DNA of 63,529 bases, the filler included. It is 10 parts of 10 records of this genome, joined end to end, with 100 filler letters (N's around TTAATTAATTAA, not from the genome) between each part and the next. Parts side by side here need not be neighbours in the genome. Positions count along the whole stretch, not along the records: positions 32,190 to 39,834 come from SRR31147125_104662; 9 more parts are not named here. One strand, written 5' to 3'. The position numbers and the translations under genes were made by a program. The notes below the pieces were generated by a model, which searched no databases, had not been told where the DNA came from, and saw only the letters and a list, made by a program, of their open reading frames with translations. Numbering within the stretch: position 1 is the first letter of the stretch; the number at the start of each line of letters is the position of its first letter. Of the stretch, positions 1 to 63,529 are shown one piece after another.

Positions 1-90
1 CCCCTTCTGTTCAAGACCATGGAACTGCTGAAAATCGACAGAGAAATGCTGAACCGTTACTACGATGAACACAGGAGCAAGAAACAATGA
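1..90 (+). CDS. 3' end of a probable GntR (YtrA-type) regulator, partial
   Basis: Frame 1 reads PLLFKTMELLKIDREMLNRYYDEHRSKKQ*, resembling small GntR C-termini; its stop overlaps the next ATG (ATGA). Confidence 0.4.
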   Translation, partial: PLLFKTMELLKIDREMLNRYYDEHRSKKQ

Positions 91-812
91 AATTCCGAAC
101 CAGTACAATGATTTTATCAGGGCTGATCCTTTTCCTGGCCCTGCTGATCCTCTCCGGACTGATCTTTCTGAGGATCTCGGCCGGAAGTTACGGGAGCACC
201 TACGACGAAACGGGCCGGTCCGCCGGGGAATCCGCCGGAGAGACATCCCGTTTCGACCTGTCCGGAAAAACAGCGACCGTCACCCTTCAGGGCGCCTGGG
301 AGGCGGAAATCCTGCAGGGGGACGATACGGAAATGGAAATCACCATTCCCGGCTCGCTGGATCCCGACCTGATACGCTGGGATGCCAAGGGAACGAATCT
401 GACCCTGATCAACCGGAACAAAAACACCCGCTCGTCCATAACCCCGACAGTCCGGATCACGCTGGCATCCCTGGAGGGTCTGTACAGCGTGGCCGTATCG
501 GCCGTCCGGTTCGAGGGATTCGAAGGTGAGCGGCTGACCGTATCCTGCAGCGGCGCGGCCGAGATTCTGGGAATCCGCAGCAGCTATAAAAACCTGTCGA
601 TCAACCTGTCGGGAGCAGGAGAGATGGACTTCTCGGATGTGGAAACAGAAAATGCGGATATCCAGCTGGGCGGCGCCGGCTCCATCAGCCTGAACATGAC
701 CGGAGGTTCCCTGTCGGGAAACCTGGCCGGAATGGGTGAGGTCACCTACTCCGGCACGGTCAGCCGGAACTCCCTTTCCACCTCAGGCCTGGGAACTGTC
801 CGACAGCGCTGA
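87..812 (+). CDS. DUF2807/GIN-domain beta-helix protein with N-terminal membrane anchor
   Basis: N-terminal hydrophobic helix; repeats such as SGAAEI, SGAGEM, GGAGSI, AGMGEV and a terminal SGLGTV. Confidence 0.75.
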   Translation: MKFRTSTMILSGLILFLALLILSGLIFLRISAGSYGSTYDETGRSAGESAGETSRFDLSGKTATVTLQGAWEAEILQGDDTEMEITIPGSLDPDLIRWDAKGTNLTLINRNKNTRSSITPTVRITLASLEGLYSVAVSAVRFEGFEGERLTVSCSGAAEILGIRSSYKNLSINLSGAGEMDFSDVETENADIQLGGAGSISLNMTGGSLSGNLAGMGEVTYSGTVSRNSLSTSGLGTVRQR

Positions 813-813
813 T

Positions 814-856
814 AAAAAAAGGGGCGGCTTCTCTCGGGAAACCGCCCCTCTGTTTC
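814..856. terminator. Probable bidirectional intrinsic terminator
   Basis: AGGGGCGG...CCGCCCCT stem with an A7 tract on the left and T-rich sequence on the right, between convergent genes. Confidence 0.75.
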
Positions 857-871
857 TGCTTCAGACTTTAT

Positions 872-3800
872 TTACTGACAGAACTCGGGAAGAGACTGAA
901 CGTTCACACTCTCCTCTCTGAGATACCTGATACCGATCACCGCCGCCTGAGCGGCACTGGTCGTGGTCGTATAAGGAACTTTCCGCCGGACCGCCTCGGT
1001 CCGGATATCCTCATCCTGAATCTGCGAGAACCGTCCCAGAGGCGTATTGATCAGAAGATTGATCCGTCCGCTGCGCATATGATCCACTACATTGGGATGG
1101 CCTTCGTGAATCTTCAGGATGACCTCGGAAAAGATCCCCTTGCTGTAGAGATAATCCGCCGTTCCGCGGGTGGCTGCAATCTCAAAACCCATCTCGATCA
1201 GATCACGGATAATGGGCAGGACGGTTTCCTTGTCCCGGTCGTTGACCGATACGAAAACCCGGCCCTTTACAGGAAGGCAGGACCCGACTGCGGCCTGAAC
1301 CTTGGCAAAGGCTTCCCCGTAGGATTCACCGATCCCGATGGCCTCTCCCGTAGACTTCATTTCCGGACCCAGTACGGGATCGAGCCCCGTAAACCGGTCG
1401 AAAGAGAATACAGCCTCTTTGACAGCCCATCCGGTCCGGCAGTATCCCTGCCCGACTCCGGTCTCATCGGTCAGCCCCTGCTCTTTCAGAGAGATGCCGT
1501 TCCAGATGCGGGCCGCCGCGTTGATCAGATTGACTCCCGATGCCTTTGACAGGAAAGGAACCGTCCGGGAGGCCCGGGGATTCACTTCCAGAATGTACAG
1601 GACATCGTCCTTCACGGCAAACTGGATATTCAGGAACCCCTTCACCTGGAACTCCCTGGCGATGGAAACGGCGGCAGCCGCCATCTCCTCCAGAATCTCG
1701 GGGGTGGACTTATAGGGAGGGAAAACACAGGCTGAATCGCCCGAATGGATTCCCGCCGCCTCTATGTGCTGCATGATGCCGCCGACATAGACGTTCTCCC
1801 CGTCGGAGATGGCATCCAGGTCGTACTCGAAAGCATCTTCCAGAAACTGATCCACCAGAACAGGACGCGTATCGGAAATGGGAACCCCTTTGCTGAGGAA
1901 CAGCTTCAGCTCCTCCTCCGAATAGGCGATAAACATGCTCCGGCCGCCCAGTACAAAGGAGGGTCTGAGGAGTACGGGAAATCCGATGTCCCTGGAGAAC
2001 TGCTCCACTTCTTCGGGATTCACGGCACTCTTGTTGTCCGGCTGTTTGAGACCGAGCTTGTCCATGGCGGCGGAGAAGAGTTTTCTGTCTTCCGCCTTAT
2101 TGATATCGTCCACAGACGTACCGACAACCTCGGCGCCCGATGCCTCCAGCTCCTCCACCATATTGAGGGGAGTCTGTCCGCCGAGCTGAACCACAATCCG
2201 GTTCACCTGCTCCTTCTTCATAATCTGCCTGACGCTTTCCGCCGTCAGGGGCTCCATATAGAGGCGGTCTGATATATTGAAGTCGGTTGATACCGTCTCG
2301 GGATTGGAATTGACCATAACGGTTTTATATCCCTGTTCCCGGAGACTCAGGGAAGCCATGGTACAGCAGGTATCGAACTCCAGTCCCTGCCCGATCCGGT
2401 TGGGACCCGAGGCCAGAATGATGATACCTTCGTCCCCGGTGGGGGTTCCTTCATCGACCTCACCCCAGGTGGAGTAGAAATAGGGCGTTTCGGCGTTGAT
2501 CTCGCCGGCACAGGTATCGACAAAGTGATAGGAGGGCAGGATATCCGCCTCCTCCCGCGCAGATGACACCTCAGCGACGGTCCGGCCTGTCAGGCCCGCA
2601 ATCCTCTCGTCCGAAAGGCCGGCCTGCTTCGCATCCAGGAGCAGTTCCGGTCCCACCTCATCCGATGCGGCAAGCTTCTTCTCCAGAACCGCCATGGTTT
2701 TCATCTGGTACAGGAACCAGCTGTTGAAACCGGTCATATCCGAAAGGACCTGCAGGTCCTTGTCCGGATTCCGTTTGAGCCAGGTGTAGGCTCCCCAGAA
2801 GCCTCCGGGGATGGGCGGTCGTCAGGACCGTATCCAGCTCGCTGTCACTGATGCCCGACAGCTCCGTCAGTCCGTCAAAACCGGTTTCCGATGCCCGGAT
2901 AGCCTTGTTCAGAGCTTCCAGGGCAGTCCGGCCGAGGGCCAGAGCCTCTCCGACGGACTTCATCTGGGTTCCCAGTGCCGAGTAGCCCGTAGGGAACTTT
3001 TCCATCTCGAACCGGGGCACCTTGACGGCACAGTAGTCAAGAGCCGGTTCAAAGCAGGATGCGGTCTTGCCGGTTATCTCATTGGTGACTTCATCCAGAG
3101 TATACCCTACCGCCAGCTTGGCGCTGCACCGGGCAATGGGAAATCCCGTAGCCTTGCTGGCCAGGGCGGAAGAACGGGAAACCCGGGGATTCATCTCGAT
3201 GATAATCATTCTGCCCGTATCGGGCTTGACGGCAAACTGCACATTCGAGCCCCCGCAGTCCACTCCGATAGCCCGGAGTATGTCGATGGCCGCGGTTCTC
3301 ATGACCTGATACTCCCTGTCCGACAGGGTCTGCACCGGCGCAATGGTTATACTGTCTCCCGTATGAACACCCATGGGATCGATATTTTCGATGGAACAGA
3401 CGATGATGGCATTGTCCGCCCGGTCTCTCATAACCTCAAGCTCGAACTCTTTCCAGCCGATCAGGGACTCTTCGATCAGAGCCTCCCCGACAGGGCTTTC
3501 CAGAAGGGCCTTTTCCACAAGTTCCTTCAGCTCTTCATGAGAGTAGGCAATGCTTCCGCCCATACCGCCCAGGGTAAAGCTGGGGCGGATAACCAGAGGC
3601 AGCCCCACCTCCTCCTCCAGCCGGAGAGCGCCGGCGACGGTTTTCGTCGCGATGGAACGGGGAGATTCCAGTCCCAGGCTCTCCACGACTTTCTTGAACT
3701 CTACCCGGTCCTCGGCTTTGTGAATGGAATCGATCCGGGCGCCGATCACCTCGACATTGTATTTGTCCAGAACACCCTCGGCCGCCAGATCCAGCGTCAG

Positions 3801-4091
3801 ATTCAGAGCCGTCTGGCCGCCCATGGTAGACAGCAGGGCATCGGGCCGCTCTTTGCGGATGATCTCGGTCACGTATTTGACCGTCAGCGGCTCCACGTAG
3901 ATCCGGTCGGCAATCCCCGGTGTCGTCATCACCGTGGCCGGATTGGGATTGACCAGAATGACCTCGTATCCCTCTTCTTTCAGAGCCTTTACGGCCTGGG
4001 TTCCCGAATAGTCGAACTCACAGGCCTGACCGATGATAATCGGCCCTGAACCGATTATCAGGATTTTATGAATATCTTTTCTGGCGGGCAT
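872..4091 (-). CDS. carB: Carbamoyl-phosphate synthase large subunit (one apparent frameshift in a C4 run near 2793-2796)
   Basis: [62 protein letters not shown]-terminal MGS domain; removing one base joins ORFs 2658-4091 and 872-2737. Confidence 0.95.
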
Positions 4092-5242
4092 TATTTCTCC
4101 TTCACTGTTTCAAGAAAGGCGTCAAATATCCAGCTGGAATCCACCGGCCCCGGTGCCGCTTCAGGATGAAACTGAACACACAGAAGCTTCTTTTCCTTCC
4201 ATTCCAGCCCTTCGACCGAACCGTCGTTGGCATTGCGGAAACGGACGGTCACTCCATCGGGCAGCGATTCCTCCCGTACGGCAAAGCCGTGATTCTGGGA
4301 AGTCACAAAAACCCGTCCTGATTCTTCATCCCTGACAGGATGATTGCATCCGTGATGACCGAACTTCATCTTGTAGGTCTCGGCACCTATGGCCTGACCG
4401 ATAATCTGATGCCCCAGACAGATCCCCACCAGGGGATATTTTCCCAGGACAGCGGAAGCCAGATCGATCTGGTGTTTCAGCACCGCCGGATCGCCCGGTC
4501 CGTTGGAAAGAAAGACACCGTCGGGCGAAATCCTGTCGATCGCATCCATATCCGCATCAGAAGGAAGAAGGGTCACACGGCAGGACCGGGTTTCCAGCTC
4601 CCTGAGTATGTTCGCCTTGATGCCGCAGTCAATCAGAGCGATATGCGGACCGCTGCCCTCAACCTCATGGATAACCCCGGTACCGACGCCTCCGATAAGA
4701 TTCTGCCCTTCCATGGAGGGCTGTCCCTTCAGAAAGGATACGGTCTTTTCCCGGTCCCCGTCGGTCCAGCCGGCCTCATCGTCGGCTGGCCGGACAATCA
4801 TGCCGTTACAGCTTCCCAGATCCCTGAGACGCAGGGTGAGGCTTCTTGTGTCAATTCCTGAAATCCCGGAGATACCGTTCCGGACCAGATATGCGTGAAG
4901 AGGGGTTCGCCCCTCAGGAACCGGACCGTCGTACACGGATCGGACAATAAACCCGGAGACTTTTACGTCCTTCCGGGATTCCGCTTCCGGTCCGTTCTCG
5001 GACCACCGGTCGTCGGTTCCGTAATTTCCAATGTGAGGATATGTCATGGTAACAAGCTGTCCGGTATAGGAGGGATCAGTCAGTATTTCGTGATACCCGG
5101 ACATTCCCGTATTGAAAACCACTTCTCCGAAAGGTAAAACAGGTTCCTCAACCAGAGACGAAGCTCTGGGAGCCGATTCTCCAAACCCCCTGCCGGAATA
5201 AACAGTACCGTCTTCCAGCACGAGGAAAGCCTTATCCTGCAT
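4091..5242 (-). CDS. carA: Carbamoyl-phosphate synthase small subunit
   Basis: [37 protein letters not shown]; start MQDKAF after GAGGGG. Confidence 0.95.
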
Positions 5243-5255
5243 AAAGCACCCCTCA

Positions 5256-5294
5256 GATAAATATTTATACCGATTCTGTAAATAAATATACATC
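5256..5294. promoter_or_regulatory. Tandem ARG boxes (ArgR operator) upstream of carA
   Basis: Cores TAAATATTTATACC (5258-5271) and TAAATAAATATACA (5279-5292) match TGMATWWWWATKCA at 11/14 and 12/14, with the canonical 21-bp period. Confidence 0.7.
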
Positions 5295-5313
5295 ACAAAA
5301 TCCGATAGGTTAT

Positions 5314-5342
5314 AAAAAAACCGGCTTAATTACCAGCCGGTT
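5314..5342 (-). terminator. Intrinsic terminator after the tRNA
   Basis: AACCGGCT-8 nt-AGCCGGTT stem followed by a T tract on the minus strand. Confidence 0.7.
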
Positions 5343-5343
5343 A

Positions 5344-5396
5344 TAGTCCCTAGGGGAATCGAACCCCTATTTGAAGAATGAGAATCTCCTGTCCTA
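5344..5396 (-). tRNA. tRNA-Glu(CTC), 5' part cut off by the contig end
   Basis: Minus strand: anticodon arm GGAGA-TTCTCAT-TCTTC, T arm AGGGG-TTCGATT-CCCCT, acceptor 3' strand AGGGACT-A; CCA not encoded. Confidence 0.9.
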
Positions 5397-5496
5397 NNNN
5401 NNNNNNNNNNNNNNNNNNNNNNNNNNNNNNNNNNNNNNNNTTAATTAATTAANNNNNNNNNNNNNNNNNNNNNNNNNNNNNNNNNNNNNNNNNNNN
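5397..5496. other. Artificial contig spacer (first of nine)
   Basis: N44-TTAATTAATTAA-N44; also at 12392-12491, 18467-18566, 24896-24995, 32090-32189, 39835-39934, 45113-45212, 50667-50766, 56522-56621. Confidence 0.99.
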
Positions 5497-6380
5497 CGAT
5501 CCCTTTCGGTAAGCGCATAATAGGGGTAAAGGAGGCTTCCGACGAGATAGACCGAAGTCGCACGGCAAAAGACTTCTCCCAGCCGTCGATCTGGATGACA
5601 AAATTCTCTCCGGGCTTCATTTTCGACCGGTACGGCCCCGGCACATAGACCCTGGCCCACGGACGCATTCCGGCGAGCAGGGTACTGACCACTGCATGGG
5701 CCGGTGGCCGATCCCCCTTTTTGAAGGGCAGGCTGTCGACCACCCCGGGCGCGATGCCCGGATTCGATAATCCCCTGGAGCAGTTCCAGGCGCGTCAACT
5801 GAGCGGTGATGGTTGCGACGTTGGCACGAGCCTGCTGAAGTTGTTCAATCCTGGTACCTTCGAGGAGTTCATCGAGTTGCTCGGTATACTCCGCGACCTT
5901 CTCTTTTGCGTTGAGGTAGTTCTTTTTCGCGATGTCGAGCTGCTGCCTGCTCGCAAAATCGGTATTGTAGAGTTTCTTCTGCCGGTTGTAGATCTCCAGG
6001 TCGTTTTCAAGCGTCGCCTTCCCCGCCTTCAGCCGCGCTTCCGCCTCGGCTATTTTCTGCTGCCGCGGCCCCTTCTCCAACTCTTTTAGATACCATTTTG
6101 CCTGCTCGAGACGTGACTGCTGTTCCTTCACCTGCTCGCTTATTTTCCCATCGTCCATGAGCAGAATAACGTCCCCGGCTGCAACCCGATCGCCCTCCTC
6201 CACCAGAATATCAACAATAATCTCGCTGGCCGGTGCCCGGCTGTTCACGCGGTCCCATTCCAACGTGCCCAGTGCCTGTTCAGGTGATGGGGAACAGCCC
6301 GTCAGCAAAAGCAGCAGAATAGCCCCAAAAAGTATTCGAGCAAAAGGTATTCGGAAATGTCTATGTACCTGAATAATCAT
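5497..6380 (-). CDS. HlyD/YbhG-family membrane fusion lipoprotein, 3'-truncated, two apparent frameshifts
   Basis: Lipobox LLTGC, GTLEWDRV, VEEGDRV, long coiled coil, then VDSLPFKKGD...EASFTP/YYALT across frames. Confidence 0.85.
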
Positions 6381-6723
6381 GTTTCTCCACCGGATTGATC
6401 GCAAATTGATTCCCCACATCTGTTATTACTACCAGGGTTTCACCCGGTACGCCATACCTCTAAGCCGGTTCCGGATACAATCCCCATTGCCTCCAGTTGC
6501 CACCGAAAAACCGATCTCTCTTTCACCCACACAACTCAACCTCGCGTTTCCTGATTTGCCATTACTTCAAGGATGCCGCCATCCTACACCGTAGTATAAA
6601 ATAGAATTTTCCTGTTTTGAACGGATCACCATTGATTCTCGGTAGTTTGATATACACAATACGTGTTTCGTGTCTATTATAAGGAAATGTTGTCAGAACC
6701 AAAACAATGACCAGGACATATAT

Positions 6724-7308
6724 ATGGAAACGAAGCAGGCTACCGTATCGAAACAGACGCTGTACATCTCTGTACTGGCCGTATTCATTATCGGCTTTAT
6801 CTGCGGTGTTGTTTTCACCGTTTATAAAACAGGCGGAGGAGGGTCGACCACCACCGGGGTCCCCCCGCAGAACAACGCGCCGCAACAGGTCTCCCAGGCC
6901 ATTTTGAACCTGGAGGCAGAAGTGACCGCAAACCCGGACAGTTACGAGGCGTGGACACGTCTCGGTCATCTCTATTACGACAGCGACCAGGTTGACAAAG
7001 CGATCGGAGCGTATACGAAATCTCTGGAGTTGAAGGGAAGCGACCCGAACATATGGACGGATCTCGGTGTCATGTACCGCCGCTCAGGCAACCCGGAGAA
7101 GGCAGTCGAGTGTTTCGAAAAAGCGATATCGCTGGACGCGACCCATGCACCGTCGCACTTCAACAAGGGGGTCGTACTGCACTTCGACCTCGGGAAAACC
7201 GCTGAGGCCATCGCTTCCTGGGAATCCGTACTACCCATCGCACCCCAATATAAAACCGCAAACGGTATGCCCCTGCAGGATCTGATTGACCAGGTGAAAA
7301 ACCAGTAG
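6724..7308 (+). CDS. Membrane-anchored tetratricopeptide repeat protein
   Basis: N-terminal TM helix; TPR motifs AWTRLGHLYY, IWTDLGVMYRR, SHFNKGVVL. Confidence 0.85.
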   Translation: METKQATVSKQTLYISVLAVFIIGFICGVVFTVYKTGGGGSTTTGVPPQNNAPQQVSQAILNLEAEVTANPDSYEAWTRLGHLYYDSDQVDKAIGAYTKSLELKGSDPNIWTDLGVMYRRSGNPEKAVECFEKAISLDATHAPSHFNKGVVLHFDLGKTAEAIASWESVLPIAPQYKTANGMPLQDLIDQVKNQ

Positions 7309-7351
7309 AACGGCCTCAACGTCAACGAATGACACCCCAGGAGGAAAAAAC

Positions 7352-8632
7352 ATGAAGCTCGAAACCATCGCCCTTCACGGCGGTCAGACCATAGACCAGG
7401 ACACCCTGTCCCGCGCGGTACCTCTCTACCGTACCAGCGCCTACGTATTCAAAAGCACCGAACATGCCGCCAACCTCTTTGCATTGAAAGAGCTCGGCAA
7501 TATCTACACGAGAATCGGCAACCCGACCCAGGACGTGCTGGAAAAACGGGTCACCCAGCTGGAAGGCGGTGCGGCGGCACTCGCGCTTGCTTCGGGAACC
7601 TCCGCCATTTTCTACACGATCATCAACATCTGCGAGCGGGGCGATGAGATCATCGCTGCCAACAACCTGTACGGCGGGACCTATATCCAGTTCGCTTCGA
7701 TCCTGCCCCAGCTTGGCATCACCGTGAAGTTCGTGGATCCGGAAAATCCGCAGAACTTCAGCGACGCGGTCACCGACAAAACCCGTGCGATCTTCTGCGA
7801 AACCATCGGCAACCCGGCACTCAACGTGGTCGATTTCGACGCGATCGCCGAAGTGGCGCACGCCAATAACCTGCCCTTCGTCGTCGACTCGACCTTTACC
7901 ACCCCCTACCTGTTCAGACCGATCGAACACGGTGCCGACGTGGTCATCCACTCACTGACCAAGTGGATGGGCGGTCAAGGTACCGGCATAGGTGGGATCG
8001 TCATCGACGCCGGCAGGTTCGACTGGACCGACCCAAAGTTCACTATCTACAACGAACCGGACGACTCCTACCACGGTCTCCGCTTCGCGCACGATCTCGG
8101 CGATTTCAACCCGGTCGCGTTCGCGCTACGCATGAGGCTGGTGCCGCTGCGCAACCTCGGCGCGAGCATCAGCCCGGACAACTGCTGGCAGTTCCTGCAG
8201 GGAATCGAAACGCTGGGGCTACGCATGGAGCGGCACTGCAGCAACGCCCGGGCGATAACGGAGCACCTCAACACCCATCCGGTCGTAGACTGGGTCTGCT
8301 ACCCCGGCCTTGCAGGCGCACCGGGGCATGACAACGCGGTCAAATACCTGAAAAACGGGTTCGGCGGCATGGTCACCTTCGGCATCAAGGGCGGGTCGGC
8401 CGCCGGCCGGAAATTTATCGAGGGTCTGGAGTTGGTCTCACACCTGGCAAATGTCGGTGACGCCAAATCACTTGCGATCCACCCGGCTTCAACCACTCAC
8501 TCGCAGCTTTCTCCGGAACAGCTCGCTGAAGCGGGCATCTCGGATGCGATGATCAGGCTGTCGATCGGCATCGAGCACATCGACGACATCAGGGAGGACA
8601 TCGATCAGGCGCTGCAGCAAGCATCTTCCTGA
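7352..8632 (+). CDS. metY: O-acetylhomoserine aminocarboxypropyltransferase (OAH/OAS sulfhydrylase)
   Basis: GNIYTRIGNPT, PLP lysine in HSLTKW, HLANVGDAKSL, HPASTTHSQL; SD GGAGG. Confidence 0.93.
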   Translation: MKLETIALHGGQTIDQDTLSRAVPLYRTSAYVFKSTEHAANLFALKELGNIYTRIGNPTQDVLEKRVTQLEGGAAALALASGTSAIFYTIINICERGDEIIAANNLYGGTYIQFASILPQLGITVKFVDPENPQNFSDAVTDKTRAIFCETIGNPALNVVDFDAIAEVAHANNLPFVVDSTFTTPYLFRPIEHGADVVIHSLTKWMGGQGTGIGGIVIDAGRFDWTDPKFTIYNEPDDSYHGLRFAHDLGDFNPVAFALRMRLVPLRNLGASISPDNCWQFLQGIETLGLRMERHCSNARAITEHLNTHPVVDWVCYPGLAGAPGHDNAVKYLKNGFGGMVTFGIKGGSAAGRKFIEGLELVSHLANVGDAKSLAIHPASTTHSQLSPEQLAEAGISDAMIRLSIGIEHIDDIREDIDQALQQASS

Positions 8633-9833
8633 TGCGCTGTAGTCCGGTTCAACAGCACATGACGCAGGATAACTCTGAAGCATACCTCGACATCGGTTCG
8701 GCAGGCATCGTGGAAAAACAGTATTTCACGTTCGCCGAGCCGCCCGACGAGATGACCCTGGAAAGCGGTGCGGCGCTCGGCCCCATCACCGTCGCATACG
8801 AAACCTGGGGGCGCTGGCGCCTGAAAAGGACAACGCCGTTCTTGTCCTGCATGCGTTTTCCGGAGATTCGCACGCCGCCGGCTTCTACGCAGGGGATGAC
8901 TCCGATGCGAAACCCGGCTGGTGGGATTCAATGATCGGCCCGGGCAAGGGTCTCGACACGAACAAGTACTACGTTATCTGCGCCAACATCCTCGGCAGCT
9001 GCATGGGTACCACCGGCCCCTCCTCCATCAACCCGGAAACGGATCGCCCCTACGCGCTCGACTTTCCGATGATGACTATCGGCGATATGATCGAGGCCCA
9101 GAAGGCGCTGCTCGACCACCTCGGTATAACATCGCTGCACACGGTGATCGGCGGATCGGTCGGAGGAATGCAGGTCCTGGAATGGTGCGTCCGCTACCCG
9201 GAGATGGTCCGCTCGGCGATACCGATCGCGACGACCATGCGCCACTCCGCGTTGGCGATTGCATTTAACGAAGTGGCCCGGCAGGCGATCATGGTCGATC
9301 CAAGCTGGAACAAGGGCAACTACTATGACGCGCAAAACCCCGGCCTGGGATTGGCGGTGGCCCGCATGATCGGGCATGTCACCTACCTCTCGGACGAGGC
9401 GATGCGACGCAAGTTCGGACGCAGGCTCCAAAACAAGGAAAACTTCAGCTACGGATTCGACGTCGACTTCATGGTCGAGAGCTACCTGCGCCACCAGGGC
9501 TCCCAGTTCGTGAAGCGGTTCGACGCGAACTCCTTACTCTACATCACGAAGGCGGCGGACTATTTCGACCTGGTGGATCGTGAGCCGCCGATGCCGTCGA
9601 TCAGGGATATCCACGGCGCCGCCGTAAAATTCCTGGTTGTCAGCTACACGTCGGACTGGCTCTATCCCACCTACCAGGCCAAAGAGCTTGTCCAGACCCT
9701 GAAACGAGCCGATCTAGACGTCAGTTTCTGTGAGATCGAAGCCGATTTCGGTCATGACGCGTTTCTCATCCCGGACAAACGTCTGGGAAATCTCGTCGGA
9801 GGATTCCTCGATGGTACCCCCGGCACTGAGAAT
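8632..9833 (+). CDS. metX: Homoserine O-acetyltransferase (frameshift in a G run near 8807-8811; as sequenced it runs in frame into metW)
   Basis: VAYETWG, HAFSGDSH (shifted frame), MIGPGK, IGGSVGGMQ, RFDANS, FGHDAFL. Confidence 0.9.
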
Positions 9834-10442
9834 ATGCGATTTGACCTGCAGGTCATCGCGTCGTGGATCGAACCAGGGTCGAAAGTACTGGACCTGGGCT
9901 GCGGCTACGGGGAACTGCTGATCTGGCTCAGGGATCACAAGCAGGTCCGGGGCGTCGGCATCGAGCTGGACAAGGAGAAGGCCGCCGTCTGCATCGGCAA
10001 GGGGTTGAGCGTATTACAGGGTGATCTGAACGAGGAAGTCGACGACTACCCAGACAAACGCTTTGACTACGTGATCCTCAGCCAGACGCTGCAGCAGGTG
10101 TACGAGCCCGCCCGGCTGCTCTACTCCCTGTCGCGCATCGGCCGCCGCTTCATCGTCAGCTTCCCCAATTTCTCTCACTACTCCATCAGGCTGCAACTGT
10201 TGCTGAAGGGAATGGCACCAAAGAGCAACGACCTGCCCTACAACTGGTACGACACGCCAAACATCCGGGTGATCACGATGAAGGATTTCAGGCAGTTTGC
10301 CCGCGACGTCGGCTATCAGATCGTCGAAGAGATCGCGATCAAGACCGACCATCACGCGAACCATGGCAGCGTTGTACGCCATCTCAGCAATATCAGAGCC
10401 ACCTATGGCATTTACATGATCGAAAAAGAGGCCGGACCATGA
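9834..10442 (+). CDS. metW: Methionine biosynthesis protein MetW
   Basis: MRFDLQVI, VLDLGCGYG, FDYVILSQTLQ, VSFPNF, LPYNWYDTPNIR. Confidence 0.92.
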   Translation: MRFDLQVIASWIEPGSKVLDLGCGYGELLIWLRDHKQVRGVGIELDKEKAAVCIGKGLSVLQGDLNEEVDDYPDKRFDYVILSQTLQQVYEPARLLYSLSRIGRRFIVSFPNFSHYSIRLQLLLKGMAPKSNDLPYNWYDTPNIRVITMKDFRQFARDVGYQIVEEIAIKTDHHANHGSVVRHLSNIRATYGIYMIEKEAGP

Positions 10443-11419
10443 GTGCAGAAAAAAACGCACCCGAAAAACTCGAGATCCCCATCGTCGAGCCATGCAACCA
10501 CCAGCATGTGAGCAGCGCATCGAAGCACCACCTGATTCCCGGGGTAGTGGAGAAGCTGATGCAGTCGTGGAGTACGAAGGAATGTTACGACCACGTCAGC
10601 CCGGTTGCGATTCCATCGCACAACGCGATCATCGACATCATCAAACAGGCCAGGCGCATCCTCTTCCCCGGCTTCTTCACGTCGGCCAGTCTGCACGCAT
10701 CGAACCTTGAATACTATATCGGCAAGGAAACCACCGAACTGTACGACAAGCTCTGCGAACAGATCACGATGGCCATCAGGCACGACTGTCGACGGCAGGA
10801 GATGCCCTGTACCAATTGTGAAGAGCGGGCAAGCGACATGGCCTACACGTTCATCCAGATCTTGCCCGACATCGCGACCATCCTCGCCTATGACATCAGG
10901 GCGACGCTGGAGGGCGACCCGGCCTCGAAGAGTCCGGACGAAGTGATCTTCAGTTACCCGGGTCTCCATGCGATAACCGTCTACCGACTTGCCCATGAGC
11001 TCTATAAACTCGAAACGCCTATCATTCCGCGGATCATGACTGAGTGGGCCCACGGGGAGACCGGCATCGACATCAACCCCGGTGCGACGATCGGGCCCGG
11101 GTTGTTCATCGACCACGGCACCGGTGTCGTGATCGGGGAAACCACCGTTATCGGAAAAAACGTGAGGCTCTACCAGGGAGTGACCCTCGGCGCGCTTTCA
11201 CTGCCCCGCGACGCCGGTGAAAGCCTCAAAAACATGAAGCGGCACCCAACCCTGGAAGACAACGTGATCGTCTACTCCAACACAACCATACTCGGCGGCG
11301 ACACGGTCATCGGCGCCGGCTCGGTCATCGGCGGTAACATCTGGCTGACCGAGAGTGTCAGTACCGGCACCAAGGTACTGCTGAAACGACCGGAACTGAT
11401 CTACCACAACTCGAAATAA
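10439..11419 (+). CDS. cysE: Serine O-acetyltransferase (EpsC-type)
   Basis: GDPA, YPG, TGIDINPGATIG, IDHGTGVVIGET, YQGVTLG, KRHPT. Confidence 0.92.
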   Translation: MSAEKNAPEKLEIPIVEPCNHQHVSSASKHHLIPGVVEKLMQSWSTKECYDHVSPVAIPSHNAIIDIIKQARRILFPGFFTSASLHASNLEYYIGKETTELYDKLCEQITMAIRHDCRRQEMPCTNCEERASDMAYTFIQILPDIATILAYDIRATLEGDPASKSPDEVIFSYPGLHAITVYRLAHELYKLETPIIPRIMTEWAHGETGIDINPGATIGPGLFIDHGTGVVIGETTVIGKNVRLYQGVTLGALSLPRDAGESLKNMKRHPTLEDNVIVYSNTTILGGDTVIGAGSVIGGNIWLTESVSTGTKVLLKRPELIYHNSK

Positions 11420-11453
11420 CCAACGAGACAAACCCAGAGCCCAGGAGGACACC

Positions 11454-12380
<927 letters not shown>

Positions 12381-12491
12381 GGGCCCCTCCCNNNNNNNNN
12401 NNNNNNNNNNNNNNNNNNNNNNNNNNNNNNNNNNNTTAATTAATTAANNNNNNNNNNNNNNNNNNNNNNNNNNNNNNNNNNNNNNNNNNNN

Positions 12492-12930
12492 AGGTGTTTA
12501 TCAGCTTCAACTTCACGCAAAACTGATATATCTGAGAGGAAATAATCATTTGCGGAAAAATCATCATAAAGAGGACCAGGAGAAATAACGGCATTCTTCC
12601 CGGAAAACGCAGCCGACCGAAAGAAAACCCGGCCATGCAGCAAATTAATATATATACAACCAGCGCTATTAGGTTCACAATCAAGCTGTTTCTCAGGTAG
12701 ATGCCCATTTTAGCCTGTTTAAAGGCGTATACATAGCTTTCGATGGAAAATTGTTTTGCTATACTGATAGTAGATTCAAGATATTCACTTTCTGTTTTCA
12801 GTGATGTGTTGATAACGAAAAAAAACGGCAAAATAGCCATAATGGAAAACAGAATCAGCACCACATACACCGGCAGCTTTGAAACAAACCAGCGCGTATA
12901 TTTGGATTTTGTTAAAATTCCGCTAGACAT
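12492..12930 (-). CDS. Carbohydrate ABC transporter permease (MalG-like), 3'-truncated
   Basis: PFFFVINTSLK, YLRNS, FPGR pattern; TM helices. Confidence 0.88.
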
Positions 12931-13828
12931 CAGAACGCCTCCTCATCATAAATATCTGAGCAAAGGCAATTACCGCACAGAATCCAAACAAAATGACCGC
13001 CCAGGCACTTCCATATCCCATATTGGAGTATCTGAACCCATAAATATAGATTCCAAATTCCATAGTATACGATGAAAAACCGGGACCCCCGTGAGTAAAT
13101 GAGTAGATGAAAGAAAACATTCTAGCAAAAACTTCATTGAATGAGAGTACAATCCAGAACTCAATTGCCGGCATTATCTTAGGAACCGTTACCGCAAAAA
13201 AGCTGCGCCACCATCCCGCTCCATCAATTTTTGCCGCGTCATATAAATCTTTATTAATTGAACTCATGGAAGCCAGAAAATAGATACACCCAAACCCCAG
13301 CCGGGCCCAAACAACAAACATAGCTCCCACAGTATGCATGACCACTTTAGAGCTGCCAATCCAATTCAGGGCCATTCCTTCAAGTCCAACTGACCGCAAT
13401 AAAGTATTCAATACCCCATAATCACGGAAAAAGATATTGAGAATAATTCCAAGTATTACGTATCCCAAAATATGGGGCAGGTATATCAAAGCACGAAAAA
13501 TCTTCCAACCAGCCAATCCATCTCTCAACAAAGCCGCTAAGACAACTGTTAAAAAGAGGCTAATCGGTATATAGGCAATTAATACCAGTAAATTCTTCAG
13601 AGACTGCCAGAAAATGTCATCATTAACAATTTCCCTGTAATTGTCCAACCCAATCCATTCCGGTGCATCAAAACCGTTCCATTCAGTCATGGAATAATAG
13701 AAATTGGAGAGTACCGGAACTATAATAAAGACCAAAAGCAGAATCAGCAAAGGCAGAATCAGGATATATGCTTCCTTGGTTTCCGCCCCTTTAAGCTGTC
13801 GTTTAAATTTCATCACACCGCTGTTCAT
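12923..13828 (-). CDS. Carbohydrate ABC transporter permease (MalF/UgpA-like)
   Basis: GLDNY, EAA loop LYDAAKIDGAG, THGGPG. Confidence 0.92.
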   Translation of the reverse strand: MNSGVMKFKRQLKGAETKEAYILILPLLILLLVFIIVPVLSNFYYSMTEWNGFDAPEWIGLDNYREIVNDDIFWQSLKNLLVLIAYIPISLFLTVVLAALLRDGLAGWKIFRALIYLPHILGYVILGIILNIFFRDYGVLNTLLRSVGLEGMALNWIGSSKVVMHTVGAMFVVWARLGFGCIYFLASMSSINKDLYDAAKIDGAGWWRSFFAVTVPKIMPAIEFWIVLSFNEVFARMFSFIYSFTHGGPGFSSYTMEFGIYIYGFRYSNMGYGSAWAVILFGFCAVIAFAQIFMMRRRSDV

Positions 13829-13906
13829 AGCTTAAACCTATTCTTTTCCGTATTATGATTGTGAAATGCAGAATATCGCTATTCTGCATTTTCACAAATC
13901 CTGAGG

Positions 13907-15191
13907 CTAATCTCTGGAAGAATCCAGAACTTTCTGGGTTTTCTCAATATATTCGTCAACACTCATTTCTCGTGAATTCAGCAGTAATGCATCATACTCC
14001 ATGCTTTTCTGCCTTACTTCTGATGATATGTATCGTTTCATATCGGCAACACTATTATCTGCAAGTGCTTCCATAATTGAATTCAATGCAGGATATCCCA
14101 GATCACTTAAATCAATGGCCACATTTGGTACCATAGCTCCAGTCTTATCCAGAAGTATCTTCTGTCCATCCATGGTTCCATAAGCTTTCAGGTATTCTGC
14201 AGCAGCATCAACATTCTTGGAATAGGAAAAGATACCAAATCCGATTCCTGCCAGCTGATTCATCTGTCTATCACTGTATGCTGCATCCGGATGATTGATA
14301 TTCGGGAAGTACCCTACCTTATCTTTACCAAGAGCATCTCCAAAGTCTTTCCAGTGAGCAATATCTGACAGAAGTCCGACGAACATTGCGCCCTGACCAG
14401 CTTTAAATTGTTCTATTGAATCCATAAAAGTCGGCTGGCTGGCTCCCTTGGGGTCCAGATAATCCTTCTGGTTAAGTTCGTTGATCATCTCCATAACGGT
14501 TACATATCCAGCATCGGTAAAATTGCTTGAACCATCTTTAAAGCCTATAATTCCTTCTTCACCGAAAAATTGGTTGACATACTTCTTCGCATCCAGTCAG
14601 AAACATACGCGGGTGTGTTTCCCCAGATAATCGGGGTGATTCCAGCATCTTTCAGGGATTCACAAGCAGCCAGGAAATCTTCCCAGTCTGTCGGAGGATT
14701 TTCAGTATCAAGTCCAACCTGAGCAAATGCATCTTTGTTGTAGTACCAGCCTACTCCCTGCAGGGTTAACGGTACCAATTTAATACCTTCTACATCATCT
14801 GCAACACATGACTGCCATACTGCATCGGTTATCTGTCCCTCCATTCTTCAATGTAGGAATCCAATGATACCAGATGGTTGGCGAATGCCCACATTCTAGC
14901 ATCAACAGCACCTAAAGCCACATCTGGACCTTCCCCAGATGCTATACCGGCACGGAGTACATCGTAATACTGGTCGTGAGGCTGAGCCATATGATCAATT
15001 ACTATATCAGGATTGGCTGCCATAAACATAGCATCAATTTCCTGCATAGCAGATCCCATTTTTTCTTCACCATATTTAAAATCCCATACGGATAATGTCA
15101 CTTGCCCGGATTCTTCTTCGGATCCTGCAGCAAAACAGAACATAACCGATACAAATAATAACAGAACTAAAATAGTACCTTTTTTCTTCAT
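13907..15191 (-). CDS. Sugar ABC transporter substrate-binding protein (split into three ORFs by apparent indels)
   Basis: Signal peptide MKKKGTILVLLLF...AAGSEE; GEGPDV; YYNKDAFAQVG, PPTDWEDFL; FKAGQGAM. Confidence 0.85.
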
Positions 15192-15315
15192 GTATTCATC
15201 TCCTTTACCATGATCAAATCAAGAATAACTATACATATGTGTAATTTATCAATTAACAAATTACTTTACTATACGTTCACCACCTCCTTGAATGCTGTTT
15301 TTTTGCAACTCTTTT

Positions 15316-15376
15316 TATGTATAGTATCTTCTTCTTACTATGTATAGTATTATACATTGTTTATTTCAGTTGTCAA
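15316..15376 (-). promoter_or_regulatory. Sigma70 promoter of the ABC operon overlapped by an operator
   Basis: Minus strand TTGACA (15376-15371), 16 bp, TATAAT (15354-15349); palindrome ATGTATA-GTAT-TATACAT at 15340-15357; TATGTATAGTAT repeated at 15316 and 15339. Confidence 0.75.
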
Positions 15377-15639
15377 ATATTTTTTTTGTTTTTTCTATTT
15401 CCTCCAGTCAGCGACTAAAAAATATTGTCGGGAAACAAAAAATATTTTGTATTACTGCTTCTAAAAATTATCTCCATCTGAAATTAATTCTTTATATTAA
15501 TTAAAATTAATACCAACTATATTCTATTATTTCACTTTTACACATGATATTTCCAAAAAATATATTACTAGTTTCGAGCCCCTGGAACCCATAAATAATC
15601 ATGAAGTGGCTAATTTAGAATAACTATATTGTTTGTTAA

Positions 15640-15692
15640 TTGACATTTCATTCAACCTGTCCTACATTACTACTATACTTTTATAGTATAGT
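15640..15692 (+). promoter_or_regulatory. Sigma70 promoter of the SDR gene with downstream inverted repeat
   Basis: TTGACA (15640), 17 bp, TACATT (15663); ACTATACT-5 nt-AGTATAGT at 15672-15692. Confidence 0.6.
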
Positions 15693-15774
15693 TATTACAG
15701 GTAATTGCATTTATTACTATACCTACATCAGAATATTCATTTTTGCTATTTATTATAATTTACGGAGGCTGGAT

Positions 15775-16521
15775 ATGAACAAATCGTTACATGGGAAAAC
15801 TGCCATAATAACCGGGGGTGGAACCGGTATTGGAAAAAGCTGCGCTGCCATGCTTACGAATTTGGGGTGTAATACGGTCATCAGTTATAGACAATCCAGC
15901 ATGGAAGCCAAAGAAACCGTAACATATCTGAATTCACTGGGACAAACTCATATCGCTGTCCAGGCCGATGTAACATCTGACAAAGATATGAGATCTCTAG
16001 TAAAAAAAACCTTGGAAAAATTTGGAAGAGTAGACATATTAATAAACAGCGCAGGAACCACCCAATTTATCGAAATGGAAGATCTTGAAGGTGTAACGGA
16101 CTCAGTTTGGGACACTATCATGAATACAAATGTTAAAGGTGCTTTTTATGCCTCCAGAGCCAGCTCTGAAGCTCTGGAAGAAAGCAAAGGAACAATAGTA
16201 AATATCACCTCAATAGCTGGTCTTATGGGAAGAGGATCCAGCCTGCCCTATGCAGTCTCTAAAGGTGCGCTCATTACACTCACAAAAGCCCTAGCTCGTT
16301 CTTTATCTCCGAATGTACGTGTTAATGCCGTAGCTCCCGGCATTGTCCAAACGCGCTGGGTTGCAGGACAGACAGAACATATTCAAAAACAGACTGCCGG
16401 AACCCTCCTGCAGAGGGTTGCAACAGCCGATGATATTGCTGAAACAGTTGTTGCGCTGATAACCAGTGCTGGTTTTGTAACCGGTCAGACGCTCATTGTT
16501 GATGGTGGATTCTACCTGTAA
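15775..16521 (+). CDS. Short-chain dehydrogenase/reductase
   Basis: TGGGTGIG, INSAG, YAVSK, VNAVAPG, VDGG; SD GGAGG before ATG 15775. Confidence 0.93.
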   Translation: MNKSLHGKTAIITGGGTGIGKSCAAMLTNLGCNTVISYRQSSMEAKETVTYLNSLGQTHIAVQADVTSDKDMRSLVKKTLEKFGRVDILINSAGTTQFIEMEDLEGVTDSVWDTIMNTNVKGAFYASRASSEALEESKGTIVNITSIAGLMGRGSSLPYAVSKGALITLTKALARSLSPNVRVNAVAPGIVQTRWVAGQTEHIQKQTAGTLLQRVATADDIAETVVALITSAGFVTGQTLIVDGGFYL

Positions 16522-16530
16522 ATTAAACAA

Positions 16531-17441
16531 TCAGGATAATCCATTTTTTTCAAAAGCTCTCTGCATTTGGGATGTTGTCTCCTTCACAATGGAAACAGCA
16601 TCACCACCATCAGGCAATATGATCTCATGCCCAACAATCACGTCTCTTTCTTTGTAGTTCATAATTATCTTGACTATCTGCATAAATGAGGTTAATTCAG
16701 GCTCATCCACACATCCGCCGTCAAATCCGAATGGTGGATGAAAATCTCCATACAGGGGATTATTCAGATCATGAATTATACAGTTTGCAAGATGAATATG
16801 GCCAATATAGGGTTTGGCAAGCTTTAAAGCTTTTTCAGGCGTCTCCTAAGCTGCAATACATGACTCAAATCAAAAGTAAGTTCAAATCTGTCGGACATTT
16901 GCCGGACGGCCTGAATTATTCCAATGGCAGCTGGAGTCGAACCTATCAGTAAAGATGTCGGCGGTTTCGTATCGAAGTTTTCCATTGAAACAGTCAATTT
17001 CCTTTCACCGGCCTGACGGTCAGCATATGCACAGGCTTTCTGAAATGTTTCCACTGTTCTACTCAAAGCCGCAGATGCTCCCAGCCGTCCGGGATTCGGG
17101 CCGCTTAAGACCACCACCCTTCCAGCATTCAATTCCAACGCGTGATCTACTTCCTCTTTAATAACATCCAGTGCATCTTCCCTTACGGTTGCATCGGTAC
17201 TGCCGGGATCATATCCCTCAGTTTTCAATCGATACCCAGCAGTGAGAAGAACCGGTTTCAATTTCCATGTCTCCAGAATTTTTTTGATTTCAGAAAAATC
17301 ACGATCCGGACCTGTATAAGAAAATTCTACAGCATCATACCAACCCAGATTTCCTACCAACTTAATTACTTCTCTGAAAGCATTCAGGCTTGTTATGGTT
17401 TCTGGAAACAGCCCCTGAATTACAAGGCTTTTTACTATCAT
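16531..17441 (-). CDS. Sugar phosphate isomerase/epimerase-family TIM barrel (frameshift near 16845)
   Basis: VVVLSG, SMENFD, FDLSH, then in the shifted frame YIGHIHLANC...YGDFHPPFG...VGHEI, ending at TGA 16531. Confidence 0.82.
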
Positions 17442-17464
17442 GTTATCCTCAGATTTCGATGAAA

Positions 17465-17907
17465 TTATTCTTCAACAGGAGAGCCGATCGGAAAGAGTTT
17501 TTTTACTTTTTCCTTAGTCCACCTGCGTTCCAGGTCCAGACCTTCAATCTCCACCAATGTGATTTCAAACAGATAGAGAACTTCGGCACCATCCAGATGC
17601 CCACCATAGAACCCATCAACTCCACTGGCTGAGAAATGAAAATGAGCAACACCATCAAACACCGTACCTGAAAGAGAACAAATTTCTAATGGTGCTTCAA
17701 CATCCAGCCATTCATCTACTGTGGCCGGAGCCAATGAGGTTGGTCTATGATAATGTATTTTCTGCAGCGAACCAACAGCACTCATTACTGAGGCGTTTTT
17801 AATACCAAGTTCAGCTAACTGTGATTCCACGGTGGGGATAAGATCTTCTCCCTTACCAGCTCCAATACCACAACTCTATTATTGCGACCGCCTGTAAATT
17901 TCTTCAT
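17465..17907 (-). CDS. PPC/DUF296 domain protein (frameshift near 17857)
   Basis: MKKFTGGRNNRVVVLEL then GKGEDL; SAVGSL, EICSLSG, HFHFS, YGGHL; SD AGGAG. Confidence 0.88.
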
Positions 17908-17940
17908 TACAATTCTCCTGTTATATTTTATACTGTTTTC

Positions 17941-18466
17941 TTATTCTGTTTCTCCACGTGCCAATCTCACGTGAGAATCCGCCATCTCATATCCGGCTGC
18001 CTGTGCACAAGCAGTATTCAGATCCAGGGCCGTTACTGCTGCCGCACAAATTTCAGCCAAACGCATTACATTACCATTATCTTCTAGAGAGCTGCCGCAG
18101 CCATCACAATCGATAAGCCTGAGAGTTTCCTTAGCCGTGCCAAAACCAGTCCCTCCACCTATAGTTGCTACTTCCAGCGAAGGTAGAGACGCAGTAAACC
18201 GCAAGGCACCGCCGATATCCTCAGCCTGAATAAAACAACTTGCAGAAGTAATTACCTGTGCAAGATCTTGTCCCGTTGCTGCAAAAAAAGCTGCTATGGT
18301 ATTCGCCGCATTTACATTAAAACCAGTTAATGTACCACTGAAATTCGAACCTAAGTAACACTTATGATAAACAAGTCGTTCCACACTCCGAGGAGTAACC
18401 CCTTTCTTAAAAACGGTTGTCAGAATATCTTCCGGGATGATAATTTCTGTCTCAACCGATTTCCCC
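17941..18466 (-). CDS. Class I HMG-CoA reductase-like protein, 5'-truncated
   Basis: GKSVETE, GFNVNAAN, ATGQD, LPSLEVATIGGGT, LAEICAAAV, C-terminal SHVRLAR. Confidence 0.85.
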
Positions 18467-18566
18467 NNNNNNNNNNNNNNNNNNNNNNNNNNNNNNNNNN
18501 NNNNNNNNNNTTAATTAATTAANNNNNNNNNNNNNNNNNNNNNNNNNNNNNNNNNNNNNNNNNNNN

Positions 18567-19048
18567 GAAATCTGGGGAAGGATGTTGAAAATACTTTTCA
18601 TGACGCTGGAGTTGGAGACAATATCCTCCATCTGCACGTCCCGGGTCAGCTCCCGTCTCAGCTCATCCACAAGGGAGTGATCCCCGAAGGTTTCCACCCC
18701 GCCGATGACATCCCCGTTTTTATCAATGAGCAGGGAGGTGGAGGCGGTAATGGGAATTTTTTTCTGGTCATAGTTGATGATATAGGCTGAGGTGGAGATA
18801 AAGGGTTTGCCCTTTTCCATGGTTTTTTTCAGGGCGCATTCCTCTTCGCACATATTGGAGCGAAAGACCTCCCAGCAATGGCGACCGATGGCCTCTTTTC
18901 TGGGGATCCCTGTGATCTCTTCAGCCGCCCGGTTAAAGGAGGTGATTTCCCAATTATAATCTATGGTGAATACCCCGTCGGAAATACTGTCCAGAACCAC
19001 TTTTGTGGTTTCTTCGGTCAGGGGGCCAAATATTTTATTTTTATTCAT
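18567..19048 (-). CDS. PAS-domain protein, probably a sigma54-dependent activator, 3'-truncated
   Basis: VLDSISDGVFTID, FNRAAEEITG, C-C-C PAS motif, then DIVSNSSVM resembling the start of a sigma54 AAA domain. Confidence 0.8.
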
Positions 19049-19254
19049 GGCAGTCTCCTCAATTGCAATAGGCAGTTAACCAGAAAGTTTGCATGAACGC
19101 AACCGTTAATTTGGGAGAGTTGGTTTTGGGTGGGGGATGAGAGTCGACAGGGCTGCTTTTTGAATCTTATTTTATATCAGGCGCATAGAGTTGGATTCGT
19201 TGGGGTGGTCTTGTGATTGCGACTGTTTGTCATGGGTCTTGGTTGCAATTGTGC

Positions 19255-20458
19255 TTATTTTCGAAGGTGGGAAATCCGGTGAAAGTAAAATTCCCTGCAC
19301 CGGGTCTCTGTCCCATGGAGCCGTTCAAAGGCCTGGATAAAATCTTTCTCCCCAAGGGTGAACAGGCCATGGCCGTATACAATGACGCTGGGGGAGTGTT
19401 CAAAGGCCTTGGGCAAGGTGTTGCAAAGGCCTGTGGGGCCGGTGCCCACCTCTCCGGGCACAATGGGAATGCCCATGACGGAGCGTTTTTTGGGGCAATG
19501 GGTGTGGCAGCGGGTGTTAAAGGCGCATGCGCGTTTTTCCTCGGGGTTGCAGTCCATGGACAGGATCACCGAGAACCTGGGATGACCGTGGAGGATGGCC
19601 CGGGCCCCGGTGCGGGCAATGGTTTGTATATGGGCGGTCAGTTCGCTGGAGGCGGTGAGGCCGGCACTGGAGCTGTGGTCCAGGGGGACCGGATCAATGC
19701 AGCCGGACAGCTCGTCCAGGGAAGAGCCGGTCTGGCTGATATAGAGGATCTTATTTCGGCAATAGGAGATGTTTCCAAAGTAGGAGTCCACCAGGCCGCA
19801 GTCCACGGTGGCCCGGCCAGCCTTGACCATGGCCGAATAAACGGCTTCCTCATGGGAAAATGGGCCGGCAGCAAGGGGGGGCAGGGCAGGCAGGGGCTGG
19901 TTGACCAAAGGAGCGGTCCGGTCAAATACCTCATGCATGGCATCCTCTGCCCCGCCGGTCTGAAGGAGGAAAAGATAATCCGAGAAAAATTTGACAAAAC
20001 AGGCAAAGAGCATGGAACTTGCCGTGACAAATCCCTGTTCCGGGCTGACCGTGCCGTGGGCAATAAGGGCAGGTGTATCCGTGCCTTGGGCCACAATCAC
20101 CCCTTTTCTTTGGTTCATCAGCTCAATCACCGCCTCCGGTGTCAGCCGGTCCACCACGGGAAGATCGTGGAGAAAGGTGCGGGTTTCACAGTCCATGGGC
20201 AGGATGGCATCTCCTGTTTTTAAGGCCTGTTGGGCCAGGTAGCCCAGGATTTTGTCATAGGGGGGCAGGCCTGAAAAATACCAGGGAGTTGATGGCCATG
20301 GCATCAAAGATGGGGGAGAGCAGGGCGGTCTCCGGGCATTGCCGGTTCCAGACCAGGTCATGATCCAGGCCGGCGATCACCGGCTGGCAGGGCCCTGAGG
20401 CCTTGGCCAGGCCAGCCCGGATCAGTTTGTTTTCGTATTTTTTGACAAGGTCTTCCAT
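19255..20458 (-). CDS. Class II aldolase/adducin-family protein, two-domain (frameshift in a G run near 20260)
   Basis: DSYFGNIS, ISQTGSSL, ASSELTAH, ILHGHP, VIVYGHG; N-terminus supplied by ORF 20255-20458. Confidence 0.85.
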
Positions 20459-22209
20459 GGAATCCTTAATTTTTCTGCGATTTCCCTGGAGGGACGGCCC
20501 TCCGGGGTCAGGCCCCTGATTTTGTAATATATGTCCCGGGCGGCCAGAAAGGCGCTCCGGTCCAGGGGCGGTACCTCAATCTGGTTTCCTGAGGATCCCG
20601 GTTCAAGGAAAAAGCGCTGGGGAAGATCGTCGTCCCATGCGGAAAACCCACTGATATGGTTGATGATCCGATCGGTATAATAGATACGCTCCCCTGCGGC
20701 CAGAAGGCTCTGGGCCGTGGCAGGCAGGCCGGTAACCGCTGTAAAGGCCTTGGCATACTCTTCAAGGCCTGCGGCAAAAAAGGTGAACTTGCAGGCGATA
20801 AGGGAATCCACGGCTGCGTTGAGATCCTCGGCAATTTTGATGATTCTGGCCTTGCCGCTGAAGGAGAACCTGTCCGTGGCCACGGGTTTTCTTAAGACTT
20901 CATGGGAAATGGGATAGGCCCGCAGGTGGCAGCCGCCCCGGGTGGACAGGGCATAGGCCAGGGCCATACCATAGGCGCCCCGGGGATCGTAGGCCGGCAG
21001 TTCCAGGCCTTTGACCGCCATGGCGGTCTGGGGGTGCCCGGCTGAGGCTGCAAAGGCCCTTGCCCCGTATTTTAAGGCCCTTCCTTCCCCCCTGTCCATG
21101 GCCATATCCTTGATCAGGGACAACAGCCCGGTTCGGGAAAAGTTTATGCCGGTGATCTCCCGGTAGCAGGCCAGGGTGGATGCCGTGGATATGGTATCCA
21201 TGCCCAGGGCATTGCACAGGGCATTGGCCTCCATGACCAGGTCCATGTCGCTGGCATTGATCAGGGCTGTAAAATGGGACATGGTTTCAAATTCCGGCAG
21301 GGTTTGGTCTTTATATCCCTTTGTGGCGATTTTCTTACAGAGGATGTGGCAGCCTCTGCAGCCGTGTTTCTTCGGGGCGTAGGCCCTGGCATAGGCTGCT
21401 GCGTTGAGTTTGGGGGCCTGGTCGAACCGGGTGGCCCTGAAGTTGTCCGTGGGCATCATCCGCCGGTTGTCGATGAGATCAAAGACCGCACCTGTCCCCA
21501 GACAGGTAAATCCATACTGGCCCATGAGGGCCGGTGACGCGGCGGTGAGCCGGAGGATTTCCTCCCTGGACTCTTTCAACCCTGCCTTGTCCTTGACCCG
21601 GGTGTGGCCGCTTCCTGCGACCAAAATATACTTAAGTTTTTTATTGCCCATGACCAGGCCCAGGCCGGTTCGCCCGGCGCAGTGGTGGGTGTCCACGGCA
21701 ATGGCGGCAAATGTGACCCCGTTTTCCCCGGCCGGCCCGATACAGGCCAGGGCCGCCTTGCCCGGGGCCAGCGCCTGGCTGACCTCCGACGTGGTTCTAC
21801 CCCAGAGGCGATCTGCCTCACAGATTTTAACCTTGTCATCCCGGATCTCTATTCCAATGGATGCAGGGCTTTTACCCGTGATAACAATACCGTCCCATCC
21901 GGCCCGTTTCAGCTGGGTGCCCAGTTTGCCCCCGGCCGAGGCATCGCCGACACCTCCGGTGAGAGGGGATTTGGAGACCAGGTGAACCCGGCCCGAGGTC
22001 GGGGCGATGGTGGCGGTGAGAGGCCCTGTGAAAATGGACAGGGGCATGTCCGGATGGTCCCAGGGCAGATGGGCCCGGGGCAGCAGGTAGTGAGCGCCCA
22101 TACCCTTGCCGCCGATAAGACGGGCATAGACCTGGGGCTCAGGGCTTTCTATCTCTATTGCGCCTGAATCCAGGTTGATGTGAAGAATTTTTCCGGTCCA
22201 TCCGTGCAT
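20422..22209 (-). CDS. aor: Aldehyde:ferredoxin oxidoreductase family (W/Mo-pterin)
   Basis: GWTGKILHINL, SKSPLTG, CIGPAGEN, AGRTGLGLVMGNKKLK, CxxCxxxC, LPEFET, GMDTIS, YDPRG. Confidence 0.92.
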   Translation of the reverse strand: MHGWTGKILHINLDSGAIEIESPEPQVYARLIGGKGMGAHYLLPRAHLPWDHPDMPLSIFTGPLTATIAPTSGRVHLVSKSPLTGGVGDASAGGKLGTQLKRAGWDGIVITGKSPASIGIEIRDDKVKICEADRLWGRTTSEVSQALAPGKAALACIGPAGENGVTFAAIAVDTHHCAGRTGLGLVMGNKKLKYILVAGSGHTRVKDKAGLKESREEILRLTAASPALMGQYGFTCLGTGAVFDLIDNRRMMPTDNFRATRFDQAPKLNAAAYARAYAPKKHGCRGCHILCKKIATKGYKDQTLPEFETMSHFTALINASDMDLVMEANALCNALGMDTISTASTLACYREITGINFSRTGLLSLIKDMAMDRGEGRALKYGARAFAASAGHPQTAMAVKGLELPAYDPRGAYGMALAYALSTRGGCHLRAYPISHEVLRKPVATDRFSFSGKARIIKIAEDLNAAVDSLIACKFTFFAAGLEEYAKAFTAVTGLPATAQSLLAAGERIYYTDRIINHISGFSAWDDDLPQRFFLEPGSSGNQIEVPPLDRSAFLAARDIYYKIRGLTPEGRPSREIAEKLRIPWKTLSKNTKTN

Positions 22210-22408
22210 GCCCACTCTTTTATCCTCAATCCGGGCACAAATCAAGACACGGGGCAGGCGCTAACGGATAATTATTCATTTGTCAGGGAATTGTTTCCAG
22301 GTGATTTTCCTTGGTTTGGAGTGATTGCTTTTTTGTTATTATTTGTATATCCTAATAGATAATCCACAAAAAATTGAGTTCAATGCGATCCGGCTTAGGT
22401 CTGGCCGT

Positions 22409-22442
22409 GTTAAAAAATTCGAACCAGGTTAAAAAATTCGAA
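22409..22442 (+). repeat. Perfect 15-bp direct repeat, two copies, in the divergent aor/kinase intergenic region
   Basis: GTTAAAAAATTCGAA at 22409-22423 and 22428-22442. Confidence 0.85.
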
Positions 22443-22486
22443 TCGCAGACGATGCCAAATGTATTGTTGAGATGTTGTTACGAATC

Positions 22487-24895
22487 ATGCAGAAAAAAGC
22501 AGACATAAAAAAGAAGCTTTTCAGGGCGTATCCCCCGCCTGTTTTTTCCATGGGTCACCGGAACTGCCAAAGGATTTATTTTACTTGCCTGGTCATTAAC
22601 CTGGTCATTTGCGGGCGCTGCCGCGGTCTTTGCCCAGGACACACCGATCCATTTTACCCATGAAGAAAAATTATGGATAGCTGAGCATCCGACCCTCCGA
22701 CTTGGCATCGGCGTGGCATTTCCGCCGTTTATGTGGGTTGAAAGCCAAGACAATCAGCATCTGTTTAAGGGGATGGTGTCAGATTACCTTGACCTGCTCA
22801 GCAAAAAATTAGGTATGGATATGCAGATCGTCCACGGCCTTGCCTTTGACCAAGCCCTGGCCCGGGGCAAGGAGGGCCGTATCGACCTTTTTCCATGTAT
22901 TTCCAAGACCCCGGAACGGTCACAATTTCTCCTGTTTACAGAGCCTTATCTTTCCTATCCTCTGGTTATCATTGCCAAAGAAGACGCCCCGCTTATCAGC
23001 GGCGTAAAAGACCTGGAAGGAAAACAATTTGCAGTTGTCCGGCACTTGTTTGTGCATAGCTGGATGAAAAACAATTATTCACACCTTGATATCAACTATG
23101 TTTTTACCCAAAAGGTTGAAGAAAACCTTGAAGCGGTCTCTTTGGGGCGTGCCGATGCCTCCGTTATTAACCTGGCCGTGGCCAGTTATTTTATTCAGAA
23201 AAAAGGGTTGACCAATCTCAGGATTGCCGCTCCGGTAAATTGGGACGGCGTTCAACTCTCAATGGGTATTCGAAAAGACTGGCCCATGCTCAAAGCGATA
23301 ATCCAAAAAGGGTTGGCCTCAATTTCCAGAGAAGAAAAGGATCGGATCAGCCATAAATGGATCCGGGTCAAATACGAGCCTGGTGTGGCCATGGGTAAAA
23401 TCTGGCGGTGGTCCCTGGGGATCGGCCTGGCTGTTTTTGCTCTTTTTGTTTTGGTTTCAACCTGGAACAAGCAATTGCGCAAGGACGTGGTCAAGAGAAA
23501 AAAGTTGAAAATGATCTAAAGGAAAGCCAACGTCGATTAACCACCTTAATTGGAAATTTACCAGGAATTGCATACCGCTGTTTAAATGATGAGACTTGGA
23601 GGATGATATACATCAGTGACGGTTGCAAGGCTTTGACAGGTTACGGACCATCTGAACTCATTGAAAACCGTGTGTTGGCATATGGGAATTTAATTGTCCC
23701 AAAGGATCGTCAGCGTGTATGGAACCACATCCAGGCGGCAATACGTGCCCAGCGTTCATTTACAATTGAATACAGGATACAGGACAAAAATAAGGGTGTG
23801 AAATGGGTGTGGGAGAAGGGGCGTTGTGTGGAGCAATTAAAAGGGGCTCCCCCTGTTCTTGAAGGGTTCATCGCTGACATCACCGAGCGCAGGCAAGCTG
23901 AAAAATTCTTACGTGAAAGTTCGGAATTAAATGAACTGATGTTAAACAGTCTTCCACACCCGGCCATGCTTATAAATAAAAAACGAATGGTTTTAGCAGC
24001 CAATAAAGTCGCAATTGATGCCGGGGTGGAAATTGGAAAATTTTGCTGGGACACTTTTGGCCATCGCGGCTGTATTTCACCGGAACAAAGGCTTCGGCTC
24101 AAAAGAGACAAGGAGTGCTTGAAAGATGACATCCAGTGCACGTTCTGCCTGGCAGATGCCTTAATTAAAACAGGTGAAACCCAGAATGATCCTGAGGTCT
24201 CAGCCTTTGGAAAAGTATGGGATACATGGTGGGTCCCCATTAATGAGGATAGCTATTTTCACTATGCCGTTGACATTACCGAACGCAAGTCAGCGTCTGA
24301 TTTTTTACGCAAGGAGGCTGAGCGGTCGAAGTTGCTTTTGGACCTTTACCTGCAAGCCCCTGAGTTATCAGACAAAGAGTTGTTCGAGTATACCCTTAAC
24401 AAGGCCGTCACCCTCACGGGCAGTACCATCGGTTTTTTCCACCAGGTATCTGAAGACCAAAAAACCGTTATTCTCAACACATGGAACTCGGAGACACAAA
24501 AGAGATGTAATGCCGCTTACGACTCCCATTATTCCATTGAAACGGCGGGAAATTGGGTGGATTGCTTTCATTCACAAAAGCCAATTGTATATAACGATTT
24601 TTCAATCGCCCCCAATCAAAAGGGATTTCCAGATGGTCATGTTCCCATAGAACGCTTCATGAGTATACCCGTAAAAGAAGATGGAAAGATCCGGTATATC
24701 TTTGGTGTTGGCAACAAATCCCTTGATTACGATGATTACGATGTCACCCAGATTCAATTGGTTGCCAATGAACTATACAATATCATTAAACAACGGCGGG
24801 CTGAAACGGTGGTTGAGGATCTTCAAAAACAGCTTGTTCAGGCCCAGAAAATGGAGTCCATCGGTACGCTGGCAGGGGGGATTGCCCATGATTTC
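22487..24895 (+). CDS. Sensor histidine kinase (periplasmic SBP_bac_3, PAS, PAS, GAF, HisKA), 3'-truncated, apparent frameshifts near 22610 and 23500
   Basis: FTHEEKLWI...FPPF; TM; NLPGIAYRC PAS; GAF with FGVGNK; QAQKMESIGTLAGGIAHDF H-box; start uncertain. Confidence 0.85.
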
Positions 24896-24995
24896 NNNNN
24901 NNNNNNNNNNNNNNNNNNNNNNNNNNNNNNNNNNNNNNNTTAATTAATTAANNNNNNNNNNNNNNNNNNNNNNNNNNNNNNNNNNNNNNNNNNNN

Positions 24996-25613
24996 CAGAG
25001 AACGACGGATCGCCGAGAGCATCCGAAGATGTACCACTTCATCCCCGGATACCGGCAGGAGGAAGAGGTGCACCGGTCCCCTGTCGAAGGCGTTCCACTC
25101 CACACCGGCCGGACTGATTCCGACCACAAGAAGCGGCCTGTCTACCTCAAGGTCACCCGGATGGCGGAGATGAGGAATGGCGATTCCTCCTCCGACGCCG
25201 GTGGACATCATGTTCTCCCTTTCTTTCAAACGGACAAGGAATGTCTCACCGTCGCGAACGACGCCTGATTCGATCAACGGCGCGGTGAGCATCCGGAGAA
25301 CCGAGTCCACCGGCACAGCGGGGATGTCTGTGACGATCAGATTCTCATTGGTGAGCCTGGATAAAGGAACCGAGTCCGTTTCATTGCTCAGCATGGACGC
25401 CAGACCGGCTCGGGCACTGTTGCCCCGGTTCTGCCTTTTTTCATCGATCCAGCGGTAGAAATCATCCCTGTAGAACCGCCATTGATTGGCGATCTTAAAC
25501 CCGGGGATAGTACCGTCCTGAAGCATTCGGGAAACTGTTTTCTCTGAGACTTTGAGAACTTCGGCGACATCCGCCATTGTCATCATTTGTCCTTTAATGT
25601 CTACGTTGTCCAT
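24996..25613 (-). CDS. Excisionase-type HTH fused to PTS EIIA (Ntr/Fru type), 3'-truncated
   Basis: MTMADVAEVLKVSEKTV...IPGFKIANQWRF; RENMMSTGVGGGIAIPH. Confidence 0.88.
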
Positions 25614-25765
25614 ATATGACGTTGTAGTCCCTATTCGGGATATAGTCAATATCATCTTACAGAAAAAAGGTCTTTTCCGATGAATTCCGAATATCTCAGG
25701 AAGAAAACAGGCTCAGGCCCTGCAGGTGCTTTATCAACAACCCGGAAAAACGGCATGATCCGGTC

Positions 25766-26416
25766 ATGAAAGCCGTGATATTCGACATGGATGGCGTCAT
25801 CATCGATAGCGAACCTGTACACATCCGGGAGGAATCGGCCCTCTTTTCCGAACTGGGCCTGAGTCTTTCCCGGAACGAGCATGAGAGTTTCCTGGGAACC
25901 AGCAGCCATGAGATGTTCCGCAGGTTGAAAGAACGGTACGGTCTCCGTGAGTCCATAGAAGAACTGGTGGAAGAAGAGCGGCGGCGGTACCTGACCGCCC
26001 TCGGCTCCGGAGAGGTGCCCGTTGTTCCCGGCATCCCGGAAACGGCCGCCTCGCTGTCCAGCGGCGGATTCGCGCTGGCTATCGCCTCGTCGGCGCCTCA
26101 TGAGCAGATTGATGCTGTTCTGGAGCTTTCAGGTCTGGACCGGTTCATCCGGGTGGCGGTGAGCGGCGACGATGTCCATCGCAGCAAGCCGGATCCGGCG
26201 ATATTCCTGAAAGCCGCAGGAATGCTGGGAGTCCCCCCGGGAGACTGCTGGGTCATCGAAGATTCAGCGAACGGCATCCGGGCCGGCCTGGCCGCAGGAA
26301 TGCAGGTTATCGCCTACACCGGCCCCGATGCGCCTGCGCAGGACCACTCGGAAGCCCATCACAGGGTAACGGCCATACCGGAGGCTGAAGCCATCATAAG
26401 GAAGCAAGAAAAATGA
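25766..26416 (+). CDS. HAD-family phosphatase (beta-PGM-like)
   Basis: IFDMDGVIIDSE, ASS, SKPDP, IEDSANG. Confidence 0.92.
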   Translation: MKAVIFDMDGVIIDSEPVHIREESALFSELGLSLSRNEHESFLGTSSHEMFRRLKERYGLRESIEELVEEERRRYLTALGSGEVPVVPGIPETAASLSSGGFALAIASSAPHEQIDAVLELSGLDRFIRVAVSGDDVHRSKPDPAIFLKAAGMLGVPPGDCWVIEDSANGIRAGLAAGMQVIAYTGPDAPAQDHSEAHHRVTAIPEAEAIIRKQEK

Positions 26417-27696
26417 CAACAATCGTACTGGGCACATTCCTGGGCCTGTTCATCGCGGAATTTCTTATCGACTGGACCCTCGACATCCTGAACCTCAACG
26501 CGTCGTTGAAGAATCGGGAAGTGATTCCCGAGGCCTTCGTTTCATCAGTTGAAGAAAACGAGTATCGGCGAAGCATCGACTACACGCTTCGGAAAGGCCG
26601 TTTCGGATTGCTGCGCTCCAGTGTCGGTCGGGCGGTTCTGCTGGCCGTCCTGTTCACCGGAGCCGGCGGGCTGCTGGATTCGGTATTGGCCGGATGGAAC
26701 CTGCCGGCCTATGTTCACGGCCTGCTGTTCCTGCTCATCAGCTCCGTGGTCCTGAGCTTCCTGGAGTTTCCCTTCTCCCTGTACTCGCGATTTGTGATTG
26801 AGGAGGAGTTCGGATTCAACTCCCTCACCTTCGGCACCCTGCTGGCCGACACCGTCAAACAGGCCCTTGTGGGACTGGTTCTCCTGGCGGCGCTGCTGGG
26901 GGGGCTGTACGGGGCCCTGCATTGGACCGGCCGTTTCTGGTGGCTGGCCGCCTGGGCATTCTGGGCGGTGTTCCAGCTGCTGATGGTCGTCCTTTACCCG
27001 CTGGTGATCGCGCCGTTGTTCAACAAATTTGAAACCCTTCCCGAAGGAAGCCTCCGTCATCGCCTGGAAAACCTGGCGGAACGCAACAGCTTCGCCAATT
27101 CAGGCATCTACGTCATGGACGGCAGCCGACGAAGCCGCCATTCCAATGCCTACTTCACGGGGATCGGCAAATCCCGGCGAATCGTCATCTACGATACGCT
27201 GATCGACGCCCTGGAAGAGGACGAGCTCGAAGCGGTGCTCGCCCATGAAATCGGCCACTGGAAACACGGTCATATCCGCAAGCGGCTGGCCAGGTCGCTG
27301 GTGCTCAGCCTGGGTATGTTCGCACTGGCGGGACTGATGCTGGAATGGAGCCCCCTGTACCTCGCTTTCGGCCTCGGAGAGCCGTCGCTGCATATGCTGC
27401 TGTTCTGGCTGACCTTCTTCTCTTCGCCGGTTGCCGCATTGTTCACACCTCTGGGGAACCGACGATCCCGGAGGGATGAGTACCAGGCCGACTCCTTCGC
27501 CGTCACCACTACTGGATCAGTGGATCCCATGAGGCGGGCACTGATCAATCTCGGCAAAGACAACCTGAGCAACCTGACTCCCCATCCCGCGTTCAGCGCC
27601 TGGCACTACTCTCATCCCGCCCTCGCCGAACGGTTGGCTGCGCTGGGAAATGCCGGCTGTCCGGAGACAGTCGAGAAAGCATCAGGCGGAAATTGA
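26413..27696 (+). CDS. M48 (Ste24/CAAX-like) membrane metallopeptidase
   Basis: PLFNKF, DGSRRSRHSNAYFTG, AHEIGH, EYQAD, HYSHP. Confidence 0.93.
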   Translation: MTTIVLGTFLGLFIAEFLIDWTLDILNLNASLKNREVIPEAFVSSVEENEYRRSIDYTLRKGRFGLLRSSVGRAVLLAVLFTGAGGLLDSVLAGWNLPAYVHGLLFLLISSVVLSFLEFPFSLYSRFVIEEEFGFNSLTFGTLLADTVKQALVGLVLLAALLGGLYGALHWTGRFWWLAAWAFWAVFQLLMVVLYPLVIAPLFNKFETLPEGSLRHRLENLAERNSFANSGIYVMDGSRRSRHSNAYFTGIGKSRRIVIYDTLIDALEEDELEAVLAHEIGHWKHGHIRKRLARSLVLSLGMFALAGLMLEWSPLYLAFGLGEPSLHMLLFWLTFFSSPVAALFTPLGNRRSRRDEYQADSFAVTTTGSVDPMRRALINLGKDNLSNLTPHPAFSAWHYSHPALAERLAALGNAGCPETVEKASGGN

Positions 27697-27924
27697 TTCC
27701 CCAACGGGGATGCCGAAAATTGGGAGAGTAGCCCATACCGCACTGCTGCAGGTAACCATCCTCGTGACAACGAACCTCGCTTATCAGCCAGTTGTCCTTC
27801 AGCCGAGCTCATCGGCCTGATGGTCTTCTTCGTCTACCGGCCATGGAGGCTGGAGTTCCGCCTTTCCCGAACGACCGGGTGGACGTGGTCTTCCTGGCCG
27901 TCGCCCTGGCGGCCCAGGCGAAAC

Positions 27925-28302
27925 TCAGCTCACGATCGCAATAACAAGAACCGCGCTGACAGCCAGGGACATCGCTCCGTACAGCCAGTCTCTCCTAAGC
28001 AGCCAGGAGACGGCGAGGGCCAGAAGGGTCGGCAGGGCCGTCGTGGCCAGGACGGCCAGCGCCGCCGTGCTCAAGCCGTAGCCGCCGAGGGACCGGAACA
28101 TCCAGAGAGGACCGGTTTCCGTCCCCGTGGCGTCAAGGTATTCACCGGTATCCAGAAACCAGGATGCCGCCGATTCTCCGGGGACGGTATCGACAGGCAG
28201 AACGGAAAAAACATACAGCAGGAACACCAGCAGGGAGAGACCGAGGGCGGCCATGCCGATGCCATGCAGCCAGTTCGTGGCAATACGATCGGTGGTATTC
28301 AT
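27925..28302 (-). CDS. Small membrane protein (DUF1634-like) coupled to the TauE gene
   Basis: 125 aa from MNTTDR with three hydrophobic segments; start overlaps the upstream stop. Confidence 0.65.
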   Translation of the reverse strand: MNTTDRIATNWLHGIGMAALGLSLLVFLLYVFSVLPVDTVPGESAASWFLDTGEYLDATGTETGPLWMFRSLGGYGLSTAALAVLATTALPTLLALAVSWLLRRDWLYGAMSLAVSAVLVIAIVS

Positions 28303-29258
28303 ACAATCCCCAATCCGGAAAGAATCTGTCTGAGCCCGGCCAGAACCAGGAAGCCGATGACCACCCAGCGAATGGCTCCCGGGCGGATACGGGTGAGCAG
28401 CCGGGCGCCAAGACGGGTACCCAGCATCATCCCGGCCACCGAAGGCAGGGCGATGATCGGCAGAACGGCGCCCTGGTTCAGGTAAACCCAGGATGCCGCG
28501 GAGCCGTTGATGGCGATGATCAGGACGCTGGTGGCCACGGAAACCTTGAGCGGCGCACCAAGAAGCAGGTTCAGTGCCGGCACATTGGCCCAGCCGGCCC
28601 CCAGACCGAACATGCCGGCCATGAATCCGATGAACAGAAAGAGCACGAATCCGGGCATAAGGCGATGGACATTCCAGCTGACCGTGGTCATCGCACCGGG
28701 ATCCTCGTATTTTCCGGCGATACCGAGTTTCAGGCCCAGGGGATCGGGATCGGCGACTTCCGGATGATCCGACCGCCTGGCCAGGAGCATAAGGGCCACG
28801 ATAGCCAGGATCACCGCTCCAAGGGACAGCTCCACGGCGCGGTCGGGAACCGCCAGTCCCACATTCGCACCCAGCAGGGATCCGATGGAACCGGCCAGCG
28901 CCATCGGCAGTGCCAGCCGAAGGGAAGCCATTCCGGATTTCAGCAACCTGGGAGCGGCGGACAGCGCTCCGGCCAGGGCCACGAGAAGTCCGGCGCCGCG
29001 GACATAGTCGAGATGGAAGGGGAAGATGGCGCTGACGATCGGGACGTAGAGAATGCCCCCGCCCACTCCCGCGACAATCGCCGCGACACCCAGCAGGAAA
29101 CAGAAAGCGAAAAGCAGCAACGACCAGCCCCACCAGGGAAGGGCCGAGGCGTCTCCGGTAACCGGGGAGGTCTCTGGAGACGCGGCGCCGCCGGCAGCGG
29201 CGGCCAGAAGGAGGAACAGCACCAGGACAATAGCCTTGCGGCCGGGGTTTCGAATAAT
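28299..29258 (-). CDS. TauE/SafE (TSUP) family transporter; start uncertain
   Basis: AGVGGGILYVP and FGLGAGWANVP repeats, ATS motif, multiple TM helices. Confidence 0.88.
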   Translation of the reverse strand: MIRNPGRKAIVLVLFLLLAAAAGGAASPETSPVTGDASALPWWGWSLLLFAFCFLLGVAAIVAGVGGGILYVPIVSAIFPFHLDYVRGAGLLVALAGALSAAPRLLKSGMASLRLALPMALAGSIGSLLGANVGLAVPDRAVELSLGAVILAIVALMLLARRSDHPEVADPDPLGLKLGIAGKYEDPGAMTTVSWNVHRLMPGFVLFLFIGFMAGMFGLGAGWANVPALNLLLGAPLKVSVATSVLIIAINGSAASWVYLNQGAVLPIIALPSVAGMMLGTRLGARLLTRIRPGAIRWVVIGFLVLAGLRQILSGLGIV

Positions 29259-29388
29259 GGGTACATCCCTCCGTGAAAGGTTCGGGGCATTATCCAACGT
29301 ATACGGCCCTCCGGGCAAGAACGGACCCTGCGGCGGAGCGACGGCCTGTCCTTGCGACATCATTATCTTTTTACTAATATTTACAACC

Positions 29389-30660
29389 ATGAACGTAAGC
29401 ACTGTAGTCGAAGGCATCTACCGCCTGTCCGCCAATATGGAGGACATCCTTTTTGAGGGTCTGTGGCCCATTCCCAACGGCGTATCCATGAACTCCTACA
29501 TCGTGAAAGGTGAAAAAACCGCTATTGTAGACGGCGTCTGCGGCTGGGACGGTGTACCGGAAACCCTATTCGGACAGCTGGAACAGATCGGAGTGGAACC
29601 GGAGTCGATCGATTATGTGATCGTGAACCACATGGAACCCGATCACTCAGGCTGGCTGGATGATTTCCGGAAGGTGCGGCCGGACTTCACCATTGTCACC
29701 AGTGCCAAGGCCGTACCGCTGATGGAAGCCTTCTTCGACATCACCGAAGACATCATGGTGGTAGGCGATGGAGACAGCCTGGACCTGGGAGACGGACGGG
29801 TCCTTTCCTTTCATGAGATACCGAATGTCCACTGGCCGGAAACAATCGCCACTTTCGACACGAAGTCCGGCACCCTTATGCCCTGTGATGCCTTCGGATC
29901 GTTCGGGTCCATCGGCAAAGCAGCTTACGACGACCAGCTGACCGACGATCAGCTTGCGTTTTTTGAAGAAGAAGCTATCCGGTATTACTCCAACATCGTG
30001 GCGGCCTTCTCCAGGCCGGCGGCGAAAGCCATCGAGAAATGCGGCCCATTGCCGATACGCGTCATCGCTCCGGGACACGGCGTGGTCTGGCGGAAGAATC
30101 CGCAGAAGATCATCAACGACTACATCCGCTACGCCTCCTACCAGACCGGACCCTGCCGGAAGGAGGTGACCGTCATTTTCGGATCCATGTACGGGAATAC
30201 CGAACAAGGCGTGGCACCGGCGGTGGAGGCCCTGGAATCAGAAGGCATGAAAGTGCGGGTCCACAGGGTTCCCGAAGACAGCTGGGGAGATATCCTGGCA
30301 TCAATCTGGAGCTCCACCGGCGTGGTCCTGGCCATGCCGACCTATGAATACAAGATGTTCCCGCCGATGGCCGCCCTGCTGGAGGAACTGGGCAAGAAGA
30401 AAGTCCAGGGCCGTCACGCCTTCCGGTTCGGCTCGTTCGGCTGGTCCGGCGGCGCCCAGAAGGAACTGGAGGAGATAACCGACCGCTACAGGATGAACTG
30501 GCAATTCATCGAGCCCCATGAGTTCAAGGGCCGCCCCTCGGAGTCCGACCTGATAGAGATAAGGGAACGCTGTCGAGACCTCGCCTGCAAAGTGAAGCTC
30601 GCAGTGACGCAGACTCAGGCGGACCCCGCCGATCTTCAGGCCGCCGCATCTCGAGCATGA
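29389..30660 (+). CDS. fprA: FprA-family flavodiiron protein
   Basis: FEGLWPIPNGVSMNSY, NHMEPDHSG, VHWPET, CDAFG, APGHG, SMYGNT, FGSFGWSG. Confidence 0.92.
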   Translation: MNVSTVVEGIYRLSANMEDILFEGLWPIPNGVSMNSYIVKGEKTAIVDGVCGWDGVPETLFGQLEQIGVEPESIDYVIVNHMEPDHSGWLDDFRKVRPDFTIVTSAKAVPLMEAFFDITEDIMVVGDGDSLDLGDGRVLSFHEIPNVHWPETIATFDTKSGTLMPCDAFGSFGSIGKAAYDDQLTDDQLAFFEEEAIRYYSNIVAAFSRPAAKAIEKCGPLPIRVIAPGHGVVWRKNPQKIINDYIRYASYQTGPCRKEVTVIFGSMYGNTEQGVAPAVEALESEGMKVRVHRVPEDSWGDILASIWSSTGVVLAMPTYEYKMFPPMAALLEELGKKKVQGRHAFRFGSFGWSGGAQKELEEITDRYRMNWQFIEPHEFKGRPSESDLIEIRERCRDLACKVKLAVTQTQADPADLQAAASRA

Positions 30661-30747
30661 GCACCGGGGTGACCGCGACGATAGAAACCGGGGATACCGA
30701 AACAGCGTTCTATCCACTGCCATCATCGCCGATGTATATTCCTTCCC

Positions 30748-31596
30748 ATGCCGTATTCAATCATCACCCATTCCGGCCGGGCCCATCTGGACGAGATCCT
30801 CGCCATCGCCGCCCTGGCAGCCTGGAAAGACGAGCTTCCCCAAGACATCCGCCGACTGCCCTCCGAAGAATCGGCATCGCTGGTGGCATCAGGGGATATC
30901 CCGGATGATACCTGGGTGATTGACTGCGGACTGGAATTCAATCCGGACAGGCGGCTGTTCGACCACCACCAGGACCGGGCGCTTCCCAGCGCGGCGCTGA
31001 TGATGTTCCGCCATCTCTTCCCGGAGCTGGAAGGAACCGACCTGGCGGTCTACTTCGAGCTGGTGTCCCGGGTGGATACCGGCGGCATGAGGGCCCTGGA
31101 GGATTTCGAACACCTGAGCGAAAGCCGTGACTATATGGGCTTTACACAACAGATTCTCACCAAGGTGTTCGAGATGAGACCGCTGGCGATCGTGGAGATC
31201 GTCACCCGGGGACTTCAGGAGAAGATCCGCTTCGAAGCAGAAAAGAAAGCCGCCGCCGAATGGGTGGCGGTACCGGGCAGGCTGGTGGACCTGGATATCG
31301 ACGGCGTAAAGGTCCTCGAATACACCCAGCAGCCGCCGATCGACATTGTCGACGGTCTGAAGGGAATCGATGCCGCGATTATCGAGGAGCATCAGGCGGC
31401 GGTGGTCTACGGCTTCGACAAGAAGGATCCGGGGATCCGCACCCTGTACCGCACCGACATCGGGCATCACCTGGTGGATTTCACCCGGGCGAATATCAGT
31501 AACCCGCTCTTCTGTCACCAGGGTGGATTTCTGGCTCGTTTCCGTCCGGCCGACGAGGACGAATGGAAGCGGCTGGTGGCGGAGTCGGAACTTTAG
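30748..31596 (+). CDS. MYG1-like (DHH superfamily) hydrolase
   Basis: ITHSGRAHLDE, FDHHQ, FCHQGGF. Confidence 0.75.
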   Translation: MPYSIITHSGRAHLDEILAIAALAAWKDELPQDIRRLPSEESASLVASGDIPDDTWVIDCGLEFNPDRRLFDHHQDRALPSAALMMFRHLFPELEGTDLAVYFELVSRVDTGGMRALEDFEHLSESRDYMGFTQQILTKVFEMRPLAIVEIVTRGLQEKIRFEAEKKAAAEWVAVPGRLVDLDIDGVKVLEYTQQPPIDIVDGLKGIDAAIIEEHQAAVVYGFDKKDPGIRTLYRTDIGHHLVDFTRANISNPLFCHQGGFLARFRPADEDEWKRLVAESEL

Positions 31597-31819
31597 AGCA
31601 GTTCCTTTACCTGTTTGACGTTCAGCACCTTTGCAGTGCTTTTCATCTCACCATCGATGGCCAGCGCCGGGTTCCCATCACCCCCCGGGCGACGATGTCA
31701 TCAAGCTTGTCGACTTTGACGATTTCAGCGTCCATGTCTTTGTCGGCCAGAGCCTTGCGGACGTTCTCTTCCAGTTTCGAGCAGTTCGGGCATCCCATGC
31801 CGAAGATTTCAATTTTCAT
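31593..31819 (-). CDS. Small thioredoxin-family protein (MTH895/ArsE-like; frameshift near 31668)
   Basis: IEIFGMGCPNC; GVMGT then PALAIDG in the shifted frame. Confidence 0.85.
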
Positions 31820-31861
31820 TCTGTTGACCTCCGAAGTCATATAAGCGGGCGGCCGCAGCCG

Positions 31862-32089
31862 CTACATCACCAGGTTAAGTATCCAGCCGGCCAGTGTGAA
31901 GAATACCAGAAGCATCGCAAAGAAGATCAGCAGCAGACGGCTCTTCATCACCTGCCTGAGCATCACGAACTCGGGGAAGCTGACCGCGACGACGCTCATC
32001 ATGAACACCGTGGCGGTTCCCACCGGCAGGCCTTTGGCGATTAGACTGCCGATGATCGGCACCGTGGCGCTGGCACCCCCGTACATGGG
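31862..32089 (-). CDS. ArsP/DUF318 permease, C-terminal fragment
   Basis: PMY...KGLPVGTATVFMMSVVAVSFPE; typical neighbour of MTH895-type thioredoxins. Confidence 0.8.
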   Translation of the reverse strand, partial: PMYGGASATVPIIGSLIAKGLPVGTATVFMMSVVAVSFPEFVMLRQVMKSRLLLIFFAMLLVFFTLAGWILNLVM

Positions 32090-33277
32090 NNNNNNNNNNN
32101 NNNNNNNNNNNNNNNNNNNNNNNNNNNNNNNNNTTAATTAATTAANNNNNNNNNNNNNNNNNNNNNNNNNNNNNNNNNNNNNNNNNNNNCTCCTCCTCCT
32201 CCTCCTCCTCCTCTCTCCCCTTGTGCATGCTCAGGACTCGTCCTGTGAGTATCGCTTCTTCGCCAGTGGTGAGACCAACATTGAAGAGTTCCTGCACTGT
32301 CTGGACGAACAGAAGCAAGTGGTACCCACAGCACAGCACACGAGCCATCCCTCTATCCACTCACTCCCTTTGCAGATCGCCTCGAATGACGTTGTCACTG
32401 CATTGGCACGCCACGTTCCCTCTCCAACTCCTCAGTACGTGTCCCTCGCCCTCCCGTCTCCTCTCCTCACGAATCCTTCTACAGATGTCCACCGTACGCA
32501 GGTGAACTTCCCAGTGGACCCACACTCCCTGTGCTTGGGTGCGGTGGTGATGCATGTCGAGGCGTGGTGTTGTGGGGGTGGTGACGAGAATGCAACAAGA
32601 TCTCCTGATCTTCGCCAACGCATTGAATTCCATGAGATGCCACGTCGTGTGTTCCGTACACCCAAATCGGAGGAGGGTACGGGTGATGGGGATGGTGGGT
32701 GATCCCGTTCTGATCCACAACCCCCGTGGGAGAAAGACGTGGCACCCTTGGCGCCTGAGTTAGGGGCCTGTGAGATGTGTCAACTCCTTGTTTTGTTTAC
32801 ACGCAACGCTCAGATCGCACTTTCGGTAGGTTGTTGATGACATCCGTCCTTCTTCTCTGGTTCTCATGTGAATCGCATCCAGACATGGGATGTGTGTGGT
32901 GCAGAGGAACGTTCGATGATGTGTGAACGAACCAATTTTCTCGTACACGGGGATGCGATGGGATCCCGTGTGACGTCAACCCTTCTTCATCACGCCGATC
33001 GACACATTGCAACGGTCGGTGGGAATGGAATTCTTTCTTTGAGTGGAGGGGTTCCTCATCTATCCAGACGAACAGTGTCAGCGGATCCTGGCCGAAGGAT
33101 GCCGTCCAGAGGTTGCCCAACTCTTTCGCGACACGATAAGCTCTACGGCTCTTTGCTATGCACGTGACGCCCAAAGCCATGCAATCCAGCCCCCTACGCG
33201 ATGTTCTCCTGGTGTGGTGTGCCAAACGTTGGGCCACTGCGTCACCTCGGAGGTCGCATGAATAACACCTTTTATCC

Positions 33278-34215
33278 TTATACCGGTTGAGTTGTGTCCT
33301 GTTTGCTTTCCTCTGGATCGCTTGTGGTTGTCGATCTATTGCTCATGGGTCAGTCAAATCAAAGACGTACGTTATGCACGCACCCCAAAGCTTTCACGAC
33401 TTGTGCTTGTTGGGCAACAAGGGTGTTGAACACAATCATTTGCTCCTTCACGCGCAGACACAGATGATACTGATGGAAGAACGCAGGATTCTGTTCTTCC
33501 AGTTTTTGCCATACAAGTGATGTGAATCCGGGTTCAATTTGTGCGTGATAATGGAGGGTGGCAACCGCCTCGTCTCGGTTCATGAATAACTGAAGGCATT
33601 GCTCCACAAGGGACTGGACCTGGTACAGAAGGCACTCAGAACCGAAGAACTGAACAGCGCCACAAACGGAGAATGCACCCTTTGAATCTCCTCACAGCTC
33701 ACCCTGTGGTTCTGGGGAAGTGCAGGGGGTGCCTAGGGAAGGACGAACAAGCAAACAAGCAGAAATGAGCTCGCTCTCCAAAGGAGATGAATTGCTCTGG
33801 ACGTACTGCATAGGGAGGCACCATACGGGGATAGGGAACAGGATACACCTGATCATTCTGAATGCCATGAACACACGAGCGGGATCGAGTGCGGGCAGGC
33901 GTAACGTACAAGAGAGAGTCCACTGGTCCGTCCTTGGGAGTGTGCGCCGTCAGTTGGGTTCACGGCTTGTGGTGATGTTCCTGCCACAGCCACTGCCTCG
34001 ACTTCCTCCGCCCCCGCCGCCACCGCCACTGCCCCATCCCCCTCACCCCGTGCAGAATCCCTCCCTGAGTTCCCCGTTGAGCTTTCCTCAGCTTCACACG
34101 CAAGGGCACGCGGGGAGGATAAGGCAAGAGGGGGAGTGGATAAGATGGGAGAGGATTCATCCTTTTGTTGCGTCGTCTCCGTTGGGATTCCTCCTCCCCT
34201 CCCCTCTCCCATCAT
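33278..34215 (-). CDS. Eukaryotic TIGR01589/PF09713 (A_thal_3526) domain protein, spliced; 5' end uncertain
   Basis: Spliced RVSCEEIQR|VQSLVEQCLQLFMNRDEAV...IEPGFTSLVWQKLEEQNPAFFHQYHLCLRVKEQ; four GT-AG introns; last exon DTTQPV*. Confidence 0.8.
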
Positions 34216-36343
34216 ACATCCACATCCGCCTCCCCCTCGTTGTCCCCATCATCGTCATAAAATTCACGATCGTCATCCACCCGTCGATCTAACTGACGTT
34301 CTGATGCATCATCATCATCACCATCACCCTTGTGAACAAGACGTCCCTTCGTGGAGTACAGCAACGTACGGCTCTCTCGGACATCGGGATCTTCCTCATC
34401 GTCATCATCGGAAAAATAGGTATCCGGGGGTACCTTGGGGTTGGGATGGAACAACAATTGTTGAGTAAGCCAACAAATCGATCGATGAGACGTCATACCT
34501 CCTGCATGGAAACACCCGGCGCGCCTGGCAAATTCCTCAGGTTCTCTAAAATCTTGATCCTAAGCCAGAGTTAAGACGGTGCTTCACAGGAAAACCATCA
34601 TCGCACTTGTTCTTCTCAAGGTAGTCTGTGGTGTTAAGGTTCTCCATGTTGCTGGCCTGTGGAGAGAGAACAAACCACCGTGAGGAGATCCAAAGTCTTT
34701 GGAATCGATCCCTCCAGCCTACCTGGATATGAAGCTGGAAGTCTGGCCCGAAATACTCAAAGAAATCATTGTAGGGAAGGTCATTCGACAACTCCGAGCC
34801 GAGAAGGACACCCGTCTCGAAGGCCCAGCATCGTGCCACGTTGCGGATAGTGTACCCTCCACCACCAAGCACCAGCACAGGCACGCCGAAACTCTTCACA
34901 AAGCGAACACATTCGCCGTGTCCACGCAACGTGAGGTTGAAGCAGCCGAGTCGATCCCCCGAAAGAGAATCGGCTCCACACTGTAAGACAATCGCACCCG
35001 GACAGTACACTTCCATTACTTTTTCGATTACCTAGTTTGTACACCATTGGGGAGGAAGGAGACACACACACACACACACGTACAGGCTTAAAGACCGACT
35101 CATAATTCTTGTCGTCAATCCCATCCACGAGAGGGAAATTCACGGCATAGTGTTTCCCACGGGATGCTCCAATGTCCTGGGGAGATAGATGAGCGGAGCA
35201 GGGGAAGGAAAGGAAGACGCACTCGAATATCCCCTGTTCCCGGAAAGTACTCCCCGAACTTATGGAAGGAGACCGTCATCACTCGCTCGGTCGTGTAGAA
35301 GGCCTCTTCGACACCATCGCCATGGTGGATATCGATGTCAATGTACAAGACACGCGAATGATATCTACAGAGGGAGGGAGGGAGGGTGGGAGGGAGGGAG
35401 GGAGGGATGGGTGAGGGAGGCGCAGACGAGAGGGGAGACGTACTTGAGAAGTTCCAGAATTCCCAATACGATATCGTTAATATAGCAAAACCCGGATGCT
35501 TCAGACTTCTTTGCATGGTGTAGACCACCCGCCCAGTTGATGGCAATGCTTGCCAGGCCTTGATTCAGTTTCACAGCACCATCTGGAGCAAGACGTTCGT
35601 ATCCATACGTACGCTCGTAGCCCCCTCCAGGACGAAACGTACCCACAGAACCGCCCGCCGAGATCTGACAGAACTGGTACATGCCATCGAACACAGGGCA
35701 ATCCTCTCCCACGTTGACTGTGCCCAGAACGTCACCGTCTTACATGGAACAAGAACCAACCCTTCTACGTACAGCGCTGAAGTTGCCGTTGATATTCATG
35801 CATGTTGTCGGGGGTGATGACCCGCAAGAAGTTGACGTAGTCGTCTGCATGAAACCGAGTCAACTCTTGGTCTGACGCCAGATGAGGTCGCTGGGGAGGT
35901 CATGCGTGCGTAAGGAGAGTTTTCGCGGGCTGGCGGGCGTACGTAGACTTCCATCTTCTTGTACACGCCGTAGTTGAGAAGAAGGTTGTGGGTCATGCGA
36001 ATACGATGGGGCTTCATGGGATGACCTTGCCCGTAGTAGTAGTTTCCCACGTCGCCTGGACGGTGATGCAGTGAGTGGACGGGGACGGTGCGTGTCCGTT
36101 CACCCACAAGGCGTGTAGGACACTTCCAACATGCAAGAGACACGGTACGACCCTCGCGTGGGTGGTGTGCAGGCGATTCGCCACGGCCATTGGCCCGCTC
36201 GCCCTCCCCGTTCGTTCGCCCTCGTTTTCCTCCCCCTCCCCCTCCCCCCTCCCCCGCCACCCCTCCCCGCCTCCTTCGCGAACAGACTCCTCTTTGTACG
36301 TACCATCGTAGAAGTAACAGACCTGTGGCTTTCGTGATCCCAT
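34212..36343 (-). CDS. Class I histone deacetylase (RPD3/HDAC1-like), 12 exons, about 430 aa
   Basis: [43 protein letters not shown]. Introns: 36056-36303, 35891-35942, 35718-35772, 35583-35642, 35365-35443, 35177-35222, 35032-35083, 34657-34722, 34560-34606, 34434-34498, 34301-34369; exons sum to 1293 nt. Confidence 0.95.
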
Positions 36344-36428
36344 GACACCACCAGGGGAGGGGAGTGTTGGATCTTTTTTTGTATTGATGGTGCTTTCGTT
36401 CTGATGTACGCACACGTGCCATCCTCCC

Positions 36429-38922
36429 TCATACGTTGGAATTGTAAGACTTGGCAAACTTGGTTGCGTCGACTGAATTCTTCTCATCCACATCCCATGG
36501 TCGAAAATCACAACTTGCACAACGTTGGACGGCAATCTCATAGTTGAGGATACGGGATAAGACTTGCAGGGGAAAGGCGACGGCATAGCTTGGATATTGC
36601 ATGTAGAGAAGATGTCGATGACCCGTGCCAACACAACTGTGATCAAAGAACGAATGGTTGTCCTTCGCAAACGTGTCCAGAAGATAATGCACAGCGCCAT
36701 CAATGGCCCGCTCGGTAACATTGAATCCAGCCAACTTGGCCTCCCAAAGTCCCATGAGGGCCCAAGATGTCTGAGACGGCGTGGATACGCCTCGGCCCAT
36801 CCATACGGGATCATCGTAGCTCCTGGGAGCCTCTCCATACCCACCATCTGCGTTTTGTACCTGGGGATGACGACTGGTGTCATCGAGGAAACATGTTCTT
36901 CAATCCTCCATCACGCACAGATTGGAGCCAGACAACTGTTTTCTGAAGCCATGGCTCTGTGTGTTTCAGCTCACCCACGCGTGCCAGTCCCACCAAAAGC
37001 GGTCCTGTAGCGTACAGGTAGTTGATTCCCCAGCGTCCGGTAAAGGATCCCACACTCTCTTGTTGGTTCTTGACATACTGCATACGAGAAAGAATGAAGT
37101 GATGAAGAGGAAATCCACGCGACAAACCTTCAGAGCCCTGCTAACAACACTTGGATAGGCCTCGTGCATTCCTGTGATTCCCATTGCTTCCAAAATATGT
37201 GCCGTCAAGTCAACACAACTCTCATCAAAGAGTTCTGCTGAATCAGTGAATTGACGTGCCATGAACTGAGGGATCGCGCGTGAATCACAACTCTTTTTCT
37301 TTCCTGGGACACGTACCTTAATGATCCAGCTTCCATCACGATCACGATCAAAGGCGGGCCATCCCCCATCCGGATTTTGCATTGTGGCAATCCATTTCAT
37401 GGCATCTTCCATTTCTTTCATCATCCCTGTTGAGATCCAGTATGTGTGTTACTCCTTTCTCTCTTTCCTCTCTTTCCCCATCGTACACCCGCCGGTCGTA
37501 CCCATGGAGTGGAAGAACATCATGAGCATACTTGTGTCATCGGTATCGGGTGCATACCAGAAGTCGATCCCAAAGCCAATGGCATCATTGGGAGAACGAT
37601 TCTTCTTGATGTATTCAACCGTCGACTGAAATTCCGTGGGAGACTTTCCCGCTTCCAGCAGTGCATTCGAAATAAGGAGTGTATCCCAATAATGTCCATC
37701 ATCCAGAACGCCGCGATAGGCAGCCGGTCCCGTGTCAAAGTAGTAGTAATCCACACGTTGAAGACCCCTGAGACAGGCATCCTGGAGAGTACGATCAAAT
37801 CCTGGATCAATGAACTTGGCAAAGCGCATGCGGTAATCCAAGATCGACATGATGGAAAACAGAGTTGATACCGTGTACGCTCCAAAAAGCCCAGCAGGTT
37901 GTTGAATCTCAAGCATTTTGAGAATTGCATTCTTCTCGGGTCCGGTGGGAGGAGAATTCGATGGTACGGTGGACATGCGTGGCATGTTCTTCGGTGCTGT
38001 ATACTTGTAGCCATTTGAGAGTTCATCAAGTCGGAAATGCTCTCCTGTTGAAAAGATTAGGTGGGGGTGGAGATCTCTTCCATCCGTACCGAGATTCACC
38101 GAGACCTTAAAATGTCGAAGGTAGGAGATGGGAAGCATGTGCGGATAGACCCACTGGGCCACCATGTGTTGTGCGTGGGCGATCTTCCCCAAGCCATGGT
38201 CCTCGAAGATAAAAAGAGGGATCTTGGACATGAAGTCCCACGAGACCACTCCAAAGAGGGAGAGCCACGCCTTGTTCATAGTGCACGTGCGGGCCAATCC
38301 CCCTGTGTACCCCTATCAGGCATCCATCCATCCTCTATCCCTGTGTGTGTGTGTATCGACCCTATCGCATACGTGCAAACACGGACAGGACACACCCCGT
38401 GCCCATCGCACGTGCCCACCCACCTCGTGAAAGAATGAATTCCTTGGCTCGTTCCAGAGATGCATTCCATGCATTAGTACCCAAGTGTTGTGCTCGTGCT
38501 TTGAGATACCAGTAGTTGGAAAGAGTGTGATCGAACCAGCCCGAATCCTCGTTGAGATCGTCCACACCCGTCCAGGACCCATCCGGAAATTGGGCCTCAC
38601 GTAGAGTCCGTACCAAAATGTCGTGATCAAGATGACTGGTGTGCTCAAGTTTCACTTCAAGTCCCTCCGTCAGCCACTCGTGAATGAGTGCGTAGAGACT
38701 GATGAAGCTTGTTCCGAGAAAGGAAGGCATACACCAGTAGGTACCATTGATACGGAGTTCCATTGCATTGTGCGATGCTTGTGTGACCACAGACTGTAAG
38801 GTATCCACGGAGACAGACGTAGCCGACGGAGGACAATCCGTAGCACCATAAATCTTGGATGGAATTCCTCCTACAAGGAGAATGAACAGGAATACACACG
38901 ATCGTTGTGAAGAGTTCCACAT
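36429..38922 (-). CDS. Squalene-tetrahymanol cyclase-like triterpene cyclase, 7 exons, about 697 aa
   Basis: DxDD motif YAPDTDDT; QW repeats QFPDGSW, QNPDGGW, QNADGGYGE; GRWGINY; STPSQTSWA. Introns: 38303-38423, 38045-38089, 37427-37501, 37266-37316, 37078-37127, 36861-36918; exons sum to 2094 nt. Confidence 0.88.
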
Positions 38923-39192
38923 GACGCCAGATGGGGAGGTGGGAAAGGAGGGCCACGTGCGACAGGGACACCGAAACCAGCAGGCACGTGACAAGACCTT
39001 TCACAAAAATTATGGGATTATGGGACACGATCTCCAAGGATCACCGCCACACGACCACCACCACCACACCACCACCACCACGAGACATGCCGAACCAATC
39101 CTCCACTCCATGAGAGAAACGATTGATCACCAGGAGAATGCAATCCTGGACAGAGAGAGAGAATTCCTTTTTCCTTCTCTGTCGGCGGTGGG

Positions 39193-39834
39193 ATGTCCGG
39201 TCGTTCGCCTAGTCCCGTTCCCCGTGGACATCGAGATGAATCCCCACCTCTTCGTGAGAGGTCTCGTTCACGCTCACGTTCTCCACCTCCTCTTCGTCCT
39301 ATCTTTGTGGGTGGTTTCGATCCCTACACCGAGGTGCGTGACCTAGAAGAACTCTTCAGCAAATATGGCCATGTGAACCGTGTTGGTACGTGAGAGGAGA
39401 ACACCACTTCTTCCATTCAACGTACGTGTGTGGCGTAGACATGAAAGTTGGCTACGCTTTTGTTTTCATGGGAGACGGAGCGGAACGTGCTGTTCGTACC
39501 TTGGACCGTACGGAGTTCGGACGAGACTATCGTCGGCTGAAGGTGATGGAGTTCTGCCCCCCTTCCCCTCCTCTCTCCTCCCCTTCTACGCCACCCATAC
39601 CTCACCCAATCCATAGATTGAATTTGCTCGTGGAGATGGAAGCATCAAGCGGTGCGTTCTTCCTCACACGTTCCCGTACCAACACGTAGTGGTGTATGTA
39701 GACGTGAACAACAACGGAGGGATGTTGTGAACCGTACCCCTACCCCTACCCTCTTTGTTGTGGGCTTTGATCCATTCCGCACACGAGAAGGAGACCTGGA
39801 GGACTTCTTCAGCAAGTTCGGTCGCATCATACGC
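39193..39834 (+). CDS. SR splicing factor with two RRMs, resembling the plant RS31/RS40 subfamily; spliced, 3'-truncated
   Basis: RPIFVGGF...RV|DMKVGYAFVFM...RRLK|IEFARGDG...PTPTLFVVGFDPFRT; three GT-AG introns; N-terminal RS tract. Confidence 0.85.
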
Positions 39835-39936
39835 NNNNNNNNNNNNNNNNNNNNNNNNNNNNNNNNNNNNNNNNNNNNTTAATTAATTAANNNNNNNNNN
39901 NNNNNNNNNNNNNNNNNNNNNNNNNNNNNNNNNNTT

Positions 39937-39958
39937 GTCGGCGCAAGCACCGACCTAC
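39937..39958 (-). repeat. GTAG-type REP-like palindrome
   Basis: Minus strand GTAG followed by GTCGGTGC-TT-GCGCCGAC, next to a contig break; only one copy visible. Confidence 0.5.
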
Positions 39959-39999
39959 AATGGCGCTAGCATAGAAGGAAACCAGCTAACTCTACCCTG

Positions 40000-42243
40000 C
40001 TATTTCCGGCTCTCAAGCCACTTCGTTAAAGCCTCTGCTGACAGGGGCTTGGAAAAGTAGTAACCCTGCATCCCCCTTACTTCCCGCTCCTGAAACACGG
40101 CTGCCTGCTCTTGAGTCTCCACGCCTTCCACAATGACGCTAAAGCTAAGGTGATGAGAGAGAGCAATAATGGCATCCACAATGCCTGTGCCCACATCTGT
40201 GGTGTGAATATTATCGACAAAGCTTTTATCAATTTTTAGCTCATCAATGGGGAAGGTCTGTAAATAGGTCAGTGAGGAGTAGCCGGTACCGAAGTCATCA
40301 ATGGAAAAGCGAAAGCCTTCATCCCTGAGCTCTTTCATCTGAGCAATGGTAAAGTCGATGTTGTCGATCAGCATGCTTTCAGTGATCTCCAGTTTAATCT
40401 CACTGGCGGTCACGCCCATGCTCCTCATTACCCCCAGCAAGCTCTCTTTTAGATCAGAGCCACCAAACTGCACGGCACTGATATTCACGGCAATACTAAA
40501 GCTCTCCTGCACCAGCTTTTTCTGCTTGAGCTGCAAGATCAGTTCACAGGAGTCTCTGAGCACTATCTCTTGCAGTTGATTCATCAGGCCCATCTTTTCG
40601 GCCAGAGGAATAAACTCCATGGGAGAGATAAAGCCCCGTTCTGGGTGCTGCCAACGCAACAGCGCCTCTGCCCCAAGCAGCTCGCCCTGAACCCCAATTT
40701 GAGGTTGAAAATAGGCACAAAAATGGTTGGCCTTAATGGAGTCGAGAATGGCTTTTTCCAGCTCCATTCTGTCATCTAAAATCTTTTGCAGGTTCGGATC
40801 AAAGAAGGTGTAGTTGCGCCCTCCCTGACTCTTGGAGCGATACATAGCGGTATCCGCTCGCCTGAGCACTTCATCCGCGCCCTGGCCTGACTCGTTGATC
40901 ACGCTAACCCCAATACTCACACCAATGCGATACTCGTTTTGGTCCAGTGTAAAACCATAATCAAAACAGCGAATAATCTTCTTCGCCACCTCAGAGGCTT
41001 CATCACAGATGAGATCCACATCGGCATCCCACGCCTCCAGGATGACAATGAATTCATCGCCTCCGATACGGGCAAACAGATCACTCTCTCTGAGTAGAGG
41101 ACGAATGCGCTCAGCCACCATCACCAACAGGCGATCCCCCACTGAGTGCCCCAAGGAGTCATTGATGCGCTTAAAGTCATCCAGATCCAGGTAGAGGAGC
41201 ACCCCGTAAAGGTTATTCCGACGGGCTTTAACAATCAGCTGCTGCAACCGTTCGAGTAGCAGGCGCCTGTTGGGCAGTGCCGTGAGCGGATCAAAAAAGG
41301 CGAGCTTTTCTATCTGCAGTTCCGCCTGCTTCTGTTCGGTAATGTCCCGCACCATCCACAACAGGTGCTTCTTTTCGGGTTGATCAGCCAGGTAGTTGTT
41401 AATCTGTTGAAAACGCCCCTCGTAATTGCGCTTCTCATCCCCTTGGGTCACCTGAAATTCGAACTTTTCAATATCGGTGGAGTTCAGTGCCTTATTAAGC
41501 ACCGCCATGATAAGAGACGCAGTCTCTTCCTGAAACACGCTGTATAGATTGTGACCCAGTAACCTCTTACTGCTGCCAAACAGGTTATCACGCCCCGCTC
41601 CGTAACAATCTAAAAAGCGGCCATCTTCACCCAAAATAAGGGCTAGATCGGGCATCACACTGGTAAAAGAGGCGAACTTCTCATTGCTGGCTCTAAGTTC
41701 AGTGGCCAAGCTGAGTTCCCGCTCAGCCGAACGACTTCTCTCGATGGCCAACCCGGAGAGCATGGTAAAGCGCTCAATGAGCTCCAAGTGAAAGCAAGAG
41801 GGCGTTTTAGGCTCTTCATAATAGATAGCAAAACTGCCCAGCACCTCCCCTGTGGAGGAGTAGATCGGGGTCGACCAACAAGCTTTCAAACCATTTGAGA
41901 GCGCTATTTCTGCAAAGCCTTGCCAGAGGGGATCGCTGGCAATATCAGTAACAATGATCTGTTTTTTCAGGTAGGTTGCTGCGCCACATGATCCCACCGC
42001 AGGACCTATGGTGACGCCATCGGTCGCCTCACAATAAGCGGCAGGTATGCTAGGCGCCGCACCGTGAACGAGTTGGTGACCTTGAAGCAATAAAATAGAG
42101 CTGTGCGCTAAAGGATCATCCAATATGGACTCTATCCAGCAACAGATCTTCTCCAGACTCTCCTTTAAGGGTCTGGCTAAAGCGACCTGGGTGATCACCT
42201 CTTGTTGCGCTTCCAGCGTTGCTGCAAGCTGCTCTCTATTCAT
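40000..42243 (-). CDS. GAF-PAS-GGDEF-EAL c-di-GMP enzyme
   Basis: GAF (GSCG, ACWSTPI), FDPLTALPNR, RIGGDEF, AEALLRW, IDDFGTGYSS, EGVET. Confidence 0.93.
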   Translation of the reverse strand: MNREQLAATLEAQQEVITQVALARPLKESLEKICCWIESILDDPLAHSSILLLQGHQLVHGAAPSIPAAYCEATDGVTIGPAVGSCGAATYLKKQIIVTDIASDPLWQGFAEIALSNGLKACWSTPIYSSTGEVLGSFAIYYEEPKTPSCFHLELIERFTMLSGLAIERSRSAERELSLATELRASNEKFASFTSVMPDLALILGEDGRFLDCYGAGRDNLFGSSKRLLGHNLYSVFQEETASLIMAVLNKALNSTDIEKFEFQVTQGDEKRNYEGRFQQINNYLADQPEKKHLLWMVRDITEQKQAELQIEKLAFFDPLTALPNRRLLLERLQQLIVKARRNNLYGVLLYLDLDDFKRINDSLGHSVGDRLLVMVAERIRPLLRESDLFARIGGDEFIVILEAWDADVDLICDEASEVAKKIIRCFDYGFTLDQNEYRIGVSIGVSVINESGQGADEVLRRADTAMYRSKSQGGRNYTFFDPNLQKILDDRMELEKAILDSIKANHFCAYFQPQIGVQGELLGAEALLRWQHPERGFISPMEFIPLAEKMGLMNQLQEIVLRDSCELILQLKQKKLVQESFSIAVNISAVQFGGSDLKESLLGVMRSMGVTASEIKLEITESMLIDNIDFTIAQMKELRDEGFRFSIDDFGTGYSSLTYLQTFPIDELKIDKSFVDNIHTTDVGTGIVDAIIALSHHLSFSVIVEGVETQEQAAVFQEREVRGMQGYYFSKPLSAEALTKWLESRK

Positions 42244-42396
42244 TGCCACAAAACAAACCACAACTGCCTAGTTAATGGCTGAAGAATAGTGCATAAACAA
42301 GGAGCTAATCTACTTCGGAGGCTCTCTTTGGAAAGAGGTTTTCAAGTTTTAGAGGCAGCTCTAAATTTGACTCCGAAAAGCATTGCAACGAGGGCC

Positions 42397-43281
42397 CTAA
42401 TCAAACTGTCGGCTGACATCCACAGAGACGTTCATCACGGGTGCTTCGCCACCACCAAAAATCACCCCTTTCAACGGCGTTACATCAAAGTAGTCTCGCC
42501 CCCAGGCGGTGATGATGTGCTGCTCGCCCGCCATGCAGTTATTGGTGGGGTCAAACTCCACCCAGCCTTCCCGTGGCGAGTAGACCGACAACCAGGCGTG
42601 GCTGGCATCGGAGCCCACCAGCTTCTCCTGGCCCGGAGGTGGCAAAGTTTCAATATAACCAGAGACGTATTTAGCGGCGTAACCCAGGGCTCTTAAGCAG
42701 CCAATCTGAAGATGAGCGAAATCCTGGCAAACCCCTTTTTTGGTGGCCAGCACCTCGGTTAATGGTGTTGACAGCGTGGTGGACTCTGAGCAGTAGGTAA
42801 ACTCTTCGAAGATACGTTGGGTCAGCTCCATGACGGCCGACAGCAAAGGACGATCCGGAGAAAACGAAGGCTGGGCATAGGCCTTTAGCTCTTCCAGAAT
42901 AGGCACCATGGGTGAGCTTAGGGCAAATTCACGGGCCAATAAGGTCTCCGCCGCATGGTCGTTTTCCATCAACGCCAAACTCTCAGCACAGCTGGTGCCA
43001 AAGTCGAGATCACAGGCGGTGTGCTGAGGTTCTGTTTCAACCACACTCAGGGATTCAATCACCAGTGACTGATGTGCCCGCTGCACCTCAAAGTGGTAAG
43101 CCTGATTGCCAAAGTAGTCCTGTCGCTGGCTGGTGACCGCTGTTATGGGAGAGATAGAGACCTGGCTGGAAAGACAGCGCTGGCGCAAACTGCTCCTTGG
43201 GATCAGGTGCGCCAGGTTGTAGCAGTGGGAGACAGGCTCGGCATAGTCGTACTCTGTGATATGGCGAATTTGGTATTTCAC
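42397..43281 (-). CDS. Transglutaminase-family protein with Bact_transglu_N domain
   Basis: YQIRHITEYDY, DYFGN, GVCQDFAH, YVSGY, SHAW, FDPTN, GRDY; start overlaps the upstream stop (GTGA). Confidence 0.92.
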   Translation of the reverse strand: MKYQIRHITEYDYAEPVSHCYNLAHLIPRSSLRQRCLSSQVSISPITAVTSQRQDYFGNQAYHFEVQRAHQSLVIESLSVVETEPQHTACDLDFGTSCAESLALMENDHAAETLLAREFALSSPMVPILEELKAYAQPSFSPDRPLLSAVMELTQRIFEEFTYCSESTTLSTPLTEVLATKKGVCQDFAHLQIGCLRALGYAAKYVSGYIETLPPPGQEKLVGSDASHAWLSVYSPREGWVEFDPTNNCMAGEQHIITAWGRDYFDVTPLKGVIFGGGEAPVMNVSVDVSRQFD

Positions 43282-45112
43282 GACTCTTCCTCCCAAACGC
43301 CACGGACCAACTGCTGCGAGACCTGACGATGATCGAAGTATTTACTGGCCACCAGGGTGGCGGTGGAGTCCATCAGCTGTTGAATTCTTAACAATAGCTG
43401 CTCCAACACCTGACGCCGGCCATTTTCGCGGCCACTCAGCTGAGTGAGCACGGACATCTTAATTTGCGACACGGCATCGATCACGGCTCTGACCTCAGGG
43501 GCCAGTTCATGCCGGTTCTCCTGCGCTTTTGGCAGGCTAGTGACCTGCTCTTGCAGCTGCTCCAACTGGTAGAGCATGCTGCGCGGATTGGCCATGTCGA
43601 GCAGGACCAGATCCAGCGCCGATTGAACACCCAAACGCGCACCAAACTGGCGGCGATAGGTGATCAGCACCTCTTGTGACAAGAGCAAAGATTGCAGCAG
43701 CACCGATTGCTCTTGTTCCGGCACTTCGGGCACCACCAGCCCTTGATTAAGCGGCTGGTTTGAAGCACACGTTCCGCTCGGCGACCAATTTCCAAAAAGC
43801 GCCAACCCATGCCCCGAATCATGCTCTCCTGCACTAAACCGGAGAAGGCTAACAAGGCCGTCACCAGCGGATCTAACGCCTCTTCCGGTGCAGCTGTCAG
43901 ACGCTCTTCCATCACCCGCTGCAGCTCATCCATGGCATCGGAAATATCGTTCACCACCCGCAACATGTCAGAAGAGAGTAGCTCTTTCGATTCATCAGCA
44001 CAGTTCAACATGGCCTGAATATTCGCTCTCACACTGCCGGGTACATCCCCCTGACAAGTCACCCTTAACAGTTCAGGCAACGGCTCTTCGAGCAATTCAG
44101 CTTGCGCGCCCACAAAGCCGGGCACCATGCCACTGAGCTGAGTGACCGTTTGCAACAGATGACTTCTGCTTCTTAGGCTAAGAGTTTCATCGCCATTAAG
44201 CATTACAAAGACAGTGCGTAGCAGGCGCAGCAAGGCCTCGGCACGAACGGCGTACCGCCCCATCCAGAACAGATTTTCCACCACCCGGCTGGGCAGGTTG
44301 ACCAAAGCTCCTTGGGTCATTGCCGGTGAGATCTGCTCGGCCTGCGACGGGATCCGTTCAGGCTCAGAAGCCAGCACCCAGGTATCTTTACTGCGCGACC
44401 CCAACTGATTGGCAATGGTCAGGGTATTCGGCTCCAGGCCAACCCGAGTCAGGCCGCCAGGCATTAAGGTGTAGGAGCCTTCGCCCGCAACTGCATAGGT
44501 TCTGAGTACCGCAGGTCGTGCAGTTAACTCAGGGCCAATCAGGCTGGGCAGCAGAGGCGCTGAAAGTTGCTCTTGCGCCACATAGCGCATGGGCCGCTTG
44601 CTAATGGCTTCGGCCAACTCTTGCAGCTGTTGTGAACTCTGCTCACTGCCAAAAATCGATTTACCATGGCCAGCAAAGGTCTGCTTGATGACCAGTCGAT
44701 GCAGGTTCGCCAGCACATAGTCTCTATCTTTTGGATCTCCGCACCAGTAGGTGGGCACAGTGGCCAGACGAGGCTCCCTGCCTAGCAGCTCTTTGCCAAT
44801 TTCGGGTAGGTACTTGAGCAGAGCCGGTGACTCCAGAATGCCAGAGCCCAGCGGATTCACCACCACCACACGCCCAGCTCGGATCACTTCGAGCAGGCCG
44901 GGCACACCCAGCAGGGAGTCGCCCCTAAGCTCAACCGGGTCGCAATAGAGATCATCCACTCGGCGCCAAATGACATCGACCCGACTCAACCCATTGAGGG
45001 ACTTCATCCAGACAAAGCCGTTGCGCACTAAAAGGTCGCCGCTTTGAACCAGATGCAGACCTAAATAATTCGCCAGATAGGCGTGCTCAAAGTAGGTTTC
45101 GTTGTGTGCCCC
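43278..45112 (-). CDS. Circularly permuted type 2 ATP-grasp fused to an alpha-E domain, 5'-truncated, frameshift near 43740
   Basis: ETYFEHAYLA, WRRVDD...DPVEL...GVPGL, NPLGSG, MPGGLTRV, SKDTWV; alpha-E FWMGRY, GRRAER, NPRS. Confidence 0.9.
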
Positions 45113-45212
45113 NNNNNNNNNNNNNNNNNNNNNNNNNNNNNNNNNNNNNNNNNNNNTTAATTAATTAANNNNNNNNNNNNNNNNNNNNNNNNNNNNNNNN
45201 NNNNNNNNNNNN

Positions 45213-45398
45213 GGGCAGGTGCTCATTCCGCCGACGCTGCGTGCAGATGCAGCGCTCGAAAAAGAGATCACCCTGGTCGGCGTGTTGGATCATTTCGAAA
45301 TCTGGTCACAGGAAAAGTATGCCCAGGAGAAAGCGGCGATGGGCGCAGACATGCAACGGGCGGAGGTGGCCGAAGAAATCGCTAAATTAGGGCTATAG
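45213..45398 (+). CDS. mraZ: MraZ, 3' fragment
   Basis: GQVLIPPTLR...LVGVLDHFEIWS; directly upstream of rsmH. Confidence 0.9.
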   Translation, partial: GQVLIPPTLRADAALEKEITLVGVLDHFEIWSQEKYAQEKAAMGADMQRAEVAEEIAKLGL

Positions 45399-45401
45399 GC
45401 A

Positions 45402-46343
45402 ATGGCATACCGGCATGTAAGCGCCATGGTGCATGAGGTGATGGCATCTTTGGCCTGCCGGCCCGGCGGGACCTATGCCGATTGTACTTTGGGCGGTGCC
45501 GGGCATGCACGGACGATCTGTGAAGCGGTCGGCCCCAAAGGGCGCCTGGTCGGCATCGATCAGGATAGCGACGCAATTGCCAATGCCGAAAACGTATTGA
45601 AGCCTTTTGCAACAGATATACGGCTTTTTCACGGCAACTTTACCGGTCTGCCGGATTTTCTGTCCCAGCTGGGCATCGAGGCCGTGGACGGTATCCTTCT
45701 CGACCTGGGTCTCTCACAACACCAGATCGAATCGAGCGGCCGCGGGTTTACATTTCAGAAAGATGAGCCGCTCGATATGCGCATGGACAAACGCAGCCAA
45801 AAGAGCGCTGAAGATCTGGTCAACCAGCTTGCCGAACCGGCGTTGGCAGCCCTTTTTCAAAGATATGGTGAGGAGCGCTGGTCGAAGCGCATTGCACGTG
45901 CCATCGTTTCGGCCCGTCGCAGCGAGCCGATTCGCACCACCGGCCAACTGGTCGACCTGGTGCACCAGGCGGTTCCGCGAAAGGCGGCGGCGCAGCAGAA
46001 AATCCATCCGGCAACCCGCATTTTTATGGCGCTGCGCATCGCGGTCAATGATGAGCTGGCGTGTCTCGACCAATTTCTCACCTCAGGAGTCGATTTGCTG
46101 AAGCCCGGCGGCCGCATGTGCGTCCTGTCGTTTCACAGCCTGGAAGACCGAATGGTCAAACAGCGTTTCAGGCATTGGGCCGATCCGTGCACTTGCCCGC
46201 CAGATTTGCCCTATTGTGGTTGTGGCGCGCAGCCGTTGGTCAAGCTCATTACCAGAAAGGTCGTCCGACCATCGGCAGAGGAGATAGCGCGTAATCCCAT
46301 GGCCCGCAGCACGCGTTTGCGTTGCGCGGAGCGGCTTGGTTGA
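45402..46343 (+). CDS. rsmH: 16S rRNA m4C1402 methyltransferase
   Basis: DCTLGGAGH, LDLGLS, PLDMRMD, HPATR, SFHSLEDR. Confidence 0.96.
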   Translation: MAYRHVSAMVHEVMASLACRPGGTYADCTLGGAGHARTICEAVGPKGRLVGIDQDSDAIANAENVLKPFATDIRLFHGNFTGLPDFLSQLGIEAVDGILLDLGLSQHQIESSGRGFTFQKDEPLDMRMDKRSQKSAEDLVNQLAEPALAALFQRYGEERWSKRIARAIVSARRSEPIRTTGQLVDLVHQAVPRKAAAQQKIHPATRIFMALRIAVNDELACLDQFLTSGVDLLKPGGRMCVLSFHSLEDRMVKQRFRHWADPCTCPPDLPYCGCGAQPLVKLITRKVVRPSAEEIARNPMARSTRLRCAERLG

Positions 46344-46361
46344 GCAACGGAGAGGCCACCC

Positions 46362-46676
46362 ATGGCGAAAAAGGTACCCTCGACTAAAAAACAGGCGAAA
46401 AAGCAGGCGAGAAAAAGCACCGGTCTGTTGTGGGTGGTCCTGTTGACGCTTTTTATGGGGGAACTGCTCCTCTATACCTGGTGCCGGATGGAGTGTGTCC
46501 AGATCGGTATCGCCATCACAACGGAGAACCACAGGCAAGAAGAGCTGCAGCTGTTAAGAAACAGCCTGAGGATCGAACTGGCCCATCTAAAGGCGCCGGA
46601 GAGTATTTCGCGCGTTGCGCGCGAGCGATTGGCATTGGCTATGCCGGAACCCGAACAGATTGTTTTAGTGCCGTAA
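46362..46676 (+). CDS. ftsL: Cell division protein FtsL
   Basis: Single TM helix plus leucine zipper, between rsmH and ftsI. Confidence 0.88.
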   Translation: MAKKVPSTKKQAKKQARKSTGLLWVVLLTLFMGELLLYTWCRMECVQIGIAITTENHRQEELQLLRNSLRIELAHLKAPESISRVARERLALAMPEPEQIVLVP

Positions 46677-46677
46677 A

Positions 46678-48409
46678 ATGAAGATCAAAAATCCATACGC
46701 CTTCAGGGCGGCTATTGTGTTCAGCCTCTTTATGCTCTGGTTGGCGGTGATCGGCGCCCGTGCCGCATATTGGCAAATCTATAAAGGGAGCTGGCTTTCC
46801 GGAAAGGCGGCGGTGCAGTATGAGCGGGAATTGACGCTCCAGAGCAAGCGCGGGGCTATTTATGACCGTCGCAATGAGGCGATGGCGGTGAGTATCGAAA
46901 CGACCTCTGTGGCTGCTTATCCCGCTGCAGTGCAGGAGAAGCGACAGGTCGCCCTCAAACTGGCCAAGGCGCTCCATCTCAAGGGCGGCGAGGTTCGAAA
47001 GCTTTTGGCCAGCGACCGCTCCTTTGTGTGGCTCAAGCGTCAGGCCACCCCCAAAGAGGTGGCGGCTGTCAAGAAACTGGAGCTGAAAGGCGTCGATTTC
47101 CTGCCGGAACACAGCCGCTTCTACCCCAATACCACCCTGGCTGCGCAGGTCCTGGGATTCACCGGTATCGACGGTCAGGGCCTGGAGGGGCTGGAGTTTA
47201 TTTATAACGCAGAGCTGAAGGGGGCGGCCGACAAGATAACCGTATTCAAAGACGCGTTAGGGCGAGGATTTGAGGCGGACCGATGGGCGGCCGTCAATCA
47301 GGCCGGCAACAACTTGATTTTGACCATCGATCGCCAGGTTCAGTTCATCGCCGAGAGTGCCCTTGCAGATGCGGTGACCGAAAACGAAGCCCGCTCAGGA
47401 ATGGCCCTGGTGATGGATACGCAGACCGGTGCGATGCTGGGTATTGCGCATTATCCGTTTTTCAACCCCAACGCTTTTCGCCGTTCCGATCGGACCACAT
47501 GGCGCAACAGGGCCATCACCGACCCCTTCGAACCGGGCTCGACCATGAAGATATTCAGCGCCGCGGCAGCTCTTGAGAGTGGAGAGAGCAGGGCCGGTAC
47601 CATCTATTACTGTGAGAACGGAACCTATGTGGTGGGTGGCCATACAGTGCACGACAGCAAGCCATACGGATGGCTGTCTCTGCAGCAGATCGTCAAATAT
47701 TCGAGCAATATCGGTACGGTGAAGGTGGCCGAACAGGTCGGTGCGCATCGCCTGTACGACTACCTGAGGACTTTCGGCTTTGGCGAGCGCACCGGCATCG
47801 ACTGTCCAGGAGAGTCATCAGGCAGTCTTTCCAGTTACAAAAGGTGGACCACGGTGGATACGAGTGCCATCTCATTCGGCCAGGGAATGTCGGTTACTGC
47901 TGTGCAGCTGCTTGCATCGGCGTCCGCTCTGGCCAATGACGGTATGATGATGCAGCCCTATGTGGTTCAGGCCATCACCGACCGAAATGGCCGCCCGGTG
48001 AGAAACGTGGCCCCCAAAGCGGTACGCCAGGTGGTGTCGGCTCAAACGGCATTGACCGTCCGTCGCATCATGCGCAGCGTCATTACGGAGGGTGGCACCG
48101 GTGTCAAGGCCGATGTGGACGGATACGAGGTGTGCGGCAAGACCGGCACTGCTCAAAAAATCGACCGGAAGGGAAACTACTCCAAGGAGCTCTATACGGC
48201 CTCTTTTATCGGCTTCGCACCGACCGAGCGGCCGGTGATCGCTGTACTGGTGGTGGTTGACGAGCCCAAACGGAACGTATACGGCGGTTCGGTGGCGGCG
48301 CCGGCTTTCAGCCGGATCGTCAAGGAGACGCTATGGGTATTTGAATGTGGTGCCACCGTCCAACTGGCAGAAACTAAGGGTGGCCAGGGATATTAAGGTA
48401 AGGGGATGA
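46678..48409 (+). CDS. ftsI: Peptidoglycan transpeptidase FtsI/PBP3 (apparent extra base near 48333)
   Basis: RGAIYDR, EPGSTMK, SSN, KTGTAQ; corrected tail LGYLNVVP...RG* overlaps the murE ATG. Confidence 0.93.
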
Positions 48410-49977
48410 AATTGGCCCGTCTCATACATGCAGTGGAACTTGACGGCGGCGGCCTCGATGTGGCGGTCGGTGCATCCCTGCGTGATGCCCCCGGTGGTGA
48501 ACTGACCGTCAACGGCCTTTTCTACCGCGCCCAGGAGATGACGCCGGGCGGGGCGTTTATCGCCATCAAGGGGTTTGCCGCAGACGGTCACGATTACATC
48601 GACCAGGCGATACAGCGCGGCGCAGCCGCAGTTTTCTGCGAACGGGTCGTGCCGGGCAGCGAACATCTGTCCATACCGGTGCTGGATGGGCGCAAGGCAA
48701 TGGCGGCCCTGGCCGCTGAATACTACGGCCATCCGTCCCGGGCCATGACGGTGGTCGGCATTACCGGTACCAGCGGCAAGACAACGGTCAGCTACCTGAT
48801 CGAGAGTATTTTGAAATCAGCCGGTCTTTCGGTGGGAGTCATCGGCACGATCAACTACCGGTACGATGGAAAGTGCTTCGACAACCCGGTCACCACGCCG
48901 GAATCACTCGACCTCCAGCGCATTCTGGCCGAGATGGAGGCCTTCGGTGTCACCCACGTGGTGATGGAGATCTCGTCCCACGCACTTGATTTGAACCGGG
49001 TCCACGCTTGCGACGTGGATGTGGCGCTCTTTACCAATCTGTCCCAGGACCACCTCGACTTTCACGACACCATGGAGAGCTATTGGTTGAGCAAGCAACA
49101 GCTCTTTACCCATGTTCTGCCCAGTTCCAAAGGCAGGGTCCGGACGCGGGCCGTGGTCAATATCGACGATCCCCGGGGGAGTGATCTGTCCGAAACGCTG
49201 ACCCTGCCGCTTCTCTCCACCGGCAAAAGCGAAAGGGCTGAGATCAGAGTTGGTTCTAACCAGATCGATCCGCGCGGCATTGAGGCCGTCGTCCACACAC
49301 CCGTTGGTGAGCTGAAGATCCGATCGGCGCTGGTGGGGCACCACAACCTGGAGAACATCCTCAACGCCATCGGCGCCGCTGTGGCTTTGGGGATTGAAGG
49401 AGACGCGATTAAAAGGGGCGTCAAATCCCTGGAGAACGTGCCGGGCCGCCTGGAGCGTGTCGACGACCCGACAGGAGGCCGCTTCATCTGCGTCGATTAT
49501 GCCCACAAGCCGGATGCCCTGGAGAAGACGTTGACGGCGGTGCGGGCCGTATCTCGGGGGCGCATCATCTCCGTATTTGGATGCGGCGGGGATCGCGACC
49601 GGGCCAAGCGACCGCTCATGGGGGAGATCGCTGCCCGCCTGAGCGATTTGACGGTGGTGACTTCCGACAACCCGCGGACCGAGCCGCCGGAGAGCATCAT
49701 TGAGCAAATCGTCAAAGGGGTGTCCCAAGCGTGTAACCGGCGCTACCGGCCCGAGGCGCTCAACAGAGGGTTCGATGAAAAAGGTTACGTGGTGGTGCCT
49801 GATCGCAGGGAGGCCATCACCCTTGGTATACGGGCCGCCAGGCCGGGAGACACCGTGCTGATCGCAGGTAAAGGGCACGAGCCCTACCAGATATTGGGGA
49901 AAGAGAAGTTCCCTTTTGATGATCGTATCGAAGCCGAAACTGCGCTGGAGGCGTTAACGATCGCAGCAGCGACCTGA
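48406..49977 (+). CDS. murE: UDP-MurNAc-dipeptide:meso-DAP ligase
   Basis: GITGTSGKTT, MEISSH, QDHLDFH, DYAH, CGGDRD, SDNPR (DAP specificity), AGKGHE. Confidence 0.96.
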   Translation: MKLARLIHAVELDGGGLDVAVGASLRDAPGGELTVNGLFYRAQEMTPGGAFIAIKGFAADGHDYIDQAIQRGAAAVFCERVVPGSEHLSIPVLDGRKAMAALAAEYYGHPSRAMTVVGITGTSGKTTVSYLIESILKSAGLSVGVIGTINYRYDGKCFDNPVTTPESLDLQRILAEMEAFGVTHVVMEISSHALDLNRVHACDVDVALFTNLSQDHLDFHDTMESYWLSKQQLFTHVLPSSKGRVRTRAVVNIDDPRGSDLSETLTLPLLSTGKSERAEIRVGSNQIDPRGIEAVVHTPVGELKIRSALVGHHNLENILNAIGAAVALGIEGDAIKRGVKSLENVPGRLERVDDPTGGRFICVDYAHKPDALEKTLTAVRAVSRGRIISVFGCGGDRDRAKRPLMGEIAARLSDLTVVTSDNPRTEPPESIIEQIVKGVSQACNRRYRPEALNRGFDEKGYVVVPDRREAITLGIRAARPGDTVLIAGKGHEPYQILGKEKFPFDDRIEAETALEALTIAAAT

Positions 49978-49990
49978 TGAATGGAAGGCG

Positions 49991-50666
49991 ATGCAGTGGA
50001 CCACTGACCATATTATAGAAGCAACCAGCGGCCGCCTGCTCTACGGCCCGCCGGAGGCACGCTTCTCAAACGTGGGCATCGATTCGCGAACGATTGGTGA
50101 GGATCACCTGTTTGTGGCCATACCTGGTGAACGTCACGACGGCCACACGTTTTTAACCCAGGTGATTGAGAAGGGCGTCAGGGGGCTGTTGGTTCAGGCT
50201 GGTAGTGCCGCTAAGTTTCGGCATGCTGAATGGCAGGCGCTGGGGACAACCTGTGTCGAAGTGGAAGATACCACCCGTGCCCTGGGGGCGCTTGCCGCCT
50301 TTCAGCGAGGGGACGCGGATATACCGGTGGTGGCCATTACCGGATCCAACGGTAAGACCACAACGCGCCAGATGAGTGCTCTGGTAATCGCCCAGCGGTT
50401 CAACACGCTTACGACCCAGGGCAACTTCAACAATGAGATCGGCCTCCCGCTCACCCTGTTTCGTCTATCGTCCGAGCATGAGGCTGCCGTTTTGGAGTTG
50501 GGCATGAACCATCTGGGTGAGATCGAGCGCCTGGGCGCCATCTGCCGGCCGACCATCGGCGTGATTACCAATGTGGGCCCGGCCCACCTGGAGTTTCTGG
50601 GGTCCCTGGAGGGCGTTGCCCAGGCAAAGGGGGAGTTGATCCCCCAAATCGATGCCCGGGGGACGG
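49991..50666 (+). CDS. murF: UDP-MurNAc-tripeptide:D-Ala-D-Ala ligase, 3'-truncated
   Basis: DSR, ITGSNGKTT, NFNNEIGLP, ELGMNHLGEI. Confidence 0.95.
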
Positions 50667-50829
50667 NNNNNNNNNNNNNNNNNNNNNNNNNNNNNNNNNN
50701 NNNNNNNNNNTTAATTAATTAANNNNNNNNNNNNNNNNNNNNNNNNNNNNNNNNNNNNNNNNNNNNTTTTTTTGAGTTGCCAGCCGAGAGCGCCAGGCTG
50801 GCGCTAAAAGGGAGTCGTTTTCCGCAGAA

Positions 50830-51837
50830 CTATTCTGCGGTGGGCGGCCTACTGGAGTGGCGCTGGATCAATTTGGGTAAAAAGTAGTTGTTATAGTTGA
50901 GTTTGGATTTGCCGTAGGCATTTTTCAGTACCCAACGAGCCGCCATTTTTCCCATGTCATGGATAGGGTATTCGACTGTCGTTAAGGTCGGGTGAAGCAG
51001 GTGGGCATAGTGAACGTTATCGAAGCCCACGATGGATAGCTCATCCGGCACCTTGATGCCGCGTTGCGAAGCACTGATCATGGCTCCAGAAGCCATCTCA
51101 TCATTCCCGCATGCTAATGCCGTAAAGGAGACTCCGCTATTGAGTAAGTAGATTAAGCCGCTACTGCCTCCCGCTTCTCGGTAATCGGACTCGAATAGCA
51201 AGGCTGGATCTGGCTTGATCCCAGCTTCGGCTAAAGCTTGGCTGTGGCCCGCAAAGCGTTCACTGGCATCATGCTTCCACAATGGCCCTGAAATATAGGC
51301 AATATTTCGGTGACCTTGCTCAATGAGTAGCTGGGTAGCCATGTAGCCACCCAGTCGGTTATCCAGGCTGATGCATTGTGACTCCAGTGCTTTTAGGCTC
51401 CGATTCAGCATCACAAAGGGGACTTTACCTTTGGACAGCTCAATCAGGTAGCTGTCGGATAAGGCTTCAGCCAAGAGAATGAGTGCATCACAGCCTCGGC
51501 CGATCAGAAACTCCACCCCCTCTTTTTCGGTCTCTTCATCGTCATGGCCCGCTGCGATGATGACGTGTTTGCCAGCCTTACGGAATTCAGACTCAACCCC
51601 GCTCATCAGAGGACCATAGAAAGGACTGTTGAGCTCAGCGACCAGTACACCAATGCTATCTGTGCGATTCAGTGCCAGAGACTGAGCCGCGGAGTTGGGG
51701 CGATAGTCCAGCTGATGCATGGCATCTATGACCTTTTGTTTGGTCTTGTCTGAGACTTTCGCTTTCTGGTTAATCACTCTTGAAACGGTTGCAAGTGAGA
51801 CTCCAGCAAGCTCAGAAACTTGGTAAATAGTGGCCAT
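50830..51837 (-). CDS. LacI-family transcriptional regulator
   Basis: TIYQVSELAGVSLATVSRV, YRPN, SIVGFDN, LTTV. Confidence 0.95.
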   Translation of the reverse strand: MATIYQVSELAGVSLATVSRVINQKAKVSDKTKQKVIDAMHQLDYRPNSAAQSLALNRTDSIGVLVAELNSPFYGPLMSGVESEFRKAGKHVIIAAGHDDEETEKEGVEFLIGRGCDALILLAEALSDSYLIELSKGKVPFVMLNRSLKALESQCISLDNRLGGYMATQLLIEQGHRNIAYISGPLWKHDASERFAGHSQALAEAGIKPDPALLFESDYREAGGSSGLIYLLNSGVSFTALACGNDEMASGAMISASQRGIKVPDELSIVGFDNVHYAHLLHPTLTTVEYPIHDMGKMAARWVLKNAYGKSKLNYNNYFLPKLIQRHSSRPPTAE

Positions 51838-51872
51838 GGTGAATGGATCGATTCTCAGGAAATGTATAATGC

Positions 51873-51898
51873 GCCGCTCATCTTACACGATGAGCGGC
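51873..51898. terminator. Hairpin between the symporter and lacI genes (terminator or mRNA stabiliser)
   Basis: GCCGCTCATC-TTACAC-GATGAGCGGC perfect 10-bp stem; weak U tract. Confidence 0.5.
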
Positions 51899-51904
51899 AG
51901 GGAA

Positions 51905-53335
51905 TTAACAAGTACCAGATTGCAACTGCTGATGCACCTCTTCTACTTTCTTATCGTTTAGCGTGTACCAACGCATGGCAAATGCAACGACCAAGCACGA
52001 AAGCGCAGGCCAGATAGTAAAGGTGATAAGAATACCCTGAATGGTTTCCTCTGACTGGACTTCCAGATCTGCATTGTAGCCGTAATAGGCCAGCAGCCAG
52101 GCGGCAATTGCGCCACCAAGCGCCACTCCCAATTTGATGAAAAAGACAACGGTTGAATAGACTAGGCCGGTCACACGAAGGCCGGTTTTGAGGTGGCCGT
52201 AATCAATGGTATCTGCCATTTTGGCCCACAGCATTGGGGTCGCCATTTGAAGGAAGAAGCAATAGATGAAATTCATGAAAATAGCGGTGCCAATTTGCTC
52301 CGGGGAGACAAAGAAGCTTAGGCCACAAATGATGGCCGCAATAAACTGCAAGCCGACATAAGCTTTGACCTTATCGATTTTCCTGGTGACGTGTTGTGCG
52401 GCGTAGCAGCCCAATATGTTGCCGATCATGCCTATGGTTAAAAACAGTGTGATGAGCACAGGCACCAACTTGTCGAGCGCTTGTTCAGGTGACAAACCTT
52501 GGTAGCTGTTACCCACAAATAGTTTCACCAAGTCGAACTCAAGGTAGGGCAGAGCCATGCTTACATCGAGGTAATTCTTGACGTAATAGATGGCCAGCGT
52601 ATTTCGAATAAGCATGCCGGTCAGCAGCATAATGGCGGCAACACAAAGGATGCGCCATTGATCGTTTTGCCACAGTGAGCGCATCCCGGCTCGCAAATTC
52701 AGTTGCTGATCTTTAGGAGGACTCACTCTCTCTTTGGTGCCAGCAAAGCAGAGCAAAAACAGGATGATGCCAACGGCACTCATGGCAGCCATAGTGTACT
52801 GAAAGCCTTTTGCCTCGTCGCCGTTACCAAAGTACTCCACTAAAGGTAGGGTAAGCGAGGTGACGATCAATCCGCCAATCATGCCAAACACAAAGCGATA
52901 ACTCTGCACTGAGACGCGGTCTTTTGGATCATCCGTTAACACGCCACCCAGAGCCGAATAAGGGATATTGATTGCCGTATACGCCAACATCAACAGGATG
53001 TAGGTGACATAGGCATAGAGCACCTTATAGGTAGGTGTTAGATCGGGTGTGGTAAAAGCCAACACACTGACGATGGCAAAGGGAGCCGCGAGCCACACCA
53101 GGTAAGGACGATAGTGGCCCCATCGCGTCGCTGTTTTATCTGCAAAAGCTCCCATGAGAGGATCAGTGATCGCGTCAATCACACGAACCACCAAAAACAT
53201 GGTGCCCACCACTGCTGCCGAAATGCCAAAGACATCGGTGTAAAAATAGGTGATGAAGGACATCACAACGGCAAAAATAAAATTACTTGCGGTGTCGCCC
53301 AGGCCATAGGCAACTTTTTCTTTGGTTTTCAGCAT
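51905..53335 (-). CDS. Glycoside-pentoside-hexuronide (GPH) cation symporter
   Basis: EKVAYGLGD, DAITDPLMG, TRWGHYRPY, NIPYSAL, ADTIDYG. Confidence 0.93.
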   Translation of the reverse strand: MLKTKEKVAYGLGDTASNFIFAVVMSFITYFYTDVFGISAAVVGTMFLVVRVIDAITDPLMGAFADKTATRWGHYRPYLVWLAAPFAIVSVLAFTTPDLTPTYKVLYAYVTYILLMLAYTAINIPYSALGGVLTDDPKDRVSVQSYRFVFGMIGGLIVTSLTLPLVEYFGNGDEAKGFQYTMAAMSAVGIILFLLCFAGTKERVSPPKDQQLNLRAGMRSLWQNDQWRILCVAAIMLLTGMLIRNTLAIYYVKNYLDVSMALPYLEFDLVKLFVGNSYQGLSPEQALDKLVPVLITLFLTIGMIGNILGCYAAQHVTRKIDKVKAYVGLQFIAAIICGLSFFVSPEQIGTAIFMNFIYCFFLQMATPMLWAKMADTIDYGHLKTGLRVTGLVYSTVVFFIKLGVALGGAIAAWLLAYYGYNADLEVQSEETIQGILITFTIWPALSCLVVAFAMRWYTLNDKKVEEVHQQLQSGTC

Positions 53336-53471
53336 GAAGCTAACCCTGGTTGTCAGACTAATTGTGGTGAGAGCCATCACTCATTTGGTTTTCCTGCAGT
53401 GACACAAGGTCTTCTCTGACCTGCGTGTTAATGGCTCCTGGATACTCTCTTGTACGCCGTTTATCTAAAAA

Positions 53472-53485
53472 GGAAAGCGCTTACA
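53472..53485. promoter_or_regulatory. LacI-type operator upstream of the symporter
   Basis: GGAAAGCGCTTACA, a 12/14 match to the perfect site at 53857. Confidence 0.75.
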
Positions 53486-53841
53486 TTATGCTATGGGGTT
53501 ACAGAGGGGAGATCAAGTGGAGAGTGCTGCTTCAGGTCAAAATCTTCGTTGACGTCACAAATTGATAATCTGCGGGTTGGTACCCACTCGTTGCCTGCCC
53601 TAAAAGGTTGTGAATATGCTCAGTTTGGTTGCAGGGTTGAGTAGTGAGAGGTTTGTGGGAAGTTAATTGATATTTATATAATTATTTTGACTGTCGACCT
53701 TTGTTTTCTATCTGTTCAAGGCTCAGTGAAGGGGCAGGGTGAAGTCAAGGTGAGGAGATGCATTTCCAACCCAGGCTTTTGTCTGAACGAGGCTCTGATT
53801 TTCGTGGGCTGAAACTATTTGCTCTTGCAATGTCGTCTAAA

Positions 53842-53870
53842 TGTTATAAAAATAAATGTAAGCGCTTACA
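53842..53870 (+). promoter_or_regulatory. Extended -10 promoter and perfect LacI operator upstream of the phosphorylase
   Basis: TG-T-TATAAA (53842-53850), then palindrome TGTAAGCGCTTACA (53857-53870) over the expected +1. Confidence 0.82.
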
Positions 53871-53925
53871 ATTTGTGCCTTGTTAAGACGAGTGGCGGTC
53901 AAATGAGTAAGGCAAAATAATTTAG

Positions 53926-56521
53926 ATGACTGAGGTTTATGATATGACAACTACACAGTTGGCGACTGAAGCCAGCGAAAGCGGGTTTGTAACGCTCAAT
54001 GGGGAACGTTTCTACGTCATCAGGGATTACGACCAGATGCCTCCTTTTTTTATCAGTTTGGTTTCCAGCAGTGATCACTGGCTTTTTATCTCATCGACGG
54101 GGGCGTTAACCGCAGGCCGAGCTCAGCCTGAAAATGGACTATTTCCCTATGAGTCGGTGGATAAGATCCATAGTAATGCTCGTAAAACAGGCTCCCAGTC
54201 AGCGCTTTGGGTTCAGACCGAGCAAGGTCCCGTATTGTGGGAACCCTTTGTGGAGCAGAGCCCAGGTGGCCCTAATGTCACACGTACCTTGGCTAAGAAT
54301 TTGCTCGGTAGCAAATTGCTGTTCAGCGAAACTAACCACGATCTGGGGCTTAAATTCAGCTACAGCTGGAGTATGAGTGAGCCATTTGGCTTTGTCCGCA
54401 AAAGCTATCTGGAGAACCTGGCAGACAACACAGTTGAGATTCGTTTGCTCGATGGGGTGACCAACCTTCTGCCCTGGGCTGTTCCCCGCAAAACTCAAAC
54501 CGAGTCGAGTTGTTTAGTCGATGCTTACAAGTGGAGCGAGTTGGATCCAAAGACCAATCATGCGGTCTTTGCTCTTTACGCAGCAATCACAGACCAAGCC
54601 TCCCCGAGTGAAGCGTTAAAGGCCTCTACTGTCTTTAGTCTTGGATTGCCTCAGGCCAAAGTGTTGTTGTCAACTCGCCAGCTCAAAGCGTTTCGAATGG
54701 GGCACCCTGTTAACGACGAGCAATTAGCTCGTGCGGAGCCGGGAGCCTATCTGCTAACGGCTGAGCTTAAGCTGAGCGGCCAGACTCAGCAAAGTTGGCA
54801 GTTGATAGCTGATGTGAGTCAAACTCAGTCGGATGTTGTCGCAATACGACAGCAGATCATTCAAAACCCACAGTTGGCCGACGACATCGAACGTTCGATA
54901 GAAGCTAATTGTGATGAGCTCGCTCGTTTGATAGCTGCGGCCGATGGTTTTCAAGTGACGGCTGAGGAGCAGGTTAGCACTCACCACTATGCCAATGTGC
55001 TTTTCAACGTCATGCGTGGCGGTCTTTTCAACGAGCACTATCAAGTGTCTCGAGAAGATTTTAATGCCACTGTCTCTCTGCTAAATCGGCCTGTTTGGCA
55101 AAAGCATCAGCCTTTTTTCGAACAACTGCCAGACGTTTTGTCTTATCAGCAACTGCATCAAGCGGTAGCAGAACAACAAGACCCTCAATTAACACGATTA
55201 TGTTACGAGTACCTGCCCATCACCTTTGGTCGTCGCCATGGCGATCCGAGTCGCCCATGGAACCATTTCGTGATTAGGCTGCGTGATGAATCAGGTAACC
55301 GACTGTTGTCTTATCAAGGGAACTGGCGTGATATTTTCCAGAACTGGGAAGCCTTAGTGATCAGCTACCCTGGCTTTATTGAGAATATCATTGCCAAGTT
55401 CGTTAACGCCTCAACGGTAGATGGCTACAACCCATATCGGATCACCAAAGAAGGCATCGATTGGGAGGTGCACGAGCCTGATGACCCATGGAGTAACATT
55501 GGTTATTGGGGCGATCACCAGATTATCTATTTGCTCAAATTGCTCGAGGCTTCGAACCAGTTCCACCCAGGGCAACTTCAACAACTACTGCAGCAGCCTC
55601 TGTTCTGCTATGCCAACGTGCCTTATGCCATTAAGCCGTTAGCCGATTTGGTCGCGGATCCTAAAAATACCGTTGATTTTGACCACGACAAAGCTCGGTT
55701 AATCGAACAGCGAGTGAAAACCTTGGGGGCAGATGGCAAGCTGGTACTGACCGACAGTGAGGACGTTTATCAGGTCAATCTGTTTGAAAAGCTGTTGGTG
55801 CCGCTGTTATCCAAATTGAGCAACCTGGTGGTTGACGGTGGGATCTGGCTGAATACGCAGCGCCCCGAGTGGAATGATGCGAACAACGCATTAGTGGGTC
55901 AGGGGCTCTCCATGGTCACTATGTACTACTTGCGCCGTTACATTTATTTTTTCCAGCAATTGCTGGAGGAGCAAAATGAAATCGCGTTTGACTTGTCCCT
56001 AGAGGTGATGGAGTGGGCGCAGGAGATGGCTAGAGTGCTGGCCTGCTACTCACCACAATTGAGTAACACTGACGTGAGCGACACATATCGCTGGCAAGTG
56101 CTCAGTATGCTGGGTGAGGCAGCGACTCACTATCGTGAGCAAGTCTATGCACACGGCTTTAGTGGCAGCGCAACCATACCTGTGGCAGTGGTAAGTCGAA
56201 TGCTAAAGGATGCTCTGGCATTTGTGGATCACTCCATTGCGCACAATGTGCGTCAGGATGGCTTGTATGAATCTTATAACTTACTAGAGGTGTTGCCGGA
56301 AAAAGCCAGTGTTGACGAGCTCTATCCTATGCTGGAAGGGCAGGTGGCAGTCTTGAGTGCAGGAGCTCTCTCTCCGCAGCAGTGCGTCAGGTTGTTAAGC
56401 GCTTTGTTTGCCAGCGACATGTGGCGGTCCGATCAAAAGACCTTCATGCTCTACCCAGATCGAGAACTGCCGGGCTTTCTCGAGAAGAACCAAATTCCTG
56501 CAGACCGACTAGAACAGATCC
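53926..56521 (+). CDS. GH149-family beta-1,3-glucan phosphorylase, 3'-truncated
   Basis: RRHGDPSRPWN, YQGNWRDIFQNWE, DGYNPYR, IGYWGDHQ, QRPEWNDANN; motif assignment from recall. Confidence 0.82.
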
Positions 56522-56674
56522 NNNNNNNNNNNNNNNNNNNNNNNNNNNNNNNNNNNNNNNNNNNNTTAATTAATTAANNNNNNNNNNNNNNNNNNNNNNN
56601 NNNNNNNNNNNNNNNNNNNNNGGTCCTGAACACCGGGTGGCATCCATCTCCCTCTCCTCTATTTTACACTGTAA

Positions 56675-57007
56675 TTATTCAGCCTGTTCGGCTTCGTCGT
56701 CAACAACCCACCACTCAGCGGAGGTCTGTTCAACCTGCTGCTTCCGGGCAGCCTGAATAAGGTCGCCTCCATTGGAAGTCTTATTCACCCAGGCCAGGCC
56801 GAAGGAGGTGATAAGAAATACGGCTCCCAATATAGTTGTAAAACGGGTAAGGACGTTTCCGGAACGCGATCCGAAGGTGGACTGGCTTCCGCCGCCGAAC
56901 ATTCCGCCGATACCTTCTCCCTGATCATCCTGAATGAGGACGAAAAAGATAAGCAGTAAAGCACTGATAACAAAAAGTACAAGCAATATGATGCCGATGA
57001 TTCCCAT
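56675..57007 (-). CDS. secG: Preprotein translocase subunit SecG
   Basis: VLIQ...GIGGMFGGG...FGSRSGNVLTRFT, two TM helices. Confidence 0.93.
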   Translation of the reverse strand: MGIIGIILLVLFVISALLLIFFVLIQDDQGEGIGGMFGGGSQSTFGSRSGNVLTRFTTILGAVFLITSFGLAWVNKTSNGGDLIQAARKQQVEQTSAEWWVVDDEAEQAE

Positions 57008-57119
57008 ATTTGACTCCAATTAAAATGATCAACTAAAATTCATGGTATACTACATTATATTTCTAAAAGGGAAAAGCCCTTTTCCTCGCAAATCCGCACA
57101 TGAGAAGAAAATATCCCTC

Positions 57120-58543
57120 TCAGGACAACTTCGAAAATACAGCCCTCAAGCCACCATAGGACTCTTTGTAGGCCGAAAAAAGATCCCCGTAGAGATTTCT
57201 GTTTTCAACATCCGGAGAAAATATTTCTTTGATACAGACCGTTTTTTCAGCCGCCTCCGCAAGATCTGTAAAATCCCCCAGGCTGTGAAGACCAGAAATC
57301 AGATTTCCCGTCAGTTCAGGGTCAGGGGATTCGGTGACAAGGATGCGTCGTCCGGTGATATCGGCCTTCATCCGATTCCAGAGGTCGTTCCGTGCCGGTC
57401 CCCCGGTGATACGAAGGTCCTCAACCGGACACCCCGTCTCTTCCATGGTTTCAATAACATGGCGGATGGCAAATCCTGTCGATTCCATGACCGCACGGAT
57501 CATATGAGAGGCCCCGTGGTTCAGGCCGAGGCCGATGAAAGCCCCCGGGCCTTCGGCTCCCAGAGAGGAGCCCTTTCGCCTGCGAGATAGGGTAAAAAAA
57601 GAAGATTATCCGCCCCCGGAGAACAATCTTCAACCATTTGACGATCCGCTTTCAGGACTGATTCCGCCCATTCCAGGGCCCTTCCGGAGGCAGAGATGAT
57701 TCCCGAAAGATTCCGGTAAGGCTTTATCACATGACCGTAGGACATCAGCCTGGTGTCGTTTATTGATTTTTCGGTACAGAGATTGATGCCCTCGGAGGTT
57801 CCCGCTCTGTCACAGGCGCGCCCCGGGCGGACAGAAGCGGTTCCCAGGATGGAGGGAATGAAATCCGGCCCGGCGGCGATCACAGGGGTATTTTCCGGGA
57901 GGCAAAACGCCACAGCCGCCTCTTTCTGCACCCTGCCTGCTATAGTTCCCGGCGGTTCAAAAGCGGGAAATTTCTCCTGCTCAAGGTTAAGAGCGGTTAG
58001 CAGATCCGGAGTCCAGAAGTATTTTTCAAAATCCTCCCCCGGGAGAACCGTCAGAACCTCGCCTGTCAGCCGGTATATAACATATTCAGGACAGGAAAGA
58101 AAATGTTCTGTTTTTTCATAGACCTCGGGAGCATTATCCTGAAGCCAGAGGGCTTTCGGCAGATAGAACGTCGGATCAAGATAGAATCCAGTCATCCCGG
58201 TTATCCGTTTTGACTGTTCCGTTCCCCGGCGATCCAGCCAGTTCATCACAGGATGAAGAACCTCTCCTTTCCTGTCCACGGGCACCAGGGTTGGACCGTT
58301 TCCACTGATGACAACAGCCCGGATTTTATCGGACCGACCGGCTTTATGCTCCCCTTCCCGGATCAGTCCGGGAATCATTTTTTTTATATCCCGTACCCAG
58401 CTCTCGGGATCAGCTTCCGTCGGACCGAACGCTCTTCCCTCGGGTAAAGAAATCTTGAGCGTGTGCCGGGAGAGAAACTCTCCGTCTTCACGAATGAGAG
58501 CGCCTTTCAGGGAGGTTGTTCCGATATCAAAAGTTAAAATCAT
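57120..58543 (-). CDS. FGGY-family carbohydrate kinase (xylulokinase-like; frameshift near 57545)
   Basis: DIGTTSLK, WLDRR, AGTS, FLPYLAGERAP, RAVMES, ITGG, KADITG. Confidence 0.9.
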
Positions 58544-59439
58544 TTTTTCTTCCTCCGGAGAGCGGAAGCTAATACCATGGCTGTAACGGTTATCAGAAAA
58601 GGGAATGCCAGTAGAAAATCGGCTGGAATCGAAATGAAGCCCTGGGCGTAATTGGAAAGGCTTTCGGCCAGACCGAAAATAAAAGAGGCCGCAAGGATGC
58701 CCAGAGGGGTTTTATTCCCCAGATAGATAACTACCAGGGCAATCCATCCTCTTCCGGCAGTAATATTGGGCGTGTAGGCTCCCAGATCCAGGGTGAGCAT
58801 GGCGCCTGCTATCCCGCAGGTTATTCCTGAAATGATAATCGCCGCCAGCTGATACCGCCTGGGCTTCATCCCGATGGTTTTCATCGCCCGGGCATTGGAA
58901 CCGCAGCCCCTCAGACGAAACCCGAAGGCCGTATGATAAATAATGAAATAAAAGAGGACCACCAGTAAAAAAGAGAAATAGACGAAGAAGTTGTGCCCCG
59001 CAAGAAGATCCCCCAGGACAGGCACCCGCTTGAATCCACCCATCCCCAGAACCTGAAGCTCCGGCAGTTCGTTGAACAGAAGGACCCCCTTCGTCCCAAA
59101 AGCATGGAAGGATATGATTGTAATCAGCCCCGGAACCAGAAGGTTAACCGCCAGGCCGGTGATAAAAACATCGGACTTCAGGTAGAGGGTGACCGCACCG
59201 AAAAGAGACGCCATAATAACTGTGGCTCCGATCCCCAAAAGAAGCCCGCTCCAGAGACTTCCGGTGAGGGAGGCGGCAATTATGGAGAAAAAGGCTCCGG
59301 TCAGCATTAATCCTTCGAGGGCAATGTTAAGCATTCCGGCCATCTCTGTCATAAGCCCTCCCAGCCCCGCCAGGAGAAAAGGAGTCATTATGCGGACGGT
59401 ATTGTGGATCACAGGAAAGGTGAAGGAGGATTCGTTCAT
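58540..59439 (-). CDS. Nucleoside-type (CUT2) ABC permease
   Basis: AGMLNIALEG, FGFRLR, TAGRGWIAL. Confidence 0.9.
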   Translation of the reverse strand: MNESSFTFPVIHNTVRIMTPFLLAGLGGLMTEMAGMLNIALEGLMLTGAFFSIIAASLTGSLWSGLLLGIGATVIMASLFGAVTLYLKSDVFITGLAVNLLVPGLITIISFHAFGTKGVLLFNELPELQVLGMGGFKRVPVLGDLLAGHNFFVYFSFLLVVLFYFIIYHTAFGFRLRGCGSNARAMKTIGMKPRRYQLAAIIISGITCGIAGAMLTLDLGAYTPNITAGRGWIALVVIYLGNKTPLGILAASFIFGLAESLSNYAQGFISIPADFLLAFPFLITVTAMVLASALRRKKK

Positions 59440-60486
59440 CGTTTCCGCCTCCTGTAGCGTATCGCATTGTATATGAGCCGGGATGTAATAAGAAAGAAGA
59501 CAACCGACTGGACGACCGAGGCTATCTCCAGGGTGACGTCAGAGTGAATCATCGCCGATCGGGCACCCGATTCTATAAATGAGAAAAAGAGGGCCGAAGG
59601 AATGACCGCCGCCGGATTATTGGCTGCTATCAGGGCTACGGCAATACCGTTCCAGCCGATTCCCGAGGAGAACCCCTTCAAACACATATAGTGTGTCCCC
59701 AGAATAACGACCGCTCCGGCAAGTCCATGAAAAACACCGCTCAGGATCATGGGACGGACCATATATTTCCCCGTATCAATTCCCCCGTACCGGGCAAACT
59801 CCTCACTAAGACCCGACATCCGGAGTTTATAACCGTCACGGGTCCGGTAGAGATAGAAAGCCGCAAGAATTCCCGCCGCCAGGGCAAGGACAAGGCTCAG
59901 GTCAAGACTGGAAGGAGGAAAAAATTCTTGTAAAGCGGAATTGCTCCGCTATTTTCCGGGTGGTGATTAGATTTGATTCGGGATCATTGAAATAGCCTGT
60001 TATCATCGAGTCAACGATATGCAGAATGGCCCTGGAAAGGAGAAAGGAAGAGAGAAGTTCATCGGTTCCCCATTTCCGTTTGAACAGACCTGAAAGTCCG
60101 GCGATAAACCCTCCGGCAGCGGCGGCGGCCGTCAAAGCGAGAATAATCCCGGGAATCCCCGGCCACTCTGGCAATCCCAGACAAACCATCGCCGCCGTCA
60201 GCCCTCCCAGATAGACCTGCCCCTCCCCGCCAAGGTTGAACATAGAGCTCCGGAAAGCCAGAGAGACGCCAATCCCCGCCAGAATAAGGGGAACGGCATT
60301 GTTGAGCATATTCCCGAAGGCGTAGCGGTTTGTAAAAGGTCCAGTGAAAAAATATTTCAGGGTTTTCAGGGGGGCCTGGCTTAAAAAGAAAATCAGGATA
60401 AACATAATTCCGAAGGCGGCTCCCAGAACAATCAGAAGGTTGATGAGAGAGGCCAGGGTCCCGCGATCTGCTTTCAATGTATTCAT
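59436..60486 (-). CDS. Nucleoside-type ABC permease (frameshifted between about 59820 and 59925)
   Basis: FNLGGEGQ in the 5' ORF; GIGWNGIAVAL and NNP in the 3' ORF. Confidence 0.85.
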
Positions 60487-62003
60487 CCGCCCAGCCCCAG
60501 AAGGCTTGCACCCAGCATATTTTTATCAGTCTCACGGGTTTCTGCATCAAGAGCCGATTTTCCCCGGTACATGACAATCACCCGGTCTGTAATACTCAGA
60601 ATTTCCTCCAGATTTGATGAGATCAGAATAACCGCCGCACCTCCGGCTTTCATTTCAAGGATCTTCCTGTAGATAAACTCACTACTCGCCACATCAAGAC
60701 CCCAGGCCGGTTCTGAGAACAGGACCACATCCCGGGCGAAATGGAGTTCCCGTGCGAGAACAACCTTCTGGATATTCCCTCCGGAGAGAGTTCCCACAGG
60801 TGAATAAGGTTTCCCCTCAATGGCATACTCTTTTATCAGATCCTCGGCAAATTTCACGGCCTTTTTTTGACGAAGAACACCCCGGGTAGAAAAGAGGCCC
60901 CCTTTGCCGGGAACAAGAAAATTCTCAGTAATTGTGGAATCGATGCTCGCCCCCCGGCGAAGTCGATCCGCAGGAACATAGGCCAGCCCCCGATCCCTTA
61001 AATCCCTTATGGAAAACCGGGTGATATCCTCACTATCGTGGAGGATCCGCCCCGAAGTCGGCTGACGAAAACCTGAGAGAATATCCTCCAATTCACGCAA
61101 ACCATTTCCCGCCGCCCCGGTTATCCCGAGGACCTCACCGGCCGCCACGGAAAAGGAAACATTCTCAAGGAGGGGACGCTCCTGCCCCGACTGTAGAAAT
61201 GAAATATCCTCAAGCCTGAAAACCTCTCTTCCCTTTGGCGGATCACCCTTTACGGACAATTTTTCCGGTTCGTGGCCGATCATCAGCCGGGAAAGCTCCT
61301 TCTCACCCAGATCCCCGGTCTTTTTTACGGTTATATTTCTCCCCGCCCGCATAACCGTAATCCGGTCTGAAATCTTCAGGACCTCGGAAAGTTTGTGGGT
61401 TATCAGAATAATAGTCTTCCCGCCGTCGATCAGTTTTTTGAGGGTGATAAAAAGTTTATCCGATTCCTGCTGGGTAAGAACGGAAGTGGGCTCATCAAGA
61501 ACCAGGAGATCGGCCCTGTGGAAAAGGGCCCGGACGATTTCAACCTGCTGCCTCTGGCTGATGCTCAAGGATGAAACCTTCACATCCGGGCGAATGTTGA
61601 AACCGTTCTCCCTGATTATTTCGGCTGCCTCTTTTTCGGCTCTCCGATTGTCAAATCGCAGGCCCTTCCGGGGTTCATTTCCCAAGACCATATTCTGAGC
61701 CACGGTAAACTCGTTGATCAGACGGAAGTGCTGGTGGACGATCCCTATCCGGAGCTTCTCCGCATCCATAGGTGAATGAATCCGGACAGAACTTCCATTA
61801 AAGAAAATCTCTCCTTCATCGGCACGTTCTATACCGTTCAGGATCTTCATCAAAGTCGTCTTGCCTGCCCCGTTCTCTCCGACCAGAGCATGGATTTCCC
61901 CCTTTTTCAGGGAGAAATCAACATTGTCATTGGCCTGAACACCGGAGAGGGCGTAATATTTTGAGATCCCCCGCATTTCAAGATAGTGAGTCTTTTCTGG
62001 CAT
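60483..62003 (-). CDS. ABC transporter ATP-binding protein, two NBDs (NupA-like)
   Basis: GENGAGKTT, LDEPT, ITHK, LSGGNIQK. Confidence 0.93.
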   Translation of the reverse strand: MPEKTHYLEMRGISKYYALSGVQANDNVDFSLKKGEIHALVGENGAGKTTLMKILNGIERADEGEIFFNGSSVRIHSPMDAEKLRIGIVHQHFRLINEFTVAQNMVLGNEPRKGLRFDNRRAEKEAAEIIRENGFNIRPDVKVSSLSISQRQQVEIVRALFHRADLLVLDEPTSVLTQQESDKLFITLKKLIDGGKTIILITHKLSEVLKISDRITVMRAGRNITVKKTGDLGEKELSRLMIGHEPEKLSVKGDPPKGREVFRLEDISFLQSGQERPLLENVSFSVAAGEVLGITGAAGNGLRELEDILSGFRQPTSGRILHDSEDITRFSIRDLRDRGLAYVPADRLRRGASIDSTITENFLVPGKGGLFSTRGVLRQKKAVKFAEDLIKEYAIEGKPYSPVGTLSGGNIQKVVLARELHFARDVVLFSEPAWGLDVASSEFIYRKILEMKAGGAAVILISSNLEEILSITDRVIVMYRGKSALDAETRETDKNMLGASLLGLGG

Positions 62004-62010
62004 ATAGCAG

Positions 62011-63090
62011 TTAAAGTTCCGGAATCTCCAGTTTCAGCTCTCCATTGAGAATTTTTTCCACAAGAAGGTGCTGCTGTTCACGGATCTCTTCGTTGACAGT
62101 ATTCCGGTAGTCCGGATCATCCTCGATAAAGGCAACCCAACCTTCGGCGGCATTCATTTTCTGGGCTGTTCCCCATTTTATCTCACCGTTAATAGCCTCA
62201 TCGACAACCTTTTGAACCAGTTTTTCCTGCATCAGGGCCCCGCTTCCCGCAATGACCCCGGGAGCCTTGGCATAGCCGTTCTCATCCCAGAAGACAACAT
62301 ACTTGCCCCGTTCACGGCTGACATCAAATACTCCAGTGGCTGCACCTCCGCAGATGACACCTATGACATCCACACCGGCATCTATCATGGAATCCGCAAG
62401 CTCACCGGCCTTGGCAGCATCGTACCAGTTTCCCAGAACCCGGTAATCCACCTCTATTTCCGGATAGACTGATTCGGCGCCCCCTACAAACCCCGGGACC
62501 ATCATCTTGGTCAGGGCCGGATACTCCTGGGCCACAATAATACCGATTTTCTTCGCTTCATTGGCTCCGTCCATACTGCTTCCGGTTATTAAAGCTGCCA
62601 GATGCCCGAGCATCCAGGACTGTTCTACCTGATTGTAGAGGTAACTGACCATCTGTGGATTTCCTTCTATGTAGGCATCGACAAAAATAAATTTCTGGTC
62701 AGGGAATTGTTCGGAAATATCCAAACAGACATAGGGCATGGAGGGGTTGGAAGTGATCACCGCATCATATTCACCGGTGGCAACAATAGCCGTGAGCTTT
62801 TCGGCCCATTGAGCCTGATTGTAATCGAGCTCAAACACCTTCATTCGGCTGCCGGGATTCTTGTCAACCGCCATCTGAGCACCTGAGACAAGCTGTTCAT
62901 AGATGGGGCTCCCAGCCGTCACACCGGGGACGACAACAGCCAGATTGTAATCCACCCCTTTTTCCTGAGGAGCCATTGAACTGACGCTGTCGGACTCTTC
63001 TTTTTCTCCGGAGCAGCCTGCAACTCCCATGCTTAGAACAGCCGTCATGACCAGCACTGTTCTCAAAATCTTATTTTTCAGGATATTCAT
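62011..63090 (-). CDS. BMP-family substrate-binding lipoprotein
   Basis: Lipobox VAGC; FPDQKF, GNWYDAAKA, GVDVI. Confidence 0.88.
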   Translation of the reverse strand: MNILKNKILRTVLVMTAVLSMGVAGCSGEKEESDSVSSMAPQEKGVDYNLAVVVPGVTAGSPIYEQLVSGAQMAVDKNPGSRMKVFELDYNQAQWAEKLTAIVATGEYDAVITSNPSMPYVCLDISEQFPDQKFIFVDAYIEGNPQMVSYLYNQVEQSWMLGHLAALITGSSMDGANEAKKIGIIVAQEYPALTKMMVPGFVGGAESVYPEIEVDYRVLGNWYDAAKAGELADSMIDAGVDVIGVICGGAATGVFDVSRERGKYVVFWDENGYAKAPGVIAGSGALMQEKLVQKVVDEAINGEIKWGTAQKMNAAEGWVAFIEDDPDYRNTVNEEIREQQHLLVEKILNGELKLEIPEL

Positions 63091-63173
63091 ATCATCCGCC
63101 TTTTTACGAAACTTACCTTTTTAATATAACATTTTCAGAATGAGTATCAAAGCATCTGGCTTTATATAAAGTA

Positions 63174-63208
63174 AAAGAAAAGGCCGTCCGGTGAACGCGG
63201 ACGGCCTT
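63174..63208 (-). terminator. Intrinsic terminator after tpiA
   Basis: AAGGCCGTCCG-7 nt-CGGACGGCCTT with a T-rich tail on the minus strand. Confidence 0.8.
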
Positions 63209-63282
63209 ACTTGTTTCCAGCTTCCTGTAGGGAGCCTTTTCAAACAATTTGCGGGAGCCGTTATCCGGCGAACCCGTTCAAC

Positions 63283-63529
63283 CTATTTGTCAAATTCAGC
63301 AATGGGAACAAAGGTCTCTCCCTTGAGGGCGGCACCGCCGACGAGGGCGCCATCGATATTCTCCATACCCATGAGTTCGGTAGCATTGGAGGGTTTAACG
63401 GATCCGCCGTACTGGATGACCATCTCTTCTGCAACCTTATCGGAGTAAAGCCCCTTGATAACGCTTCTGGTATACTTGTGGATGTCATCGGCATCCTGTG
63501 GAGTGGCTGTTTTACCGGTTCCGATGGCC
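63283..63529 (-). CDS. tpiA: Triosephosphate isomerase, 3' fragment (not in the ORF track)
   Basis: AIGTGKTAT...IQYGGSVKP...[11 protein letters not shown]...FDK*. Confidence 0.95.

What the first reader, a model, noticed from the sequence alone, without database searches (positions are those of the whole stretch)
36429..38922. Complete intron-containing squalene-tetrahymanol cyclase (STC) in an unidentified eukaryote
Seen: six GT-AG introns join fragments into an uninterrupted ORF of about 697 aa. It has a signal/anchor-like N-terminus, QW repeats and YAPDTDDT. Established: DxDD marks squalene (oxygen-independent) cyclases, whereas oxidosqualene cyclases have DCTAE. STC makes the sterol surrogate tetrahymanol and is patchily spread by lateral transfer among ciliates and low-oxygen eukaryotes. 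From recall, the segments NYWYLK, VAQWVYPH, DGHYWDTLLIS and DFWYAPDTDDT resemble Tetrahymena THC1 more than bacterial SHC. Inference: this eukaryote, sampled with anaerobe-like bacteria, can build membranes without oxygen and may be an unreported STC-bearing lineage. The introns match those of its neighbours, so this is a resident nuclear gene and not bacterial contamination.
Basis: partly seen in the sequence, partly recalled or inferred. Interest (0 to 1): 0.85.

Follow-up and report, generated by a model that had tools for sequence, protein, structure and literature searches.

The report
Spliced tetrahymanol-cyclase gene, unidentified protist
A short piece of DNA from an unidentified single-celled eukaryote carries an intact gene with six introns for the enzyme family that turns squalene into tetrahymanol, a sterol substitute made without oxygen; it is a new and rather divergent example of a known kind of gene.

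Summary
On the minus strand, 36429-38922, seven exons joined across six GT-AG introns (121, 45, 75, 51, 50, 58 nt) give a 697-aa class II triterpene cyclase. Contigs of a public run from the same sample skip exactly these six introns.

The protein has DTDD. It also has the histidine that marks squalene-tetrahymanol cyclases (STC) where hopene cyclases have Phe601. It keeps 76 of 77 family-conserved columns.

In trees it lies inside the eukaryotic STC clade (100/100) with Stygiella, Paratrimastix, Mastigella, Anaeramoeba, Neocallimastix and Brachionus. It is apart from bacterial SHC, SqhC-like and OSC rows. No relative exceeds about 44% identity.

The window is ten unrelated contigs joined by N spacers. 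Only 32190-39834 belongs to this eukaryote. That contig also holds an HDAC1-like gene, an SR-type RRM gene and an A_thal_3526 gene, all with the same short introns.

The organism stays unidentified. The product, an anaerobic lifestyle and absence of sterol genes could not be tested. Verdict: a new member of a known kind, of moderate interest.

The parts
32190..39834 (.). The eukaryotic contig (7645 bp, GC 0.528). It is bounded on both sides by N44 + 12 nt + N44 spacers that separate it from unrelated contigs.
36429..38922 (-). STC gene from ATG to stop: 7 exons, 6 introns, 697 aa
38424..38922 (-). Exon 1 (499 nt). It holds the start codon and the N-terminal hydrophobic signal/anchor-like segment (residues 9-27 = 38842-38898).
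38303..38423 (-). Intron 1, 121 nt, GTGGGT..CAG
38090..38302 (-). Exon 2 (213 nt)
38045..38089 (-). Intron 2, 45 nt, in frame, GTACGG..CAG
37502..38044 (-). Exon 3 (543 nt). It holds the catalytic DTDD motif (residues 404-407, 37536-37547).
37427..37501 (-). Intron 3, 75 nt, GTACGA..CAG
37317..37426 (-). Exon 4 (110 nt)
37266..37316 (-). Intron 4, 51 nt, GTACGT..CAG
37128..37265 (-). Exon 5 (138 nt)
37078..37127 (-). Intron 5, 50 nt, GTTTGT..CAG
36919..37077 (-). Exon 6 (159 nt)
36861..36918 (-). Intron 6, 58 nt, GTGCGT..CAG
36429..36860 (-). Exon 7 (432 nt including the stop). It holds GTGH, with His635 (36618-36620) aligned to Phe601 of Alicyclobacillus acidocaldarius SHC.
36372..36428 (-). 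At least 57 nt of 3' untranslated sequence, present in the spliced X1 contig
34430..36343 (-). Neighbouring HDAC1/RPD3-like gene. Its ATG is at 36343, 85 nt downstream of the STC stop. It has at least 10 short GT-AG introns, mostly with GTACGT donors.
33335..33806 (-). Neighbouring gene with an A_thal_3526 (PF09713) domain; three introns are skipped in X1 contigs
39193..39834 (+). Divergently transcribed SR-like gene with two RRMs, cut by the contig end. Its ATG lies 270 nt from the STC ATG, and three GT..AG introns are skipped in X1 contigs.

Best explanation
This is an intact, spliced nuclear gene of an unidentified microbial eukaryote. It encodes a squalene-tetrahymanol cyclase of the eukaryotic STC clade.

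Proposed mechanism (inferred from the family). The enzyme is held at a membrane by an N-terminal signal or anchor segment. It binds all-trans squalene, protonates a terminal double bond with the middle Asp of DTDD, drives a cation cascade that closes five six-membered rings, and quenches the cation with water to give tetrahymanol (gammaceran-3-ol). No oxygen is needed, so the cell gets a sterol surrogate without squalene epoxidase or OSC.

Shown here: the gene structure, the existence of the spliced form, family and clade membership, and conservation of catalytic and family-specific residues.

Inferred: the product, the membrane location and the physiological role.
For: - Gene model and reading frame: 697 aa with no stop after removal of six GT-AG introns. 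All six junctions are reproduced by a contig of run X1, while X2 contigs of the same sample keep introns 5, 3 and 2.
- Pfam: the SQHop_cyclase_C domain scores 76.2 and 43.2 bits on two exon ORFs (cut-off 26.1). The N domain scores 22.8 and 17.5 bits on single exon ORFs.
- Specificity of the middle region: the 287-aa middle ORF finds only 118 proteins at E<=1e-3 among 1,835,955,588 representatives. The best is the Stygiella incarcerata STC, at E 5e-45 and 41% identity.
- Score gap: a profile of 31 family members scores 11 STC-like rows at 653-829 bits, and the next row, an SHC cluster, at 463 bits.
- Trees: the window lies in the clade of all named eukaryotic STCs. Support is 27 rows at 100 in FastTree on 172 rows, 23 rows at SH-aLRT 100, 18 rows at 100 and 18 rows at 100/100.
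- Diagnostic His: present in 17 of 17 eukaryotic rows with that column (window included), 18 of 18 other STC-like rows and 0 of 10 SHC rows (8 Phe, 2 Leu). It aligns to Phe601 of PDB 1GSZ/2SQC. The legend of additional file 1 of Takishita 2012 names this His as the STC mark.
- Conservation: the window keeps 76 of 77 columns that are >=90% conserved in 35 STC-like rows, including all 10 family-specific ones.
- Product in the same clade: tetrahymanol was found by GC-MS in Stygiella (then Andalucia) incarcerata, a member of this clade (section read).
Against: - No product assay exists.
- The protein is at most 42-44% identical to any relative and sits on a long end branch (0.76-0.94).
- One invariant Gly (35 of 35 rows) is Asp at residue 391.
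- No strict QW motif is present.
- The library type of X1 is not on record and the tool guesses DNA, so that the spliced form is mRNA is an inference.
- The 5' end (38808-38922) is not covered by the spliced contig, so the start codon rests on the first in-frame ATG and on the homologues' N-termini.
- The His mark is shared by bacterial STC-like proteins whose products are unknown.
- The bootstrap had not fully settled (correlation 0.981).
Confidence: 0.8

Rival explanations
1. It is a genuine STC-clade cyclase, but in this divergent lineage it makes another squalene-derived product, such as hopene/diplopterol, a gammacerene or a partly cyclised triterpene.
For: - Identity to characterised-clade members is only 38-42%.
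- An invariant Gly is Asp at residue 391.
- A preprint on triterpenoid cyclases reports that squalene cyclases are not very specific and that product ring number is labile (passages read).
Against: - All 10 family-specific conserved columns are kept, including the His at the Phe601 position.
- The window nests among STCs of organisms in which tetrahymanol was measured or the enzyme is so named.
Confidence: 0.12
2. It is a decaying or inactive gene copy (pseudogene) that merely keeps an open frame.
For: One substitution at an invariant Gly, and a long end branch.
Against: - The frame is open over 697 codons across seven exons.
- 76 of 77 conserved columns are kept.
- A fully spliced form is present in run X1.
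Confidence: 0.05
3. It is a bacterial SHC/SqhC gene, or an assembly chimera that places a bacterial cyclase next to eukaryotic genes.
For: - The window is full of bacterial genes.
- The STC-like family has bacterial members in Bdellovibrionota.
Against: - The bacterial genes lie on other contigs behind N spacers.
- The cyclase has six spliceosomal-type introns that are skipped in X1 contigs.
- Its intron donors and lengths match the HDAC gene that starts 85 nt downstream.
- It lies in the eukaryotic clade, not with the Bdellovibrionota or SHC rows.
Confidence: 0.02

Closest known systems
Squalene-tetrahymanol cyclase of Stygiella (Andalucia) incarcerata (UniRef H3K1P0; P0003)
   Same: - It is the best hit of the exhaustive search, at E 5e-45.
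- Same clade, and a weakly supported sister group together with P0005 (93/62).
- Both have DxDD, GTGH and an N-terminal hydrophobic segment.
- Tetrahymanol was shown in that organism.
   Different: - Only 37.8% identity over 625 aligned positions.
- The window protein is 697 aa against 655 aa and has a longer C-terminal tail.
- The Stygiella sequence comes from transcripts, so its introns cannot be compared.
STCs of Paratrimastix pyriformis (P0037), Mastigella eilhardi (P0022), Anaeramoeba flamelloides (P0053, named 'sporulenol synthase' by its source) and Neocallimastix spp. (P0014 cluster)
   Same: All lie in the same 18-row clade at 100/100, and all have the His and DxDD.
   Different: Identity is 34-39%, and the branching order inside the clade is unresolved.
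Tetrahymena thermophila STC (THC1), the founding member
   Same: Same family by the literature. Takishita 2012 places ciliate, excavate, fungal and animal STCs in one clade with 100% bootstrap. Its expression in yeast gives sterol-independent growth (title and start of the abstract only).
   Different: Not compared here, because no fetched sequence carried a Tetrahymena name.
Squalene-hopene cyclase of Alicyclobacillus acidocaldarius (PDB 1GSZ, 2SQC, 3SQC)
   Same: Same superfamily and substrate class. The C-terminal exon aligns to residues 527-624 at E 3.9e-15. It shares the DxDD (via the A. sacchari row).
   Different: - 24-27% identity to SHC rows.
- His in place of Phe601.
- A separate clade behind a long branch.
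- The role of Phe601 in stabilising ring cations is recalled and comes from no call.
STC-like proteins of Bdellovibrionota (L001 Bdellovibrionota bacterium FG-1; L002 Oligoflexia MAG)
   Same: Same STC-like family (36 rows, 100/100), with the same His and DTDD and an N-terminal signal-like segment.
   Different: They are intron-less genes on compact prokaryote-type contigs, lie outside the eukaryotic clade and are 36.6-37.4% identical.

Membership tests
Eukaryotic squalene-tetrahymanol cyclase (STC) clade | Two-domain class II triterpene cyclase (Pfam SQHop_cyclase_N + SQHop_cyclase_C) | tested here: met
   - C domain: 76.2 and 43.2 bits on two exon ORFs (cut-off 26.1).
- N domain: 22.8 and 17.5 bits on two exon ORFs (cut-off 26.2). 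Each of these ORFs holds only part of the domain.
- The spliced protein aligns end to end with 8 homologues.
Eukaryotic squalene-tetrahymanol cyclase (STC) clade | DxDD proton-donor motif of squalene (not oxidosqualene) cyclases | tested here: met
   DTDD at residues 404-407. D-x-D-D is present in all 46 non-OSC rows, and the OSC row has SDCT at that place.
Eukaryotic squalene-tetrahymanol cyclase (STC) clade | His where SHC and OSC mostly have Phe (position 608 of STC in Takishita 2012, additional file 1 legend; = Phe601 of A. acidocaldarius SHC) | tested here: met
   His635 in GTGH. Counts are 17 of 17 eukaryotic and 18 of 18 other STC-like rows with His, and 0 of 10 SHC rows. I read the legend but could not see the supplementary alignment itself.
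Eukaryotic squalene-tetrahymanol cyclase (STC) clade | Branches inside the monophyletic eukaryotic STC group | tested here: met
   An 18-row clade at 100/100 and SH-aLRT 100 under LG+C20 PMSF. It includes rows named Stygiella, Paratrimastix, Mastigella, Anaeramoeba, Neocallimastix and Brachionus. No row named as a ciliate was in the set.
Eukaryotic squalene-tetrahymanol cyclase (STC) clade | Product is tetrahymanol | not testable with these tools
   Needs expression and GC-MS.
Eukaryotic squalene-tetrahymanol cyclase (STC) clade | QW repeats of triterpene cyclases | tested here: inconclusive
   0 matches to a strict QW pattern and 5 distinct loose Q-x(2-5)-G-x-[WFY] sites. The patterns were written from recall.
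Bacterial squalene-hopene cyclase (SHC) in the strict sense | Groups with bacterial SHC and has Phe at the 601 position | tested here: not met
   Separated from 10 SHC/SqhC-like rows by branches with 100/100 support. It has His, not Phe, and 24-27% identity.
Bacillales sporulenol synthase (SqhC)-like cyclases | Groups with Bacillales SqhC-type sequences | tested here: not met
   The Rossellomorea and Paenibacillus rows form their own clade on the SHC side. Their naming as SqhC-like is my inference; their sources call them squalene--hopene cyclase.
   The window has DTDD. The single OSC row (Fistulifera cycloartenol synthase) has SDCTGE there, is 22% identical and served as the outgroup.

The most novel reading that the evidence does not exclude
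The gene may mark a eukaryotic lineage not yet known to carry STC. It is at most 44% identical to anything in about 15 billion predicted proteins and absent from the JGI metagenome contigs. That lineage would be a further independent recipient of the laterally spreading STC gene. In the same trees the whole eukaryotic STC clade nests within a family whose other named members are Bdellovibrionota, so predatory bacteria of that phylum could be the long-sought donor pool.
Probability: 0.3. Interest if true: 0.55.

Novelty: new member of a known kind. Interest (0 to 1): 0.35.

Why it matters
Tetrahymanol lets eukaryotes keep sterol-like membrane function where oxygen-dependent sterol synthesis fails. 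STC is a textbook case of eukaryote-to-eukaryote gene spread. Most known protist STCs in the set used here come from transcript data, for example the eukprot rows. This locus shows a genomic copy with six introns set among housekeeping genes, so the gene is fully domesticated in its host. It is also a divergent sequence that can help resolve the poorly resolved STC tree. It does not change the picture of what STC is or does.

Tried and rejected
- No whole genome is held for the window, so OSC, squalene epoxidase and rRNA could not be sought. A tblastn of one OSC and one STC against the window hit only this locus, which says nothing about the organism.
- Rfam and tRNA scans of the window found nothing.
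- No RNA holder is listed for the contig.
- My first splice model used a GTCTCG donor for intron 2 (61 nt) and broke the frame. A second had an off-by-one donor. Both were corrected.
- Organism identification failed. The HDAC model (366 aa) is 82% identical to Heterolobosea sp. BB2 and at most 79% to the other 119 hits. In a 38-row tree it does not join BB2 with support (the 38 rows were chosen from 120 hits).
- The A_thal_3526 ORF points only to clusters that are mostly Streptophyta, which is a lead and no placement.
- A likeness of the RRM gene to plant RS-type SR proteins is my recollection and was not tested.
- The scan of JGI metagenome contigs with exon 3 gave 1 relative among 255 pattern matches, at 41% identity. 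It lies on a prokaryote-type contig.
- The careful tree under the mixture model did not finish in 468 s. I used the quick mixture trees and a careful LG+G4 tree instead.
- Earlier notes of this scan held nothing on this genome, sequence or 'tetrahymanol'.
- Structure prediction and complex prediction were not run, because the spliced protein cannot be handed to those tools.

Full report
What the window is. The 63,529-base window is not one piece of DNA. It is ten segments of 5.2-7.6 kb with GC from 0.41 to 0.59, joined by identical spacers of N44 + 12 nt + N44. The finding lies in segment 32190-39834 (7645 bp, GC 0.528). The bacterial-type genes that fill much of the window lie on other segments, so they are not neighbours in any physical sense. 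They include a GGDEF/EAL protein, a PBP transpeptidase, a Mur ligase, a LacI regulator, an aldehyde:ferredoxin oxidoreductase and a flavodiiron-type protein. No whole genome is held for the window.

The observation. Stop-to-stop ORFs on the minus strand between 36429 and 38922 match the squalene-hopene cyclase N and C domains of Pfam. Seven exons are joined at GT..AG boundaries: 38922-38424, 38302-38090, 38044-37502, 37426-37317, 37265-37128, 37077-36919 and 36860-36429. The introns are 121, 45, 75, 51, 50 and 58 nt. Intron 2 is in frame and would pass unnoticed in an ORF scan. Its 15 codons fall in a gap in all 8 of 8 aligned homologues. My first two attempts at this intron were wrong and were corrected.

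Independent support for the splicing. Two coded runs of one sample hold parts of the contig. Laid on the contig, run X1 has a 2036-nt contig that covers 36372-38807. It skips 58, 50, 51, 75, 45 and 121 nt at exactly the predicted junctions, with CT..AC on the + strand. Run X2 has short unspliced pieces across introns 5, 3 and 2.

X1 contigs also skip introns in the other three genes of the contig, with the polarity that fits each gene's strand. X1 has no or little depth over intergenic bins and over the long first HDAC intron. The library type of X1 is not on record and the tool guesses DNA. I infer that it is cDNA-like, because the alternative is intron-less DNA copies of four adjacent genes. 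Both runs may come from the sample that gave the window, so this confirms the junctions, not the organism's distribution.

The protein. DTDD is at residues 404-407 within YAPDTDDT. A hydrophobic stretch at residues 9-27 resembles the N-termini of the homologues. There is no strict QW motif, and there are five loose QW-like sites.

The C-terminal exon aligns to residues 527-624 of Alicyclobacillus acidocaldarius SHC (PDB 1GSZ, 2SQC, 3SQC). This puts His635 of GTGH opposite Phe601. The legend of additional file 1 of Takishita et al. 2012 says that STCs have His at 'position 608' where most SHC and OSC have Phe.

In my 47-row alignment, His stands there in 17 of 17 eukaryotic STC rows that reach the column, in 18 of 18 other STC-like rows and in 0 of 10 SHC rows (8 Phe, 2 Leu). 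The window keeps 76 of 77 columns that are at least 90% conserved among 35 STC-like rows, including all ten that are specific to the family. The one miss is Asp for an invariant Gly at residue 391.

Relatives. The 287-aa middle ORF found 35 long proteins by word search. The best were 39-40% identical, among them the Stygiella incarcerata STC. The exhaustive HMMER scan of 1.84 billion representatives found only 118 proteins at E<=1e-3, with Stygiella STC first at 5e-45. Thus this region is specific to a small family and does not reach ordinary SHCs.

A profile of 31 members separates 11 STC-like rows (653-829 bits) from the best SHC cluster (463 bits). Cluster look-ups named Paratrimastix pyriformis STC, Mastigella eilhardi, Anaeramoeba flamelloides and Neocallimastix species among the relatives. 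Two Brachionus proteins were named.

No relative exceeds 42% identity over the full alignment, or 44% over trimmed columns. The JGI metagenome contigs hold one relative, at 41%.

Trees. I built four trees.
- FastTree on 172 rows: all fetched proteins of 540-820 aa (171 of the 233 then held) plus the window.
- A quick LG+C20 PMSF tree on 50 chosen rows.
- A quick tree of the same kind on 47 rows, made by dropping 9 near-duplicates and adding 6 named bacterial proteins translated from loci.
- A careful LG+G4 tree on the same 47 rows (its bootstrap was not fully settled).

All four place the window inside the clade that holds every named eukaryotic STC (100, 100, 100 and 100/100). That clade lies inside a wider STC-like family (100; 99; 98; 100/100) that is separated by a long branch from bacterial SHCs, two Bacillales rows and the OSC outgroup. 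Inside the eukaryotic clade the window joins Stygiella STC plus an unnamed EukProt protein only weakly (93/62), and the order of lineages is open. The careful mixture-model search did not finish.

Surroundings. The contig is gene-dense.
- An HDAC1/RPD3-like gene starts 85 nt downstream of the STC stop on the same strand (ATG 36343). It has at least ten short introns, six of the nine modelled with GTACG[TC] donors.
- An SR-like gene with two RRMs is transcribed divergently from 270 nt upstream.
- A gene with the A_thal_3526 domain lies further downstream.

STC intron donors (GTGGGT, GTACGG, GTACGA, GTACGT, GTTTGT, GTGCGT) and intron lengths match those of these neighbours.

Who is the host? This stays unresolved. 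The HDAC model is 82% identical to Heterolobosea sp. BB2 and at most 79% to the other 119 hits, but the tree gives no supported sister. Heterolobosea already include an STC bearer, Sawyeria, so even this weak hint does not point to a new lineage.

Known and new. STC is documented in ciliates, Piromyces, Sawyeria, Andalucia/Stygiella, Trimastix/Paratrimastix and Alvinella (section read). It is shown in trees or tables for Anaeramoeba and anaerobic ciliates (passages read). Its sufficiency for sterol-independent growth of yeast is reported (title and start of the abstract). This locus is therefore a new, divergent member of a known kind. What it adds is a genomic, intron-bearing copy with confirmed junctions.

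In passing, the wider family includes intron-less genes in Bdellovibrionota genomes. These sit outside the eukaryotic clade and share the His. Two searches of the paper library found no paper that links tetrahymanol cyclases to that phylum. Published trees place STC near Firmicute SHCs.

Noticed in passing
window 1-63529 (spacers at 5397-5496, 12392-12491, 18467-18566, 24896-24995, 32090-32189, 39835-39934, 45113-45212, 50667-50766, 56522-56621): The window is ten unrelated contigs joined by N44 + 12 nt + N44 spacers. 'Neighbours' across a spacer are not linked, and co-occurrence with anaerobe-type bacterial genes says little.
   Followed up: yes
L001:2998-4884 (Bdellovibrionota bacterium FG-1) and L002:311-2023 (Oligoflexia MAG): Two Bdellovibrionota genomes carry intron-less STC-like genes (tblastn E 2e-111 and 3e-97; the next bacterial locus is at 3e-54). 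They have the STC-type His, DTDD and a signal-like N-terminus. They fall in the STC-like family outside the eukaryotic clade. They could be candidate donors of the eukaryotic STC, and no paper linking the two was found.
   Followed up: partly
P0010, P0021 (Brachionus calyciflorus, B. plicatilis) and unnamed relatives P0006, P0007, P0009, P0013, P0016, P0017, P0019: Rotifer proteins annotated as squalene-hopene cyclase or terpene cyclase sit inside the eukaryotic STC clade and carry GTGH. This suggests that an animal lineage holds an STC-type gene.
   Followed up: partly
window 36343-36431 and 38922-39193: Gene spacing is very tight. There are 85 nt between the STC stop codon and the ATG of the next gene on the same strand, and the spliced STC contig runs to within 28 nt of that ATG. 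A further 270 nt separate STC from the divergently transcribed RRM gene.
   Followed up: partly
window 33359-33691 (-): An ORF with the 'plant protein 1589' domain (A_thal_3526, E 1e-22) lies on this protist contig. The nearest Atlas clusters are mostly Streptophyta.
   Followed up: partly
window 38045-38089; 35583-35642; 34657-34722: Three in-frame, stop-free introns (45 nt in STC; 60 and 66 nt in HDAC) leave ORFs open. ORF-based gene calling would insert 15-22 spurious residues.
   Followed up: yes
window 37584-37586 (residue 391 of the STC model): Asp stands where all 35 other STC-like rows have Gly, in an N-G-G type turn just before the DTDD region. The effect is unknown.
   Followed up: no
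window 872-5329 (-), a different contig: Carbamoyl-phosphate synthase small-chain/GATase and large-chain domains lie in three consecutive ORFs on one strand. The large chain is split into two overlapping ORFs (2658-4109 and 872-2821), which could be a frameshift, an intron or a fusion gene.
   Followed up: no
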